Shown piece after piece: positions 1-64,000 of a stretch of DNA of 64,000 nt. The notes below the pieces were generated by a model. The model worked only from the letters and a program-made list of their open reading frames with translations. It made no database searches and was not told the origin of the DNA. The translations under genes and the position numbers were made by a program. Numbering within the stretch: the stretch's first letter is position 1; every line of letters starts with the position of its first letter. The DNA comes from Rhodothermales bacterium (lineage in GTDB: Bacteria > Bacteroidota > Rhodothermia > Rhodothermales > JABDKH01). The stretch covers positions 6,760 to 70,759 of the forward strand of contig JABDKO010000243.1 of the NCBI GenBank assembly GCA_013002165.1, read 5' to 3'.

Positions 1-26
1 CCACAAGTATTTGAGTGACAACGCGT

Positions 27-1145
27 TCAATTGTGCCTCCGGCCCTTCCAGGAGTGTCCCGAAACCAAACTGAAAATACTTACTCCGACGATATACGGAA
101 TATGCACTATCTGGGCAGGAATGAAATACCGCAGTAATTTCAGTCTGTCGAAATGGGCTGCAATAACTCCAAGGACGGCAAGTTCGGCGATGACCTTGCC
201 GGTCCATGCAACAATAATTGTATTCGCACCGGTACTCGTGAAGAATACAAGCAGTGTAAGGGCGATCAGCAGGACGAAGAACACGAATATTGTGATCGAG
301 ACAAACAGCCCGAACGGATGAGCGAAGCCCCCGACACTGCCGGCCCACCGCCGGCGCTGATCCACAAACTCTCGCACTGTCGCTGCCGGTTGCGCAGTTA
401 CGAAACTTGACGGTGCCATATTAAAGGAGGCCGAGCCCAACCCGGTCGACCGAATTTGCTGAAGCATCCGTTCGTCAGCGCCAGGTGCCGTACCGAAACC
501 TGCCGGCGCAAGCTCAGTCGGCAAGGATTGCCTGTAGGCAAGATTGGCACTGTTGCAGATTGTCGGCAGGCCAATGCCTATACATCCAGCGCCTACTGCA
601 ACGAGTCCAAGAAATTCAAGCGCCTGCATTCCGGAAAAAATCTTTCCGTCAGATTCAAAGAAGACCGGACCGGCAACGATCGGGTATTCGCCGGTAACAG
701 CATCTCTGGTCAAGTGCAACCAGTCGATGGAGGCAATGCAGTCACTATCGATAGTCGCAACAACATCGCCGCGACAGGAAGCAATCCCGACGTTGAGTGC
801 TTCTGATTTTCCCGTTGCGTCGTCCCCTAAATGCAGTAGTCTGGTCTGGGGATAAATCTCCATAAAGTCTTTGACGATGGACGCCGTGTTGTCTGAGGAG
901 TGGTCATCCACGACGATGATTTCGTAGCACTCTACAGGCAGTGAGCTTCTCACTATTGATTGGAGACAATTCTCGATAGTCGACTGTTCGTTACGAGCGG
1001 GGACAATCACGGATAGGAATGTTGTCGTATCGGTGGTGGCTAAAGACGTCTGTCGTCGCAACCGCAGGATTCCAGATACTACCGCCAGAAGGAAAAATAT
1101 ATAGGCGATTCCGGTCGATATAAGAAGTAGTTCAGGAAACGACAT
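27..1145 (-). CDS. Membrane-anchored family 2 glycosyltransferase, processive type
   Basis: Motifs: VIVPARNE...IIVVDDHSSDNT, a DSD motif and QRRRW (the Q-x-x-R-W signature of processive GT2 enzymes). It has one N-terminal and several C-terminal hydrophobic helices. The ORF track gives 27..1193. I prefer the ATG at 1145 (MSFPELL) because it cuts the overlap with the upstream gene to 14 nt. Confidence 0.8.
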   Translation of the reverse strand: MSFPELLLISTGIAYIFFLLAVVSGILRLRRQTSLATTDTTTFLSVIVPARNEQSTIENCLQSIVRSSLPVECYEIIVVDDHSSDNTASIVKDFMEIYPQTRLLHLGDDATGKSEALNVGIASCRGDVVATIDSDCIASIDWLHLTRDAVTGEYPIVAGPVFFESDGKIFSGMQALEFLGLVAVGAGCIGIGLPTICNSANLAYRQSLPTELAPAGFGTAPGADERMLQQIRSTGLGSASFNMAPSSFVTAQPAATVREFVDQRRRWAGSVGGFAHPFGLFVSITIFVFFVLLIALTLLVFFTSTGANTIIVAWTGKVIAELAVLGVIAAHFDRLKLLRYFIPAQIVHIPYIVGVSIFSLVSGHSWKGRRHN

Positions 1146-2091
1146 CAGTGGAAGGTTCTGACGAAAAAGTTGTTGCGACAAGTTTGCGGGCACTGAAGAT
1201 ACCTAGCAAAGCAGGCAGTACAATATTTATAGCGAATAGAATAAACGCCGCATTGAAGGCTCCAGCAGTCGACGCTCCGGCGATCCCGAACAGAAATATC
1301 GATGCTCCCTCGCGAATACCGATATCCATGAATGTGACAGGTGGAATTATGAACCTTAACAGGAATATCGATGCGATGATTGCGGAAACATCCAGCGGTG
1401 GCAGTGCGATGCCGAAGGCTCGAACCAGAAGATAGAATTGCAATGAGAAAACTACGTATCTGGCGGCGCTCAGGAACAGTGCTTCAATCAAGCGAACACT
1501 GTCCAGGTCGGCTGCGAGTGCGGAGGATGGGAAAAACGAAACGTATTTGCCAAATTTCAGGGTAAGAGGTTTCAGCAATACAGGCTTGAAAGAAACGACG
1601 GATACAAATGTCGTTGCAATCAGGCCGACACCTACAACGCCCCACAGCGGTGCCGGTGCGGTCGTCTGGTCCAGAAGAAAAATGACAAGACCGGCACAGC
1701 CTGCAATACCCAGGACACATAGTTCCGGTTGTCTTGACAGTGCGAGAGCAAATGCTCCTTTCCACCGGTCATCCGGATTAAGTAAGTAGGATCGCCCGGC
1801 AAACTCGCCAACTCTGGCCGGTGTAACTGCTCCTAGCGTAAATCCTGCCATTACAGCATCAAGCAGCTGATTCCAGCTCGCCTCGATTTTAAGCTGCTGC
1901 GTGACTGACCGCCAGATAGCTGTCTCCAGTCCTACATTTACTGGCAACAGAGCGACTGCAACCAGGAGAAGTGAAACATCTGCGCTAACCGCTACCTCCC
2001 ATATTTGCTCAAACTCGACGACCTTCAACAGGATGCCGAGAAGGATGACACCGAGAACGACCTTTAGAAGTGTGGAAACGTTTCGGTTCAT
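1132..2091 (-). CDS. Flippase-like / lysyl-phosphatidylglycerol-synthase-TM-region (UPF0104-like) integral membrane protein
   Basis: Polytopic membrane protein. The N-terminus MNRNVSTLLKVVLGVILLGILLK is typical of this family, and it is translationally coupled to the downstream GT2. Start placed at the internal ATG 2091 rather than the track start 2169. The family call is from memory only. Confidence 0.55.
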   Translation of the reverse strand: MNRNVSTLLKVVLGVILLGILLKVVEFEQIWEVAVSADVSLLLVAVALLPVNVGLETAIWRSVTQQLKIEASWNQLLDAVMAGFTLGAVTPARVGEFAGRSYLLNPDDRWKGAFALALSRQPELCVLGIAGCAGLVIFLLDQTTAPAPLWGVVGVGLIATTFVSVVSFKPVLLKPLTLKFGKYVSFFPSSALAADLDSVRLIEALFLSAARYVVFSLQFYLLVRAFGIALPPLDVSAIIASIFLLRFIIPPVTFMDIGIREGASIFLFGIAGASTAGAFNAAFILFAINIVLPALLGIFSARKLVATTFSSEPSTDVVS

Positions 2092-2191
2092 AAAGATCTT
2101 GTACCCCGCCGACTCGAAATCAGTGTATATTGGACTAGTATTTCCGCGTCGCCAGCACGTCGCGGGCAAAGGACTCTAATATATCGGTGGG

Positions 2192-3490
2192 ATGAAAGTA
2201 CTTGTAGTAGGTAGTGGCGGTCGTGAGCACGCGATCGCGTGGAAACTAACGAATTGTAACAATGTGGATTCGGTGTTTGTTGCCCCTGGCAATCCGGGGA
2301 CCAAATCTTGCGCCGAAAATGTGGCAATTGCCGCAGACGATATTCCGTCGCTCCTCGAATTTGCACGCAGGAAGGAAATCGACATAACAATTGTGGGACC
2401 CGAAAAACCGCTAGTCGATGGAATTGTAGACCGGTTCCGTGAAGCGAGCCTCGCCATAGTCGGACCGACCGCCAGTGCCGCCCGGCTCGAGGGGAGCAAG
2501 GCATTTGCAAAGGACTTCATGAAGAAATACGGGGTACCTACGGCCACGTACAAAACGTTCTCTCGCTCTCAGTATCAGGAAGCAACGGCTTTTCTCGATG
2601 CTCATGAAATTCCCGTTGTTATCAAGGCGAGCGGTCTCGCGGCGGGCAAGGGTGCCGTTGTATGCGCGACACGTCGGGAAGCAGAGGAAACGCTGAGGCA
2701 AATGCTGCATGACAGAGCATTCGGCTCGGCATCGGATGAAGTGGTAATCGAGGAGTTCATGGTTGGAGAGGAGGCAAGCGTTTTCGCGTTGTGCGACGGA
2801 GAGTCGTATGTGCTTTTTTCTCCAGCTCAGGATCACAAGCAAATCGGTGAAGGGGATACGGGTCCGAACACTGGAGGAATGGGAGCTTATGCCCCGGCAT
2901 CTGTCGTAACGGAGCAGGTACTTGGTCGTGTGCGTAAGGAGATAATTGACCCGGTTCTCGAGGGAATGAGTAAGGAAGGCTGTCCGTTTACAGGTTTTCT
3001 GTTTGTCGGCTTGATGTTGACTGAAGTGGGACCCAAAGTCGTCGAGTTCAATTGCCGACTTGGCGATCCGGAAACGCAGGTTATCCTTCCGCTGCTGGAA
3101 ACCAACTTTGCCGATTTACTTCGCAAGTCGGCTACCGAAAACCTCAACATGTCAAGCATTGATTTTCACGACGGAAACGCTGCATGTGTTGTGATGGCAT
3201 CAGGTGGTTATCCAGGATCATATCGCAAGGGCGTCGAGATTACCGGCCTCGAAGAAGCGAATTCACGACCTGATACTATTGTGTTCCAAGCCGGAACGGC
3301 AAACGAAGATGGACGACTGGTCACAGCCGGTGGAAGGGTGCTAAATGTCGTGGGCACGGGGACATCGCTTTCGGATGCTCTAACGAAGGCGTATTCCGGC
3401 ATCGAAACGATCAACTTCGAGCGAGCTGTCTATAGACGTGATATAGGCAAAAAGGGTTTGAAAAGACAAGCTGCCGGTATCGACCATTGA
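2192..3490 (+). CDS. purD: Phosphoribosylamine-glycine ligase
   Basis: MKVLVVGSGGREHAIAWKL N-terminus, ATP-grasp core and full length of 432 aa. Confidence 0.95.
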   Translation: MKVLVVGSGGREHAIAWKLTNCNNVDSVFVAPGNPGTKSCAENVAIAADDIPSLLEFARRKEIDITIVGPEKPLVDGIVDRFREASLAIVGPTASAARLEGSKAFAKDFMKKYGVPTATYKTFSRSQYQEATAFLDAHEIPVVIKASGLAAGKGAVVCATRREAEETLRQMLHDRAFGSASDEVVIEEFMVGEEASVFALCDGESYVLFSPAQDHKQIGEGDTGPNTGGMGAYAPASVVTEQVLGRVRKEIIDPVLEGMSKEGCPFTGFLFVGLMLTEVGPKVVEFNCRLGDPETQVILPLLETNFADLLRKSATENLNMSSIDFHDGNAACVVMASGGYPGSYRKGVEITGLEEANSRPDTIVFQAGTANEDGRLVTAGGRVLNVVGTGTSLSDALTKAYSGIETINFERAVYRRDIGKKGLKRQAAGIDH

Positions 3491-4389
3491 CCTTTTTTCG
3501 ATTCATGACAGCAATGCTTGTCGGAATGGTGATCCTCATGCCATCCGGGGCACAAGTACCCATACAAGACGATACGCTGACTTTGCAGATCGTTCTTCAA
3601 GGGTTCAACGATGCCGTCACTGTGGAAGTCGATCCTCTGAACAACGTTTATGTTCTGGATCGTTTGCAGGGGACAATCACAAAGTGGTCGCCCGGCGGCA
3701 AGGCTCAGGTCTTCGGTGGCAGAGGCAGTATCGGTGGTCAGTTCGAGTCACCCTCTGACCTCGATGCGACAACAGGATTTTTGTTTCTGATTGCCGATAC
3801 GGGCAACGGGCGGATTCAACGTCTTGGATCAGATCTGGTGTTTCTTGAGTCACTTGCTCCCGATGAACGTGGATCCGTTTCGGGCAGGGGCGCCATCGAT
3901 CACCAGTTTGAGGCCGGCAGAGGAAATCTGAGCGTAAGCTTTTCACCCATAGCTCTGTCGTCATCTCCCGATGGTCGCGTGTTCGCTGTGGATAGATCAG
4001 GCAGCGCTATATATGAGTGGACCTCGAACAGACAGCAGGTAAACAGATTGTCGTTGGGTGTGAATCAGCGTTTTCAGCCGACCGATCTCGACGTGTTCGG
4101 GAATAGTATGTTCATCACTGATGACAGCAGAAACCGCGTAATCGTAGCTGATTTGTTTGGAAATGAACTCATGTCATTCGGTGAAGAGGTACTGCACCAC
4201 CCGCTTGCGCTTCAGGTCAACCAGCGTTTTATCGTAGTGCTGGATGGGGACAGGCTTGTTTTTTTCAATCGTCAGGGGAATCTAGTCCGAATCGCCAGCA
4301 TTCCTTCGCGTGATGCACCGACCGATTTTTACATCAGAGGTTCGGCGATATACCTTACCGATCGCAACAACCTGTATGTCAGCAGGTAG
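3487..4389 (+). CDS. Secreted NHL-repeat beta-propeller protein
   Basis: Signal-like N-terminus. Repeated NHL-type motifs, e.g. GGQFESPSDLDATTGFLFLIADTGNGRIQRL and MFITDDSRNRVIVADLFG. TTG 3487 overlaps the purD stop; the alternative start is ATG 3505. Confidence 0.6.
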   Translation: MTFFRFMTAMLVGMVILMPSGAQVPIQDDTLTLQIVLQGFNDAVTVEVDPLNNVYVLDRLQGTITKWSPGGKAQVFGGRGSIGGQFESPSDLDATTGFLFLIADTGNGRIQRLGSDLVFLESLAPDERGSVSGRGAIDHQFEAGRGNLSVSFSPIALSSSPDGRVFAVDRSGSAIYEWTSNRQQVNRLSLGVNQRFQPTDLDVFGNSMFITDDSRNRVIVADLFGNELMSFGEEVLHHPLALQVNQRFIVVLDGDRLVFFNRQGNLVRIASIPSRDAPTDFYIRGSAIYLTDRNNLYVSR

Positions 4390-4400
4390 CTCGTTCGGGC

Positions 4401-4844
4401 CTAGCGGTACTTCACTCCGTTGTGTTCGATCCATCCTCCGTTCATTCGGCCGTCCGGATCATGGTGTGTCCAATGGACAACACCGCCCTGATCGTTCCAC
4501 TCGTATTCGCCACGGACGATCAATGCATCTCGAATCGCCAGCGGTACTCTTGGAGCGAGGTCAATATTATGACTTACCAGAACAGTGTGTCCCGATGCTA
4601 ACCGAACAATAAAGCGCTGGTGTCGCGAACCAACATTGTCATCTTCAAGAATCCGGATAACCGAGGCCTCAAACTCTACAAACTGGTCGGAAAGGCCCCG
4701 CTCGTACAGGGATTCGACTGACGGGGTTTGTGAGACCAGGGGACCGGCATCAGACGGTGAGCTCTCAAAGCCTGAACGAATAAACAGAATGGCCAGTGCG
4801 GCTAGAACCAGCAGTGACGCTACTAATACGTTTCTTCCACCCAT
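4401..4844 (-). CDS. DUF3465-family exported protein
   Basis: N-terminal TM/signal segment and the C-terminal GEYEWNDQGGVVHWTHHDP...GGWIEHNG pattern that I recall as DUF3465. Confidence 0.6.
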   Translation of the reverse strand: MGGRNVLVASLLVLAALAILFIRSGFESSPSDAGPLVSQTPSVESLYERGLSDQFVEFEASVIRILEDDNVGSRHQRFIVRLASGHTVLVSHNIDLAPRVPLAIRDALIVRGEYEWNDQGGVVHWTHHDPDGRMNGGWIEHNGVKYR

Positions 4845-4871
4845 TTTTCCTGGCGAGTGTATCAGTTTGAC

Positions 4872-6359
4872 CTAGTCGACGTTATCAATTTGCGCTTTCT
4901 GGAGCTTGCCGGAGTAATCGACATACACCGTCTTTGTCTCCGTGTAGAAGTCAAACACTTCCCAACCACCCTCACGGTGACCATTGCCGGTTTGCTTTAC
5001 GCCTCCAAACGGCATGTGAGCCTCTGCCCCAATGGTCGGCCCATTGATATAGGTTATACCGGCTTCAATATCGTGCATTGCGCGGAAAGCCAGAGTGACA
5101 TCTTGTGTGTAGATACTCGAGGATAGGCCGTATGGTACATCATTGGCGACTTCTACAGCTTCGTCGTAGGAACCGACTTTGATGACACTGAGAACCGGGC
5201 CAAAAATTTCCTCTCGTGCGATCCTCATATCCCGGTTTACGCCAGTAAAAATGGTTGGCTGGATGAACCATCCGTCATCAAGGTCGCCGCCTTCAGCACG
5301 CTTGCCGCCGATCAATACCTTTGCACCTTCCTTCTTGCCGATGTCGATGTAGCCGGTAATCTTGGTAACTGCTTTCTCGTTGATTACGGGACCGACGTCT
5401 ACGTTGTCATCATTACCGTATCCAAGCCGAAGATCGTTCGCTGCTGCGACGAGCAGGTCCAGCATCTCGTCGTGGACAGCCTTATGGATGATAAGGCGAC
5501 TCGTTGCGGTACATCGCTGGCCGGTGGTGCCAAAGGCGCCCCAGAGAATTCCGTCAAGGACGAGTTCGAGGTCTGCATCATCCATCACGATCATCGGATT
5601 CTTGCCACCCATTTCGAGGGACACGCGCTTATGCAGGGACCCGCAGGTTTCGGCGATCTTGCCGCCGGTCTCTGTAGATCCGGTGAAAGAGACAGCATCA
5701 ATACCCGGATGTGAGACAAGTGCCTCTCCGACTGCTCCTGCTCCCTGGACCAGGTTGACGACTCCCTCCGGTACGCCGGCGTCGTGGAACGCTTTCACAA
5801 GCAGAGCACCGGAATGAGGGGCATCCTCACTCGGTTTGAAGACTGCGGTGTTGCCTGCTGCCAGAGCGGGAAACATCTTCCATGTCGGCACGGCCACCGG
5901 GAAATTCCATGCGGTAATGATTCCGCAAACACCGATAGGCCGCCGGATACTCATGTTGAATTTATTCGGCAGTTCGCTGGGAACGGTGTGGCCAAACAGG
6001 CGCCTGGTCTCGCTGCCCGCGTAGTATGCCGTGTCAATCGCCTCCTGAACGTCACCCTTCGTCTCAAAAAATGGCTTGCCCATTTCACGGGTCATCTCGA
6101 AGGCAAGTTCATCTTTGCGCTCGGTCAAGACATCTCCAATGTTTCTAAGAATATCACCTCGGGCTGGAGCGGGCATTTTGCTCCATGTTTTGAAGGCGTC
6201 TCGAGCGGCCTGAACGGCGTTATCTACATCCTCCGGTCCCGATGACGGGAAATCACCGACAACATCGGAATGCCGCGCAGGATTGATGTTTTTAAACGTG
6301 TCGCCGCTTGTTGCGTCGACCCACTGTCCGTTGATAAAATTCTTCTTGACGTCTGCCAT
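4872..6359 (-). CDS. NAD(P)-dependent aldehyde dehydrogenase
   Basis: ALDH motifs: FTGSTETG, LEMGGKNP and the catalytic Cys in GQRCTA. Start moved to ATG 6359 (MADVKKNFINGQWVD), the typical ALDH N-terminus. Confidence 0.9.
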   Translation of the reverse strand: MADVKKNFINGQWVDATSGDTFKNINPARHSDVVGDFPSSGPEDVDNAVQAARDAFKTWSKMPAPARGDILRNIGDVLTERKDELAFEMTREMGKPFFETKGDVQEAIDTAYYAGSETRRLFGHTVPSELPNKFNMSIRRPIGVCGIITAWNFPVAVPTWKMFPALAAGNTAVFKPSEDAPHSGALLVKAFHDAGVPEGVVNLVQGAGAVGEALVSHPGIDAVSFTGSTETGGKIAETCGSLHKRVSLEMGGKNPMIVMDDADLELVLDGILWGAFGTTGQRCTATSRLIIHKAVHDEMLDLLVAAANDLRLGYGNDDNVDVGPVINEKAVTKITGYIDIGKKEGAKVLIGGKRAEGGDLDDGWFIQPTIFTGVNRDMRIAREEIFGPVLSVIKVGSYDEAVEVANDVPYGLSSSIYTQDVTLAFRAMHDIEAGITYINGPTIGAEAHMPFGGVKQTGNGHREGGWEVFDFYTETKTVYVDYSGKLQKAQIDNVD

Positions 6360-6606
6360 GAATGGTTGTCTGATTTTGCCTTGGAAAAAGATAGTCCGCG
6401 GCGATGGGCCGGTAGGGACAGTCAAAAATAGAAACTCATCCAACTCACATCAGCAAATGATTCGCGAATTCTCTCACGCGAAATACGAAGGCCAAACGAC
6501 GCAACCAGCGGCTTTCGTATCGTAAATCCACCGCCTGATTTGTAGATTGCAGCGTATTGTTTGCCGATATTGGCCCCTCAGGAATAGCGACAACCGCGAG
6601 CCCCCA

Positions 6607-7812
6607 ATGATCACAGAAAGCACTTCAACATCCCTCGGTCACAGGTTGTCAGATCGGGTGAATGCTGTACCCCCGAGCGGTATACGTCGATTCTTCGACA
6701 TAGCCGCGACAATGGACGACGTTATTACTCTCGGAATTGGAGAACCGGACTTCGTTTCGCCGCGTCCCGTCATCGATGCCGCGGTTGCCTCCCTCGAACG
6801 GGGATTGACCGGATACACGTCAAATGCCGGTATTCTAGAGCTCCGCGAGGCAATATCTGATGAGCTCGATCGGCTATATGCCGTGAAATACAATCCGGCT
6901 AACGAGATTCTTGTCACTGTCGGGGTCAGTGAGGCTCTGCAGATCACCATGATGGCGCTGCTTAATCCGGGTGACGAAATCCTGATTCCCGAACCTTGCT
7001 TCGTGTCTTATGGTCCATCTGCTGTGTTTGCGGGAGGGCGGGTCGTCTACGTACCGACCAGTGTCGACAACAATTTTCAGGTTACGGCAGCGGATATCGA
7101 GGCCAGGATTACCAGCCGAACCAAGGTCCTCTTCCTTGCTTACCCGAGTAACCCGACCGGAGCCGTCCTGAGACGCGATGTTCTGGAAGAGATTGCGGAG
7201 GTAGTGATCAAACACGACCTAATCGTTATTTCGGACGAAATTTATGATCGCCTGATTTATGGAGATGCATACAAAGCCGGTCATACCTGTCTACCATCTA
7301 TCGAAGCACTGCGTGACAGAACTATCCTTTTGGGTGGATTTTCAAAGGACTATGCCATGACGGGATGGCGCATTGGCTATGTGTGCGCCCCGCCGGAAGT
7401 GTATCCCGCACTGTACAAATTGCACCAGTATATCATTATGAGCGCGCCGACGATGGGTCAATATGGTGCACTTGCAGCACTAAAGGAGTGCCAGGATGAC
7501 GTCGAAACCATGAGGAACGCGTACGACAAACGACGCCGGACAATAGTTGATGGTCTGCGAAAAGCAGGGTGCCCTACGTTTGAACCGGAAGGTGCCTTCT
7601 ATTGTTTTCCTGATATAGGCGTGTCGGGCATGACGTCAGAGACTTTCGCTCAGAAATTACTTGAGGAAGAAAAGATCGCTGTTGTCCCCGGGGATGCTTT
7701 TGGTCCCAGCGGTGCCGGATATGTTCGTTGTGCGTATGCAACGTCGCTCGAAAAGATCGAGATGGCCGTTGCTGGAATCACACGGTTTATCGAACGCCAT
7801 CGAACAGCGTAG
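6607..7812 (+). CDS. Class I/II PLP-dependent (aspartate-type) aminotransferase
   Basis: PLP lysine context GFSKDYAMTGWRIGY and NPTG. About 400 aa from ATG 6607. Confidence 0.9.
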   Translation: MITESTSTSLGHRLSDRVNAVPPSGIRRFFDIAATMDDVITLGIGEPDFVSPRPVIDAAVASLERGLTGYTSNAGILELREAISDELDRLYAVKYNPANEILVTVGVSEALQITMMALLNPGDEILIPEPCFVSYGPSAVFAGGRVVYVPTSVDNNFQVTAADIEARITSRTKVLFLAYPSNPTGAVLRRDVLEEIAEVVIKHDLIVISDEIYDRLIYGDAYKAGHTCLPSIEALRDRTILLGGFSKDYAMTGWRIGYVCAPPEVYPALYKLHQYIIMSAPTMGQYGALAALKECQDDVETMRNAYDKRRRTIVDGLRKAGCPTFEPEGAFYCFPDIGVSGMTSETFAQKLLEEEKIAVVPGDAFGPSGAGYVRCAYATSLEKIEMAVAGITRFIERHRTA

Positions 7813-7818
7813 AGCTGC

Positions 7819-10353
7819 ATGAAAATATTTACCCGCCTGCATGGAGCCGGCCTTGCCATACTCTTGATTGTCGTCATGGGAGCCTGTGGATCGTTTAAGG
7901 AATTGAACGATCCTGATAATCAGGATACACCTGCCACATTTGTTGCAGCCACACCTGCTTCTCCGACGATGCAGGCCTCACCTGAATCGCCACCGGCCGA
8001 TCCCGACTCCACATTTGCGCTGGCACCGGACAGCAATCTTGTGATATATGGCGTCGAGGAATCTAAAAAGGTTACCCGGGTGAGTAGTTATGATATCCTT
8101 CACACGGAATTGGATCTACGATTTGATTTCGAAAAGCACCGGGTTTTTGGAGTTGCTACTCACAGAATACGGCTGAGCGATTCATCACCCTCCTCGATAC
8201 TCTTCGATGGTCGGGACATGGATATCGATGGAGTTCAGATTGACTCCGGGAGCGGGGCAGGTAAGGCGCGATTCAAGTACAGTGACGGCGACATCGTCGT
8301 TGCAATCCCCCGGGATATCGAAACCTCTGAGTTTGAACTGTCGATTTCATATACCGCGCACCCCATGCGAAACGGGCAAAAAAAGGGATTATACTTTGTC
8401 GACGGATCAATGACCGACCCGTCTCGCCCGACACAGATCTGGACGCTTGGGCAGCCAGAAGACAATCAGTACTGGTACCCAACGTGGGATTATCCATCGG
8501 ACCGCATGAGCTTCGACATCCGGCTTACCGTTCCGGAAGCCATGCAATCTTTCGCCAACGGCACGCTAGTCAGCCAGCAACCACAATCTGAGGGCCTTCG
8601 GACGGACCACTGGCAAATGAATGATGCTCACCTGGGATACCTGGCTGCGTTCGCAGTCGGAAATTTTAGTTCGGAGTCTGTTGAATTTGTCCGTGGAGAC
8701 GGCTCTGTGGTACCCTTAATGTATTATGTGGAACCGGCGTATCGTCACCAGATCGATCTTATATATGGTGAGACCCCGGATATGCTGGAGTTTTTGGAAA
8801 GTAATCTGAACGTGTCATATCCATGGCAGAATTACAAGCAGATTGCCGTTCATGACTTTGCTGCCGGTGGCATGGAGAACACGACAGCGACAATTTTGTC
8901 GGACCGTGTGCAACACGACGATCGGGCTGCTTTGGATTACTCGCCAAGAGACCTGCTCATGCATGAGCTGGCACATCAATGGTTTGGCAATTATGTATCT
9001 GCAGCGGACTGGGGACATCTTGCTTTGAATGAGGGTCTCGCTTCCTACATGGAAGAAGCCTACCTGCTCGCTCGATTCGGTGAGGAAGCAAAACAGATAC
9101 ACGCACACGAAGAACGGTTGGAGTATTTCGAGGAGTCGAAAATATTCCAACGACCGATTGTCTGGTACGGATATGATGACCCGTATGAGGTGTATGACGA
9201 TCACACATATGAAAAGGCATCGCAGGCTCTCGGACAGCTTCGGTACGAGATTGGCGATGATGCGTTCTTCAGGGGTCTGAATCAGTTTCTACGCGAGTAT
9301 GGCGGGATGTCAGCGACCATTGGCAATCTGGAACGTTCGTTCACTTCGGCAACGGGACGAGAACTCGCCGGGTTCTTTTCGCAGTGGTTCTATACCGCTG
9401 GACATCCGGTGCTCGATGTAAGCGCCGGATATCGAAGTGACATCGGGATATATCAATTCAGCGTTTCCCAGAGACAAACAGATTGGGGTGTTCCTGTATT
9501 CTCCTTCCCGGTTGATGTCGAGGTGGTGTTTGAGAATCGCCCCGCATACAGGGAACGAGTTTACATTTCGAGTAGAGATACGACAATCGCGATTGGTGTC
9601 GCTGGTCGGGTGCTTTACGGTAGCTTCAACCGCTATGGAAATCTTTTCGCGGAGATCCTCGAGACCAAGCCGACCCGTGAATCGATAAGCCAGGCGGCGA
9701 ACGATGACGATATGCTCGGTAGATTCAAGGCTCTCGAGGCACTTGAGGAGGCTACCCCCACCGATGCTATACGGGATGTTGCCATCGACAGGGTCTTGAA
9801 CGACGGACACTATTTCGTGCGGGCCAGAGCCGCCGAACTTTTGGGCACCTACGCCCGGGATCGTAAAGCGATGAATGCATTGATTCGTGCTGCATCGCTG
9901 GATAAGTCATCGAAAGTGAGGAGGCAGTCGATAATATCGCTTTACAATTCGGACAATCCATCCGTTGAGGGGATCTTTGTGGACGCGCTGGCTGATTCGT
10001 CATACAGGGTTGTGGGCGCATCCGCAATCGGTCTATCTACTCGCTTTCCTCAACGAGCGACCACCCACCTCCAGCAAATCGCGTCAGTCCAATCCTGGGG
10101 CAATATTGTTGAACTGGCAGTGATTGAGGCATCTCAAATATTAGCGACGGCTGATGCAATTAACCTGCTTACCGGATATCTTGATGTTGCAATGCCGGAG
10201 AGAGTTCGCTCAGCTGCTGTTCGAGCGATGGGTGCGATTGCCGAAAGTAATCCTGAACTCAACGGTACAATTAAGAAAGTTCTGAAGAATCTGCGACAGG
10301 ACGTGCATGTCTCCGTGCGCGTTGCCGCTAATGAAGCACTGGATAGAATCTGA
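7819..10353 (+). CDS. M1-family aminopeptidase N-like lipoprotein with C-terminal HEAT-like repeats
   Basis: Lipobox-like LLIVVMGACGS, a GGMEN exopeptidase motif, and HELAHQWFGN with a downstream E (LNEG). The C-terminus has repeated VRxxAxxxLG HEAT-like units. Confidence 0.85.
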   Translation: MKIFTRLHGAGLAILLIVVMGACGSFKELNDPDNQDTPATFVAATPASPTMQASPESPPADPDSTFALAPDSNLVIYGVEESKKVTRVSSYDILHTELDLRFDFEKHRVFGVATHRIRLSDSSPSSILFDGRDMDIDGVQIDSGSGAGKARFKYSDGDIVVAIPRDIETSEFELSISYTAHPMRNGQKKGLYFVDGSMTDPSRPTQIWTLGQPEDNQYWYPTWDYPSDRMSFDIRLTVPEAMQSFANGTLVSQQPQSEGLRTDHWQMNDAHLGYLAAFAVGNFSSESVEFVRGDGSVVPLMYYVEPAYRHQIDLIYGETPDMLEFLESNLNVSYPWQNYKQIAVHDFAAGGMENTTATILSDRVQHDDRAALDYSPRDLLMHELAHQWFGNYVSAADWGHLALNEGLASYMEEAYLLARFGEEAKQIHAHEERLEYFEESKIFQRPIVWYGYDDPYEVYDDHTYEKASQALGQLRYEIGDDAFFRGLNQFLREYGGMSATIGNLERSFTSATGRELAGFFSQWFYTAGHPVLDVSAGYRSDIGIYQFSVSQRQTDWGVPVFSFPVDVEVVFENRPAYRERVYISSRDTTIAIGVAGRVLYGSFNRYGNLFAEILETKPTRESISQAANDDDMLGRFKALEALEEATPTDAIRDVAIDRVLNDGHYFVRARAAELLGTYARDRKAMNALIRAASLDKSSKVRRQSIISLYNSDNPSVEGIFVDALADSSYRVVGASAIGLSTRFPQRATTHLQQIASVQSWGNIVELAVIEASQILATADAINLLTGYLDVAMPERVRSAAVRAMGAIAESNPELNGTIKKVLKNLRQDVHVSVRVAANEALDRI

Positions 10354-10356
10354 CAG

Positions 10357-10713
10357 TTGAAACTCGCTATCACAACACTACTTTCTGTAGGGCTGCACGT
10401 TGCCGTCGGTTGGCAGTGGAGTGTAGTGGGAGGTATTGTCGCGGGTTTCTGGGCAATTCGCCGGGGTTGGATAGCCGGCGGTGTGACTGTAGGGTTGGCC
10501 TGGTCGATTCTCCTCGCGTATAGTCTGTTTGATGCGTTCAATCCTGTGCTCAGGATGTTCGAAGTGGCCGGGCAACTGGTTGGCGGCTTGCCGGCAGTTT
10601 TTACGCCTGTAGCAATCGTCTTGTGCGGCTTTCTGCTCGGGTTGTTGGCCGGTTTCCTGGGTGAGGCATTGGCAGGACTGCGTGAGGAACCTGTAGTCGT
10701 CGAAATCGATTAA
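10357..10713 (+). CDS. Small integral membrane protein (hypothetical)
   Basis: TTG start 4 nt after the aminopeptidase stop. Three to four hydrophobic helices. No recognisable family. Confidence 0.4.
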   Translation: MKLAITTLLSVGLHVAVGWQWSVVGGIVAGFWAIRRGWIAGGVTVGLAWSILLAYSLFDAFNPVLRMFEVAGQLVGGLPAVFTPVAIVLCGFLLGLLAGFLGEALAGLREEPVVVEID

Positions 10714-10740
10714 GGTTTTTCCAAAGAAACATCCTATCGA

Positions 10741-11836
10741 ATGACCGACATTTCTGAACTGTTAGAGCGTGTTACTGCGCTCGGGAGGTATCTTTGACGT
10801 TGAAAAACGCAAAGAGCACGTCGCCTCGTTACAAGCACTGCGCCTCGATCCTGATTTCTGGAACGATGCGAACAAAGCTCAGGGTATAGAGCAGGAGCTG
10901 GCCGCGGAGCAAAACTGGATTGGTGAATTTGAATCGGTCCATAGCATCGCGGAGGATATCGAAACTCTGCAGTTGCTGGCCGACGAAGAGGGTGCCGACC
11001 TGTCGAAAGAGCTGGACGCTGAAGTCAAAAAGCTCGAGCGGTCTCTAGATTCATTAGAGCTCAAGAGTACGCTAAGTGGTCCTGATGACGGCCGCACCGC
11101 TATTATCACCATTCACCCGGGTGCAGGCGGTACGGAAAGCCAGGACTGGGCAGAAATGCTGCTGCGGATGTATACGCGATGGGGCGAGAGAAACGGTTAC
11201 AAAGTGCACCTCCTTGAATATCAGGATGGTGACGTCGCCGGAATCAAAAGTGCCACACTGCAGATCAGCGGTAACCTGGCATTCGGTTATCTCAAAGGAG
11301 AAACGGGAGTTCACCGCCTCGTTCGCATTTCGCCCTTCGACTCAAGTGGCCGGCGACACACATCTTTTGCCAGCGTATTCGTCTATCCGGAAGTTGATGA
11401 CACAATTCAGGTGGACATCAACCCGGATCAACTGGAAATGCAGACATTCAGATCCGGCGGAGCGGGAGGACAGAACGTCAACAAGGTTGAAACCGGAGTC
11501 CGCTATATTTGGACCGGAGAGTTGTCTGACGGTACTGAAGCTCGTGTGGTCGCAGAGTGTACCGAGGAGAGAAGCCAGCTGCAGAACCGTGAGCGTGCAA
11601 TGACTATGCTGAAGAGTCGCATTTACCGGCTCGAGCAAGACATCAAGGACGCGGTCAAGAATGAATTGGAAGGGACCAAAAAGAAAATCGAGTGGGGCAG
11701 TCAGATCAGATCGTATGTGTTCCAGCCATATACCATGGTCAACGATCATCGTACCGAAACGAAGATCACTGACGTGAACTCGGTTATGGATGGAGATATT
11801 GACGTTTTTATCAAAGCCTCATTAATGTCAGTGTAG
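10741..11836 (+). CDS. prfB: Peptide chain release factor 2, needs a programmed +1 frameshift: join(10741..10794,10796..11836)
   Basis: Frame 0 reads [18 protein letters not shown] then TGA. The +1 frame continues DVEKRKEHV... and carries the SPF (ISPFDS) and GGQ ([14 protein letters not shown]) motifs. Confidence 0.95.
10783..10798 (+). promoter_or_regulatory. RF2 autoregulatory +1 frameshift site (SD-like GGGAGG, spacer TAT, slippery CTT TGA C)
   Basis: The sequence GGGAGGTATCTTTGAC is almost identical to the E. coli prfB recoding site AGGGGGTATCTTTGAC. Confidence 0.9.
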
Positions 11837-11843
11837 GTTTGCC

Positions 11844-13430
11844 ATGGTTGAAAAATTCGATTTCCTTGTACTGGGTAGTGGTGTAGCGGGGCTATCGTAC
11901 GCACTTGAAGTTGCCGAGCACGGCAGTGTAGCCATAGTCACGAAAAAGGAATCCGTCGAGTCGAACACGAATTACGCCCAGGGTGGCATTGCGGCCGTGA
12001 TGGCTCCTGGTGACAGTTACGAAAAACACATCGAGGATACCCTGATTGCCGGTGGGGGACTATGCGACCGAGAAGTAGTTGAAATCGTAGTAACGGAGGG
12101 ACCAGAGCGGATTCGTGATCTGATGGAAATCGGTGCCTCGTTTACCGCTCATGATGGCGAACTTCACCTCGGTAAAGAGGGTGGCCATTCTGAAAATAGA
12201 ATCGTCCACGCTGCCGACACTACCGGCCGGGAGGTCGAACGAGCCCTTCTCGATGCAGTAAGGAATCACCCGAACATACATGTATTCGAGTACCACTTTG
12301 CTGTCGAGCTGTTGACAGAACACCATCTGGGTCAGCATGTGTCCAGACTTCGGTCGGATATACACTGCTACGGCGCATATGTCCTGGATGAACAGGCAGG
12401 AGTCGTGAAAACGTTTCTTTCCAAAGTGACGTTGTTGGCGACTGGTGGATCGGGCCGGGCCTACCTCCACACTACTAATCCGGACATTGCGACAGGCGAT
12501 GGTGTTGCCATGGCGTATCGGGCCAAGGCACGTATCGAGAACATGGAATTTGTCCAGTTCCACCCGACGTCGCTCTTTCATCCGGATGGTGACTCGTTCC
12601 TGATCACTGAAGCGGTCAGGGGTGAGGGAGGCATTCTGACAAATCAGGCGGGACACCGGTTTATGCCGGACTACGATTCGTGGATGGAACTCGCTCCTCG
12701 AGATATCGTCGCCAGAGCGATTGATGACCAGCTCAAGACGAGTGGCGAAGAATATGTTTTCCTCGATATTTCGCACGCTCCGCGACACGAGATCTTGGAG
12801 CATTTCCCCAACATTTACGAGACGTGCCTTCGGTTTGGTATCGATATACTGCGGGACCCGATCCCGGTCGTCCCGGCAGCCCATTACCAGTGTGGCGGAG
12901 TTAAGACAGATAGCTTCGGAAGAACATCAATTAGCGGACTGTTTGCCTGTGGTGAGGTCGCGTGTACGGGCCTTCATGGAGCGAATCGACTTGCAAGTAA
13001 CTCGATTCTGGAAGCGCTTGTCTTTTCACACCGGGCAATTTTACCGAGTATCGACTATGCGCAACGTCAGGACTGGGTCCATGGCTTGCCAGATTGGGAC
13101 GAATCCGGTACGGAAGATCCGCGAGAATGGGTGCTGATATCACACAACAGGAACGAGCTGCAGCGTGTAATGTGGGATTACGTTGGAATAGTCCGTTCAT
13201 CCCTTCGCCTCAAAAGGGCCTTGCGTCGCACCCGGCTGATTTATGACGAGACCGAAGACTATTATCGTCGATCGACCGTTTCGACAGGATTGTGTGAACT
13301 TCGAAATATGATCGCTGTAGCCTATCTGATAATCCAAAGCGCATTAATACGCAGGGAGAGCCGGGGATTGCACTACAGCATTGACTTTCCCGAGAGCAGT
13401 CCATCTGAGCTCCGGTCTACGGTTGTCTAG
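11844..13430 (+). CDS. nadB: L-aspartate oxidase
   Basis: FAD motif [13 protein letters not shown] and a succinate dehydrogenase/fumarate reductase-type flavoprotein core. 528 aa. Confidence 0.9.
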
Positions 13431-13529
13431 GCAGGGCTGGAAAGGAAACAAAGCTTCTTCTGGGATAGTATTAAGGCATCCAGCGTATTTTGTGATATAC
13501 GACTATTCGCCGTATATTTCTTAGCGTGG

Positions 13530-13556
13530 AAGGGGGGCTGTGGCCACCCTTTTTTG
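13530..13556 (+). terminator. Intrinsic terminator-like hairpin after nadB
   Basis: AAGGGGGGC-TGTG-GCCACCCTT, a 9-bp stem with one mismatch, running into TTTTTTG. Confidence 0.5.
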
Positions 13557-13573
13557 TTGGTGTTGCTTTCGTG

Positions 13574-13606
13574 ACGCCCGTCCTTTCATGGTACGGGCGT
13601 TTTTTG
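13574..13606 (+). terminator. Second intrinsic terminator or attenuator upstream of rimP
   Basis: Perfect 8-bp stem ACGCCCGT / ACGGGCGT with an 11-nt loop, followed by TTTTTTG. It lies 16 nt before the rimP start. Confidence 0.7.
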
Positions 13607-13621
13607 CAGTAGAGCTCTTTT

Positions 13622-14101
13622 TTGATAGCTGAAACAGACATACAAAACACTGGAGTTGAAGGCCGACTCAGAAGCATTGTTGATGAGTTGATCGCAACGG
13701 GCGATCTGTTCATCGTTGACATTGTACTGAGGGGTCACCCCGGTTCGCACTCGATCGACGTCTTTGCAGATAGCGAGTCAGGTGCATCGGTGGATCAACT
13801 CGCCAGGTTGAGCCGGGCCGTCAATAATGACGCCCGTATGGAGGAACTATTGCCAGGTGGTTTTCACCTGACGGTCTCTACTCCTGGACTTGATAGAGCT
13901 GTTTCCGACAGGCGACAGTTCGTGCGTCATGTCGGACGAAAGTTCAAAGTTCAGTGGAAGGATGCAGATAAATCCGTAACCACGAAAGGTATTTTGCAGT
14001 CGGTAGATCCAGATCATATATCGCTGGAGTCGGGGAGCCATGAAGTGGTTCAGATTCCGTTCGATAAGATTGTTAAGGCAAAGATTGATCTGCCGTGGTG
14101 A
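13622..14101 (+). CDS. rimP: Ribosome maturation factor RimP
   Basis: Position immediately upstream of nusA, size of about 159 aa and RimP-like N- and C-domains. TTG start, so the exact start is uncertain. Confidence 0.8.
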   Translation: MIAETDIQNTGVEGRLRSIVDELIATGDLFIVDIVLRGHPGSHSIDVFADSESGASVDQLARLSRAVNNDARMEELLPGGFHLTVSTPGLDRAVSDRRQFVRHVGRKFKVQWKDADKSVTTKGILQSVDPDHISLESGSHEVVQIPFDKIVKAKIDLPW

Positions 14102-14143
14102 TTTGATTCCGGAGAATTTGCTCCAAATAACTAGACAAGATTT

Positions 14144-15667
14144 ATGCATAGCTCGGATTTAGTTTCTTCGTTTGCGGAAATAGCCCGCGAGAAAGGGATT
14201 GAACGCGATCTGCTCCAGCTGATCGTGGAAGATGTCTTTCGGGCTATGATCAGAAAGCGGTACGGTGCGGATGAAGCATTTGAAATCATCTTCAATCCGG
14301 ACCACGGCGACATCCAGATTTTGCACATCCGTGAAGTTGTGCCAAACATGGATCTCGAGGATCCCGTGACTCAGATTGAGGCCAAAGATGCCGTTCTTAT
14401 CGATGAGGATTTCGGAGTAGGGGACGAGGTTGCCTCAGAAGTCAACGTGACCAACTTTGGTCGTCGCGCAGTCATGACGGCTCGTCAGACCTTCAGCCAG
14501 CGCATTCGGGACATCGAGAAAGAAAACGTCTTCATTCGGTACTCTGACTTCATTGGTGAAGTTGTCGTCGGCGAAGTATATCAAACACGCCGGCGCGAGG
14601 TGCTCGTTATTCACGACAAGGTCGAACTTGTCCTGCCGCGGGAAGAGCAGATCTACAAGGACCGGTATCGAAAGGGAGACATGCTTCGTGCAGTCATCAA
14701 AGAAGTACGCAGGGATGCCGGCAACAATCCCCAGGTCATTATCAGCCGTGCAGCGCCGCTCTTCATGGAGAGACTCTTTGAGCTGGAAGTACCTGAAATT
14801 GACGAGGGCATTGTAGAAATCAAAAAAATAGTACGTGAGCCGGGCGACAGGGCAAAAGTCGCTGTAGTCAGTCACGATGAGCGCATTGATGCCGTCGGTG
14901 CCTGTGTCGGAATGAAGGGATCACGTATTCACGCCGTCGTTAGAGAACTGGGAAATGAAAATATAGATGTCCTTCAGTGGTCAGACGACTCACATGACCT
15001 GATCAAACGCGCGCTTGCACCGGCTAATCCTGTTTCAGTCATTACGAACGACGAGCTGGATCCCCCGCGAGCAAAAGTCGTCGTTGACTCGGAAGAAGTA
15101 AGCAAGGCTATTGGTCGCGGTGGAATTAATATCAGACTCGCTTCCGCATTGACAGGCTACGAGATCGATGTTTACCGAGAGATCTCTGACGAAGAAGAAG
15201 ACATCGAAATTGGTGAGTTTGGAGACGAACTGCCGCAGGAGATTCTGCAGAAACTACGCGACATTGGTTGCGATAGTGCAAAAGCCGTGCTGGAGCTATC
15301 CGTAGAGGAACTTGCCCGGCGAACACTTATGGATATTGAAGTCGCCTCGCGAGTTATCGCGGTCATCAAGGCGGAGTTTGACGAAGACGAGGAGGAAGAT
15401 GATCTGTTTGCAGCCACCGCTGCAGCCACAGCAGCCGCTTCAACCGATACCGTAGCTCCGGATGATGCGACCGAAACTACGACTGACGAGGAAGAAGTCG
15501 CTGATGTGGAGAGTGCAGCGCGTGCCGCCGATGCCGATGCCGATGATGAAAAAGCAGAGGATGACACGGCAACAGATACAGATGACGTAGTAGTGGACGA
15601 AGTTGCTGAGGAAGCAACTGAAGAGGAGTCAGGAGAAGAACAGGAAGAGCAGAAGGTAGAAGGCTAG
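14144..15667 (+). CDS. nusA: Transcription termination/antitermination factor NusA with a 95-aa acidic C-terminal tail
   Basis: S1 and KH domains (GACVGMKGSRIHAVVRELGNENIDV, AIGRGGINIRLAS) and one HhH-type repeat, followed by a D/E/T/A-rich tail. Confidence 0.95.
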   Translation: MHSSDLVSSFAEIAREKGIERDLLQLIVEDVFRAMIRKRYGADEAFEIIFNPDHGDIQILHIREVVPNMDLEDPVTQIEAKDAVLIDEDFGVGDEVASEVNVTNFGRRAVMTARQTFSQRIRDIEKENVFIRYSDFIGEVVVGEVYQTRRREVLVIHDKVELVLPREEQIYKDRYRKGDMLRAVIKEVRRDAGNNPQVIISRAAPLFMERLFELEVPEIDEGIVEIKKIVREPGDRAKVAVVSHDERIDAVGACVGMKGSRIHAVVRELGNENIDVLQWSDDSHDLIKRALAPANPVSVITNDELDPPRAKVVVDSEEVSKAIGRGGINIRLASALTGYEIDVYREISDEEEDIEIGEFGDELPQEILQKLRDIGCDSAKAVLELSVEELARRTLMDIEVASRVIAVIKAEFDEDEEEDDLFAATAAATAAASTDTVAPDDATETTTDEEEVADVESAARAADADADDEKAEDDTATDTDDVVVDEVAEEATEEESGEEQEEQKVEG

Positions 15668-15694
15668 AGAGCCGTCAACGCATATAAGGTACTA

Positions 15695-18460
15695 ATGGCA
15701 ACAACATCAAAGTTCAGAAAGAAACGACTCTTCAGTGTATCACGTGAGTTAAATGTCTCCGTCGATACATTAGTGGAGCATCTCGAGGAGGCAGGATTTG
15801 CTGATGCTCTGACGGGAACCGGTCTGAACGCCGCCATTACGTCAGAAGATGCTTACCTGGATCTCCTCGACGCCTACGCCGATGACAAAGCCGCGGCCGC
15901 CCGTGTACAGGAGCGACGCGCTGCTCGTATCAGCGAAGAGTCCGAAGAGGCAGAGGCCGAGGCGCCACAACCCGTTGACGAGCCTGTGGCGATTGAGCCA
16001 GAGCCGGAACCGGAGCCGGCCAAGGAAGAAGTAGTCGAGGAAGTTCCGCCGATCGAGGAAGTGGTTGAGGAACCGGAGCCGGAGATCGAGCCTGAGGTTG
16101 TCGAGGAACCGGCTGCGGTCGAGCCTGAACCGGAAGTTGCTGAGGTAGTCGAGGCAGACGAAACTCCGGAGACAACTCCCGATGAGGTCGTCGCGGCTAA
16201 ACCAGCAGATGACGCCGTTGTCGAAAAGGAAAAAGAAGCAGAAGTCACAGATGTAAAGGCTGATGTGCCACCTGCTGCTCAAGCTGACGCCGGTACAGAG
16301 GTCGATGATGAAGTCGATGCCGATGATCCCGAGTCGATGATCAGTGCGGATCGATATCGCCTCGAGGGCACCAAGATACTCGGAAAGATTGATCTCAAAG
16401 ACGTAAAAGAAACGGGCGAAGCCGGTAAGCGGAAACGCAAGCGGAAACGCAAGAAAACTACGCCTGCAAAAGATCCAGTCAAGGTAGGAAGAGACGGGTC
16501 GACCGACGCATCCAAAACCAAGAAGAAGAAATCCCGTCGTAAAGGACCGGCCGTTGATCAGGCAGAGGTCGAACAGACCCTGCAAGATACGTTAAGGGAG
16601 TTGGAGCAGGGTGCGAGTCGAGCGCGTCAGAAACGACGACGGCAGCGTCGCGAGCAGCACGCAGCTGATCGGCAGAAAGAGATGGATCACGCCGCTGAAA
16701 TGGAGCAGATACTTCGTGTGACGGAGTATGTGTCTACCGGCGAGCTTGCAAACCTCATGGATGTGGCGGTGAACGAGATCATCAGTGTTCTTTTCGAAGC
16801 CGGCATGATGGTGTCCATCAACCAGCGGCTGGACGCAGACACAATTACGTTCGTAGCCGAGGACTTTGGCTGGGATGTCGATTTCATTACAGAGTTCGGC
16901 ACCGATGACATTGAAATTGCTGAGGATGATCCGGAAAATCTTGTCCCGCGTGCTCCCGTAGTAACGGTCATGGGACACGTCGATCATGGGAAGACATCGC
17001 TGCTCGACTATATCCGATCGGAAAACGTGGTCGCAGGTGAGGCTGGTGGAATTACACAGCACATCGGTGCCTACCATGTTGAGTTGAAGAACGGACGAGC
17101 AATTACATTTCTTGACACGCCGGGTCACGAGGCGTTTACCGCCATGCGTGCCCGAGGAGCAAAAGTTACCGACGTTGTTATTCTCGTGGTCGCAGCTGAT
17201 GACTCGGTCAAGCCGCAGACTATTGAGGCCATCAACCATGCGAAAGCTGCAGAGGTGTCCCTCGTAGTAGCTATCAACAAGATTGACAAGGCTGATGCTA
17301 ATACTCAACGAGTCATGCAGGCGCTGTCCGAGCATAATGTTCTCGTCGAGCAGTACGGCGGAAAGGTTCAGTGTGCTTTCGTCTCTGCTCACACGGGCGA
17401 AGGAGTGGATGATCTCATGGAGAAAGTCGGTCTGGAGTCTGAACTGCTTGAATTGAAAGCAAACCCTGATCGTAACGCGGTTGGTACGGTTATCGAAAGT
17501 CGTCTGGATAAAGGTCGCGGCGTTGTTTCGACCGTCCTGGTTCAGAACGGATCGCTCCGCGTGGGAGATAAATTCGTCGCTGGTGTCTACAGTGGTAGCG
17601 TCCGTGCGATGTTCGATGAGCGCGAGCGCCGCATAGACGAGGTCGGCCCATCGAAACCTGCTCTGGTTCTCGGTTTTGACGGTTCTCCGGAAGTCGGCGA
17701 CCAGTTTATCGGAATGGATGATGAGCGGGAAGCTCGAGACATAGCGCAGAAACGACAGCAAATATTCCGCGAGCAGGCTATGCGTCAGCGGAAACACATT
17801 ACTCTCGACGAAATCGGTCGTCGACTGGCGCTTGGAGATTTCCGCGAGTTGAACCTGATCGTCAAGGCAGATGTAGGCGGCTCCGTCGAAGCGTTGTCCG
17901 ACTCGCTGCTCAAGTTGTCAACCGAGGAAGTTGCAGTAAATATTATTCATACCGGTGTTGGTGCCATTACAGAAAGCGACGTAATGCTTGCGTCGGCATC
18001 TGATGCGGTAATAATTGGCTTCCAGGTCCGTCCGATGCCAACGGCCCGGGCGATTGCCGAGCGCGAGGAGATCGACGTCAGAACGTACTCGATTATCTAC
18101 GACGCTATCTCGGATGTTCGGGATGCACTGGAAGGTCTGTTGTCGCCTGAGAAGAGCGAGAAGACACTCGGCACAGCCGAAGTACGTGAAACCTTCAAGG
18201 TTCCGAAAATCGGTACAGTTGCCGGTTGTTACGTTATCGACGGCACGATCAAACGAAACGATAAAATCAGGTTGATCCGTGACGGTGTCGTGATCTACGA
18301 AAGTAGCCTCTCCTCACTGAGACGATTCAAGGATGACGTACGTGAGGTCCAGAGTGGATACGAGTGTGGGATGGGACTCGAGAACTACGACGACATCAAG
18401 GTCGGCGACCAGTTCGAGGCATACGAGATTGTCGAAACGAAGCGTACTCTCGAGGTTTAG
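15695..18460 (+). CDS. infB: Translation initiation factor IF-2
   Basis: G domain motifs [20 protein letters not shown] and NKID. IF2_N-like N-terminus and a long low-complexity linker. Confidence 0.97.
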
Positions 18461-18469
18461 GGGAGAAAG

Positions 18470-18856
18470 ATGAGCATTCGAACGGAGCGTGTCGGCCGCC
18501 TTATTCAGAAAGAGGTGGCCGGGGCCATCGGAAACAACTTTGCTAACCAGATTCCCGGCTTTGTGACCGTAACCGGCTGCCGTGTGACCAGGGACTTGTC
18601 GATAGCATATGTGTATGTAAGTATCATGCCGACGGGTAACAGCTCGCCGGATGCCGCCTTCCAGCAGATTCTTGACCTGTCCTCACAAATCCGGAAGGTT
18701 GTCGGATCAGCTATTCGACATCAGCTGAAAAAAGTGCCGGAGCTCAAGTTCTTCAAGGACGACTCACTTAATGAAGCAGCCAAGCTGGAAGCTATATTCG
18801 AGACGATTCGTGATGATTCTCAAAACGACGACGAAGTCGGTCCAGAAGATAGCTAG
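18470..18856 (+). CDS. rbfA: Ribosome-binding factor A
   Basis: RTERVGRLIQKEVA N-terminus, size, and position after infB. Confidence 0.9.
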   Translation: MSIRTERVGRLIQKEVAGAIGNNFANQIPGFVTVTGCRVTRDLSIAYVYVSIMPTGNSSPDAAFQQILDLSSQIRKVVGSAIRHQLKKVPELKFFKDDSLNEAAKLEAIFETIRDDSQNDDEVGPEDS

Positions 18857-18871
18857 TCCCGGAGTGCTTCA

Positions 18872-19567
18872 GTGAAGCTCGATTCAATTCCAATATTCGA
18901 TCTATCTCAAGACAACGCGGACAATCAGGTGCTCCTGATTGACAAACCTGTCGGTATAACCTCGTTCGATGTGATCCGGTCGCTTCGCCGGTATACCGGT
19001 ATCCGCAAGTTCGGTCACGCTGGTACCCTGGACCCGATAGCATCAGGTCTTCTGATTTGCATGTCAGGATCGGCAACAAAACTTTCGCGTCATTTCATGG
19101 ATATGCCGAAAGTCTATTCTGGCACATTGGTACTCGGTGCCGAGACGCCATCCTTTGATACCGAAACAGAGATAATACGATCGGTATCTACCGACAATAT
19201 TCTGGACGATGATGTCAGCGCAGCAACAAAGGCGTTAACGGGTACGATAATTCAGGTCACGCCCATTTATGCCGCAGTCAAGGTTGGCGGGAAACCGCTA
19301 TATTCGTATGCCCGACAGGGCAAAGACGTCAGCAGGCCACCGCGCGTTGTTACGGTGGATGAGTTCAATACAGGTCCCAGGGAAGGGGATATCGTTCCAT
19401 TTAGAATCGTCTGTTCGACCGGCACATATGTACGGACTCTGGTTCATGATCTCGGACAGTCACTTGGTGTTGGAGCACACATGGCATCATTGAGAAGAGA
19501 GGCGATCGGCAGTTACTCGGTTGAAGATGCAATTCAACTTTCTGATTTGCAGCCTGAAGGAGAGTAG
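18872..19567 (+). CDS. truB: tRNA pseudouridine(55) synthase
   Basis: GHAGTLDPIASGLL catalytic Asp motif. GTG start. Confidence 0.92.
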   Translation: MKLDSIPIFDLSQDNADNQVLLIDKPVGITSFDVIRSLRRYTGIRKFGHAGTLDPIASGLLICMSGSATKLSRHFMDMPKVYSGTLVLGAETPSFDTETEIIRSVSTDNILDDDVSAATKALTGTIIQVTPIYAAVKVGGKPLYSYARQGKDVSRPPRVVTVDEFNTGPREGDIVPFRIVCSTGTYVRTLVHDLGQSLGVGAHMASLRREAIGSYSVEDAIQLSDLQPEGE

Positions 19568-19568
19568 C

Positions 19569-20498
19569 GTGGAAATACTGCGTCAAATATCAGACGTTCA
19601 GAAAGTCTACGGTGCCGCCGTTACTGTCGGCACAATGGATGGTGTTCACATTGGTCATCAGGCTATTGTAGCGAGGTTGATTGATGTCGCAAGAGAGAGC
19701 AAAATCCCTTCCGTTGTGATTACGTTTCACCCGCACCCGCGTGAGATCGTGCAGGGCGTTCCGGTACCACTACTGACGACTGTCGAGGAAAGGGCTGAGA
19801 TACTCGCCAATGAAGGTGTCGATAATCTATTTGTCCTTAATTTCGACAAATCAATTGCTGAGATGACTCCGGAATCATTCGTCCGACAACTCCTTGTTCA
19901 AAAATTCGGTGTTAAGCACATTGTTGCCGGTTACGACCATGGGTTCGGACGGGATCGTGAGGGTGATGCCGATTTACTCAGGCGACTTGGCGAGTTGTAT
20001 GATTTTGCAGTCACAGAAGTTGACGAAATGAAGAGCGGATCCGTCTCGGTGTCATCTTCCGCAGCCCGGCGGCATCTGGAATCAGGAGATGTTCAGAGCG
20101 CTGCCGAGATGTTGGGCAGACCGTACCGGATTAGCGGGCTCGTGGTCGAAGGTGACAAACGTGGGAGAACAATCGGTTTCCCCACTGCCAACTTGAGGGT
20201 GCCTCCCGAGAAGTTACTCCCGATGAACGGAGTCTATCGCGTAGATGTCGACGTTGGAGCGGAATCGTTTGTCGGCATGCTGAATATCGGGGTTCGACCA
20301 ACCTTTGACTCGACGGTGAAGACCGTCGAGGTACACCTTCTCGATTTTACGCGAGACATCTACGGTGCGGTGCTTCAGGTAGATTTCTTGCAAAGACTAC
20401 GCCCGGAGAAGAAATTCGAGGATATCGATGCCTTGAAACGGCAACTTTCCCTCGACAGGGATCGTTGTAGGGGCGCAAGTAGGTCTGCTACGCTATAG
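19569..20498 (+). CDS. ribF: Bifunctional riboflavin kinase / FMN adenylyltransferase
   Basis: GTMDGVHIGHQ nucleotidyltransferase motif and the GFPTANL kinase motif. I prefer GTG 19569, directly after the truB stop, over the track start 19521, which overlaps truB. Confidence 0.9.
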   Translation: MEILRQISDVQKVYGAAVTVGTMDGVHIGHQAIVARLIDVARESKIPSVVITFHPHPREIVQGVPVPLLTTVEERAEILANEGVDNLFVLNFDKSIAEMTPESFVRQLLVQKFGVKHIVAGYDHGFGRDREGDADLLRRLGELYDFAVTEVDEMKSGSVSVSSSAARRHLESGDVQSAAEMLGRPYRISGLVVEGDKRGRTIGFPTANLRVPPEKLLPMNGVYRVDVDVGAESFVGMLNIGVRPTFDSTVKTVEVHLLDFTRDIYGAVLQVDFLQRLRPEKKFEDIDALKRQLSLDRDRCRGASRSATL

Positions 20499-20621
20499 AT
20501 TCAACGTATGGATAGAAGCAATTGCAGGCAACGCTAGAAGAGTTAAAACAGGAACAGTGCTGTAAAAGGCCACCGGAAATCCGGGTTCTTCTTTAGCATG
20601 GCATAATCTAAAGAGGATCAA

Positions 20622-20888
20622 ATGATCACAAAAGAAGAAAAGCAGCAATTAATTGCTGAACACGGAAAGGGCGCTAACGATACTGGAGTCGCCGAAGTCC
20701 AGGTAGCGATCTTTTCGAAGCGAATCACCGAGCTCACAGAGCATCTCAAAAAACACCCCAAAGATCACTCCACACGTCGTGGGTTGCTCAAACTGGTAGG
20801 TAAGAGACGACGACTGCTCAACTATCTCATGGACCGCGACATCATGAGATACCGGGCAATTATCGAAAAGCTTGGAATTAGGAAGTAA
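20622..20888 (+). CDS. rpsO: 30S ribosomal protein S15
   Basis: 88 aa with [29 protein letters not shown]. Confidence 0.97.
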
Positions 20889-20901
20889 GGATTGAGTTCG
20901 G

Positions 20902-20922
20902 GCGGCACCTGCATGGTGCCGC
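20902..20922 (+). terminator. rpsO terminator / pnp leader hairpin
   Basis: GCGGCACC-TGCAT-GGTGCCGC, a perfect 8-bp stem, followed by TTGTGTTT. Confidence 0.5.
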
Positions 20923-21008
20923 TTGTGTTTATCCACACCGTGTGGCCGAACGTCGTTCGCGATGATTGAAAAAATAATATTTATTGATTGAAGAAGAGAA
21001 TTGTTGAA

Positions 21009-23324
21009 ATGGTAAAAGAAACCAGAAAGACTATAGAATTTGCAGCGGGAAAAGAGATCTCGCTCGAAACAGGCCGCTTGGCCAAACAGGCCGGAGGGGC
21101 AGTAGTTGCCCGTCTCGGTGACACCATGGTCCTGGCATCTGCCGTCGCATACGGAGAGGCCAAGGAGGGGCAGTCGTTTTTCCCACTGACTGTCGACTAC
21201 AGGGAGAAGTTTTCATCTGCAGGAAAGATTCCGGGCGGGTTCATCAAGCGCGAAGGCCGCCCGTCTGACAAGGAGGTTCTGACAAGCCGTCTTATTGACC
21301 GCGCTGTTCGACCGCTCTTTCCGGACGGATACTTAAGTGAAGTACAGATTATTTGTTACGTCCTTTCCGCTGACGATGAGAATGACGCAGATGTCGTTGC
21401 TTCGGTTGCTGCCTCTGCAGCACTGATGATTACCGGCGCACCGTTTCAGGGACCGATAGCTGAAGTTCGCATCGGCCGGGTCGACGGAGAGTTCATTGTC
21501 AATCCGACGATTACCGAGCTCGAAGAAAGCGACTTCAACCTTATTGTTGCCGGCAAGCTGGATGCCATCGTGATGGTTGAAGGCGAAATGCACGAGGTTT
21601 CGGAAGATGAAATGCTCGAGGCACTCGATATTGCACATGCCGCTATCAAGAAGCTTTGTGCCGGACAGGTTGAGTTTATTGAAGAAGCAGGCGGACCGAA
21701 GGATTTCTCCTTCGACACAGTAGTCGTGGATCCTGCACTCGTGCAGAAAGTCAGTGACATTGCATCGGATAAACTGGCCAGCCACATTCGTCAACCCTAT
21801 GCCAAGGAATCGTTCTACGGTGGGATTGATGATATCAAGACCATGGTTCTGGACGCGCTTCTGGGCGCGAACGATCCGGACAATGGATCAGAGCGCGAAG
21901 CTGCGACTCCTGAAGGATGGACAGCCGGCCAGATCAAAAAGGCTGTAGGCGTGGTCGAGAAAGACATCATGCGCGAAATGATTCTCAGTGATCATCGTCG
22001 CATTGACGGCCGTTCGCTGGATGAGGTGCGTCACATCTGGTGCGAAGCCGGCTACCTTCCACGAGTTCACGGATCGAGCATCTTTACGCGTGGAGAAACG
22101 CAGGTACTGGCATCGATCACGCTTGGAACGAAGAAAGATGTTCAGCCGGTAGATCAGGTTTTTGATACAACTGATCGGCGGTTCTATTTGCACTACAACT
22201 TCCCTCCGTTTTGTACCGGAGAAGCCAAGTTTCTTCGCGGCACGAGCCGCAGGGAAATCGGTCACGGGTACCTCGCCGAACGAGCACTCGCGCGCCAGCT
22301 TCCTGACCAGGAGTCATTCCCGTACACCGTCCGCATCAATGCAGATGTTCTCGAGTCAAACGGTTCATCCTCGATGGCCAGTGTCTGCTCAGGAACGCTA
22401 GCGATGATGGATGCCGGAATTCCAATCAGGAAACCGGTAGCGGGTATTGCGATGGGACTGATCTCTGACGGCAAGCGAACGGCTGTACTCAGCGATATCC
22501 TTGGTACAGAAGATCATCTCGGCGACATGGACTTCAAAGTCACTGGTACAGCAGATGGTATTACTGCTTGCCAGATGGACATCAAGATTGAAGGGTTGTC
22601 GCGGGACGTTCTTTCGACTGCACTGGCACAGGCGAAGCAGGGAAGGGATCATATCCTGGACAAGATGCTTGAGACTCTGTCAGAGCCGCGCGAAGATCTT
22701 TCGCCATACGCACCGCGACTTACGCAGATCGAAATCGACACGGAGTTTATCGGAGCTGTTATCGGACCGGGTGGTAAAGTCATCCAGGGAATTCAGCGCG
22801 ATACCGAAACCTCGATTGAAATCGAAGAGCGTGACGGCAAAGGTTATGTCACCATCGGTGCCATGAACGGCCAGGATGCGGAGCGCGCACTTGCCATAAT
22901 CAAGGGAATCGTTACCGTGCCTCAGGCAGGAGAGGATTTCGAAGGCAAGGTGCTGAACATCCAACCGTTCGGAGCTATTGTTGAAATACTTCCGGGCAAG
23001 GAAGGGCTTCTTCATATTTCCGAGTTGGATTACGGTTATGTCGACAATGTAGAAGACTACCTTGCCGTCGGCGATTCGGTAAAAGTTCAGCTCCTTGAAG
23101 TCAGAGACGACGGCAAATTGCGCTTGTCGCGCAAGCCATTCCTCGAGAAGCCAGAGGGCTACGTTGAGAAAGAACGTAAACCCCGCAGTAGCAATGGACG
23201 AGGCGGTCGCGACAGCAGAGGCGGTGGAGGCCGAGGTCGCGACAGTAGAGGCGGCGGAGGTCGCGGGCGAGATAACCGCGGCGGTGGAGGTCGCGGAAGA
23301 GATCGCGACCGCAACAGAGACTAG
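21009..23324 (+). CDS. pnp: Polynucleotide phosphorylase with a C-terminal RGG-repeat tail
   Basis: Two RNase PH domains, KH (GAVIGPGGKVIQGIQ) and S1 (GKVLNIQPFGAIVEILPGKEGLLHISEL). Start at ATG 21009 (MVKETRK); the track start is TTG 20988. Confidence 0.97.
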   Translation: MVKETRKTIEFAAGKEISLETGRLAKQAGGAVVARLGDTMVLASAVAYGEAKEGQSFFPLTVDYREKFSSAGKIPGGFIKREGRPSDKEVLTSRLIDRAVRPLFPDGYLSEVQIICYVLSADDENDADVVASVAASAALMITGAPFQGPIAEVRIGRVDGEFIVNPTITELEESDFNLIVAGKLDAIVMVEGEMHEVSEDEMLEALDIAHAAIKKLCAGQVEFIEEAGGPKDFSFDTVVVDPALVQKVSDIASDKLASHIRQPYAKESFYGGIDDIKTMVLDALLGANDPDNGSEREAATPEGWTAGQIKKAVGVVEKDIMREMILSDHRRIDGRSLDEVRHIWCEAGYLPRVHGSSIFTRGETQVLASITLGTKKDVQPVDQVFDTTDRRFYLHYNFPPFCTGEAKFLRGTSRREIGHGYLAERALARQLPDQESFPYTVRINADVLESNGSSSMASVCSGTLAMMDAGIPIRKPVAGIAMGLISDGKRTAVLSDILGTEDHLGDMDFKVTGTADGITACQMDIKIEGLSRDVLSTALAQAKQGRDHILDKMLETLSEPREDLSPYAPRLTQIEIDTEFIGAVIGPGGKVIQGIQRDTETSIEIEERDGKGYVTIGAMNGQDAERALAIIKGIVTVPQAGEDFEGKVLNIQPFGAIVEILPGKEGLLHISELDYGYVDNVEDYLAVGDSVKVQLLEVRDDGKLRLSRKPFLEKPEGYVEKERKPRSSNGRGGRDSRGGGGRGRDSRGGGGRGRDNRGGGGRGRDRDRNRD
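23217..23306 (+). repeat. Three tandem 30-nt coding repeats (RGGGGRGRD-S/N/R) in the pnp 3' end
   Basis: agaggcggtggaggccgaggtcgcgacagt / agaggcggcggaggtcgcgggcgagataac / cgcggcggtggaggtcgcggaagagatcgc. Confidence 0.9.
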
Positions 23325-23336
23325 AACCCACAAAGC

Positions 23337-23367
23337 AAGCTGTCCCACCATCATGGTGGGACAGCTT
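23337..23367 (+). terminator. Hairpin after pnp, perfect 13-bp stem with no clear U-tract
   Basis: AAGCTGTCCCACC-ATCAT-GGTGGGACAGCTT, starting 13 nt after the pnp stop. Confidence 0.5.
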
Positions 23368-23390
23368 ACGCTTATCAATATTCTTCAGAT

Positions 23391-24674
23391 ATGAGATCTG
23401 CTGGTGCAGGCAGAACTCCCGGTAGTTCTACCACCACCGATAATTTCCGTAAAACGACACTGCCGAACGGCGTGCGTGTGGTATCCGAGTCGATTCCTAC
23501 GGTTCGCTCGATATCAGTAGGCGCCTGGGTTTTCACGGGAAGTAGGGACGAGCGCAGGTCTAAAGAGGGCCTCAGCCATTTTATTGAACACATGGTGTTC
23601 AAAGGCACTCGAAGCAGACGAATGCACCAGATTGCCTCCCGCATGGAAGCGGTTGGAGGCTACCTGAACGCGTTTACTGGCAAAGAATACACGTGCTTCT
23701 ACGCACGGGCACTGGATAATCATCTGAGTCGTGCCGTTGAGACTGTTACCGACCTTATCCTGGCTCCTACCTTCCCCGAGAAAGAGCTACAAAAAGAAAA
23801 GGAAGTCGTTCTCGAGGAGATCAAGATGTACGAGGACACTCCGGAGGAAAACATCTTCGACCACTTCGAAGATGCCATTTATTCCGGGCACTCCCTCGCG
23901 CATCCCGTGCTCGGTACACGCTCCAGTGTTATGGGATTCACGCGGGACGATCTGCTTGACTACCTGGAGCGAAAATATCTCCCGTCACGGATGGTCATTG
24001 CGGCGGCCGGAAATCTCGATCACGACAGGCTCGTCCAGTATGTAGCTGCTGCTTTCGACAAAAGCGACAGGGAAAACCGCCGATTTCAACGACGGAAAGT
24101 CAACGGCTACAGATCAAGGCATGTGGAGTCGACCAGTCCGGTTCAGCAAGCCCATCTCCTGGTCGGTACCCGTGGGTGCAGCACGTACGCGGATGATCGC
24201 CTTGCCTTGATCGTACTCAACATCCTGCTCGGTGGAGGAATGTCTAGCCGTCTGAATCAAAACATCAGAGAGAAATACGGATACTGCTACAGTATCTATT
24301 CATTTCTTAATTTCCACAGTGATTCGGGTGATTTTGGCATATATACGGCGACCGAACCCGGTAAAATTGATAGAACGCACGACTTGATAATTCGGGAAGT
24401 TGACAAAATGCGTTCAAAGAAAGTCGGTCCCCGGGCTCTCAGTCAGGCCAGGAGTCAGGTAAAAGGCTCGATAATGCTTGGACTCGAGAGTATGAGCAGC
24501 AGAATGATGCGAATTGGTAAGCAGGAGCTGTATCATGCCACGTACGTCACCATGGATCGTCTTGTTGAAATGGTCGACGATGTTTCCGCCGATGATGTCC
24601 TCGCGGCAGCGATAGCGTATCTTTCTCCTGAAGATTTTTCTTCAGTTACCATAAGACCTGAAAGCAGAAACTAG
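23391..24674 (+). CDS. M16-family (insulinase/pitrilysin-like) zinc peptidase
   Basis: Inverted zinc motif HFIEHMVFKGT (HxxEH). 427 aa. Confidence 0.85.
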   Translation: MRSAGAGRTPGSSTTTDNFRKTTLPNGVRVVSESIPTVRSISVGAWVFTGSRDERRSKEGLSHFIEHMVFKGTRSRRMHQIASRMEAVGGYLNAFTGKEYTCFYARALDNHLSRAVETVTDLILAPTFPEKELQKEKEVVLEEIKMYEDTPEENIFDHFEDAIYSGHSLAHPVLGTRSSVMGFTRDDLLDYLERKYLPSRMVIAAAGNLDHDRLVQYVAAAFDKSDRENRRFQRRKVNGYRSRHVESTSPVQQAHLLVGTRGCSTYADDRLALIVLNILLGGGMSSRLNQNIREKYGYCYSIYSFLNFHSDSGDFGIYTATEPGKIDRTHDLIIREVDKMRSKKVGPRALSQARSQVKGSIMLGLESMSSRMMRIGKQELYHATYVTMDRLVEMVDDVSADDVLAAAIAYLSPEDFSSVTIRPESRN

Positions 24675-24675
24675 T

Positions 24676-25605
24676 ATGAAAGTTCTCGTCACCGGTGGAG
24701 CCGGATTTATTGGATCTCATATTGTAGATGCTCTTCTTGATCGAAATCACGAGGTGCATATTCTTGATGACCTTTCGTCTGGCTTCAGAGATCGCGTAAA
24801 TCCCGACGCTGCGTTTCACGAACTCGATATCCGCTCGTCAGAGGCAGCCGATCTTGTTAGGGCCGAGGGTTGTGAAGTGATGATTCACCATGCTGCCCAA
24901 ATGGATGTTCGCCGTTCTGTTGCCGATCCGTCTTTTGATGCGGATGTCAACGTACGAGGGTTTCTGAATATCGTTGAGGCAGGACGGACGTCGGGATTAA
25001 GAAAGGTAGTGTTCGCTTCGACTGGCGGGGCGATCTATGGTGAACCCGACTTCGTACCTCAGGATGAAACTCATGCACTTAATCCTATATCACCATACGG
25101 TATCACGAAACTGACTACCGAAAAGTACCTGTATTTCTATCTCGTGCAGTACGGCTTACAGCATGTTGCGCTGCGCTATGCAAACATCTACGGTCCCCGA
25201 CAAAACCCACACGGAGACGCAGGCGTGGTGGCCATATTTTGCCAGCGCCTGCTTAAGGGTGACCCGGTCACAATCTTTGGTGACGGAAGTCAGACACGAG
25301 ATTATGTCTATGTTGGCGACGTCGTTGAAGCGAACCTCCGCGCGATAGAGCATTCAAACAGCGGAGTTATTAATATCGGCACAGGTGTTGAGACGTCTGT
25401 TAACGAGCTTTATTCGATACTGGCCGACCATCTCGGCGTTTCTACTCCGGCGAATTTCGAACCGGCCAGACCTGGTGAGCAAAAACGTAGTGTACTGGAT
25501 AACACGCTGGCAGCCACCTCGCTGAACTGGAGGCCCGCTGTAAGCATCGAGGAAGGACTGCGAAAAACAGCTGACTGGTTCAAAAATCAAATGGTCCTCT
25601 CGTAA
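24676..25605 (+). CDS. NAD-dependent nucleotide-sugar epimerase/dehydratase (GalE-like SDR)
   Basis: TGGAGFIGSH Rossmann motif, and YGITK as the catalytic YxxxK. Confidence 0.85.
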   Translation: MKVLVTGGAGFIGSHIVDALLDRNHEVHILDDLSSGFRDRVNPDAAFHELDIRSSEAADLVRAEGCEVMIHHAAQMDVRRSVADPSFDADVNVRGFLNIVEAGRTSGLRKVVFASTGGAIYGEPDFVPQDETHALNPISPYGITKLTTEKYLYFYLVQYGLQHVALRYANIYGPRQNPHGDAGVVAIFCQRLLKGDPVTIFGDGSQTRDYVYVGDVVEANLRAIEHSNSGVINIGTGVETSVNELYSILADHLGVSTPANFEPARPGEQKRSVLDNTLAATSLNWRPAVSIEEGLRKTADWFKNQMVLS

Positions 25606-26366
25606 TGTTTCAGGTTCGTGTAGATCAATTTGAAGGTCCCCTGGACCTGCTGCTCTTTTTTATTCAGCGGGACGAACTGGATATTTACGACATCCCTATT
25701 GCATCAATAGCGGACGAGTTCCTCGAGTACGTTCGAGTACTCGAGCAGATTGATCTGGATGGAGTCGGCGACTTCCTTTACATGGCAGCCATTCTAATCA
25801 ATATCAAGGCCCGCGTTCTCTTACCATCGCAAGAAGTTGACGAAGAGGGTGATCCCATTGATCCGAGGACAGAACTTGTCACAAGGCTGTTAGAGTACGT
25901 CAGATACAAGGAGGCTGCAGAACAGTTAACTACGCAGCTGGAAGCTCGAGCGCAGATCTTCACTCGAGGCGATGCATCATCGCCAGCGATTAATGCTGCG
26001 ACCGGTTTGGAAGCTGTAAGGCAAGGATCTGTCTTTGACCTTATATCGGCACTGAAAAGAGTACTCAGTACCGCAACCGATGAACCGGAACACCAGATCG
26101 AAGGCGAGTCGTATTCGATCGAGGAACAGCAGACATTTATTGTTTCAGAACTGAAGATTCACCGCCGTCAGTCATTTGTTCAATTGGTAAAACGGCGATC
26201 TAAGGCGTTTATTATTACTACATTTCTCGCAGTACTGGAGCTCGCCCGCAACGGAGTACTCGAGATAGCAATTATGGGCGAAGCCGAGGATTTTGAACTC
26301 ATTGCGTCACAACCCATCGAAGAACCCGCAGATACAGTCATAGTCGGCGAGACCGAAAAGCAATAA
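25605..26366 (+). CDS. scpA: Segregation and condensation protein A
   Basis: FEGPLDLLLFFIQRDELDIYDIPIA N-terminus. Its start overlaps the epimerase stop. Confidence 0.9.
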   Translation: MFQVRVDQFEGPLDLLLFFIQRDELDIYDIPIASIADEFLEYVRVLEQIDLDGVGDFLYMAAILINIKARVLLPSQEVDEEGDPIDPRTELVTRLLEYVRYKEAAEQLTTQLEARAQIFTRGDASSPAINAATGLEAVRQGSVFDLISALKRVLSTATDEPEHQIEGESYSIEEQQTFIVSELKIHRRQSFVQLVKRRSKAFIITTFLAVLELARNGVLEIAIMGEAEDFELIASQPIEEPADTVIVGETEKQ

Positions 26367-27160
26367 TGGAAGTACAGGATTCACAAAACTCAACTGACGT
26401 AGAAGAAAGGACAGCCATAATTGAGGCCATGATCTTCTCGGCGAATGAACCGGTGGAAGCGAAGAAGATCGTTCAAGTCTACAACGACGTCGTCGGTGAC
26501 GACTCGATGAACGTGAATGACGTCTACAGTATTGTAGCAGCAATCAACGATCGATACGCTGAAACAGGGCGTCCATTTCAGATATTTGAGTGGGGCGGTG
26601 GGTTTCGCCTGGCGACAAGGCCCGAGTACGCTCCGCACATCAAGGCGCTGCACCAGATTGGATCAAGCCGACGATTGTCACGGTCTTTAACCGAGACACT
26701 GGCGATCATCGCCTACAAACAGCCCGTTACGAAACCCGAGATTGATTTTGTGCGCGGAGTCGATAGCGACTATGCTCTTCGACGTCTGATGGAGTTGGAT
26801 CTTGTTGATGTGATGGGACGCAGTGAATCCGTTGGAAAACCACTGCTGTATGGTACCACAGTAGATTTCCTGGAGAAGTTTGGCCTCGCCGGTATCGAAG
26901 ATCTGCCGAGCATTCGTGAGATCGAGGACCTGATCGACGACCCCGCATTCAACAAGGAGAGAGCCGAACTCTTCATGAGCAAAGGGCTGTCGCTGATTAT
27001 GGATGAAGCGAGCGCATCCGACCCGGAAAGTGAGGAGATCGTTGACACCCAGACCAGCCCGGGATCCACGCTTGCAGAAACGAAATCGGATTCAACTGAT
27101 GTTGTTCAAGAATCCCGAACAAGTGGGGAGGACGCTGACAGTAATGGCAAGGTCGGGTAA
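26366..27160 (+). CDS. scpB: Segregation and condensation protein B
   Basis: IEAMIFSANEPV motif, tandem winged-helix core and an acidic C-terminal tail. Coupled to scpA. Confidence 0.85.
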   Translation: MEVQDSQNSTDVEERTAIIEAMIFSANEPVEAKKIVQVYNDVVGDDSMNVNDVYSIVAAINDRYAETGRPFQIFEWGGGFRLATRPEYAPHIKALHQIGSSRRLSRSLTETLAIIAYKQPVTKPEIDFVRGVDSDYALRRLMELDLVDVMGRSESVGKPLLYGTTVDFLEKFGLAGIEDLPSIREIEDLIDDPAFNKERAELFMSKGLSLIMDEASASDPESEEIVDTQTSPGSTLAETKSDSTDVVQESRTSGEDADSNGKVG

Positions 27161-27959
27161 CAATTTCAAGCGCTTCAAGGATGAGCAAAAAAAGGCGGCA
27201 GCGGAAAAGGGGTCGGATGTCGAAGAAATGCGACTCAATCGCTTCATTGCACGCTCCGGATATTGTTCACGCCGTCAGGCTGATACTCTGATTTTTGACG
27301 GACATGTCAAGGTGAACGGGAAAGTCGAGGTGAGCCCGGGAACGCGTGTCGGCGCAAAGGATGCAGTTGAGGTCAATGGTACTGTCCTCAGACGTGCAGA
27401 CCATGTCTACATCCTGATGAACAAGGGCCGCGATACCATTACGTCAACGCGGGATGAGAAGGGTAGAAAAACGGTCATGGACTATCTACCCGGTTCGCTA
27501 ACCGAGTCCGAGGGTCTTTTTCCCGTTGGGCGCCTTGATCGTAATACTGAGGGGTGTCTGCTGATTACGAATGATGGTGACCTCGCGCATCGGTTGATGC
27601 ATCCATCTTACGAGATTTCCAAGATCTATCGCGTCGAAACCGTGGACGAGGTTACTGAAGTCCAGTTGGAAGCGCTCAAGACTGGTATTCAGCTCGAAGA
27701 CGGTCCGGCCAGAGCAGACCAGGTAAGTTCAGTTTCTCCCGATGGCCGGATAACGGCGATCGGAATACATGAAGGCCGCAACCGTCAGGTCAGGCGCATG
27801 TTTGAAGGCATGGGACACGAGATCAAGTCGCTCGAACGTGTTCAGTACGCCGGGCTTACGACCAGAGGTCTTCGTCGAGGGAAGTGGAGAACCCTGGAAA
27901 ATAAGGAAATCAAGAGGCTGAAAAGGCTCGTCGGTCTCAAAGACGTGACGCAACGTTAA
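27144..27959 (+). CDS. rluB: rRNA pseudouridine synthase (RluB/RsuA family)
   Basis: S4 domain (RLNRFIARSGYCSRRQAD) and the catalytic motif GRLDRNTEG. Start at ATG 27144 (MARSGNN); the track start 27003 lies inside scpB. Confidence 0.85.
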   Translation: MARSGNNFKRFKDEQKKAAAEKGSDVEEMRLNRFIARSGYCSRRQADTLIFDGHVKVNGKVEVSPGTRVGAKDAVEVNGTVLRRADHVYILMNKGRDTITSTRDEKGRKTVMDYLPGSLTESEGLFPVGRLDRNTEGCLLITNDGDLAHRLMHPSYEISKIYRVETVDEVTEVQLEALKTGIQLEDGPARADQVSSVSPDGRITAIGIHEGRNRQVRRMFEGMGHEIKSLERVQYAGLTTRGLRRGKWRTLENKEIKRLKRLVGLKDVTQR

Positions 27960-27997
27960 CCCCGAGAACACTCCAGCTTTTCCAGGCGTATACGTAA

Positions 27998-29503
<1,506 letters not shown>

Positions 29504-29527
29504 TCAGACCGACCGGAACGGGCTTAG

Positions 29528-30607
29528 ATGCAATTGCCGGCGCTTGAAATCGTCAGAAAGTCGCTGGTATCAATCGGGTATGATGCCGCCGTTGTGTCGC
29601 ATCTCCCGCACATCCGCCGCATCACAGGGTTCACGGGATCAAATGCACTCCTGTTCGTATCGCGGCGTGATGCACTGTTGCTCACCGACGGCCGGTATTC
29701 CGATCAGGTCGCACGGGAGACCCAAAATGTTGAGTATAGTATCGAGTCGGGATCGCTTGTCGAGTCAATACTTGAAAAATCGGTGGTACAAGGCAACTCT
29801 ACGGTAGCCGTTCAAGGTGAATATCTGGTAGCACAAGATTTCGCGCGGATTGAATCTTTTCTCCATTCTCACGGGGCGAACGCTGTGCTTACAAAGGATT
29901 GGCTACAGGCAGTATTCGCCGCGAAGTCCGATGGCGAAATAGAATCCATCAGGCAGGCCCAGGCCATTACGGATCGCGTTCTGGAACAGATTCCCGGACT
30001 GATCCGGAAGGGTATTACCGAGAAGGAACTTGCAGCCGAAATCGTCCACCTGCATATGATCGCCGGCGCGGACCGGATGTCGTTCGACCCGATTGTGGCG
30101 TTCGGAGAAAACTCTGCATTGCCTCACGCCCGACCTACCTTAAGAACGCTTCGTCACAATGAGCCTGTACTGATAGACATGGGCTGCTTTAACGACGGGT
30201 ATGCCAGCGATATGACGAGAATGATCTATTACGGACGCCCGGATCCCAAATTTCTACAAATACATGGTATCGTTCTCGAATCTAAACGCCGTGCAATCGA
30301 TTCTGTCCGCGCAGGCCTCTCGTGCCGGGGACTAGACGAGATGGCTCGTAGCCATATTCGTAGCAGCGGCTACGAAGACAAATTTGTTCATAGCCTTGGA
30401 CATGGTGTTGGTCTTGAAGTTCACGAATACCCGTCGGTATCAACGAGGAGCGCCGCACACCTCGAGAAAGGCATGGTCATCACGATCGAGCCGGGGATAT
30501 ACCTCACGGGAGAGTTTGGCGTTCGGGTTGAAGATATCGTCGCCGTTGGGTTGGATGGATGCGATGTGCTAACAAGCTCTCCGTCAGAGTTGCTGGTAGT
30601 TGAATGA
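29528..30607 (+). CDS. M24-family Xaa-Pro aminopeptidase
   Basis: Creatinase-like N domain plus metal ligands in DMGCFNDGYASDMTR, HSLGHGVGLEVHE and TIEPGIY. Confidence 0.85.
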   Translation: MQLPALEIVRKSLVSIGYDAAVVSHLPHIRRITGFTGSNALLFVSRRDALLLTDGRYSDQVARETQNVEYSIESGSLVESILEKSVVQGNSTVAVQGEYLVAQDFARIESFLHSHGANAVLTKDWLQAVFAAKSDGEIESIRQAQAITDRVLEQIPGLIRKGITEKELAAEIVHLHMIAGADRMSFDPIVAFGENSALPHARPTLRTLRHNEPVLIDMGCFNDGYASDMTRMIYYGRPDPKFLQIHGIVLESKRRAIDSVRAGLSCRGLDEMARSHIRSSGYEDKFVHSLGHGVGLEVHEYPSVSTRSAAHLEKGMVITIEPGIYLTGEFGVRVEDIVAVGLDGCDVLTSSPSELLVVE

Positions 30608-31902
30608 CCGGGTCAGCGAACGATCAAAAGCGCGTACTTGTGCTGTCCTATTACTTTCCGCCTCTCGGCATGAGCGGGGTCCAGCGAATTACCAAGTTCG
30701 TAAAGTACCTTCCGGACTTCGGATGGCAACCGAGTGTGATCTCATCACGGCCGTATTCCTACTTTGCATTCGACGGAAGCCTGACAAATGACATCCCCGA
30801 TGATATCAGTGTAACAAGAACGCGAAGTCTGGATCCGACCCGATGGCGACTCAAGCCTGGAACAGTCACTATTCCTTCGTCCGGAAGGCATGGTACCTTG
30901 CGCTCAATCTCGAATCGTTTTTTCGTCCCGGACAACAAGATTCTGTGGGTACCGTTTGCTCGCAACGCTGCAATACGGGCAATGCGTGCAGAAAGATTTG
31001 ATATGATATTTTCGACGGCACCTCCGTATTCGTCGCACATGCTTGCCGTTGAACTCGGAGATCGTTTCAAGGTACCCGTAGTTACCGACTTCAGAGACAA
31101 CTGGGTTGGGAATCCCCGGACTGTATTTGCTTCGGACAGGCAACGGCTAAAGCATGAGAGACTGGAACGGAAAGTGCTGGAAATGTCCAACCATGTTGTA
31201 ACAATCAACAGTCATATCAGAGAGGATCTTGTTGCCAGATCCTCTTTACCCGACCGCCGCTTCTCAGTTATTGAACAAGGCTACGATGCTCAGGATTTCA
31301 AGGGCCTCGCCCATGAGAAGAAGACTGAGGATGTTACTTTTCTGTACTCAGGCGTTTTCTATGATGCTCAGAAACCGGATGCATTCTTGCATGGCCTCGC
31401 AAGGGCGAGAAATGCGGATACCAGCGTGTCCAAACACACAAGAGCGGTATTCGTTGGCCTCGTACCGGAGAATTTTTCCGTTTTGGTCGAAGAATTGAAG
31501 CTGGGAGACGTAGTCAGACATACGGGATATATGGATCACGACCAGGCTCTAGCCATGTTGATGCAGTCAGACATTCCATGGCTAACCGTCGGCCATCAGC
31601 GTGGTGAAGAACAGATATCTACCGGCAAACTTGCGGAATACGTAGGCACGCGTAAACCGATTCTCGGCCTTGTTCCGGATGGCGCAGCGAGTCGGCTCTT
31701 GCATGAATATGGTGATTCGGTTGTAGTCGATCCTGACGATATTGAGGCCATTGCAGGAGCAATTGTCTCGCTGACGAATCGTTGCCGTGCGAACGGTGGT
31801 GGCAAACCAAATGAACAGCTCATCCAGCGACTCGAAAGGAAGCGCCTGACAGGAGAGCTGGCGCAGGTCTTTAACAATGCCTGGATACAACGAAGTGAGT
31901 AG
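30604..31902 (+). CDS. GT-B fold glycosyltransferase (GT4-like)
   Basis: N-terminus KRVLVLSYYFPPLGMSGVQR is typical of GT4-like enzymes, with a C-terminal Rossmann-like half. ATGA overlap with the upstream gene. The family call is moderate. Confidence 0.65.
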   Translation: MTGSANDQKRVLVLSYYFPPLGMSGVQRITKFVKYLPDFGWQPSVISSRPYSYFAFDGSLTNDIPDDISVTRTRSLDPTRWRLKPGTVTIPSSGRHGTLRSISNRFFVPDNKILWVPFARNAAIRAMRAERFDMIFSTAPPYSSHMLAVELGDRFKVPVVTDFRDNWVGNPRTVFASDRQRLKHERLERKVLEMSNHVVTINSHIREDLVARSSLPDRRFSVIEQGYDAQDFKGLAHEKKTEDVTFLYSGVFYDAQKPDAFLHGLARARNADTSVSKHTRAVFVGLVPENFSVLVEELKLGDVVRHTGYMDHDQALAMLMQSDIPWLTVGHQRGEEQISTGKLAEYVGTRKPILGLVPDGAASRLLHEYGDSVVVDPDDIEAIAGAIVSLTNRCRANGGGKPNEQLIQRLERKRLTGELAQVFNNAWIQRSE

Positions 31903-34900
31903 GCAACTCTACATAGCTTTGTGCCTGGCGATTGGCTTCTCAGTGATATATGCAACTGAGGTACGTTCTCAGGTTGAGATCGTGATCCAGAGCCAGCCTG
32001 GAAGCGCCGTTGATACGTTCGATCCGCTCGTGGCCGGCAAGACTGCCGGCGAGGATTCGACGCTCAGTAGTGCAGCTTCGCTTCGACGACTTACCAATAT
32101 CGATTCCGCTCCATCGACCGTACACCGAGCATTGATTGCTGAGTTCACGGATTCGCTTTCCGCCCGGGAAGCCATCCAAACTCTTTTGTCTGTTCCGGAC
32201 GTCATATCAGTTGAGTTCAGCAGGTCGTATGCAATTGATGCCGGACATGACGATCCATTTGCCGACTCATCCGCACATCTTCCACTGATCAAGGCACCTG
32301 AGGCATGGTCGATTTCCAAAGGATCGCGAAACGTTCGGGTTGGGCTTGTCGACACCGGCCTCTTCTTTGAGCATCCCGATCTGGCAGGTCAGGTCTGGAT
32401 TAATTCCGGTGAAGACCTCAACGGAAACGGTCAGTTCGACACGACAGATCTCGACGGTGTTGACTCCGACGGAAATGGTTGGATAGACGACGTACGCGGT
32501 TATGACTTTGTCGATCGGCGGCAGGAACTCGAAATGCGCGACTTCCGATTTCGAGACCATGATGCGTCTGATGATGGTTCGGGACACGGTACGAATGTAG
32601 CCGGAATACTCGCTGCTTTATCCGATAACAATTTGGGATCGAGCGGTGTTGCACCCGGCGTATCGATCGTCCCACTCAGAGCGTTTGCCGCAGACGGAAT
32701 AGGTAGTGATGTCGACATCGCGGCAGCAGTGGTTTACGCCGCCGACATGGGCCTGGAGGTTCTGAACCTGTCATTTGGAGACGTCTACGAATCTGCAATC
32801 ATGAGAACGGCTATTGAATATGCAGCGTCGGTCGGGACGACGATTATTGCTTCGGGCGGCAACACAGGGGGCGACTCACCACACTATCCGTCCGACTATC
32901 CACAGGTCATCTCGGTAGTGTGGCTCAACACCGATGGTACCGGTGCTGCGTCTCGAGCGACACATGGTGTTGGAATTGACCTGGGAGCGCCGGGCTCGCA
33001 GATATTTACGACGCTGCTTCCCTTAGGCGATGACGTAGATTCTGACAGTGTTCTTTACGGTCGACGAAGTGGATCATCGATGGCAGCACCCATGGTTGCA
33101 GGCGCCGCAGCGATCTTGAAATCTATTGATCCAGGCCTGACGCCTGTCAATATTCGTGATATTCTTACCGCGTCGGCGTCTGATATCGATTCACCCGGAT
33201 GGGATGACAAAACCGCGGCTGGCAGACTCAATACCTTTGCTGCCGTCACAAGTATTTTGCCCTCTCGAGTCGAGATAACTTCTCCACAAAACAACTCCGG
33301 GATCTCTGCAGATGCGTCCATTACGGGGTATGCTTTGCATGCTGATATGATGGAGTGGTCTGTTCAGATTACTGAGGGCGATTCTGACCTCAACGAGGCA
33401 GTCTGGATCGATTTGAACGGCGGGATAGAACAGGTTTACGACAATACACTCGCGACATTCAGTGTCACGGGACTTTTTGACGGACTGTATACGCTTCGAT
33501 TGATGATGAGGCTCAAGGACGGTAGAGTCATCGAAGATCGAAGACGCGTGTACGTTGATAGAACTCCTCCTGTAGTCGCGGTGCGTTTCGCGGGCCCGGC
33601 GCTGATCGGTTCACGACATGGCATATTTCTGGATATCGAATCAGATGATGTAGCGACGGCAACAATCGAAGTCGGCGGCCACACAAAGACCAGTGACCGA
33701 TTGGCTAGAATTCATGGCCTGCAGTGGGTGGATGCAACACTGGCTGGCGGCTCTATTTCCGCACAACTTCGCGTGGCGAATACTGCGGGACTTGAAACGA
33801 GAATTGACACCGTAATATCTGTCCCGGCGGCTCGTCCTAATGCTGGATTGCTCTCCATAACGGAGACACAGGTGCCAGCCGGATTCCTGCTGCAGCAGCC
33901 AACTGACATGGACGGTGACGGCCTTCGAGAGATTGTGTTCAACCGTTTTGAGGATGGATGGCTCGGTGACACACTTCTAGTCGCAGAGTATTCGGGGGAC
34001 AGTTTCATTCCTGTATTGGTGCAGATTGCCAACGTTTTCCCTCGGGATGCCGGTGACACTGACGGGGATGGTCTGTTGGATATCCTGACACAGGTCGGCC
34101 CGGCCACCCTGATTCTTGAGCAGGTAGAGTCAAATTCTTTCGCTCTTCAGGCGAGTCTGGTCGACACGTCGTCAATTTCAAATCCATCTCAGGATGCGTC
34201 AGTGTGGCCAGCGGCACTGGTTGACGTTGACGATGATGGGACGGATGAGGTGCTCACTCATAACACCTCATCGATCAGAATTCTTCGCGCCGATAACGGA
34301 ACGTTTCAAGAGTTGATCACAATTGACAACCCGACTGGCTTCGACTCGTCAGAACTAAACGAGAACACGTTTGAACAGCCGGCGATACTGGAAGGTGACT
34401 TTGACGGTGACGGCCTCGCCAACTATCTCATTGGAGATGGTGATGGTGATATCATCATGCTGGAGCAAGACGGCAACGGGTCCGTCCGCATATCCTGGTC
34501 GTTCGAAACAGACAGGTATTCGGCAGCAACCCGCTACGGTGCCGGGGACTTTGACGGGGACGGCATTACCGATTTCGTTTCATATACCCGCAACTGGCTT
34601 GCGTCAACAGGTGCGGGCGAGCGGGAGCCTGACCTCGGAATTTACTACTTCTGGCGAAGGACCGGCGACGACAATTATGTACTCGACTACACAGTCGGAG
34701 TCCCGGGAATCATCGATCGACACGGCTCCATGGCCGCACTCGATGTGGATGCTGACGGAAATGACGAACTCGTCCTCATCGATTCACCGGATCTCTTCGT
34801 ACTCGATCGCACAGTGTCCGGAGAGTTTTCAACGGTCTTTTATCTTGAAGCAGATTCGATGAGCGGTCCACGAAGTGCTACAGTGGTCGCCGCCGACTTT

Positions 34901-36094
34901 GAATCCTCAGGACAAACAAAGATAGTCTACGCAGACTCTGACGGGTTCATGCGCATCCTGCAGCCAGTCTCAGCAGCCAGCGATGTCCCGACTCCTGAAT
35001 GGGTCGACTCACGTCCTCTGGGTTCCGACGCAGTTCGTATTGAATGGAGTAGTTATGGTGCCGACTCTGTGACAGTATTTGTTGCCAGAGGCACATCGTC
35101 TTTTGACCCGCTTGTGACGACGGACTCTCCGTTCCTGGTGGACTCAACAGAGTCGATGTCTACCTACGCGCTCGTCGGATGGTTCGGGGGTTTATCCTCA
35201 TCATTGTCGCCGCCAAGACGAATCGATCCACACAACCCTGCTTCTATCGTCGGCATTGAATATCCCACGACCGAGAGCGTAAAGATATCCTTTACCGAAA
35301 AACTACTGGATGAAATAGATGAAGAGGCATTCGAGCTATCCGAAGGCGCAATCGGGTCTGTCTTGCTTGCCGAAGGCGGGCGGGCAGTTCTGGTTAATGC
35401 CACGAATCTACCTAACTCTCGTTCGGTGATGTTAAGATTGATGGACGTGCGTGACGATTCAGGATTGGTAGTTGCCGATGACTCTGTTGCTCTCACATTT
35501 CCGGAACGGACCCGGGACTACCTGGTGATGACATCCTGGGAAGTCCGCCTTTCAGGGGAGGTAACATTGCAGTTTTCCGAGGCGCTTTCCACAACCCCTT
35601 TACCAGATGCCGGCAACTTCGAAGTCAATCCGACGGGCATCGTGCAGGATGTCATATTCGACGCGGCATCTCCATCGCAATTAATTATTCGCTTGTCCGA
35701 CATAAACCTCACCGCAAGTGGGTTGAATCCGACGCTAACGGTCTCAAATCTTTCCTCGGAATCGGGAAAAATGCTTCCGGCTGAGGGTAACACAGTTCGA
35801 TTGATTGCTAACGCTTCGGATCTTTCGAACATCCTGATTTACCCGAATCCGCTTGATGTCACGCTACATGCCGAACAGGTTCGTTTTGCGGGTCTTCCAT
35901 CGGAGACTTCTGTCTCCATATTCACTGTAGACGGCTTGCTTATCCGGCGTTTCTCCAGAACTGAAAGTGCGGGTGAAGTTGTATGGGACACGCAGGATAA
36001 AAATGGTGCTTTGGTGCCGTCGGGAGTTTATCTTGTCCGCTTCGAACATACCGATTCGGAAGATACCATTCGAAAAGTTGCTTTAATCAGATAG
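31877..36094 (+). CDS. Giant secreted S8 subtilisin-like protease with FG-GAP/VCBS-type repeats and a T9SS-type C-terminal sorting domain
   Basis: Signal-like N-terminus. Catalytic triad contexts VGLVDTG, GHGTNVAGI and GSSMAAPMVAGAAA. At least six Ca-binding-like DxDxDG units: DMDGDGLREIV, DTDGDGLLDIL, DVDDDGTDEV, GDFDGDGLANY, GDFDGDGITDF and DVDADGNDELV. The C-terminus is IYPNPL...VSIFTVDGLLIRRF...SGVYLVRF. The start could be ATG 31877 or GTG 31895. Confidence 0.85.
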   Translation: MPGYNEVSRQLYIALCLAIGFSVIYATEVRSQVEIVIQSQPGSAVDTFDPLVAGKTAGEDSTLSSAASLRRLTNIDSAPSTVHRALIAEFTDSLSAREAIQTLLSVPDVISVEFSRSYAIDAGHDDPFADSSAHLPLIKAPEAWSISKGSRNVRVGLVDTGLFFEHPDLAGQVWINSGEDLNGNGQFDTTDLDGVDSDGNGWIDDVRGYDFVDRRQELEMRDFRFRDHDASDDGSGHGTNVAGILAALSDNNLGSSGVAPGVSIVPLRAFAADGIGSDVDIAAAVVYAADMGLEVLNLSFGDVYESAIMRTAIEYAASVGTTIIASGGNTGGDSPHYPSDYPQVISVVWLNTDGTGAASRATHGVGIDLGAPGSQIFTTLLPLGDDVDSDSVLYGRRSGSSMAAPMVAGAAAILKSIDPGLTPVNIRDILTASASDIDSPGWDDKTAAGRLNTFAAVTSILPSRVEITSPQNNSGISADASITGYALHADMMEWSVQITEGDSDLNEAVWIDLNGGIEQVYDNTLATFSVTGLFDGLYTLRLMMRLKDGRVIEDRRRVYVDRTPPVVAVRFAGPALIGSRHGIFLDIESDDVATATIEVGGHTKTSDRLARIHGLQWVDATLAGGSISAQLRVANTAGLETRIDTVISVPAARPNAGLLSITETQVPAGFLLQQPTDMDGDGLREIVFNRFEDGWLGDTLLVAEYSGDSFIPVLVQIANVFPRDAGDTDGDGLLDILTQVGPATLILEQVESNSFALQASLVDTSSISNPSQDASVWPAALVDVDDDGTDEVLTHNTSSIRILRADNGTFQELITIDNPTGFDSSELNENTFEQPAILEGDFDGDGLANYLIGDGDGDIIMLEQDGNGSVRISWSFETDRYSAATRYGAGDFDGDGITDFVSYTRNWLASTGAGEREPDLGIYYFWRRTGDDNYVLDYTVGVPGIIDRHGSMAALDVDADGNDELVLIDSPDLFVLDRTVSGEFSTVFYLEADSMSGPRSATVVAADFESSGQTKIVYADSDGFMRILQPVSAASDVPTPEWVDSRPLGSDAVRIEWSSYGADSVTVFVARGTSSFDPLVTTDSPFLVDSTESMSTYALVGWFGGLSSSLSPPRRIDPHNPASIVGIEYPTTESVKISFTEKLLDEIDEEAFELSEGAIGSVLLAEGGRAVLVNATNLPNSRSVMLRLMDVRDDSGLVVADDSVALTFPERTRDYLVMTSWEVRLSGEVTLQFSEALSTTPLPDAGNFEVNPTGIVQDVIFDAASPSQLIIRLSDINLTASGLNPTLTVSNLSSESGKMLPAEGNTVRLIANASDLSNILIYPNPLDVTLHAEQVRFAGLPSETSVSIFTVDGLLIRRFSRTESAGEVVWDTQDKNGALVPSGVYLVRFEHTDSEDTIRKVALIR

Positions 36095-36122
36095 TTATTA
36101 GCGACACACGCGCAACGCAAGT

Positions 36123-36536
36123 ATGAACAATGACGAGCACACACTTGATCTGATTCTCGCCAGCGATCCGTCAAAGCTCGACTGGTTGGTTAACAAAGTC
36201 GAGGCGTTCTTGCAGGAGCGGATCGACGACGAAGAGTTCATTTATCAGGTCGTGTTATTGACATCCGAGTCGGTTACCAACGGCATGGAGCACGGAAATG
36301 AGTTTGATGCTGACAAGAAGGTATTCGTCTCACTGCGTGTTTTCACCACGTACGTACAATTACGTGTTTCCGATGAGGGTGCTGGATTTGATCGCGCCGA
36401 TGTCGTGGACCCCTTAAAGGAGGACTCTCTGATGCTGGATGGCGGAAGGGGATTGTTTCTTATTGAGCAGATGGCTGATTCCGTCGTCTACGAAGACGGT
36501 GGTCGCACCGTCATCATGCGTATTAAAAGGTCGTAA
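36123..36536 (+). CDS. RsbW/SpoIIAB-like anti-sigma-factor-type serine kinase (HATPase_c only)
   Basis: 137 aa with an N box (ESVTNGMEHGN), a G1 box (DEGAGFD) and a G2 box (GGRGLFLI). Confidence 0.7.
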   Translation: MNNDEHTLDLILASDPSKLDWLVNKVEAFLQERIDDEEFIYQVVLLTSESVTNGMEHGNEFDADKKVFVSLRVFTTYVQLRVSDEGAGFDRADVVDPLKEDSLMLDGGRGLFLIEQMADSVVYEDGGRTVIMRIKRS

Positions 36537-36623
36537 ATCTCTTTCGGTTGAGGCACAGGCATTTCCAGTGATCTGCGCAAATATGTCAGTGTAGGTCTGT
36601 ATTCGATTCTTGTTGCTGCACTC

Positions 36624-38453
36624 GTGTATTTCTCGAGTGATGCAGCGTACCGACCGTATTTTGTTGCCACGACGATCGTTGCATCTCTCGGAATAGTTGT
36701 TTTTTGGGCGACCAATCTCCTTGATACCAGGATCATCATTATTGGCGCGATACTATTCCGGCTTGCATTTCTCTGGATGCCGCCTGAGCTGTCGGACGAT
36801 GCATACAGGTATGTGTGGGATGGGCGGGTAACCGTTGCAGGATACAATCCATACTTGCATACGCCTGAGGACCTGGTTGAAGCGGACTTAATGCTGCCCG
36901 ATTATGTCTATCAACAAATGAACTCCAAATCCCTGTACACAGTCTATCCCCCTGTGTCGCAGTATTTGTTTGCCGCTGGCGGGCTGGTCGAAAAAGCCAC
37001 AGGTTCGTGGACGCTTGCATACTACTTTCTGAAACTTGTTTTCTTCCTACTCGAAGTTATAGCCGTCCTCCTGTTGAGCAAAATTGTTTCGGCTAATAAT
37101 TTGCTACTCTATGCCTGGAACCCTGTCGTACTCATCGAGACAGCCGGGCAGATGCACACAGAGTCCGTGCTGGTATTGCTGCTTGTCGCATCGATCTGGG
37201 CAATGAGACATGAACGAAAAACACTGGCAGCCAGTCTCCTGGCCGGTGCCGTCTGGGTAAAGTTGTATCCGCTTTTCATTCTACCTCTACTTATCCGACG
37301 ACTGCGAATACAAAATCTTGCAATTGCGGCTGGTGTTGGCACGGTCATCGCGCTGCCCTTTATTCAAGGCGACGTTGCTGGAAATGTAGCTTCATCTCTG
37401 AACCTGTATTTCCAATCTTTCGAGTTCAATGCGGGTTTGTACTACGCCATAAAGGAGATTGCCTTTTGGTTTACGGGCGTTGACCAGAGTAAGCTGATTG
37501 GACCCATTTTGCGTAGCGTGTTTTTCGGAGCAGTAGCCTTACTCTATGTTGTCGACTGGCACCGGGACTGGTCATTCCCACGCTCTGTTCTCTGGGTTCT
37601 GGGATTGTACGTTGTTCTTGCCACGACCGTGCATCCATGGTACTTCCTTGGTATTCTCGCCATCATTCCATGCGTCACCGCAAACGATAGTCTGGCTTAT
37701 TTTCGGGTCCGGTGGAACTGGTATGTTGTCGCCGCCCTTTCGATGGGATCATACCTGTTGTACACCGGTCACATCAGCTGGTACTGGGGATTTGTTGTGC
37801 TAGCCTGGGTTGCCTGGCTTGGCCTTTCATTGATAGGGCTGTCGGGACCGGTGCTGGACAAGGTCGTCAGGATTAGAGCGACGCGCAAGTACGAATGGAT
37901 TCGGAAGTATCTCAAGGCCGACTACGGTGGGGAAGTCGTTCTAGACCTTGGAGCGGGGGAGGGTTACATCGGCGAGTATATTCACAGTCGCAACAACGCA
38001 GATGTACTGCTGGTAGATGTTGTTGATTTCAACAAATCACGGCTGCCCCTGATTACGTATGATGGAAGGACGTTACCATGTCCAGATAGCAGCGTTTCCA
38101 CGAGTGTCCTTTATTTTGTGCTGCATCATACCCGGGATCCCGAATCAGTGCTGGACGAAGTTGTACGTGTTACGACGGGTGACATTATTATTGTCGAATC
38201 GACATACCGATCAAAATTCGGTCGTTGGATTCTGACGTGGCTGGATCACCTGGCGAATACACTCCGCTCGCACGGACAGATGGATAACCAGCGCGAGTAT
38301 TTATCATTTCGTCGAGATGAACAATGGCTTTTACTTTTCCACGATCGAGGCCTCGAACTCATCGATGTCGAGCACCGCGGACTCTTGATTCATCACCGTG
38401 TGCTCTATCACTTGCGAACAAATAATCTACCGATGAACGCTGATCGAGTCTAG
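36624..38453 (+). CDS. Fusion of a GT-C-fold membrane glycosyltransferase (GT87/DUF2029/PimE-like) to a class I SAM-dependent methyltransferase
   Basis: About 10 hydrophobic helices, with the first-loop motif PPELSDDAYRYVWDGR. The C-terminal ~200 aa is soluble and carries the SAM motif VVLDLGAGEGYIG and an acidic loop LLVDVVDF. GTG start. Confidence 0.65.
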   Translation: MYFSSDAAYRPYFVATTIVASLGIVVFWATNLLDTRIIIIGAILFRLAFLWMPPELSDDAYRYVWDGRVTVAGYNPYLHTPEDLVEADLMLPDYVYQQMNSKSLYTVYPPVSQYLFAAGGLVEKATGSWTLAYYFLKLVFFLLEVIAVLLLSKIVSANNLLLYAWNPVVLIETAGQMHTESVLVLLLVASIWAMRHERKTLAASLLAGAVWVKLYPLFILPLLIRRLRIQNLAIAAGVGTVIALPFIQGDVAGNVASSLNLYFQSFEFNAGLYYAIKEIAFWFTGVDQSKLIGPILRSVFFGAVALLYVVDWHRDWSFPRSVLWVLGLYVVLATTVHPWYFLGILAIIPCVTANDSLAYFRVRWNWYVVAALSMGSYLLYTGHISWYWGFVVLAWVAWLGLSLIGLSGPVLDKVVRIRATRKYEWIRKYLKADYGGEVVLDLGAGEGYIGEYIHSRNNADVLLVDVVDFNKSRLPLITYDGRTLPCPDSSVSTSVLYFVLHHTRDPESVLDEVVRVTTGDIIIVESTYRSKFGRWILTWLDHLANTLRSHGQMDNQREYLSFRRDEQWLLLFHDRGLELIDVEHRGLLIHHRVLYHLRTNNLPMNADRV

Positions 38454-39421
38454 ATAAGATGATCCCGGAGCGATTCGGCAATTGTCGTTGCCGATGTTGA
38501 TGCTGCGTCAATCCAGTATTTGTCTGGATAGCGTCTGAACCATGTGAGTTGTCGCTTTGCGTATCTGCGACTATCTCTGGCTATCAACCGGGTCATTTCA
38601 GATTCTGTAATGTCGCCGCGAAGGAATTGAATAGCTTCTCGATAACCGGGACTGCGCAGCGGATATAAATCGTCGTACTTTCCTCCATCGCGCAATCCTG
38701 CCACTTCGTCCACCAGTCCGCCGTCAAGCATTTGTGCGACTCGGGAATTTATTCGATCGTACAGTTCCGGTCGGGGACGGTTGAGAACGAACAGGGAGAA
38801 ATCATACGGAAGTTTGAGCGGTGTGCTGTGGAAAGACGAGAGGGTCCGACCAGTGGCACGATATACCTCGAGAGCTCTGACGATCCGCTGCGTTTTTGTC
38901 GGGTCCATCGATTTCGCCGATTCAGGATCGACAGCGGCCAACTCTTGATACAGTTGGTCGAAGCCCAGTCGGGTGCCGGCGTCTTCAATGTCGGTTCGAT
39001 AGTGATTCGGGATCTTTGGAATATCTGCAAGTCCATGAGTCAGCGAAGAAATGTACAGAGTGGACCCGCCGACAACAATCGGGATTTTGTCGCGATCGAC
39101 TATGTCTTGAATGCACGACTGTGCAAGGGACATGAACTTGCCTGCGCTGAATACCTCATCAATTTCCAGAATATCAATCATGTGATGGGGGACCTTCCGG
39201 AGTTCAGCATCGGAGGGTTTTGCCGTGCCAATCGTCATGCCGCGATACACCTGGCGACTGTCGGCATTGACTATTTCTGCGTCGAGTATCGACGCGAGTT
39301 CCAGGCTCACGCTAGTCTTTCCGACACCTGTGGGCCCGGCGATGATTGGAATCGGCGTCAATGGAAATGGGTCAACGTCAGTACTTGATAACGGACGAAT
39401 CAATTTTGTCCGACCAGGCAT
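38450..39421 (-). CDS. miaA: tRNA dimethylallyltransferase
   Basis: P-loop IIAGPTGVGKTS and the motifs VGGSTLY and RQLTWFR. ATG 39421 overlaps the rhodanese gene by 44 nt. TTG 39361 (start MTPIPIIAGPTG) is a plausible non-overlapping alternative. Confidence 0.9.
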   Translation of the reverse strand: MPGRTKLIRPLSSTDVDPFPLTPIPIIAGPTGVGKTSVSLELASILDAEIVNADSRQVYRGMTIGTAKPSDAELRKVPHHMIDILEIDEVFSAGKFMSLAQSCIQDIVDRDKIPIVVGGSTLYISSLTHGLADIPKIPNHYRTDIEDAGTRLGFDQLYQELAAVDPESAKSMDPTKTQRIVRALEVYRATGRTLSSFHSTPLKLPYDFSLFVLNRPRPELYDRINSRVAQMLDGGLVDEVAGLRDGGKYDDLYPLRSPGYREAIQFLRGDITESEMTRLIARDSRRYAKRQLTWFRRYPDKYWIDAASTSATTIAESLRDHLI

Positions 39422-39707
39422 GGACACCGCCTCGCATGTTGACCGCCTTGGAGAAACCACATCCAAGAAGGAAAGAAACAGCCTGAGCCGAGCGACCTCC
39501 GGTTCGGCACAAAACGACTACCCTGGAGTCCCTGTGCTCGCCAAGTTCCGCCAGGCGGTCGGGGAGTTCACCAAGGGGAATTAGGGTTCCGCCAATGTTT
39601 GTCAATTCGAATTCTTCTGTCTCCCGTACGTCAAGGATAAAGACTTCTTCGTCAGAGTCTATCAGGTTCTTGACGCTTTCAACATCTATTTCAGGAATGC
39701 TGGTCAT
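39378..39707 (-). CDS. Single-domain rhodanese-like sulfurtransferase
   Basis: 109 aa with the active-site loop VVLCRTGGRSAQA (C-R-x-G-x-R). Confidence 0.85.
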   Translation of the reverse strand: MTSIPEIDVESVKNLIDSDEEVFILDVRETEEFELTNIGGTLIPLGELPDRLAELGEHRDSRVVVLCRTGGRSAQAVSFLLGCGFSKAVNMRGGVHAWSDKIDSSVIKY

Positions 39708-39722
39708 TTGCGTACAAGGAGT

Positions 39723-40694
39723 CTATTTTGTCGTTTCAATATAATCGGCGGCACTATCTTTTAGCCGATCCTGCTGGTGAATATACACCATTGTTGTTTC
39801 AACATGCTTATGACGGGCATGGTCTTTAACCTGTTGAAGACTGGCGCCGGCTTCTATAGCCAGTGTACACCCTGTATGTCGTAACGTATGTGCACCGACA
39901 TCCATGGGGAGCGCTGCTCTTGCGGCCGTCCGGCGAACCAGCTCATAGATCGCATTCGTAGAGAGTCGCTTTCCTCGTGCGTTGTTACTCAGGGATCTCC
40001 ATACGGCGCCGGAGTCGTATCCGTAATGATTACGAACGGCGTCAATGTCGTCGACGAGGTGATCGGGAATTTTGACATACTGGTCGGCACCGCCCTTCGT
40101 AGAAGGCAGATCCAGTATCCAGTATTTGCCCAGTGGACGTATATGTTCAAAATCCATGGCGGCGGCTTCTGACCTGCGCAGGACACAATAGAGGAGCGTT
40201 TTGATAAGAGCATAATCTCGTATGGCAGCTTCTCCTGCCTCGTGAGTTGCATCCAGAAGCAGATCTGCCTGGTCTCGAGACAGGAAGACTATATGTCTGT
40301 CGCGGCTGCCGGTACTTCTGACTTTGCGAATCAGCTTCCTGTGGGCTGGGTTCTTTTCAATGACCTCAACAGCTTCCAGCCATTCAAAGAATCCACGAAT
40401 GGCGGCGACACGACGCTTTATCGTCGAGGGCCGCGCTCCTTCCGTTTCCAGATGCGCAATATGCTCATTCACATGTAGGAACGAGGCTCGCCGAACGAGT
40501 CGCGCATTGATAAAATCAGTGCCGAAGAATTGAATCAGGTCACTGCGATACGCACGTCGGGTCTGCTCGCGGTCGAAACGATGTAGATACGCGGGTAGAA
40601 GGTTTACATCGTCAGACGTAAGATCGGCCAGATCCAGACGGGGTAGGTTCGCCTGCGTGCGAGCTAGAGCTTTACGATTTGCTTTTTTTGGCAC
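39723..40694 (-). CDS. Tyrosine site-specific recombinase / phage-integrase family
   Basis: N-terminal SAM-like core-binding domain (IKRRVAAIRGFFEWL). Catalytic residues in LRRSEAAAM (R), HTLRHTGCT (H-x-x-R) and HKHVETTMVYIH (H...Y). GTG start. Confidence 0.85.
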   Translation of the reverse strand: MPKKANRKALARTQANLPRLDLADLTSDDVNLLPAYLHRFDREQTRRAYRSDLIQFFGTDFINARLVRRASFLHVNEHIAHLETEGARPSTIKRRVAAIRGFFEWLEAVEVIEKNPAHRKLIRKVRSTGSRDRHIVFLSRDQADLLLDATHEAGEAAIRDYALIKTLLYCVLRRSEAAAMDFEHIRPLGKYWILDLPSTKGGADQYVKIPDHLVDDIDAVRNHYGYDSGAVWRSLSNNARGKRLSTNAIYELVRRTAARAALPMDVGAHTLRHTGCTLAIEAGASLQQVKDHARHKHVETTMVYIHQQDRLKDSAADYIETTK

Positions 40695-40984
40695 TGGCGT
40701 GACATCCGGTTCGTGGCCGTTTGGTCTCTCGAACGGGACAAGTTTTTGAGTAGTTCCGTCAACCTGAAGTCAACCCCAGATAGGTCAGTACAGGATATTC
40801 AGGATGCATTTTTTGGAATCGCCTGTTAGTAATGTATGAAAGGCCTTTAAATCGTTGGTGTAAGAGGATATATTCGTGGCAGGAGGCAGTCTTGCCACAT
40901 CTTCCATCCAGTTCCTGGTCCCGGTTTGTTGTGGTTTATACGAGACTATTGAACTTTTTTATTTCTGTAAGTCCGAGAGGAAAC

Positions 40985-43756
40985 ATGTACACAGCAGGTA
41001 AGGCGATCACTCGGCCAGTTGCACTGGCCCTTGTTCTTATGATGATTCAGGGTTGTACAACCGTAAACGTGACGCCCGATGGGAATGCAACAGCTGCAAA
41101 ATCAGGCAGTCAGGCTTCGGCAGAGAGCCAGGCTGCCAAGTCAGACAAGCCGAAATCCCCATTCAAACCGTGGGATGAAGTTCTAAAAGACACGCGTAAA
41201 GTCGAGGGTTATTTCTCGACTCACGTAAAGCGTGACAACACGGTTTTTATCGAAATCAAGCCGGGCCAGTTGGCACATGATTTTGGAATGGTAATGCACT
41301 ATTCCAAAGGCGTCGGGGTTTTCAATGTGCATGATGGATTGCCACTATCCGGCATGATGTTAATGCAATTCAAGAGGGAAGGGGATACGGTCTATCTGGT
41401 TCATCAGAACCCGCGATTCATCGCGGATACAGGTTCTCCCATGAAGGTATCACTGGACGACAATGTGGGTCATTCGATTGTTGACTCGTTTACCATTGCA
41501 ACAGAGGATACCACTTCAAAGTCGATCGTCATCGACGCAACATCGTTGTTTGTTTCTGACTATCCGGGAGTTGCATCGAGACTACGGCCATACTACGGTA
41601 ATCGGCCCGTCCAGTTTGACAAGAGCCGCAGCTTCGTTGATGATGTGATGGGCTTTCCAGAGAATGTTGAGGTCGATGTACAACTTACTTTCAAGTCCGA
41701 CACGGCGCCGACGACGGGTCGCGCAGGTGTATCAGATGTTCGAAGCATTCCAGTGGGGGTACGTTACTCCATTGTGAAGCTTCCCGAGGTGCCGATGATG
41801 CCGCGACTAGCAGACGATCGAGTGGGCACATTTCTGGATGCTGTTCGTGACTTCTCGCGCGACCAGGAAGAGACACCATACCTGAGATACGTCAAAAGAT
41901 GGCGACTGGAGAAAAAGGATCCAGGTGCTGCAATGTCTGAGCCGGTTAAGCCAATAACATACTACGTAGACCACAGCGTCCCAGAGGCGTACCGAAAGTA
42001 TGTCAAAGAGGGAATCGAGGCATGGGGAAAAGCATTTGAGGCCGCCGGTTTCAAGAATGCCATCGTAGCTGCTGATGCACCGGACGACTCTACATGGAGC
42101 GCCGAGGACGTGAGGTACAGCACTGTTAGATGGACTGCCGCCTATCAGATGGGGTACGCTATAGGTCCGTCGCAGTCAGATCCGCGGACAGGAGAGATTC
42201 TCAACGCTGACGTACTTATTTCTTCAACATTCGTGTCTGGATGGAACAATGAGTATTCGAGAATGGTCGGGGAAAATAGCCTGATTGAGCAATTCGACAA
42301 ATCGAATGATCTCTCGAATCTCCTGGATTCCGAGACGGCCATGAATATGTGCATGGCAGAAATAGGTAAGTCGCACGAGTTAGGCCTGCAGTACGCTGCG
42401 ATGCTTGCTCTCGGCACGATTGATAAGCAAGGAAAGATGCCCGAAGAATACCTCGGTGATGCTATTCGGGATTTGATCATGCATGAAGTCGGGCACACCC
42501 TTGGGATGCGGCACAATTTCAAAGGATCGTCGGCGATACCGTTCGCAAAGCTGAACGACACATCGTTCACAAGTGCAAATGGCCTCTCACTTTCCGTGAT
42601 GGACTATGCGCCAACCAACATCTCGTCAGATGTTAAGAAGCAGGGCCATTATGTCAACATGAATGTGGGTCCGTACGACATCTGGGCGATCCGATATGCT
42701 TACGAACCGATGTACGTCACCGGTAGCGAGACGAACGGTGACTCTGGTTTGATGTCACGGCTGGCAAAAACTCCGGACGAGGAATTAGCCGGCCTGAGGG
42801 CTATCGCGAGTCAGGCCGCAGATCCGCTGCATGTCTACAACACGGACGAGGACACGCACCGTGGACCTATGGCGGTTGATCCGCTGTCAAATACGTGGGA
42901 CCTGAGCGGAAGCCCAATTGCGTATGCCCGAGACCGAGTGGCACTTGTCGAACGAATTCAACCTGAACTCGAGGCACGACTTATTGAAGATGGCCAAGGC
43001 TACCAGCAACTGAGAGGTGCCGTCAACAGATTGTTATTCGAGCGATACAGGGCTTTGATACCTGTGACAAAGACTATAGGTGGAATTGACTTTGTTCGTC
43101 ACCACAAGAACGATCCGTCGGGTGATCTTCCGTTTACACCAGTATCATCAGACAGGCAACGGGAAGCATTACAGCTGATCATTGACGAGTCGCTGGTTGA
43201 AGGTTCATTTCCAGTATCAGGTGATATGCTTAACAAGATGGCGCCCAATCGATATTCCGACTGGGCGAATTCAACTAACTATTCGGGTTCGATTGATTTC
43301 CCGATCCACGGTGTAGTGCTATCCATGCAGGCTGGTTTGCTAACGCAGATTATCGACAATGGCAAGCTGGCGCGAATTATTGATAACGAAGTACGGATGC
43401 CGGGTGGTGGTGATGCATTCACTATAGAGGAGTTGTTCAGTGCATTGTCCGGAGCGATATTCAGTGAGATTGACGGTCGGGCACGCAACGCAGACACGTT
43501 CCGGCGAAATCTTCAGAGATATTACCTGACGTTGCTCGGCAATGTCGTGATGGATGTTCGACCGCGCCCAACAACACCGCCTGCGCCAGAAGATGCTCGA
43601 TCTCTTGCTCGTTTGGAGTTAATAGAAATAGATAGCAAAATGGACAACGCACTTGCAGGTGAAGGGATTAGCAGGACTATGCGGGCGCACTTACTGGAAT
43701 CTCGCGCCCGAATTGAATCCATGCTGGATCAGGGCATGACGCGGATCGTAAAGTGA
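40985..43756 (+). CDS. Large zinc-dependent metalloprotease lipoprotein (met-zincin, DUF5117/DUF4953-like)
   Basis: Lipobox LVLMMIQGCTT and the zinc motif HEVGHTLGMRHNF. Start moved to ATG 40985, preceded by GAGAGG. The track start 40832 adds a non-signal extension. Confidence 0.8.
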   Translation: MYTAGKAITRPVALALVLMMIQGCTTVNVTPDGNATAAKSGSQASAESQAAKSDKPKSPFKPWDEVLKDTRKVEGYFSTHVKRDNTVFIEIKPGQLAHDFGMVMHYSKGVGVFNVHDGLPLSGMMLMQFKREGDTVYLVHQNPRFIADTGSPMKVSLDDNVGHSIVDSFTIATEDTTSKSIVIDATSLFVSDYPGVASRLRPYYGNRPVQFDKSRSFVDDVMGFPENVEVDVQLTFKSDTAPTTGRAGVSDVRSIPVGVRYSIVKLPEVPMMPRLADDRVGTFLDAVRDFSRDQEETPYLRYVKRWRLEKKDPGAAMSEPVKPITYYVDHSVPEAYRKYVKEGIEAWGKAFEAAGFKNAIVAADAPDDSTWSAEDVRYSTVRWTAAYQMGYAIGPSQSDPRTGEILNADVLISSTFVSGWNNEYSRMVGENSLIEQFDKSNDLSNLLDSETAMNMCMAEIGKSHELGLQYAAMLALGTIDKQGKMPEEYLGDAIRDLIMHEVGHTLGMRHNFKGSSAIPFAKLNDTSFTSANGLSLSVMDYAPTNISSDVKKQGHYVNMNVGPYDIWAIRYAYEPMYVTGSETNGDSGLMSRLAKTPDEELAGLRAIASQAADPLHVYNTDEDTHRGPMAVDPLSNTWDLSGSPIAYARDRVALVERIQPELEARLIEDGQGYQQLRGAVNRLLFERYRALIPVTKTIGGIDFVRHHKNDPSGDLPFTPVSSDRQREALQLIIDESLVEGSFPVSGDMLNKMAPNRYSDWANSTNYSGSIDFPIHGVVLSMQAGLLTQIIDNGKLARIIDNEVRMPGGGDAFTIEELFSALSGAIFSEIDGRARNADTFRRNLQRYYLTLLGNVVMDVRPRPTTPPAPEDARSLARLELIEIDSKMDNALAGEGISRTMRAHLLESRARIESMLDQGMTRIVK

Positions 43757-43851
43757 GGTGGTCGTCAACTGACGCGTAGATCAGGGTGAAAAGAACGCCT
43801 GCCCATACCAGTGCGCCTAGACACTACTGAGTTTTGCCCTAAGACTGTTTT

Positions 43852-44529
43852 TTAGTCGATTTGCAGCTGTTCATGTAAAAAATGAACTGATCTATCCCAC
43901 GCAAGACTTGCTGCTGGTTGGTCAAAGTATTCAGGCTGATCCTCTTCAAAAAACCAGTGTCGGGTATGAGGGTAATCATGCATGGTTGCGGAGATGCGGT
44001 ACTGACGTAACGAGTTGACGATACGTTTGCGGGATACTGCAGAGACATAGTCATCGTCATCGGCGAAGTGGCATAGAAAGGCAGAATTGCTCCTGGAATA
44101 ATCGCCGTTACGAGATGAGTAGAATGTAACCGTGGCCGATATGGGCAGGTGTGGTCTTTGTGCCAGCCAGAACGCCCAGTGACCGCCCATCGAGAATCCC
44201 ATGACACCGATATCTTTTCCGAGCACTGCGTCGTGACTGATTAGATGTTCTATGTTGCGCTGCAGGTATTTATACGCCGGTTCCTTGCGCTTTGCCATAG
44301 CGTCTTTTCTAAGTGCTCTGGCTGTTGAGATTGTCGATGCTGTGCGACCGTTGTACAGGTCTGGCGCAAGGGCGACGAATCCAACGTCAGAAAGCCGCTG
44401 GCAGACGCTTCGAAAAAAGGGATTCAAACCCCACCAGGAATGCAGGACAAGGACCCCGGGACCTGATCCCGAAGCTGGAAACGTGATGCAGCTGTTCGAG
44501 TCAAGGGCTTTCTCATGGGCCATTTTCAA
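43852..44529 (-). CDS. Dienelactone hydrolase-family alpha/beta hydrolase
   Basis: Nucleophile elbow GFSMGGHWA, the VLHSWWG motif near the N-terminus and a size of 225 aa. Confidence 0.75.
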   Translation of the reverse strand: MKMAHEKALDSNSCITFPASGSGPGVLVLHSWWGLNPFFRSVCQRLSDVGFVALAPDLYNGRTASTISTARALRKDAMAKRKEPAYKYLQRNIEHLISHDAVLGKDIGVMGFSMGGHWAFWLAQRPHLPISATVTFYSSRNGDYSRSNSAFLCHFADDDDYVSAVSRKRIVNSLRQYRISATMHDYPHTRHWFFEEDQPEYFDQPAASLAWDRSVHFLHEQLQID

Positions 44530-44805
44530 TACCAGTATGTGAGCACCGGTACAGGATAAGAAACCAGAACCGATCGATATGATGAACCAACGATAATCAT
44601 ACGCAACCTTTGATAACTATTCTTATCGAAGGTAGGATTTCCAGGATGTCGGCGTAATAGAGAGCACAATGAGCCATCTCGGTGCAGTATTACGGTTTGT
44701 TATTGTGAAGGAGGTCCTGCATCGGTCCTGCGCCACAACACCTCGTCAGATCTGCCGGACTTGTTTGATCTTTTGTCATAGAACCCAAACCTACACATCG
44801 AAAAC

Positions 44806-45252
44806 ATGAAATCACTGAAGTATTTGTTTCTGCTTTCTTCGGCGATCCTCCTAACGAGCGGATGCGATTCGGCAGATGACAGTTCACCAAATACATTCTT
44901 TGTTTCCTATCAGAAACAGGTCTTGATTAATGAGATTGCCAATTCCCTTTCTTGCGGTGGCGCGACGGAATACAGTCTCGGCCATCCGACATACATTGCT
45001 GAATTCGAGGCTGTTGACAACGCGTCCAGCTATACTGGCAGAGTGTTACGAAAAGATGGTACCTATGCTGCTGATATGGTCATCACGACGTCAGATATTG
45101 GAAACGGCAATCTCAGATACACGCAAGGCGTCGGGTCAATATCTGTATTTTTGACCTGCAGCCAATCAGACGCCATGAACGAGCAGCAGGATCGGCTCGA
45201 CTTTATGGATGACGTTGGCCATCAGGGAATCGAGATTACCGCCGTTTTGTAA
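44806..45252 (+). CDS. Hypothetical lipoprotein
   Basis: Signal peptide plus lipobox LLTSGCDS. No recognisable family. Confidence 0.5.
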   Translation: MKSLKYLFLLSSAILLTSGCDSADDSSPNTFFVSYQKQVLINEIANSLSCGGATEYSLGHPTYIAEFEAVDNASSYTGRVLRKDGTYAADMVITTSDIGNGNLRYTQGVGSISVFLTCSQSDAMNEQQDRLDFMDDVGHQGIEITAVL

Positions 45253-45306
45253 TACCCGATATCTCGCAATCATACATTCAAAAAAGAATCAACACGTGAA
45301 GTAGTT

Positions 45307-47241
45307 ATGAAGCAGCCTGTTCGCTCTGTAGTTCAACTGGTCATTTTCTGTATGATTCTGTTGTCAAGTTTTGTAGGCAATGTGTATGCCCAATTCCTAG
45401 AAGAGGCGCGAGTGGACGATGCGTGGTCGGAATTCGGCGTCTCTGGTGAGGGCGTGATCATTGCCGTTTTCGATCGCGGGATTACGTACGACCACGATGA
45501 TTTCAGAAACGACGACGGCTCGACCCGGATCATGTATATCCTCGATCTATCAGATGATTCGGGTGCTAATGATCCGGACAATCCCCTGTCGTTTGGAACA
45601 GTCTATACCGAGGATGAAATCAACGCGGCACTTACGAGTGGGCCTCCACTGGCGACACGCGATGCTATTGGACATGGCACACTCACGGCCGGAATCGCCG
45701 GAGGTAATGGTCGGGCATCAGCTGGCGAATATGTCGGAGTCGCGCCGAACGCATCATTTATAATAGTCAAGTTTACGTCGGAGGGCGCACCGGCTCACGA
45801 CGGTCAAGCGAGCGAAGCTCCGTTCTATTTTCAGGATCGTCTAGGTGCGTCACTTGACTTTGTAATCGACAAGGCAGCGGATGCAGGAATGCCATTCGTC
45901 GCAACTGCAAACTTCGGTTCCATACAAGGCCCGAGCGACGGCTCGAGCGGAGATGCCCGCGAAATCGAAAATCGATTTGGCTCGACACTGCCAGGACGAG
46001 TGTTTGTCTCGGGTTCCAGTGATGATGGCGGAATAGAGAACCATGCAAGTGGAACGATTCAGCAAGGTCAGACGATAGATATCGATTTCCACAAAGGACA
46101 TGCTGGAAATCTGAGGATTGATCTCTGGTATGACGAAGGCGACCGGTTTGACGTTGAGATCGTCACTCCTTCCGCGACTTTCGGTCCATGGGCTGCTCCG
46201 ACTGGTCCGGCATCGAGTGATGTCCAATCAGGAACCGGATTTGTCATGTATCATCAGGGTCGCGATGTCGATTTCTTCGGTTCCAACAGCAACAATCGAG
46301 AGATACTGGTCGACTTCTCCGGAGCGGTCGGCGATTATACGATTCGTCTAACAGGCGCGACTGTATCAAGTGGTACGTTTCATGCACTGATGAATCCCTC
46401 AAACATCTTTTCACGTCCGGACAATCGTTTCGAGTCATTTGCAGTAGCCGGCAGCACTATCTGGGATTTAGCGAGTGCCCAAAATATCGTTGTGCCGAAC
46501 TCATACATTCACAATTCGTCCTGGGTCGATATTGATGGCGTAACAAGAACCGACATTGGCAATGACGCCGGCCAGGGCGCGCTGTGGCCAGGAAGTGGAG
46601 TCGGGCCGACACTTGACGGAAGAACTGGAATTACTGTCAGTGCTCCCGGAAATACGAACGTGGGACCGGTGGGTCCTGATTCGTACTTCGCGACATTCCC
46701 TCACGCATTAATCGAGGGCGGCGGCGGACAGTATGGACTGCTCGGCTACGTAAGCGGTGCGAATCCTGTCGTTACCGGTGTCATCGCCCTGATGCTTGAG
46801 CTGGACCCAACATTGACGTCTAATGAAGTTGCGGAGATCCTGTCTTCGACCGCCCGTTCGGATGCCTTTACGGGTGCGGTTCCGAACACCGATTGGGGTG
46901 GTGGCAAACTCGACGGCTATGCAGCTGTTGCGGAAGTAATGTCAAATACATCAATTGACGAAATACAGACCGGTAGTCCGATCAGTTGGAACCTGCAAGC
47001 ATACCCGAACCCCGTGCGCGACAGACTGAGTGTTCAGTTTAATCTCGATCGGTCCGAGGGGGTAACGATCACTGTAGTAGATGTGGTCGGAAGGATTGTC
47101 GATGTCGTATCTGAGCGAACATTCAGCTCAGGCTCTAACTCAATAGATGTCGATGTCGCGGCTTTGGCGTCAGGGTTGTACTACGTGCGGGCCTCCACTG
47201 CTACAAGTGTAGCGGCACGACCGATAGTTAAACTCGACTGA
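45307..47241 (+). CDS. Secreted S8-family serine peptidase with a T9SS C-terminal sorting domain
   Basis: Signal peptide. Asp context VIIAVFDRGI, His context GHGTLTAGIAGG and Ser context GYVSGANPVVTGV. The C-terminus is AYPNPVRDRLSVQF...SGLYYVRA. Confidence 0.8.
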   Translation: MKQPVRSVVQLVIFCMILLSSFVGNVYAQFLEEARVDDAWSEFGVSGEGVIIAVFDRGITYDHDDFRNDDGSTRIMYILDLSDDSGANDPDNPLSFGTVYTEDEINAALTSGPPLATRDAIGHGTLTAGIAGGNGRASAGEYVGVAPNASFIIVKFTSEGAPAHDGQASEAPFYFQDRLGASLDFVIDKAADAGMPFVATANFGSIQGPSDGSSGDAREIENRFGSTLPGRVFVSGSSDDGGIENHASGTIQQGQTIDIDFHKGHAGNLRIDLWYDEGDRFDVEIVTPSATFGPWAAPTGPASSDVQSGTGFVMYHQGRDVDFFGSNSNNREILVDFSGAVGDYTIRLTGATVSSGTFHALMNPSNIFSRPDNRFESFAVAGSTIWDLASAQNIVVPNSYIHNSSWVDIDGVTRTDIGNDAGQGALWPGSGVGPTLDGRTGITVSAPGNTNVGPVGPDSYFATFPHALIEGGGGQYGLLGYVSGANPVVTGVIALMLELDPTLTSNEVAEILSSTARSDAFTGAVPNTDWGGGKLDGYAAVAEVMSNTSIDEIQTGSPISWNLQAYPNPVRDRLSVQFNLDRSEGVTITVVDVVGRIVDVVSERTFSSGSNSIDVDVAALASGLYYVRASTATSVAARPIVKLD

Positions 47242-47252
47242 GTCTCGAAGTT

Positions 47253-47492
47253 TTACGAGTCGACCCTTGAGACAGCAGTGACAGAATACCCTTCCTCTTC
47301 GATCGACGCCTGCAATGCGTCGACGTTGAGGTCTGCGACGGAATGCACGCGGGCAGAACCGATCTTCACGTCAGCGGACGAAACGTTGTCGACTGCCACC
47401 AAGGCTTCGCGAACGGCTGCTACACAGTGATTGCAGCTCATTCCTTCAATTTGTAGTTCAACTGTGCTCATTGCCCGGATTGTCATAGTCAT
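47253..47492 (-). CDS. copZ: Heavy-metal-associated copper chaperone
   Basis: GMSCNHCV metal-binding motif and the ferredoxin-like HMA pattern. The start may be ATG 47471 (MSTVELQIEGMSC). Confidence 0.85.
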   Translation of the reverse strand: MTMTIRAMSTVELQIEGMSCNHCVAAVREALVAVDNVSSADVKIGSARVHSVADLNVDALQASIEEEGYSVTAVSRVDS

Positions 47493-47537
47493 TGGGTAAT
47501 CATAGTTACACTCTCAGGCAAGAGTTGATTCCGTGTA

Positions 47538-47575
47538 AATGAAAAAGGCGACGGGATAAAAAACCCCGTCGCCTT
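47538..47575 (-). terminator. Intrinsic terminator on the minus strand between copA and copZ
   Basis: Perfect 11-bp stem AAGGCGACGGG / CCCGTCGCCTT with a 9-nt loop. On the minus strand it is followed by TTTTTCATTT. Confidence 0.7.
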
Positions 47576-47920
47576 TGTCGTTACATCCTGATAGATTTCA
47601 ATCCTACCACTCGCTATAAGCGACGAGGACGATTTCATACTGGCAGGCACCTGAAGATGCTGAGCCTGATCCACCGGAGCCGGAGCCTGCGTCGCCGGAA
47701 GCATCCGTGATCTGTGCAATTGACTTGACCGTTGCATCGTCTCCGGACACTATGAAGAACCTGTGAAGATAACGCTAATGCTCTAATTATCAGCCGGTTA
47801 AGCCGTCCTCCTGCAGGCCTTGACGCCTCAGATTGATTGAGTGATCACTTAAAGGGAGCTGACAAGACGAAAAATGGAACGAAAACGGTCGATCTCCGCT
47901 TGTTCTCGTTAGCAGAAACG

Positions 47921-50344
47921 CTACGCGCTTCTTAATCGAAGGCTATTACCGACGACGGAAACGCTGGACAACGCCATTGCTGCGGATGCAAGGATGGGAC
48001 TGAGAAGCAGCCCGTATGCCGGAAACAGTACGCCGGCTGCAACTGGAATCAGCACAATGTTGTAGATAAAGGCGAAGAACAGGTTCTGTTTGATGGTTGC
48101 CATGGTTGCCGCCGATATATCGAGAAAGTCTGCAGCTGCATTGAGGTCATTCCGCATAAGCGTGACATCACTGGCTTTTACTGCAATATCGGTCCCGTCG
48201 CCAATCGCAATGCCTACGTCGGCAGCGGCGAGCGCCGGCGCGTCGTTGATGCCATCGCCGACCATGGCAACAAGTCCTGACTTCAAACGCAAATCGGCGA
48301 TCGCGTCGGCTTTCCCCTGTGGAGTAACACCCGCAAATACCTCATCGATACCAACTTTCCGGGCAATGTTTCTTCCCGCTTCTTCATTGTCGCCAGTTAC
48401 CATAATAACCCGACGATCCCGGGTTCGAAGCCGACTGATCGCTTCAATAGACGTCGATCGGGCGACATCGTGAAGGGCAAGAACTCCTACAGGTTTGCCG
48501 CCACTGCTAACGTATACAAGGGTCTCTCCTGCCGCTTCGCCTTGTATAGTCGGCCACGCATCCGAATTAATGATTCCGTTTGAGGCAAAAGTCTTTCGGC
48601 CAACACGAACGATATTACTGTCAACGGTTGCTGTGACTCCAAACCCCGCGGATGCTTTGAAATCTTGAGCCTTGAGTCTTGCGAGACCTGCGGCTTCTGC
48701 ATAGTCGACGATTGCCCTGGCGATCGGGTGTTCTGAATACATCTCTACAGATGCAGCCAGTCGGACAAGAACTTCTGCTGACTGGCCATCGGCCGTAGTC
48801 ACGCTGGTTACCGTCGGTTTACCTACAGTGATGGTGCCGGTCTTATCCAGTACGATTGTATCGATGCTTGCTCCGGTTTCCAGGGCACTGCCTTCGGCTA
48901 TCAGAACACCTTTCCTCGCCGCTCTACCAGTCCCTACCATGATAGCAGTTGGTGTAGCCAGTCCAAGTGCGCAGGGACAGGAAATGATCAGGACGGTTAC
49001 AAACCGGACCATCGCGTTCGTCAATACCGGGTCGGGTCCAATCATGTACCAGACGACAGCTGCGATTGACGCAATGACAATAACGATTGGAACAAAGATA
49101 CCCGCAACTCGATCAGCGATACGTTGTATCGGCGCTTTGCTCGACTGGGCCCGCTGAACAGTCTCAACGATTTTCTGGAGAGTAGAATCCGCCTGCGCAC
49201 GTACAACGTTGACTACAATCGCTCCAGACGTATTGATTGTCCCCCCAAAGACTTCGTCACCGACATTTTTATCGATTGGAATAGGTTCACCCGTAAGCAT
49301 GCTTTCGTCAATCGAACTTGTACCACTGACGATCCGTGCGTCCAATGGAATAGCTTCTCCGGGCCGAATTAGCAGATTAGAATTAACGTCAACGTGGTCC
49401 ACAGGGACCTCGTGTTCGGTCCCATCTTCCATGACAACCGTGGCTGTCTCGGGCTGAAGACTGATCAGGGCCTGGATTGCCTGACCGGTTTTTCCCTTGG
49501 CCCTTGCTTCCAGATACCGTCCAACAAGTATCAGTGTGACAATCACCGCGGCCGCTTCAAAGTAGATGTCCGGCATTGCTGCCGACGTCGAAACAACCGA
49601 CGGAGCCACGGTGGCAATTGCACTGAACACGTATGCAGATCCTGCTCCAAGCGCGACAAGTGTATTCATGTCCGTTGCACGATGCTTCGCAGCCGTCCAT
49701 GCACCTGTAAAAAAGTCGGATCCTGCCCAGAAGACTACCGGTGCCGACAATACCAGCAACAGCCAACGAGACCCGGGAAAATCCAGGAGTCCGTGACTCA
49801 TTGAAATTATCACAACCGGAATGCTCAGAATAACTGCCAGAATCAGTTTTCTTTTGAGCCTGTTGATGGGTTCCACAGATAGAACGCCATGCTCTGCATG
49901 CCTTGCGGACATCGACTGTTCGATTCCGGCAATTGACTCGACTGCACGGCGGACGACGTCACTTGCAACGATCTCAACATCGATACCTTCTGAACCACTC
50001 GTTACTGATATGACGCCAGGCAAAGATTCGATTTCTGACAACAAAGATTTCGAACCGTTGCTTAGATCTCCGAGTTGCAGTGTTTCTTTACGTACGTCGT
50101 AACCGGCTGCACGAATGGCATCGACGACCGACTTTGTGGGTATCGCCGCAGCATCAAATTCGACGTGAGCGGCTTCGGTTGCATAATTGACTACCGAATC
50201 CTGAACTCCAGGTTCTTTCGCGAGCTTTCTTTCGATTCTGGTGGCACACGCGGCACAGGTCATGCCTTCGATCGGAAGATCCATCTCCACGGGATCGGAA
50301 GAGCCACGCGGTCGTGCGACGATATCTTTTGCCTCAGTGGCCAT
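47921..50344 (-). CDS. copA: Copper-translocating P1B-type ATPase
   Basis: N-terminal HMA ([12 protein letters not shown]), the CPC motif ([11 protein letters not shown]), DKTGTIT and GDGINDAP. Confidence 0.95.
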
Positions 50345-50402
50345 CTACCCTAAAACGCCCGGCGAACAGGAAGTTTCGGTGCCCTATTTCGGAAGCGAGG
50401 CG

Positions 50403-51506
50403 CTAGATCAGAGTTTGTTCGGTCTCCCGGTCGAAGAAATGGAGCTTGGTCTGGTCAAAGGCGAGTTTGATCGACTGTCCGGGTTCGGGGACCGGTTGAG
50501 GTTTCACCCTCGCTACCACATCATGATCCAAACTACTGGCGTACAGAACGATTTCGTTGCCCATTGGCTCGAGGACATCAAGGAGCATATCTACTTGCGT
50601 AGCAACGTGTCCGGACCCGTTGTTGGCGATGTAAATATCTTCTGGTCGGATACCCAATGTCACTTCCGACGTCTGGTGATTTGCAAGAGCAGTTTCATAG
50701 TCTCCCTTGAGGGCAATAGTGAACGCATTGCCGTCCGCCCTGAAATGTAGGCCATCGTCTGAAGTGATCCGTCCCGGAACGAAGTTCATTGACGGGCTTC
50801 CGATGAAGCTTGCGACGAACTGGTTAACCGGGTTGTTGTACAGCTGCAATGGGCTATCGATTTGATTGATGTGTCCACCGTTCATGACGACGATACGGTC
50901 CCCCATTGTCATGGCTTCGACCTGGTCGTGCGTGACGTAGATCATCGTTGCTCCAAGCTGACGGTGCAACTTCGAGATTTCGGTTCGCATTTGAACCCGG
51001 AGCTTGGCGTCCAGGTTCGAGAGGGGCTCGTCAAACAAGAAGACCTGAGGCTTGCGGACGATGGCACGCCCGACTGCGACCCTCTGCCGCTGACCACCTG
51101 ACAACTGCTTTGGTTTGTTGCTGAGGATAGGTTCGATGCCCAGAATATCGGCTGCCTGGCGAACTCGTTTGTCGATGTCAGCTTTGTCATACCCTCTTAG
51201 CTTCAAACCGAAAGCCATATTGTCGAAGACGGTCATATGGGGGTAAAGGGCATAGTTTTGAAATACCATCGCTATGTCGCGATCCTTGGGTGGTATGTCG
51301 TTTACTACTCTCTCGCCAATGCTGAGCGTCCCTCCCGTTATGGATTCGAGACCTGCGATCATCCGGAGTGTCGTACTCTTACCACAGCCCGAGGGGCCTA
51401 CCAGTACAACGAACTCACCATCCTGTACCTCGAAGCTGGCGCCGTGTACGGCCTGAAAGCCATTCTCATACGTCTTCTGGACATTATCAAGTAATACTCT
51501 TGCCAT
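50403..51506 (-). CDS. ABC transporter ATP-binding protein, MalK/UgpC/MsmX type
   Basis: Walker A GPSGCGKST, Q-loop, signature LSGGQRQRVA, Walker B FLFDEPLS and a C-terminal TOBE-like regulatory domain. Confidence 0.9.
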   Translation of the reverse strand: MARVLLDNVQKTYENGFQAVHGASFEVQDGEFVVLVGPSGCGKSTTLRMIAGLESITGGTLSIGERVVNDIPPKDRDIAMVFQNYALYPHMTVFDNMAFGLKLRGYDKADIDKRVRQAADILGIEPILSNKPKQLSGGQRQRVAVGRAIVRKPQVFLFDEPLSNLDAKLRVQMRTEISKLHRQLGATMIYVTHDQVEAMTMGDRIVVMNGGHINQIDSPLQLYNNPVNQFVASFIGSPSMNFVPGRITSDDGLHFRADGNAFTIALKGDYETALANHQTSEVTLGIRPEDIYIANNGSGHVATQVDMLLDVLEPMGNEIVLYASSLDHDVVARVKPQPVPEPGQSIKLAFDQTKLHFFDRETEQTLI

Positions 51507-51701
51507 GAACCGGTCTCTATCCTCTAATTATCTCCAAAAGATACAGTGGAGCGACCATGACACCAAGTCCACCTATGCGACGAATTTTCATATCCAGTTT
51601 CATGATTCGTTGATGAACGTGGCGCGACGAGTGCAGACATTGCTTGTATATTCTCCAACTCGGGCCAACCAGAGCTTCCGTCTCCAGTAATCATCCCCCA
51701 C

Positions 51702-52688
51702 TTGCCAATGCGAGATACTATCCGTGATCAACTTGATCGAACTCTCCGATCTACCAACCTGGATCGGTTCGGCGAGAAATATACCGGGAAAGTACGCGAC
51801 ACGTATGCCTATGGCGACCAGTTGATTCTTGTAACGACGGATCGGATCTCGGCATTTGACCATGTACTTCGGCAGACAATACCATTCAAGGGACAGGTAC
51901 TCAACAGGTTGGCAGCATATTTCTTCGAAGCTACCAGCGATGTTGTCGACAACCATGTTATCTCGGTGCCTGATCCCAACGTGACGATTGCAACTCGATG
52001 TGATACCGTACCTGTAGAGTTTGTTGTCAGGGGCTATCTGGTAGGACACGCATGGCGTACCTATTCCAATGGCAAACGCGAATTATGTGGAATATCACTT
52101 GCGGATGGCTTGCAACGTGACCAGAAATTTGAACAGCCGATCCTTACGCCTTCTACGAAGGCAGTTGAGGGCCACGACGAAGACATCAGCCGGGAAGAAA
52201 TTGTGGCCCGAGGTATCCTTTCGGAGCAGGATTTCGATAGGCTCGCTGGACATGCCTTTGCGTTGTTCGAGCGGGGTTCGCAAATGGCCAGCGATCGCGG
52301 ACTGATCCTTGTAGATACGAAGTACGAGTTCGGACTCACTCCGGGGGGAGACTACATTTTGATTGACGAGGTACATACGCCTGATTCGTCTCGATACTTT
52401 TACGGGGATACATACGAGGCACTTCTGGCGGACGGTGGTAAGCAGCGGCAGCTCTCAAAAGAATTCGTCCGCGAGTGGCTGATGGATCACGGTTTCATGG
52501 GCAGGGCCGGTCAAACGCTGCCGGATCTCGATGCTGAAACTAGAATTGATATCGCCGCGCGGTACATCGAGCTATTCGATAAGGTGACAGGTACGGAGTT
52601 CATTCCAGACACTTCCGAGAATCCTGAAGCCCGCATGACCGAGAATCTCAAGTCGGCATTGTCCGCGGCCGGGCAGTCGAAGTACTAG
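51702..52688 (+). CDS. purC: Phosphoribosylaminoimidazole-succinocarboxamide synthase (long form)
   Basis: Motifs GKVRDTY, LILVDTKYEFG and LIDEVHTPDSSRY. The start is TTG 51702 or ATG 51708. Confidence 0.9.
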   Translation: MPMRDTIRDQLDRTLRSTNLDRFGEKYTGKVRDTYAYGDQLILVTTDRISAFDHVLRQTIPFKGQVLNRLAAYFFEATSDVVDNHVISVPDPNVTIATRCDTVPVEFVVRGYLVGHAWRTYSNGKRELCGISLADGLQRDQKFEQPILTPSTKAVEGHDEDISREEIVARGILSEQDFDRLAGHAFALFERGSQMASDRGLILVDTKYEFGLTPGGDYILIDEVHTPDSSRYFYGDTYEALLADGGKQRQLSKEFVREWLMDHGFMGRAGQTLPDLDAETRIDIAARYIELFDKVTGTEFIPDTSENPEARMTENLKSALSAAGQSKY

Positions 52689-53488
52689 TAGTAGTACCGA
52701 CCCGGTCGGCGATCCAGAAACAAATCATTCAGAGGCGTAATCCTCTTGTTGCGCGCTTCGGAAATGTCTATCTCAGCGGTAAGAACTGCTTCTTCGGTTG
52801 CGCTGAGTGATCCGATCGCCTGGCCGTCAGGACTGCAAATAAGGCTCTGCCCGATGAAGGTCAGAGTCTCATCTCCATGGCTTTCCGATCCAGTCCGGTT
52901 CGCCGTTGCTGTAAAAACACGATTCTCAAGTGCACGTATCGGCATTGCTCGCGGGCAGTCCTTGCGAACGAGGTTTGACGGGTGTGCGATCAAATCCGCT
53001 CCCTTCAAGGCCAATGACCGTGCGGCTTCCGGGAAGTACCAATCAAAGCAGATCATGACGCCTAGTCGGTACTTTGTTCCGTTTCGATCATAGAGATCAA
53101 TTACCTCATAGGGTTCCTTGCCAGCCCGGAATAGCTCCTTTTCTTTATAAAAAAGATGCACCTTTCGATACGCCGCAGCGACTCCCTCCGCGCCTACGAC
53201 CACCGCACTGTTGAAGAAATAAGGTCCGTTCTTTTCAGCAACTCCGCAAACGATGGTACATTCCCGGCGCTGCGCAATTTTTTGGAGACGGCGGCAGACA
53301 CGTCCGTCCGGAATTTGCTCTGAAACATCGACAAGGTCTGCAACCGATTTGAAAAAGTATCCAGATGCAGCCAGTTCAGGAAGTACAATCAAATCCGCAT
53401 CAGTAGCGGCGCAAAGGCCATCCAGACGATCGAGATTGGCGTCGACCTTCAGGTACTCGGGCGTATACTGAACAACACTGACTTTCAT
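52685..53488 (-). CDS. Carbon-nitrogen hydrolase (nitrilase superfamily amidohydrolase)
   Basis: E-K-C triad contexts: LPELAASGY, YRKVHLF and MICFDWYFPE. Confidence 0.85.
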   Translation of the reverse strand: MKVSVVQYTPEYLKVDANLDRLDGLCAATDADLIVLPELAASGYFFKSVADLVDVSEQIPDGRVCRRLQKIAQRRECTIVCGVAEKNGPYFFNSAVVVGAEGVAAAYRKVHLFYKEKELFRAGKEPYEVIDLYDRNGTKYRLGVMICFDWYFPEAARSLALKGADLIAHPSNLVRKDCPRAMPIRALENRVFTATANRTGSESHGDETLTFIGQSLICSPDGQAIGSLSATEEAVLTAEIDISEARNKRITPLNDLFLDRRPGRYYY

Positions 53489-53521
53489 TATGTCGCGTCT
53501 CGTCTCATTGTAACAGGTGAA

Positions 53522-53977
53522 TCACTCAACACCTACCCACTCGGAACTTCCGTCAGAAAAATACTCCTTCTTCCAGATTGGAACGTGTTTTTTCAGTTCA
53601 TCTATCAAAAATCGCGACGCGTTGAAGCTCGCGTCCCGGTGGGCCGCAGATGAGGCCACGATGACACTTGCATCGCCTGGCGGTACTTCTCCGAGCCGAT
53701 GTATTATTACGGCTCTGTTGATACTGAAAGACAACAAGGCCTCGTCGACGATCCGGGACATGACCTTTACTGCCATCTCAGGGTAACAATCGTACTCTAG
53801 CCTCACCGTTACTACATTGCCGGTGACGCCCCTTGTGTTTCCGGAGAATACACAAACGCCTCCAGAGACTTCGTCAGTGAGGAAAGCGGAAACCGTATCT
53901 GCATTAATCCCCTGACGCGTCAATCCAACCCAACGTGTGTCTGATCGTTGCTCGAAATCCATCGAATCAGCCTCCAC
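53522..53977 (-). CDS. moaE: Molybdopterin synthase catalytic subunit
   Basis: MoaE-like size and the C-terminal PIWKKEYF motif. Overlaps and follows the moaD-like gene. Confidence 0.8.
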   Translation of the reverse strand: MEADSMDFEQRSDTRWVGLTRQGINADTVSAFLTDEVSGGVCVFSGNTRGVTGNVVTVRLEYDCYPEMAVKVMSRIVDEALLSFSINRAVIIHRLGEVPPGDASVIVASSAAHRDASFNASRFLIDELKKHVPIWKKEYFSDGSSEWVGVE

Positions 53978-54221
53978 TGGCGGGCATCAGGATTGCTACC
54001 TCATCATCGGCGCTAACTCGATCATCATCCTGGGCGTACTCCAGATTTACAGCTACCCGGAAAAACGAACGGTATGCTTCAAGTTTGGGGTATTGTTTGC
54101 AGGCTTCGTCAACAAGATCACGAACAGACAGACTACTCTCCTGCTCGATTTCAAGTGCGTCTGTTCCGAGTCTGTCTTGGAGGACACTGAAAATCTTTAT
54201 CGTGAAGTGGGCCCGGCTCAT
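53967..54221 (-). CDS. moaD: MoaD/ThiS-family sulfur-carrier protein
   Basis: 84 aa with a ubiquitin-like pattern, ending in ...VAILMPASGG, the diagnostic C-terminal Gly-Gly. Confidence 0.75.
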   Translation of the reverse strand: MSRAHFTIKIFSVLQDRLGTDALEIEQESSLSVRDLVDEACKQYPKLEAYRSFFRVAVNLEYAQDDDRVSADDEVAILMPASGG

Positions 54222-54688
54222 TTCGAAGAATCAGCAAGAACAGATTTGACCGCATCAAGGTCAGGCAGATCTCCCGCACTCTCTAGAACTTCTTCATAGA
54301 CTACCGCGCCGGAAGGATCCACTACGAATGCCGCACGACGGGCTATACGATCCAGCTTCATGGCGGTGAAATCATTGTTGTACTTGGCTCCGTACGAGGC
54401 ACACACGCTTGCATTGTGATCGCTGAGCAGATCGAAGGTCAACCCATTGACCTTCTTGAATTCTGCCAGAGCGAATGGTGAATCTGTCGAGATACCGACT
54501 ACAGTGGCACCCGCATAAGATCCAAGGTCGTTGTTGACCATGTTGAGTTCGTTGGTACAGACGCCGGTAAATGCTCCGGGGAAAAACAGCAAGACAACTG
54601 AATTGCCCCGATGCTCGGACAATTTAAACAGATTTTTGCCAGTGGTATATAATTCGAAATCTGGTGCAGAGGATCCTTTGAGGCTCAT
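54218..54688 (-). CDS. Peroxiredoxin (AhpC/TSA, Prx5/BCP-like)
   Basis: Peroxidatic Cys context FFPGAFTGVCT. 156 aa. Confidence 0.85.
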   Translation of the reverse strand: MSLKGSSAPDFELYTTGKNLFKLSEHRGNSVVLLFFPGAFTGVCTNELNMVNNDLGSYAGATVVGISTDSPFALAEFKKVNGLTFDLLSDHNASVCASYGAKYNNDFTAMKLDRIARRAAFVVDPSGAVVYEEVLESAGDLPDLDAVKSVLADSSK

Positions 54689-54703
54689 ATTTTTGGGGTG
54701 ATG

Positions 54704-55945
54704 TTAGTGAAAACGTATTACTGATACTGGTTGTATTCTGGACGCGACTCGCGCCGGTATATAGGCTGCGAGCAGACACAGGAGCAATGTAAATACTGCC
54801 ACAATAACGAAGTCAGAACCGGCAAGTTCTATCGGGGCGGTATCCATGTAGTATGACTCGGCCGGTAGAGGGATAATTCCAAATTTCTTCTGAGCAATAG
54901 CGAGTACAAACGCGAGGATTGAGCCTGTCAGGATTCCGATAGTACCGAGGCCCAAACCAATTAATAAAAACAATCGCCGGACCATTGAGGGGCTTGCACC
55001 AATGCTCATCAGTATTCCAACATCGTTCGTTTTTTCGAGCAAGATCATCAGCATCGTTCCGATGACATTGAATGCTGCAACAAAAACAATAACCGAAATA
55101 ACAATGGGTATAATACTTTCCTGCAGACGAACCCAGGCAAAAATGGATTGGAAGACATCATAAATCGTTCGAGCCATATGCGGGAATCCGATCTCTTCCT
55201 CGATCGCATCCGCGACGGTGGCGGCCTGGTCCTTATCGCGAATCTGAACATCGATTCTTGTTGCGGTATCCGGAGCGTAGTCAAAAAGTTGCCTGGCGCT
55301 TTCAATGTCAGTAAACGCTACTACCTCGTCATAGTCTGCGAGCGAAGTCCTGAAAATTGCGGAAATATAAAACTGCTTGACGCGAGGTATTCCGATACCG
55401 ACATTGCTTCCCATTCGACTATTCTGCAGTGAGAATACTGTGACGACGTCCCCGACGGTCAGACCGAGTTCGTCTGCAAGCGTCCGGCCGATTAGGATTG
55501 CAGGATGGCCCGCGGATTCCTTGAGATCCGGGTTGCCCTCGTCGATGTTGTCGGCAACAAATCCCGGAGGTGATTCCGAACCTGACAAGCGGATTCCCTC
55601 TACGGCATTGCGGGATGCACGGATGAGTCCAAATTCCTCTACGTACGTCTGAACATGGGTAACTTCGGGGAACGTTTCGGATACGGTGCGCACCAGATCA
55701 GACGCGTCAGTGATAGGTATGTCCTGAATGCTTTCGATCTGGATGTGTGAACCGAATCCTACGATCTTTGTCTCAATCTCATTGCTGAAACCTCGGACAA
55801 TTGCCAGCGCGAGAAGCAATGCTGCGACACCAACCGCAATTCCGCCGACGGCTACGACGGTCACGAAGCGCAGAAAGCCCTGTCTCCTTCCCGAAACTTC
55901 GCGAAGGTAGCGTCTGGCAGCGAACGATAGAAAACCTGTGTTCAA
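54704..55945 (-). CDS. FtsX-family ABC transporter permease (LolC/E / MacB-like)
   Basis: N-terminal TM, a large periplasmic MacB_PCD-like domain and three C-terminal TMs. The typical N-terminus FAARRYL is present. Confidence 0.8.
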   Translation of the reverse strand: MNTGFLSFAARRYLREVSGRRQGFLRFVTVVAVGGIAVGVAALLLALAIVRGFSNEIETKIVGFGSHIQIESIQDIPITDASDLVRTVSETFPEVTHVQTYVEEFGLIRASRNAVEGIRLSGSESPPGFVADNIDEGNPDLKESAGHPAILIGRTLADELGLTVGDVVTVFSLQNSRMGSNVGIGIPRVKQFYISAIFRTSLADYDEVVAFTDIESARQLFDYAPDTATRIDVQIRDKDQAATVADAIEEEIGFPHMARTIYDVFQSIFAWVRLQESIIPIVISVIVFVAAFNVIGTMLMILLEKTNDVGILMSIGASPSMVRRLFLLIGLGLGTIGILTGSILAFVLAIAQKKFGIIPLPAESYYMDTAPIELAGSDFVIVAVFTLLLCLLAAYIPARVASRIQPVSVIRFH

Positions 55946-56024
55946 ATGTGAGGTGTGCGGACGTCAAGAATGGGCACGCTACGGTCAGTGCTGGATTATA
56001 GTTCCGCGGTTCTCTAAACAACCA

Positions 56025-56052
56025 AACCCGGAATCCATTCGGATTCCGGGTT
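56025..56052 (-). terminator. Hairpin terminator downstream of the GvpL/F-domain gene
   Basis: Perfect 12-bp stem AACCCGGAATCC-ATTC-GGATTCCGGGTT, 29 nt after the stop. On the minus strand it is followed by the T-rich TGGTTGTTT. Confidence 0.6.
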
Positions 56053-56080
56053 CGTGACGACGATCAATACCTTCGACTGA

Positions 56081-58453
56081 TCAGGCAGAAACGGTACGTT
56101 CTGCGTTTGACGGTTCACCGACAAAGTGGTACGGGGGCCAGGGACCGTGTATTTCGAATCGGAACCCGAGTTCTGAATACTCAGAGCCGAGTCGAGAAAT
56201 TTCGTCTCTCAACAAATCTTGTTTTTCAATCGGTACCAGATAAGCTGCATTGAGTACGATATTATCCTTTGATTGTCCACGGTCATCCATGGATGGCTTG
56301 AAGAGCCCATCGGTCGCGCATTCCATAAGGGATGCGTGGCTTCTGGAAGAGCAGTGCTGTGACATCAGCTCGATCGCCTGTTCGCCATCAATCTTGTTCA
56401 GGCGCTCCATTTCCTCCTTAACGAAGTCTACAACTCCGATGGAGATAGACCCGAGTGAGCTTTCGACGAGTCGGTCGCTTTCAGCAACTTTCGCTGCAAG
56501 CTTCTCTTCGTCTCGATAGATGCGAACGCTCCATTCTTGCTTGCCCTCGATCTTCTGCAAGACGGTCTGATAATGGTCCTCATTGCGCTCAAGCAGTTGT
56601 ATCACCTCCTTTTCATTGCGGTAGACGGTACAAAAGCGCATTGGGATAATGGTTCTGTCGGTATTCAGCGATTCAAGAACCGCAGAATGGAGCTTCACTT
56701 TTTCCTTGAGCCATTCTTTGTCCTGTAGCTTGACTTTGAACGTATCGCCACTGAATTCAGCCACGGGAACGAACGATACGGCTGCACGCAGGCTGCCGTA
56801 GCCAACAATCTCGACCGACCGGTTGGCATCGATTCCTGTTGACGGAAGGTCATCGTCAGTCGGAACCGAACCTTCAGATAGGATTCCGTAGACGTACAGA
56901 GCATCCTCACCATCGTCTGATTGTGCCTCAGAACCGAGCGGTACTGCTGCCTCGATCAGAGAAGATTTGCCCTGGATTGCGGCCTCAACGTCGGCGGGTG
57001 TGTCTGCCGAAAGAACACTGTCGAATGGTTGTTCGATAATTCCAACGGAGTCGTCTCCGGTTATCACTGCTTCTTCGGACTCTACAGGTTCGATATCAAT
57101 GGTGTCATCGATATCGTCGGATTCGACTGTTTCCCAACCACTAACAGGCGAGTTCGGACTGGCGAATTTTGCGCCTTCAGATTCAGTAGCCGGACTGTTT
57201 TCATTCGAGCTGTCGGACTCGCCCTTTTCAGCCCACGCATCAAAGTCATTCGACCACTGCTGGTCGCTGAAATCTGAGGAAGTGTTCAGAGCTTCGAGAT
57301 CCTGGCTGGTGGGCCATTCTTCAATTACATTATCTTTGCTGAAGCCACCATTGACATCGCCGGAGCGTTCACTGGCTGTTGACAGCGTGTCTACATCAAA
57401 AGCACTTGCATCGTCAACTTTTTCGGACAGTTCCGAAATGGCAGAGTTTGTGACTTCCTCAAAGAGTCGGGTTGCCAACTCTGTCTGCGCGGCAACGAGG
57501 CGACCGTCGTCATCCTTGATCGACTTGCGAGCCTCTGCTGCTGCATGCTGTGGATCGGCAATTGATCCCAGTCCATGTTCACGAATATCGGAGACCAGCT
57601 TCGTCTGCAACTTGGTAGCCGCATTCTCCACCTCGTTTGGAACAGCATCAAAGTTTCCGTGGATTTCGTCGGCAACTGCATTTGCATCGCTCACCGAATC
57701 GATGGCGCGAGACTCAACCTGGTTGATCAAATTTGTCCGGAGTGCATCTGCAGCGCGTACAATATTATTGTTGTCCTGAGGCACGTTGTCAGCTATCGAA
57801 CGAGCAATTTCCTCTGCATCGGAGATTGCATCCATTGCACGCTCCTCGATTCGGGACAACAGCAGATCTCGCAATTTGCCAACGATTGGATCTACAATGG
57901 TCGTTTCAGCACCAATTCGATTGCTAAGTTCGGCTGCTACTGCATCGAAATCTGCTACCGACTCGGCGGCGCGTGATGTGATGTCGTCAAGGATTTGAGT
58001 CCGTAGTCGTGCTGTTGCCTCGACAAGCTCGCTGCGGTCTTTGTCAATCGAGTCAAAGACTTCGCTTGAAAGTTTGGTCGGATCTGACATCTGCTCCATC
58101 GACCGGGCGTGAATGGCGTCGATCAGTTTCAGTCGAATGTTGCTGACCGCATCAGGTATCAAATTGCTACGATCCCGGATATTCTCGAATATCGCTTCTG
58201 CGGCGACAGTTGAGTCAGACAAAGAACTCATGGACCGGGCTTCTATTTCAGCGACCAATCGTTGAAAGAGACTCTTTGCAGCCTGTTCAAATTCGGGCGT
58301 ATGTGACGCGTCATCGACTAGTGAATCAGCGATTGTCTGCGGTGAGCCCATCTCCTGAATGGCCTGCTGCAAAACTGCGTTCATAAGCTTTTCTTTCAGA
58401 GCGTTTTTGGCTCCTGAAAGCTTAGCGTTGGATTCGGCGGGATTACCTTTCAT
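56081..58453 (-). CDS. Repeat-containing protein with a C-terminal GvpL/GvpF gas-vesicle-protein domain
   Basis: The last 272 aa carry LYVYGI, RAAVSFVPV, KEWLKEKVKLH, IIPMRFCT, QEWSVRIY and the terminal GPWPPYHF. The N-terminus holds eight 44-aa repeats followed by a D/E/S-rich linker. Confidence 0.75.
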   Translation of the reverse strand: MKGNPAESNAKLSGAKNALKEKLMNAVLQQAIQEMGSPQTIADSLVDDASHTPEFEQAAKSLFQRLVAEIEARSMSSLSDSTVAAEAIFENIRDRSNLIPDAVSNIRLKLIDAIHARSMEQMSDPTKLSSEVFDSIDKDRSELVEATARLRTQILDDITSRAAESVADFDAVAAELSNRIGAETTIVDPIVGKLRDLLLSRIEERAMDAISDAEEIARSIADNVPQDNNNIVRAADALRTNLINQVESRAIDSVSDANAVADEIHGNFDAVPNEVENAATKLQTKLVSDIREHGLGSIADPQHAAAEARKSIKDDDGRLVAAQTELATRLFEEVTNSAISELSEKVDDASAFDVDTLSTASERSGDVNGGFSKDNVIEEWPTSQDLEALNTSSDFSDQQWSNDFDAWAEKGESDSSNENSPATESEGAKFASPNSPVSGWETVESDDIDDTIDIEPVESEEAVITGDDSVGIIEQPFDSVLSADTPADVEAAIQGKSSLIEAAVPLGSEAQSDDGEDALYVYGILSEGSVPTDDDLPSTGIDANRSVEIVGYGSLRAAVSFVPVAEFSGDTFKVKLQDKEWLKEKVKLHSAVLESLNTDRTIIPMRFCTVYRNEKEVIQLLERNEDHYQTVLQKIEGKQEWSVRIYRDEEKLAAKVAESDRLVESSLGSISIGVVDFVKEEMERLNKIDGEQAIELMSQHCSSRSHASLMECATDGLFKPSMDDRGQSKDNIVLNAAYLVPIEKQDLLRDEISRLGSEYSELGFRFEIHGPWPPYHFVGEPSNAERTVSA
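57359..58414 (-). repeat. Eight tandem 44-codon (132-nt) degenerate coding repeats
   Basis: Aligned units begin GAKNALKEKL, AAKSLFQRLV, AVSNIRLKLI, ATARLRTQIL, IVGKLRDLLL, AADALRTNLI, AATKLQTKLV and AQTELATRLF. The shared pattern is A-x-x-x-L-x-x-x-L-[IV]-x-x-I-x-x-R-[AS]-[MI]-x-x-[IMV]-S-D. Confidence 0.85.
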
Positions 58454-58927
58454 TGTGCACTACTAATTTTGTCGTTGTATTTCCCGTTGCCGTCAACGAA
58501 TCGTGGTCGTTGATTCGGCGCGTCACGGGTCTGGTATTTATCGTCGGATGTGATCTAGCGAAGAATGGGCCAAACGGATGAGATGGCGTCCACGAGGGTC
58601 AAATTGCTTTAGTTTTATCGACTTCTCGCATGGAGAAATAAGGCGAAATTAATAGTAATGGTCGTCTCAGCACCATTTTTCGCACTTGGGTTTGTCGCAA
58701 CATGAAATAAAAGTGGGTCAGGTCGATTCGATAACAGCGTCTTGGCCGCTTGTCGGGATAAACGAAACAAATACCTTTATATGGGGAAATTTCTGCCGGA
58801 CGTTCTAGTCGATGAAATGCCTGAGAAGTGAGCATCTGCGGGCCATGCTGTCTCAAAGTTTGCAATATCTTATGGCTAGCAGATAGAACAGGCACCGCAT
58901 GCCCTCAATTACACCCACCACTCTCCA

Positions 58928-60559
58928 ATGAATAATTCAGTTTCAAGCATCCCTCCACCAATCAATGAACCGGTTTTGAGTTATGCTCCCGGAAGTCCGG
59001 AGCGGGCAAGTCTCCAGGCAAGACTGGCGGAAATGAAAAGTGAGATGGTCGAGATTCCGGCGATTATCGGAGGAAAGGAAGTTCGGTCGCGCGACACTTC
59101 TATTGTTACGCAACCGCATGATCACCATTCACCTCTTGGCACCATTCATCTCTGTAGTTCATTGCAGGTTAAGAAAGCAATCAGCGCGTCACAGGACGCC
59201 CGTGGCGATTGGGCAGCGATGCCCTGGAAAGAGCGGGCGGCGATATTCCTGAAGGCAGCCGACCTTCTGGCCGGACCGTGGAGAGATACCCTCAATGCCG
59301 CCACAATGCTTGGTCAGAGCAAGAACGCGTACCAGGCGGAGATTGACTCGGCGTGCGAGCTGATTGATTTCTTTCGATTCAACGCACACTTCATGCAGCG
59401 GATTTATGAAGAGCAGCCAATTTCATCTGAGGGTATTTGGAACAGAATGCAGTACCGTCCCCTCGAAGGCTTTGTATTCGCGGTTACGCCTTTCAATTTC
59501 ACAGCCATTCAGGGTAATCTTCCTACTGCACCCGCGATGCTGGGAAATACGATAGTCTGGAAGCCTGCCACTACTTCCGTCTACTCGGCCCACTACCTGT
59601 ACAAACTACTCGAAGCGGCAGGATTGCCGCCCGGTGTAATCAATATGGTTCCCGGTCGCGGGGCCAGCGTCGGGGATCCTGTCTTTGCCAGCAAGGATTT
59701 CGCAGGATTACATTTCACCGGATCGACCTCGACCTTCCAGTACATGTGGAAGACGATCGGAAGCACCATCGACAAGTATAAATCCTATCCACGGATTGTG
59801 GGTGAGACTGGTGGTAAGGACTTCATCGTCGCGCACCCGTCAGCAGATCCTCTGGTCGTAGCAACGGCCATCGTTCGAGGTGCGTTTGAATATCAGGGAC
59901 AGAAGTGTTCCGCCGCGTCGCGTGTCTACATACCGCGATCACTCTGGTCTAAGGTCAAGAAGTCAATGCTCGGCCAGTTATCCGAGATAAAAATGGGCCC
60001 TGTGGATGACTTCTCTAACTTTGTCAATGCTGTTATTGACAAAAACGCATACAACAGTATCAAGGCGTATATCACGTCTGCAAAACGTTCGAACTCTGCT
60101 GAAATAATTGCCGGCGGCAAGTGCTCGGATAAAGACGGGTACTTTATCGAGCCCACAGTAATCCTTGCGAGCGACCCCGGCTATCGAACAATGTGCGAGG
60201 AGATTTTTGGACCGGTCGTCACGATATACGTTTACAAGGATAAGGATTTTGAATCGACTCTCGATCTTGTGGACCAGACATCTCCGTATGCCTTGACCGG
60301 AGCAATATTTGCACAGGACCGCGCCGTGATAAATATGGCTACCGACAGGCTAGTCGACTCGGCGGGAAATTTTTATATCAACGATAAACCAACCGGTGCG
60401 GTGGTCGGTCAACAGCCCTTCGGGGGTGCACGAGCGTCCGGCACGAATGACAAGGCGGGCTCGATTTTGAATCTACTGCGCTGGGTCTCCGCAAGATCGA
60501 TCAAAGAAACATTTAATCCCGCCTCACATTTTGCCTACCCGTTCCTGGGAGACGAGTAA
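58928..60559 (+). CDS. pruA: L-glutamate gamma-semialdehyde (1-pyrroline-5-carboxylate) dehydrogenase
   Basis: 543-aa ALDH-family protein with GETGGKDF and the catalytic Cys in GQKCSAASR. The long N-terminal arm is typical of monofunctional P5CDH. Confidence 0.85.
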   Translation: MNNSVSSIPPPINEPVLSYAPGSPERASLQARLAEMKSEMVEIPAIIGGKEVRSRDTSIVTQPHDHHSPLGTIHLCSSLQVKKAISASQDARGDWAAMPWKERAAIFLKAADLLAGPWRDTLNAATMLGQSKNAYQAEIDSACELIDFFRFNAHFMQRIYEEQPISSEGIWNRMQYRPLEGFVFAVTPFNFTAIQGNLPTAPAMLGNTIVWKPATTSVYSAHYLYKLLEAAGLPPGVINMVPGRGASVGDPVFASKDFAGLHFTGSTSTFQYMWKTIGSTIDKYKSYPRIVGETGGKDFIVAHPSADPLVVATAIVRGAFEYQGQKCSAASRVYIPRSLWSKVKKSMLGQLSEIKMGPVDDFSNFVNAVIDKNAYNSIKAYITSAKRSNSAEIIAGGKCSDKDGYFIEPTVILASDPGYRTMCEEIFGPVVTIYVYKDKDFESTLDLVDQTSPYALTGAIFAQDRAVINMATDRLVDSAGNFYINDKPTGAVVGQQPFGGARASGTNDKAGSILNLLRWVSARSIKETFNPASHFAYPFLGDE

Positions 60560-60600
60560 AAAGGTATCACCATTAGAACACGCAGCATTCCTGCCAAAGC

Positions 60601-61623
60601 ATGTCAAAACCAATGAATGTCGTACAGTTCGGCATCGGCCCAATCGGCCTTGAATCTGTAAAAACCATTTTGCAAAAGCAGTCGACGGGGAAAATTCGAC
60701 TTGTTGGAGTAATTGATATCGATCCTAACAAGATCGGTAAAGATGTAGGTCACCTCCTTGCCGAACCTGTGGATACCGGTGTCATTGTTTCCAGTGATGC
60801 TGCGGCGGTCCTGGAGTCTGTTGATGTAGATGTGGTTGTCCACACAACGTCGTCTTTCCTCGACTCTATGTATGACCAACTCGTCCTGTGTGCAGAGAAA
60901 GGCGCTAACGTTGTTTCTTCGACGGAAGAGTTGTCGTATCCATACGAGCGCCACCCCCAGATCGCTGAGAAAATTGATGCGGTAGCGAAGAGGTACGGCG
61001 TAACTATTGTCGGTACCGGAGTTAACCCTGGATACGCAATGGATGTGTTGGCTCTTACAGCTACGGGGGTATCGACGGATGTTCACCGCGTCCGGATATC
61101 CAGAGTTGTTGATGCTGGAAAACGACGCAAACCTCTTCAGGCGAAGGTCGGAGCAGGGATCAGCGCCGAGGAGTTTGCTGAAAAAAAAGCCACCGGCAAG
61201 TTCGGTCATATCGGACTGCGCGAATCGCTGCTGATGGTTGCGGATGGACTCGGCTGGGAGCTTACTTCCGCAGAAGAAAATCTTGATCCCGTTATTTCCA
61301 CCAAGAAAGTCATCACGCCTTACTTTACTGTCGAGGAAGGGGCCGTCGCCGGCATCCATCATTCCATCAAGGGATTTGTTGGAAGCGATGCTGTCATCAC
61401 ACTCGATCTACAGATGTATGTAGGTGCGGACGATCCTCACGACGCTGTTTTCGTAGAGGGAACTCCTCCAATCGACTTGATTGTAAGAGGCGGAATCTTT
61501 GGAGATACCGCTACCATCGCTGCCCTCGTTAACGCTATCCCTCTTGCTGCGTCCTCGGACCCTGGACTCAAGACGGTCAAAGATCTTCCCGTCCCTCGCG
61601 CTTTTGCGACGGTACCACAATAG
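60601..61623 (+). CDS. DapB-N-like NAD(P)-binding amine/diamino-acid dehydrogenase-family protein
   Basis: N-terminal Rossmann motif VVQFGIGPIGLESV. The size and layout resemble 2,4-diaminopentanoate / amine dehydrogenases. The call is from memory and moderate. Confidence 0.55.
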   Translation: MSKPMNVVQFGIGPIGLESVKTILQKQSTGKIRLVGVIDIDPNKIGKDVGHLLAEPVDTGVIVSSDAAAVLESVDVDVVVHTTSSFLDSMYDQLVLCAEKGANVVSSTEELSYPYERHPQIAEKIDAVAKRYGVTIVGTGVNPGYAMDVLALTATGVSTDVHRVRISRVVDAGKRRKPLQAKVGAGISAEEFAEKKATGKFGHIGLRESLLMVADGLGWELTSAEENLDPVISTKKVITPYFTVEEGAVAGIHHSIKGFVGSDAVITLDLQMYVGADDPHDAVFVEGTPPIDLIVRGGIFGDTATIAALVNAIPLAASSDPGLKTVKDLPVPRAFATVPQ

Positions 61624-61655
61624 CCAATGCCGTACGCGGCGAGCAACAGAGTGGT

Positions 61656-62123
61656 GTGGACAGCACGACATTCAGAACAACATTTCTACTTGAAGCTCCG
61701 ACAAGGGCAATAGGATTTTCGCGGGTCTATCTTCGATTTGTGGCCATCGTGATGCTCCCTCTGATGATCGTTACGTTGTTTGCGGCCCTGGAGGGATCGA
61801 CCATCCTTCCCTATTTGTACCGCGGATATCCCGGAGGCTTGCTCCTTGCTTTTGCTATGTCATACTATTGGATGCGCACCGTTCCGGCAATGGTGATTGT
61901 AGATGGTTCACTGGTCGAGGTGCGGACTGTACACGAAGCCTACTACAGGAAAACTGATGGCCTCAAAAGCCCCGCCTACGTCATTGACCTGGATCAAAGT
62001 GATGAGGGTATATCCGTGACCGTCGGCCTTGACACGTATACTCTGAAGGCCAGCGATTGGCAGGAGTACGATGAGATGAAAGTCGCGTTGCAAAGCGCTC
62101 ACCTGATCTATCAGAGCCTCTAG
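61656..62123 (+). CDS. Hypothetical two-TM membrane protein
   Basis: GTG start, two hydrophobic helices and then a soluble ~80-aa domain. No family recognised. Confidence 0.4.
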   Translation: MDSTTFRTTFLLEAPTRAIGFSRVYLRFVAIVMLPLMIVTLFAALEGSTILPYLYRGYPGGLLLAFAMSYYWMRTVPAMVIVDGSLVEVRTVHEAYYRKTDGLKSPAYVIDLDQSDEGISVTVGLDTYTLKASDWQEYDEMKVALQSAHLIYQSL

Positions 62124-62145
62124 CATCGATGTTCATGCAAAGCAG

Positions 62146-63075
62146 ATGATACAACTGGATCGAAAGTCGGATCGCTCGGCACAGCAGCAGATAGCCGATT
62201 ACTTCAGGTTTGAAATTGGTCTGGGTCGTCGTATTCAGATTGGAGATATGCTTCCCTCAACGCGCAGCCTGGCTGCCAGCTCCGGCGTCTCCTACCATAC
62301 CGTGAGAAAAGCATATCAGCTTCTGGAATCTGAAGGACTTCTCGAATCTGTATCCGGTAGTGGATACCGTGTTGTCGCCCGGGCCGGGCTGGATTCCTCC
62401 GGCAGGCTTGAGAAGGCAGCCGCGATCGTCAGCGAATCGATAAAGAGGCTCATTGCCCTCGGCCTTGACATTGCAGACGTCGAGTACATTCTGGAAGAAC
62501 AACTTGGATTCTTCACCCACGACCAGGTCGCCCAGAAGATTCTCGTCGTAGGTCCGTATTCCGAGTATGCTTCAGCGATCGCCTCTGCATTATCCAGCCT
62601 CGCATTGATGAATGTCGAGCATTGTGCCGAAAATGAAATCCAGAATCATGCCGACGCAGATTATGTTCTGGTCCCGCTCAGGATGGTCCGGTCGGTCGGT
62701 TTTGCTCTTTCCAAGTCAGAGATTCTGGCGATCGATACGACGCTTCCAATCGAGGCTATTGAGGCCGTCGCGAAGCTGCTTGACTACGAGTCACTCGGAT
62801 TACTCACCGCTCAACCTGATGCCATTGCCCCACTTACAAAGCTTCTCAAGGAGCGAACGGCGTTCGCCGGTCAGATTATTGCGTCAACCACTGACGCGAC
62901 GCGCGGCAAGGTTGTAGAGACATTTGTCTCACAAGTTGATTTGCTTCTGTACACTCCGGGCGCTCGTAACATCGTTGCTCGTCATGTTGACCGGCGCGAG
63001 GTTCCGACTTACGAGATTGTCGAAATGCTGACTCAGGAATCGCTCGAAAAAGTGAAACAGGCGATCACTGGATAG
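62146..63075 (+). CDS. GntR-family transcriptional regulator with an unassigned ~230-aa effector domain
   Basis: N-terminal winged HTH: LPSTRSLAASSGVSYHTVRKAYQLLESEGLLESVSGSGYRV. Confidence 0.75.
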   Translation: MIQLDRKSDRSAQQQIADYFRFEIGLGRRIQIGDMLPSTRSLAASSGVSYHTVRKAYQLLESEGLLESVSGSGYRVVARAGLDSSGRLEKAAAIVSESIKRLIALGLDIADVEYILEEQLGFFTHDQVAQKILVVGPYSEYASAIASALSSLALMNVEHCAENEIQNHADADYVLVPLRMVRSVGFALSKSEILAIDTTLPIEAIEAVAKLLDYESLGLLTAQPDAIAPLTKLLKERTAFAGQIIASTTDATRGKVVETFVSQVDLLLYTPGARNIVARHVDRREVPTYEIVEMLTQESLEKVKQAITG

Positions 63076-63076
63076 A

Positions 63077-64000
63077 TCAGCCTTCGGGCGACTCCTGTGG
63101 TTTACCGTTGGACTCAATTGGCTCCACTGGCACTGGTTCACCAACTTCCGGGTCCGGAACAGTTTCTTTCCGTTTCTCAGCCAGCTCGCGAGCTGCTTCT
63201 TCTTCCTCCTGCCCGGGGTACTTGACGCGAACATGATACATGCTAACCAGCATGTTAAGAAACGTCTCCTTGATGGTGTTGAGCTCCCGGAAATTCAGGT
63301 TTGTCAACGCCAGCTGGTCGTCATTTATCCGCGACGCAAACAGAGAGTCAATGAGATTCTCAAATCTCTTGTGTGTCGGAGACTCGATCGTCCTTCCGGC
63401 AGCCTCTACGGAATCCGCCAGCATGAGTATTCCACTTTCTTTAGAATTCGGTCTGGGGCCGGGATAACGGAACTCCGCCTCTGAGAGGGTCTCTGAGTCA
63501 TCGGCCTTTTCCCTGGCTCGGCGATAGAAATACTCGACGAGAGAAGTCCCGTGGTGCATGGGAATAAAATCTTCAACTAGCTTCGGAAGATTGTATTCGC
63601 GCGCGATCTCGATGCCCTCCTTGACGTGACTCGTAATAATCAAGGCACTCATGCGAGGTTTGAGATTGTCGTGCGGATTATTTCCAGGATGCTGATTCTC
63701 GACGAAGTACTCTGGCTTGTGCATCTTCCCGATATCATGATACAGCGCACCAACCCGGGTCAGAAGCGCATTCGCACCAATGGCATCCGCTGCCGCTTCG
63801 GCAAGGTTGGCAACCTGAAGTGTGTGATTGAACGTTCCCGGTGCGTGTATACTCAACTCTTTCAGGAGCGGTCGATTTGTATCTGACAACTCGAGAAGCG
63901 TCAGGTCAGTCGTAATATCGAAAGCCTTCTCAAATACCCACAGCAGTGGAAAGGCCATAATTATCAGGAACGAATTCAGGCCGGACTGGATAACGTGCTT
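63077..64000 (-). CDS. HD/HDIG-domain membrane phosphohydrolase (PgpH/YqfF-like), 5' end beyond the window
   Basis: Motifs HTLQVANLAE...YHDIGK and MHHG. The frame stays open upstream of the track Met (63958) to position 64000, reading ...KHVIQSGLNSFLII, a TM segment. The gene is therefore partial. Confidence 0.8.
   Translation of the reverse strand, partial: KHVIQSGLNSFLIIMAFPLLWVFEKAFDITTDLTLLELSDTNRPLLKELSIHAPGTFNHTLQVANLAEAAADAIGANALLTRVGALYHDIGKMHKPEYFVENQHPGNNPHDNLKPRMSALIITSHVKEGIEIAREYNLPKLVEDFIPMHHGTSLVEYFYRRAREKADDSETLSEAEFRYPGPRPNSKESGILMLADSVEAAGRTIESPTHKRFENLIDSLFASRINDDQLALTNLNFRELNTIKETFLNMLVSMYHVRVKYPGQEEEEAARELAEKRKETVPDPEVGEPVPVEPIESNGKPQESPEG

Follow-up and report, generated by a model that had tools for sequence, protein, structure and literature searches.

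What does a GvpL/GvpF domain do in a gene that stands apart from any gas-vesicle cluster? GvpF and GvpL are required for gas-vesicle formation, and the canonical proteins are single-domain, about 250-280 aa long and encoded in gvp clusters together with gvpA/J, gvpK, gvpG and gvpN. To our knowledge, no occurrence of the GvpF fold other than in gas-vesicle assembly is known, and the fold is discussed solely in the context of gvp clusters. The gene described here lies in a 64-kb stretch of DNA (64,000 nucleotides, the window in the following) and encodes a protein in which this domain sits behind a long N-terminal extension. A first-pass annotation of the DNA had offered two readings of it: either a GvpF fold has been recruited beyond canonical gas-vesicle assembly, or a gas-vesicle accessory protein has here an architecture not yet characterised.

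Domain organisation of the 790-residue protein

The open reading frame was present exactly as the first-pass annotation had placed it, and NCBI has a protein identical to its product, from a Rhodothermales MAG. From the N to the C terminus the protein consists of a head motif, 44-aa repeats, an acidic disordered linker and a GvpL_GvpF domain (Table 1). Neither a TM segment nor a signal peptide was predicted in the 790 residues, and searches against PADLOC and PHROGs gave no meaningful match. The net charge per residue was -0.10 for the protein vs a window median of -0.028; as the median was only this low, a salt-in halophile with proteome-wide acidity was rejected as the source of the acidic composition.

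Table 1. Coordinates of the gene, the parts of its product and the flanking elements, in window positions
Feature	Residues	Position	Strand	Basis or remark
Complete ORF		56081..58453	(-)	ATG start; 790 aa, 86 kDa, pI 4.35
Head motif (NAKLSGAKNALKEKLMNAVLQQAIQEMGSPQTIA)	9-42	58328..58429	(-)	Alignments with orthologues; overlaps repeat 1
Eight tandem 44-residue repeats	15-366	57356..58411	(-)	Self-similarity, repeat HMM, AF2 secondary structure
Acidic disordered linker	367-517	56903..57355	(-)	39 D+E vs 4 K+R; pI 4.05
Trp-centred motif in linker (FSDQQWSNDFDAWAEKGE)	F395-E412	57218..57271	(-)	By eye, without statistical test
Second linker island, IEQPFDSVL	473-481	57011..57037	(-)	E474, Q475, P476 and F477 invariant in the three closest proteins
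GvpL_GvpF domain	518-778	56120..56902	(-)	Pfam, Foldseek, phmmer; GPWPPYHF motif at end
Intrinsic-terminator-like hairpin with T-rich tail		56013..56054	(-)	28 nt past the stop codon
Divergent intergenic spacer, 474 nt		58454..58927	(.)	Between the gene and the Aldedh gene (58928-60559, +)

The C-terminal GvpL/GvpF match claimed in the first-pass annotation was borne out by a Pfam HMM search, in which PF06386 aligned over profile positions 1-244 of 245 with 157.2 bits (cut-off 23.6) and an E-value of 1e-45. The AF2 model of the domain (pLDDT >90) matched the GvpF crystal structures 6L5D (Anabaena) and 4QSG (Microcystis) in Foldseek with target TM scores of 0.75-0.78, E-values of 1e-12 to 1e-13 and a probability of 1.00, and phmmer matched 6L5D at E 3e-06. 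With these two proteins the domain has in common the two-lobed fold, the C-terminal GPWPPYHF-type motif and the core residues conserved across the GvpF family, whereas the identity is about 20% and about 517 extra residues precede the domain here. The NCBIfam equivalog cut-offs were missed for both GvpL (NF045778, 52.6 vs 200 bits) and GvpF (NF052351, 36.6 vs 350), the best NCBIfam match being the GvpL model over residues 519-780. Judged by these scores, the protein is an equivalog of neither GvpL nor GvpF. In length, the 120 nearest GvpF-domain proteins comprise 203-414 aa, mostly about 270 aa, as against 790 aa for the present protein.

The additional N-terminal sequence of about 518 aa had been read as eight 44-aa repeats followed by an acidic linker, and both parts were recovered. 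BLOSUM self-similarity at offsets of 44, 88, 132 and 176 residues was 0.565, 0.62, 0.375 and 0.23, respectively, far above the maximum of -0.054 in 500 shuffles, and a repeat HMM run on the 790-aa protein counted 8 copies at a spacing of 43-45 residues. The repeat exists at the protein level only, as TRF found no tandem repeat in the DNA. In the AF2 prediction each unit forms a helical hairpin of a long helix (~26 aa) and a short helix (~12 aa), with a pLDDT of about 62-86. The full-length model reached a pTM of 0.44 and the model of the N-module alone a pLDDT of 55, and the modelled tertiary arrangement and packing of the repeat array are uncertain. Tandem two-helix units of about 44 residues recall HEAT-like/alpha-solenoid repeats; in contrast to these, the present units had no Pfam match (HEAT, TPR and Sel1 were absent even at E<=1) and their packing is not reliably predicted. 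When a profile of the N-module was compared with PDB sequences, it returned only insignificant matches of the helical-bundle or apolipoprotein type and no gas-vesicle protein at E<=10.

Across the family, no other stretch of the N-terminal module is as well conserved as the head motif, which has 59-64% identity to orthologues vs 47-48% for the other repeats. Its helix is cationic and has a hydrophobic moment of 0.02-0.18 (muH about 0.1), hence it is not amphipathic. A function of this helix as membrane anchor was ruled out by the same values and by the lack of a TM segment.

The linker was predicted to be disordered, with a pLDDT below 50 over residues 349-513 of the AF2 model. Within the Trp-centred motif, F395, Q398, W400 and S401 are invariant across the three closest proteins, and many members of the family contain kindred motifs, likewise recognised by eye, such as SWKVTEFRP and WRTNSIWEGDE. 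The motif is not universal, and several family linkers are devoid of any Trp.

By part, identity to orthologues was 64-68% for the GvpF domain, 47-48% for the repeats and 27-28% for the linker, which also contained many indels; over 305 aa of the repeats, indels were confined to 3 columns. On these comparative grounds it is a real gene under constraint, with repeats nearly free of indels and a well-conserved GvpF domain, and purifying selection acting on it is strongly suggested.

Genomic setting of the gene

The gene is part of an arrangement common to 11 loci, in which it is oriented away from an Aldedh gene and followed by genes for a LolE-like permease (MacB_PCD/FtsX), AhpC, MoaD and MoaE, with the exception that AhpC is missing from L016 and L018. 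The LolE-like permease is encoded directly downstream in all loci with this Rhodothermales synteny, and the window locus itself has both the synteny and the terminator that goes with it. This terminator-like hairpin stands between the gene and the LolE-like gene; its arms (56025-56036/56041-56052) are a perfect 12-bp inverted repeat around a 4-nt loop and form 14 pairs when G-T pairs are counted. Strong hairpins of this kind (dG -26 to -37 kcal/mol) were found in nine of the nine syntenic loci tested, in most of them with a T-run behind the hairpin, and the stem sequences are unrelated to one another. Because a terminator was present in all nine loci, the gene is predicted to be its own transcription unit, in agreement with the monocistronic arrangement that the first-pass annotation had deduced from the upstream spacer and the hairpin.

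In the relatives the spacer measures 347-550 nt where a called upstream gene bounds it, and that of L014 stops at the contig end. Islands of conserved spacer sequence were seen in the three closest relatives only, and an Rfam scan of the whole window, spacer included, retrieved no family. A sigma54-type promoter, a candidate at about -120, was considered upstream of the gene: the pattern TGGC-N7-T[TC]GC is present only in the window and in L002, and as a one-base variant in L001. It is missing from the six more distant loci and was set aside as a low-confidence candidate.

Gas-vesicle genes were searched for in the window by three methods. A tblastn search with GvpA/J/K/G/O/N and CDC48 from canonical clusters gave a best E-value of 0.06 outside the GvpF domain, a GvpA/J HMM found nothing at E<=10 with 5 of 5 positive controls recovered, and 20 further window ORFs scanned with Pfam contained neither a gvp family nor a GvpN-type (AAA_5/CbbQ) ATPase. 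The earlier statement that the window holds no GvpA-like ORF and no GvpN-type AAA+ gene thus stands. The same was seen around the relatives: 13 related loci had no gvp gene in their +/-10-kb surroundings, and none of GvpA/J/K/G/O/N was detected in 270 kb of family loci. Two further genomic contexts outside the 11-locus synteny were likewise free of gvp genes; the canonical clusters in L003, L005 and L007, used as positive controls for gvp detection, were recovered. The three nearest non-fused GvpF relatives examined (30-35% identity) are all encoded inside canonical gvp clusters. The present gene differs from gvpF in lying outside any gvp cluster, with no GvpA partner encoded nearby.

Distribution and descent of the family

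An exhaustive phmmer search with residues 1-360 resulted in 45 representative proteins, and a C-terminal GvpL_GvpF domain was present in 39 of them. All four features, the head, the 44-residue repeats, the acidic linker and the C-terminal GvpF domain, are found in the window protein and in 39/45 representatives; as this number counts clusters at 50% identity, at least 39 clusters carry the fused architecture. All named members belong to the Rhodothermales or Bacteroidota, and one of them is the cultured hot-spring thermophile Rhodocaloribacter litoris (protein WP_228350556.1), for which a complete genome is available. The contig search was made with one peptide pattern and gave 5 loci only, and the taxonomic range is therefore a lower bound. 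Word-indexed searches performed weakly, with 3 matches for the full protein and 7 for the N-module profile, probably because of low-complexity words, and it was the exhaustive HMMER search that revealed the family.

Complete members comprise 513-1889 aa, and the length is highly variable because the number of repeats varies. The repeat spacing across the family is nearly always 44 residues or a multiple thereof, with 3-11 or more copies, and a second repeat type of 74 aa is expanded in one subclade. The family linkers are acidic and span 72-337 aa. In L018 the gene copy is split or frameshifted.

The family of 44-aa-repeat and GvpF-domain proteins, which are strongly acidic and predicted to be soluble and cytoplasmic, is previously undescribed. 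The unusual architecture pointed out by the first-pass annotation is real and was not found in the literature searched; it is not unique to one genome, as shown by the at least 39 clusters, and its members are auto-named by NCBI as 'GvpL/GvpF family gas vesicle protein'. In a neighbor-joining (NJ) tree the GvpF domains of the fusion proteins formed one clade together with 4 truncated fragments at a bootstrap of 41/200. This weakly suggests a lineage of their own, and due to the bootstrap value the monophyly of the fusion clade is not used as strong evidence. The gene is, to judge from its position, inherited vertically at a fixed housekeeping locus across deep divergence in the Rhodothermales.

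Possible roles of the GvpF fold outside gas vesicles

The family is kept at one housekeeping locus without gvp genes nearby, which suggests a function of the GvpF fold beyond gas vesicles. Of the two readings offered at the outset, recruitment beyond canonical gas-vesicle assembly is favoured over an uncharacterised accessory architecture, because the housekeeping locus is shared by 11 loci, the gene has its own terminator in 9 of the 9 tested, gvp genes are absent nearby and the nearest non-fused GvpFs are all found in gvp clusters.

In systems that form gas vesicles, the hydrophobic N-terminal helix of GvpA is bound primarily by GvpF, transiently and in a chaperone-like manner, and GvpL acts as a scaffold hub (PMC11445434, PMC7688916); two GvpF/GvpL crystal structures leave the mode of action unexplained (PMC11445434). 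The present protein shares its Pfam family with GvpL, the haloarchaeal and bacterial hub of the gas-vesicle nucleation complex, and both are proposed to act as scaffolds (PMC7688916), whereas the GvpL partners GvpJ/K/M/G are absent around the present gene and its score lies under the GvpL cut-off.

From the domain anatomy and the analogy with GvpF and GvpL, we infer a gas-vesicle-independent cytoplasmic scaffold or adaptor with a GvpF-fold client-binding domain, a proposal to which we give an even chance. The GvpF domain would hold on to a partner by a helical or hydrophobic segment, as GvpF does with GvpA. This partner could be some client, or it could be the head or Trp motif of the protein itself in trans, which would lead to self-assembly. 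The repeat array would serve as a platform that is elongated and tunable in length, with the acidic tether contributing reach and solubility. In the Rhodothermales, the GvpF fold could accordingly be credited with a second, GvpA-independent role, either in building or organising an intracellular structure or as a dedicated scaffold or chaperone for a helical or hydrophobic client; we hold this to be as probable as its opposite.

It is unlikely that the protein is a genuine gas-vesicle accessory in which GvpF/L has been fused to GvpC-like repeats and which serves a gvp cluster elsewhere in the genome. GvpC is the external strengthening protein of gas vesicles and has helical repeats of 33 aa (32-40 aa in haloarchaea) and acidic regions. 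The tandem alpha-helical repeats, the variable copy number and the acidic region of the present protein resemble this general picture of GvpC, whereas the present units span 44 aa and contain two helices each, and no sequence similarity was found in Pfam or with the N-module profile against the PDB (E<=10). The strong GvpL_GvpF profile and fold match, the retention of family-wide core residues and the NCBI auto-naming as gas vesicle proteins would all fit an accessory, and the gvp search was confined to the 64-kb window and +/-10-kb flanks. Against it are the absence of gvp genes in the window and around the 13 related loci, the fixed housekeeping position across deep divergence, hot-spring thermophile included, and the scores far under both equivalog cut-offs. 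Moreover, every canonical GvpF/L gene examined sits inside a cluster, the repeat profile retrieved no gas-vesicle protein from the PDB, and the literature searched contained nothing relevant on gas vesicles or GvpF-like proteins in Rhodothermales.

Distinctly unlikely is a self-assembling, cytoskeleton-like or organelle-tethering protein, in which the GvpF domain would dock onto the following molecule at its head helix or Trp motif and the repeat array would set the polymer spacing, a logic comparable to that of acidic repetitive adaptors such as MamJ. The head motif and the Trp and EQPF islands are conserved within fast-evolving regions, the repeat number is highly variable, with the 74-aa type expanded in one subclade, and GvpF binds a short helix of GvpA (PMC7688916, PMC11445434), all of which would agree with such a polymer. 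The proposal is purely inferential, however, the head helix is not amphipathic, and the Trp motif is not universal.

We consider it very unlikely that the protein acts as an output or scaffold component, either in STAS-domain partner switching or in the trafficking of envelope lipids or lipoproteins together with the adjacent LolE-like permease. A gene of one STAS subfamily (51-56% identical, with a conserved DSTGLGA motif) adjoins the family gene in two contexts, L015/L017 and L019, but neither the window nor any Rhodothermales-synteny locus has a STAS gene within +/-10 kb. The permease is the direct downstream neighbour in all of the latter loci, yet a strong terminator precedes it in 9/9 loci tested, and the shared synteny may reflect vertical inheritance only, since a gene order shared inside a single lineage can be a matter of history alone. 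The remnant of a lost gas-vesicle cluster, decaying and without current function, would account for an orphan GvpF domain and for the split or frameshifted copy in L018, but has a negligible probability given that intact ORFs of 513-1889 aa are kept across at least 39 divergent clusters, with a domain 64-68% conserved including its core residues, almost indel-free repeats and a conserved terminator.

That the GvpF fold is kept outside the gvp context speaks for a general module for interactions or chaperoning and against a part specific to gas vesicles. If the preferred reading as a gas-vesicle-independent scaffold or adaptor is true, the family would offer a tractable entry to what the fold binds, in the form of a simpler system with one gene, no paralogous GvpA/J/S clients and a cultured representative with a complete genome, R. 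litoris. The auto-names also pose a systematic annotation problem, as 'gas vesicle protein' is assigned in genomes that may not make gas vesicles, and this could lead to wrong traits being inferred from MAGs.

For gas-vesicle engineering, natural GvpF fusions hint at an adaptor use of the fold, and the present family is not their only example. GvpL_GvpF+DnaJ fusions, found in L003, L005 and L006, also join the GvpF fold to a second module; they differ in having a J-domain as the added module, in measuring about 350 aa in total and in being encoded within gvp clusters. These fusions are consistent with an adaptor or chaperone-recruiting role for the GvpF fold.

A GvpL_GvpF domain behind a repeat module

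The first-pass annotation had described a reading frame encoding eight 44-aa repeats, an acidic linker and a C-terminal GvpL/GvpF domain, and each of these elements was recovered. The protein (86 kDa, pI 4.35) is far more acidic than the median protein of the window, no transmembrane segment was found in it, and it is identical to the NCBI entry 'MAG: GvpL/GvpF family gas vesicle protein [Rhodothermales bacterium]', which lies on an 82-kb contig. The Pfam model PF06386 (GvpL_GvpF) matched residues 518-778 with 157 bits (E 1e-45) over model positions 1-244 of 245. In an AlphaFold2 model built from the 45-sequence family alignment this domain had a pLDDT >90, and its Foldseek comparison with the PDB returned two GvpF crystal structures, 6l5d and 4qsg (target TM 0.75-0.78, E 1e-12 to 1e-13), and no other significant match; 6l5d was also reached by phmmer (E 3e-06). 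The NCBIfam equivalog models for GvpL and GvpF scored 52.6 and 36.6 against cut-offs of 200 and 350. As these scores are far below the cut-offs, the window protein is a member of the domain family and an orthologue of neither named protein.

The BLOSUM62 self-similarity of the repeat module peaked at offsets of 44, 88, 132 and 176 residues (0.57, 0.62, 0.38 and 0.23), and no offset scored above -0.05 in 500 shuffles. Units of the window array are only ~19% identical to each other, which indicates that the array is old, and no tandem repeat was visible in this region at the DNA level. Each unit was modelled as a long helix and a short helix (pLDDT about 62-86), and the predicted tertiary arrangement of the array is uncertain (pTM 0.44). 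In the linker, F395, Q398, W400 and S401 of the Trp-centred motif FSDQQWSNDFDAW were invariant in the three closest sequences, as was a second island, EQPF. Inspection by eye located a short Trp-centred motif in many family linkers, 40-70 residues ahead of the GvpF domain. The GvpL_GvpF domain itself is known and already auto-annotated. Neither the repeat module nor the fusion architecture had a match in Pfam, NCBIfam, PADLOC, PHROGs or PDB sequences, and the searchable literature held no mention of the architecture or of its order-wide conservation at a non-gvp locus.

Coordinates of the fusion gene and of other features in the window and in related loci (L numbers)
Feature	Location	Strand	Remarks
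Fusion ORF	window 56081-58453	-	790 aa, ATG start
Eight 44-residue units	residues 15-366	-	BLOSUM62 self-similarity
Acidic linker	residues 367-517	-	39 D+E against 4 K+R; predicted disordered
Candidate sigma54-like element	window 58558-58572	-	GG-N10-GC
GTG ORF in spacer	window 58599-58895	-	98 aa
ORF without Pfam match	window 61656-62123	+	155 aa
Small HATPase_c_2 protein	window 36123-36536	+	RsbW/SpoIIAB-like anti-sigma serine kinase
STAS-subfamily genes	L015:11621-11959; L017:10860-11198; L019:9122-9481		51-56% identical; conserved DSTGLGA motif
eCIS-like set	L017:12013-20832		eCIS_core, AAA ATPase, YbjN, 1718-aa protein
Apparently split fusion gene	L018:8838-9965; L018:10001-14317		375 aa and 1438 aa
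GvpL_GvpF+DnaJ fusions	L003:6789-7835; L005:1156-2214; L006:1223-2281		348-352 aa

Family, conservation and genomic position

When residues 1-360 alone served as query in an exhaustive HMMER search of 1.84 billion representative proteins, 45 proteins were retrieved (26 at E<=1e-10), 39 of which carry PF06386, always at the extreme C-terminus. All named family members come from Rhodothermales, Rhodothermaceae or 'Bacteroidota' MAGs, plus two Rhodocaloribacter: R. litoris, which is cultured and has a complete 4.5-Mb genome (WP_228350556.1), and Rhodocaloribacter sp. As the contig scan of genomes used one peptide pattern, this range is a minimum. Complete members span 513-1889 aa. The unit profile detected 2-11 units in each protein, most full-length members having 3-11, and the spacing was almost always 44 residues or a multiple of 44; the linkers measure 72-337 aa and are almost always net negative. 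One subclade also shows expansion of a 74-residue repeat, within which the gene appears split in one Rhodothermales genome (L018). The upstream ORF at this locus contains the family head motif (a conserved N-terminal stretch) and 74-aa repeats, and these repeats share 39-46% identity with residues 1-500 of the downstream GvpF protein. From this, the second repeat type seems to have expanded recently, and the arrangement may be either a frameshift or a real split. In a neighbor-joining tree built from 156 GvpF domains, one clade comprised the fusion proteins and four truncated fusion fragments, with weak bootstrap support (41/200).

Compared with its two closest orthologues, the window protein was 59-64% identical in the head motif, 47-48% in the repeats (only 3 indel columns in 305 residues), 27-28% in the linker, with many indels, and 64-68% in the GvpF domain. 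Such a profile would be expected of two folded modules with a disordered tether between them, under purifying selection.

The gene occupies a common position in the window and ten related loci (L001, L002, L008/L009, L010-L014, L016, L018). It is divergent from an aldehyde dehydrogenase gene, with a spacer of 347-550 nt where both flanking genes are present, and is followed by genes for a MacB_PCD/FtsX (LolE-like) permease, AhpC, MoaD and MoaE; AhpC is missing in L016 and L018. The neighbors share 50-83% identity with their counterparts in the window, compared with only 24-50% for the N-terminal module and 33-69% for the GvpF domain, which indicates an ancient locus and a fast-evolving gene. 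Between the DAP-dehydrogenase-like and GntR genes of the window, a 155-aa ORF has counterparts (31-51% identity) at the same position in L001, L002, L010, L011 and L012, and this conserved position marks it as a real gene. Members outside the Rhodothermales synteny were found in two contexts, L015/L017 and L019. There, a gene of one specific STAS subfamily starts 28 nt downstream of the fusion gene (L015/L017) or ~520 nt upstream of it (L019, with two more STAS paralogues 9 kb away). The gene set resembling an extracellular contractile injection system (eCIS) that adjoins the short-form member in L017, whose 1718-aa protein has a weak Apolipoprotein match, is probably unrelated to the fusion gene. 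A HATPase_c_2 gene lies directly 3' of a 1405-aa S8 peptidase/FG-GAP gene, 20 kb from the fusion gene; no STAS partner for it was seen in the window.

Transcription and the absence of gas-vesicle genes

Three further claims, an apparently monocistronic gene, a 474-nt spacer upstream of it with a 12-bp hairpin downstream of it, and the absence of a gvp cluster from the 64-kb window, were borne out. The spacer lies between the gene and the divergent aldehyde dehydrogenase. The hairpin is perfectly paired, lies 28 nt past the stop codon and precedes a T-rich tail. The nine loci tested all have a strong GC-rich hairpin (-26 to -37 kcal/mol) 8-35 nt past the stop codon; in most of them a T-run comes next, and the stems share no sequence relationship. 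From this recurrence, the hairpin is taken as a putative conserved intrinsic terminator and the fusion gene as its own transcription unit. Within the spacer, a weakly supported sigma54-like -24/-12 candidate, TGGCCCATTCTTCGC, points toward the fusion gene ~119 nt upstream of its start codon; it is kept in L002 and, with one change, in L001, and is absent from six more distant loci. Conserved islands further upstream, TTCTCAGGCATTTCA (-374), GGCAGAAATTTC (-344; a variant is present in 5/9 loci) and GTCGATAA (-169), could belong to either divergent gene. No called gene of the related loci corresponds to the 98-aa GTG ORF, which is unlikely to be a gene.

Proteins of canonical clusters (GvpA/J, GvpK, GvpG, GvpO, an AAA_5 GvpN-like ATPase, a CDC48-type ATPase and unknown cluster ORFs) were used as tblastn queries, and in the window they matched nothing except the GvpF domain itself. 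A GvpA/J profile HMM recovered 5/5 positive controls (E 1e-22 to 1e-37) and returned nothing at E<=10 when run on the window and 12 family loci (270 kb, translated in six frames). By Pfam, 20 further window ORFs are ordinary chromosomal genes, including S8/M1 peptidases, T9SS-tailed proteins, MiaA, a Xer-type recombinase, the LolE-like permease and aldehyde dehydrogenases, and the rest of the window is nusA-infB-rbfA-truB-pnp-type housekeeping. No gvp genes were found around the members in the L015/L017 and L019 contexts. The three closest non-fused GvpF-domain proteins examined (30-35% identity) differ in this respect from the fusions: each is encoded in a canonical gvp cluster that contains Gas_vesicle, GvpK, GvpG, GvpO and AAA_5 genes.

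Possible roles of the fusion protein

The primary binder of GvpA's hydrophobic N-terminal helix is GvpF, which acts transiently and in a chaperone-like manner; GvpL serves as a scaffold that recruits the other accessory proteins (PMC7688916, PMC11445434). In this family the GvpF fold may have been retained as a binder of a helix or hydrophobic segment, with an acidic entropic tether connecting it to an elongated platform of helical repeats whose length is adjustable. The protein would then be a cytoplasmic scaffold or adaptor acting without GvpA, and we regard this gas-vesicle-independent role as an evenly balanced proposition. A genuine gas-vesicle accessory protein that works with a gvp cluster elsewhere in the genome seems unlikely: the housekeeping locus is fixed, the cultured member is a thermophile, the equivalog scores fall below threshold, and no link between Rhodothermales and gas vesicles was found in the searchable literature. 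As its client, a scaffold could bind an unlinked protein or, in trans, its own conserved head or Trp motifs. The latter would permit self-assembly. A self-assembling tether or cytoskeletal element, as a separate reading, is in our view improbable. A component tied to STAS partner-switching or to the LolE-like permease is quite improbable, since a putative terminator follows the fusion gene and no STAS gene was found near it in the window or the Rhodothermales-synteny loci. A decaying relic is hardly credible, being contradicted by the conservation across the family.

GvpL_GvpF+DnaJ fusions were observed beside other GvpF paralogues in canonical gvp clusters on metagenomic contigs. They would link the GvpF fold to Hsp70 recruitment, which fits the proposed chaperone role of GvpF, and they independently suggest that the fold may serve as an adaptor bringing clients to other machinery.
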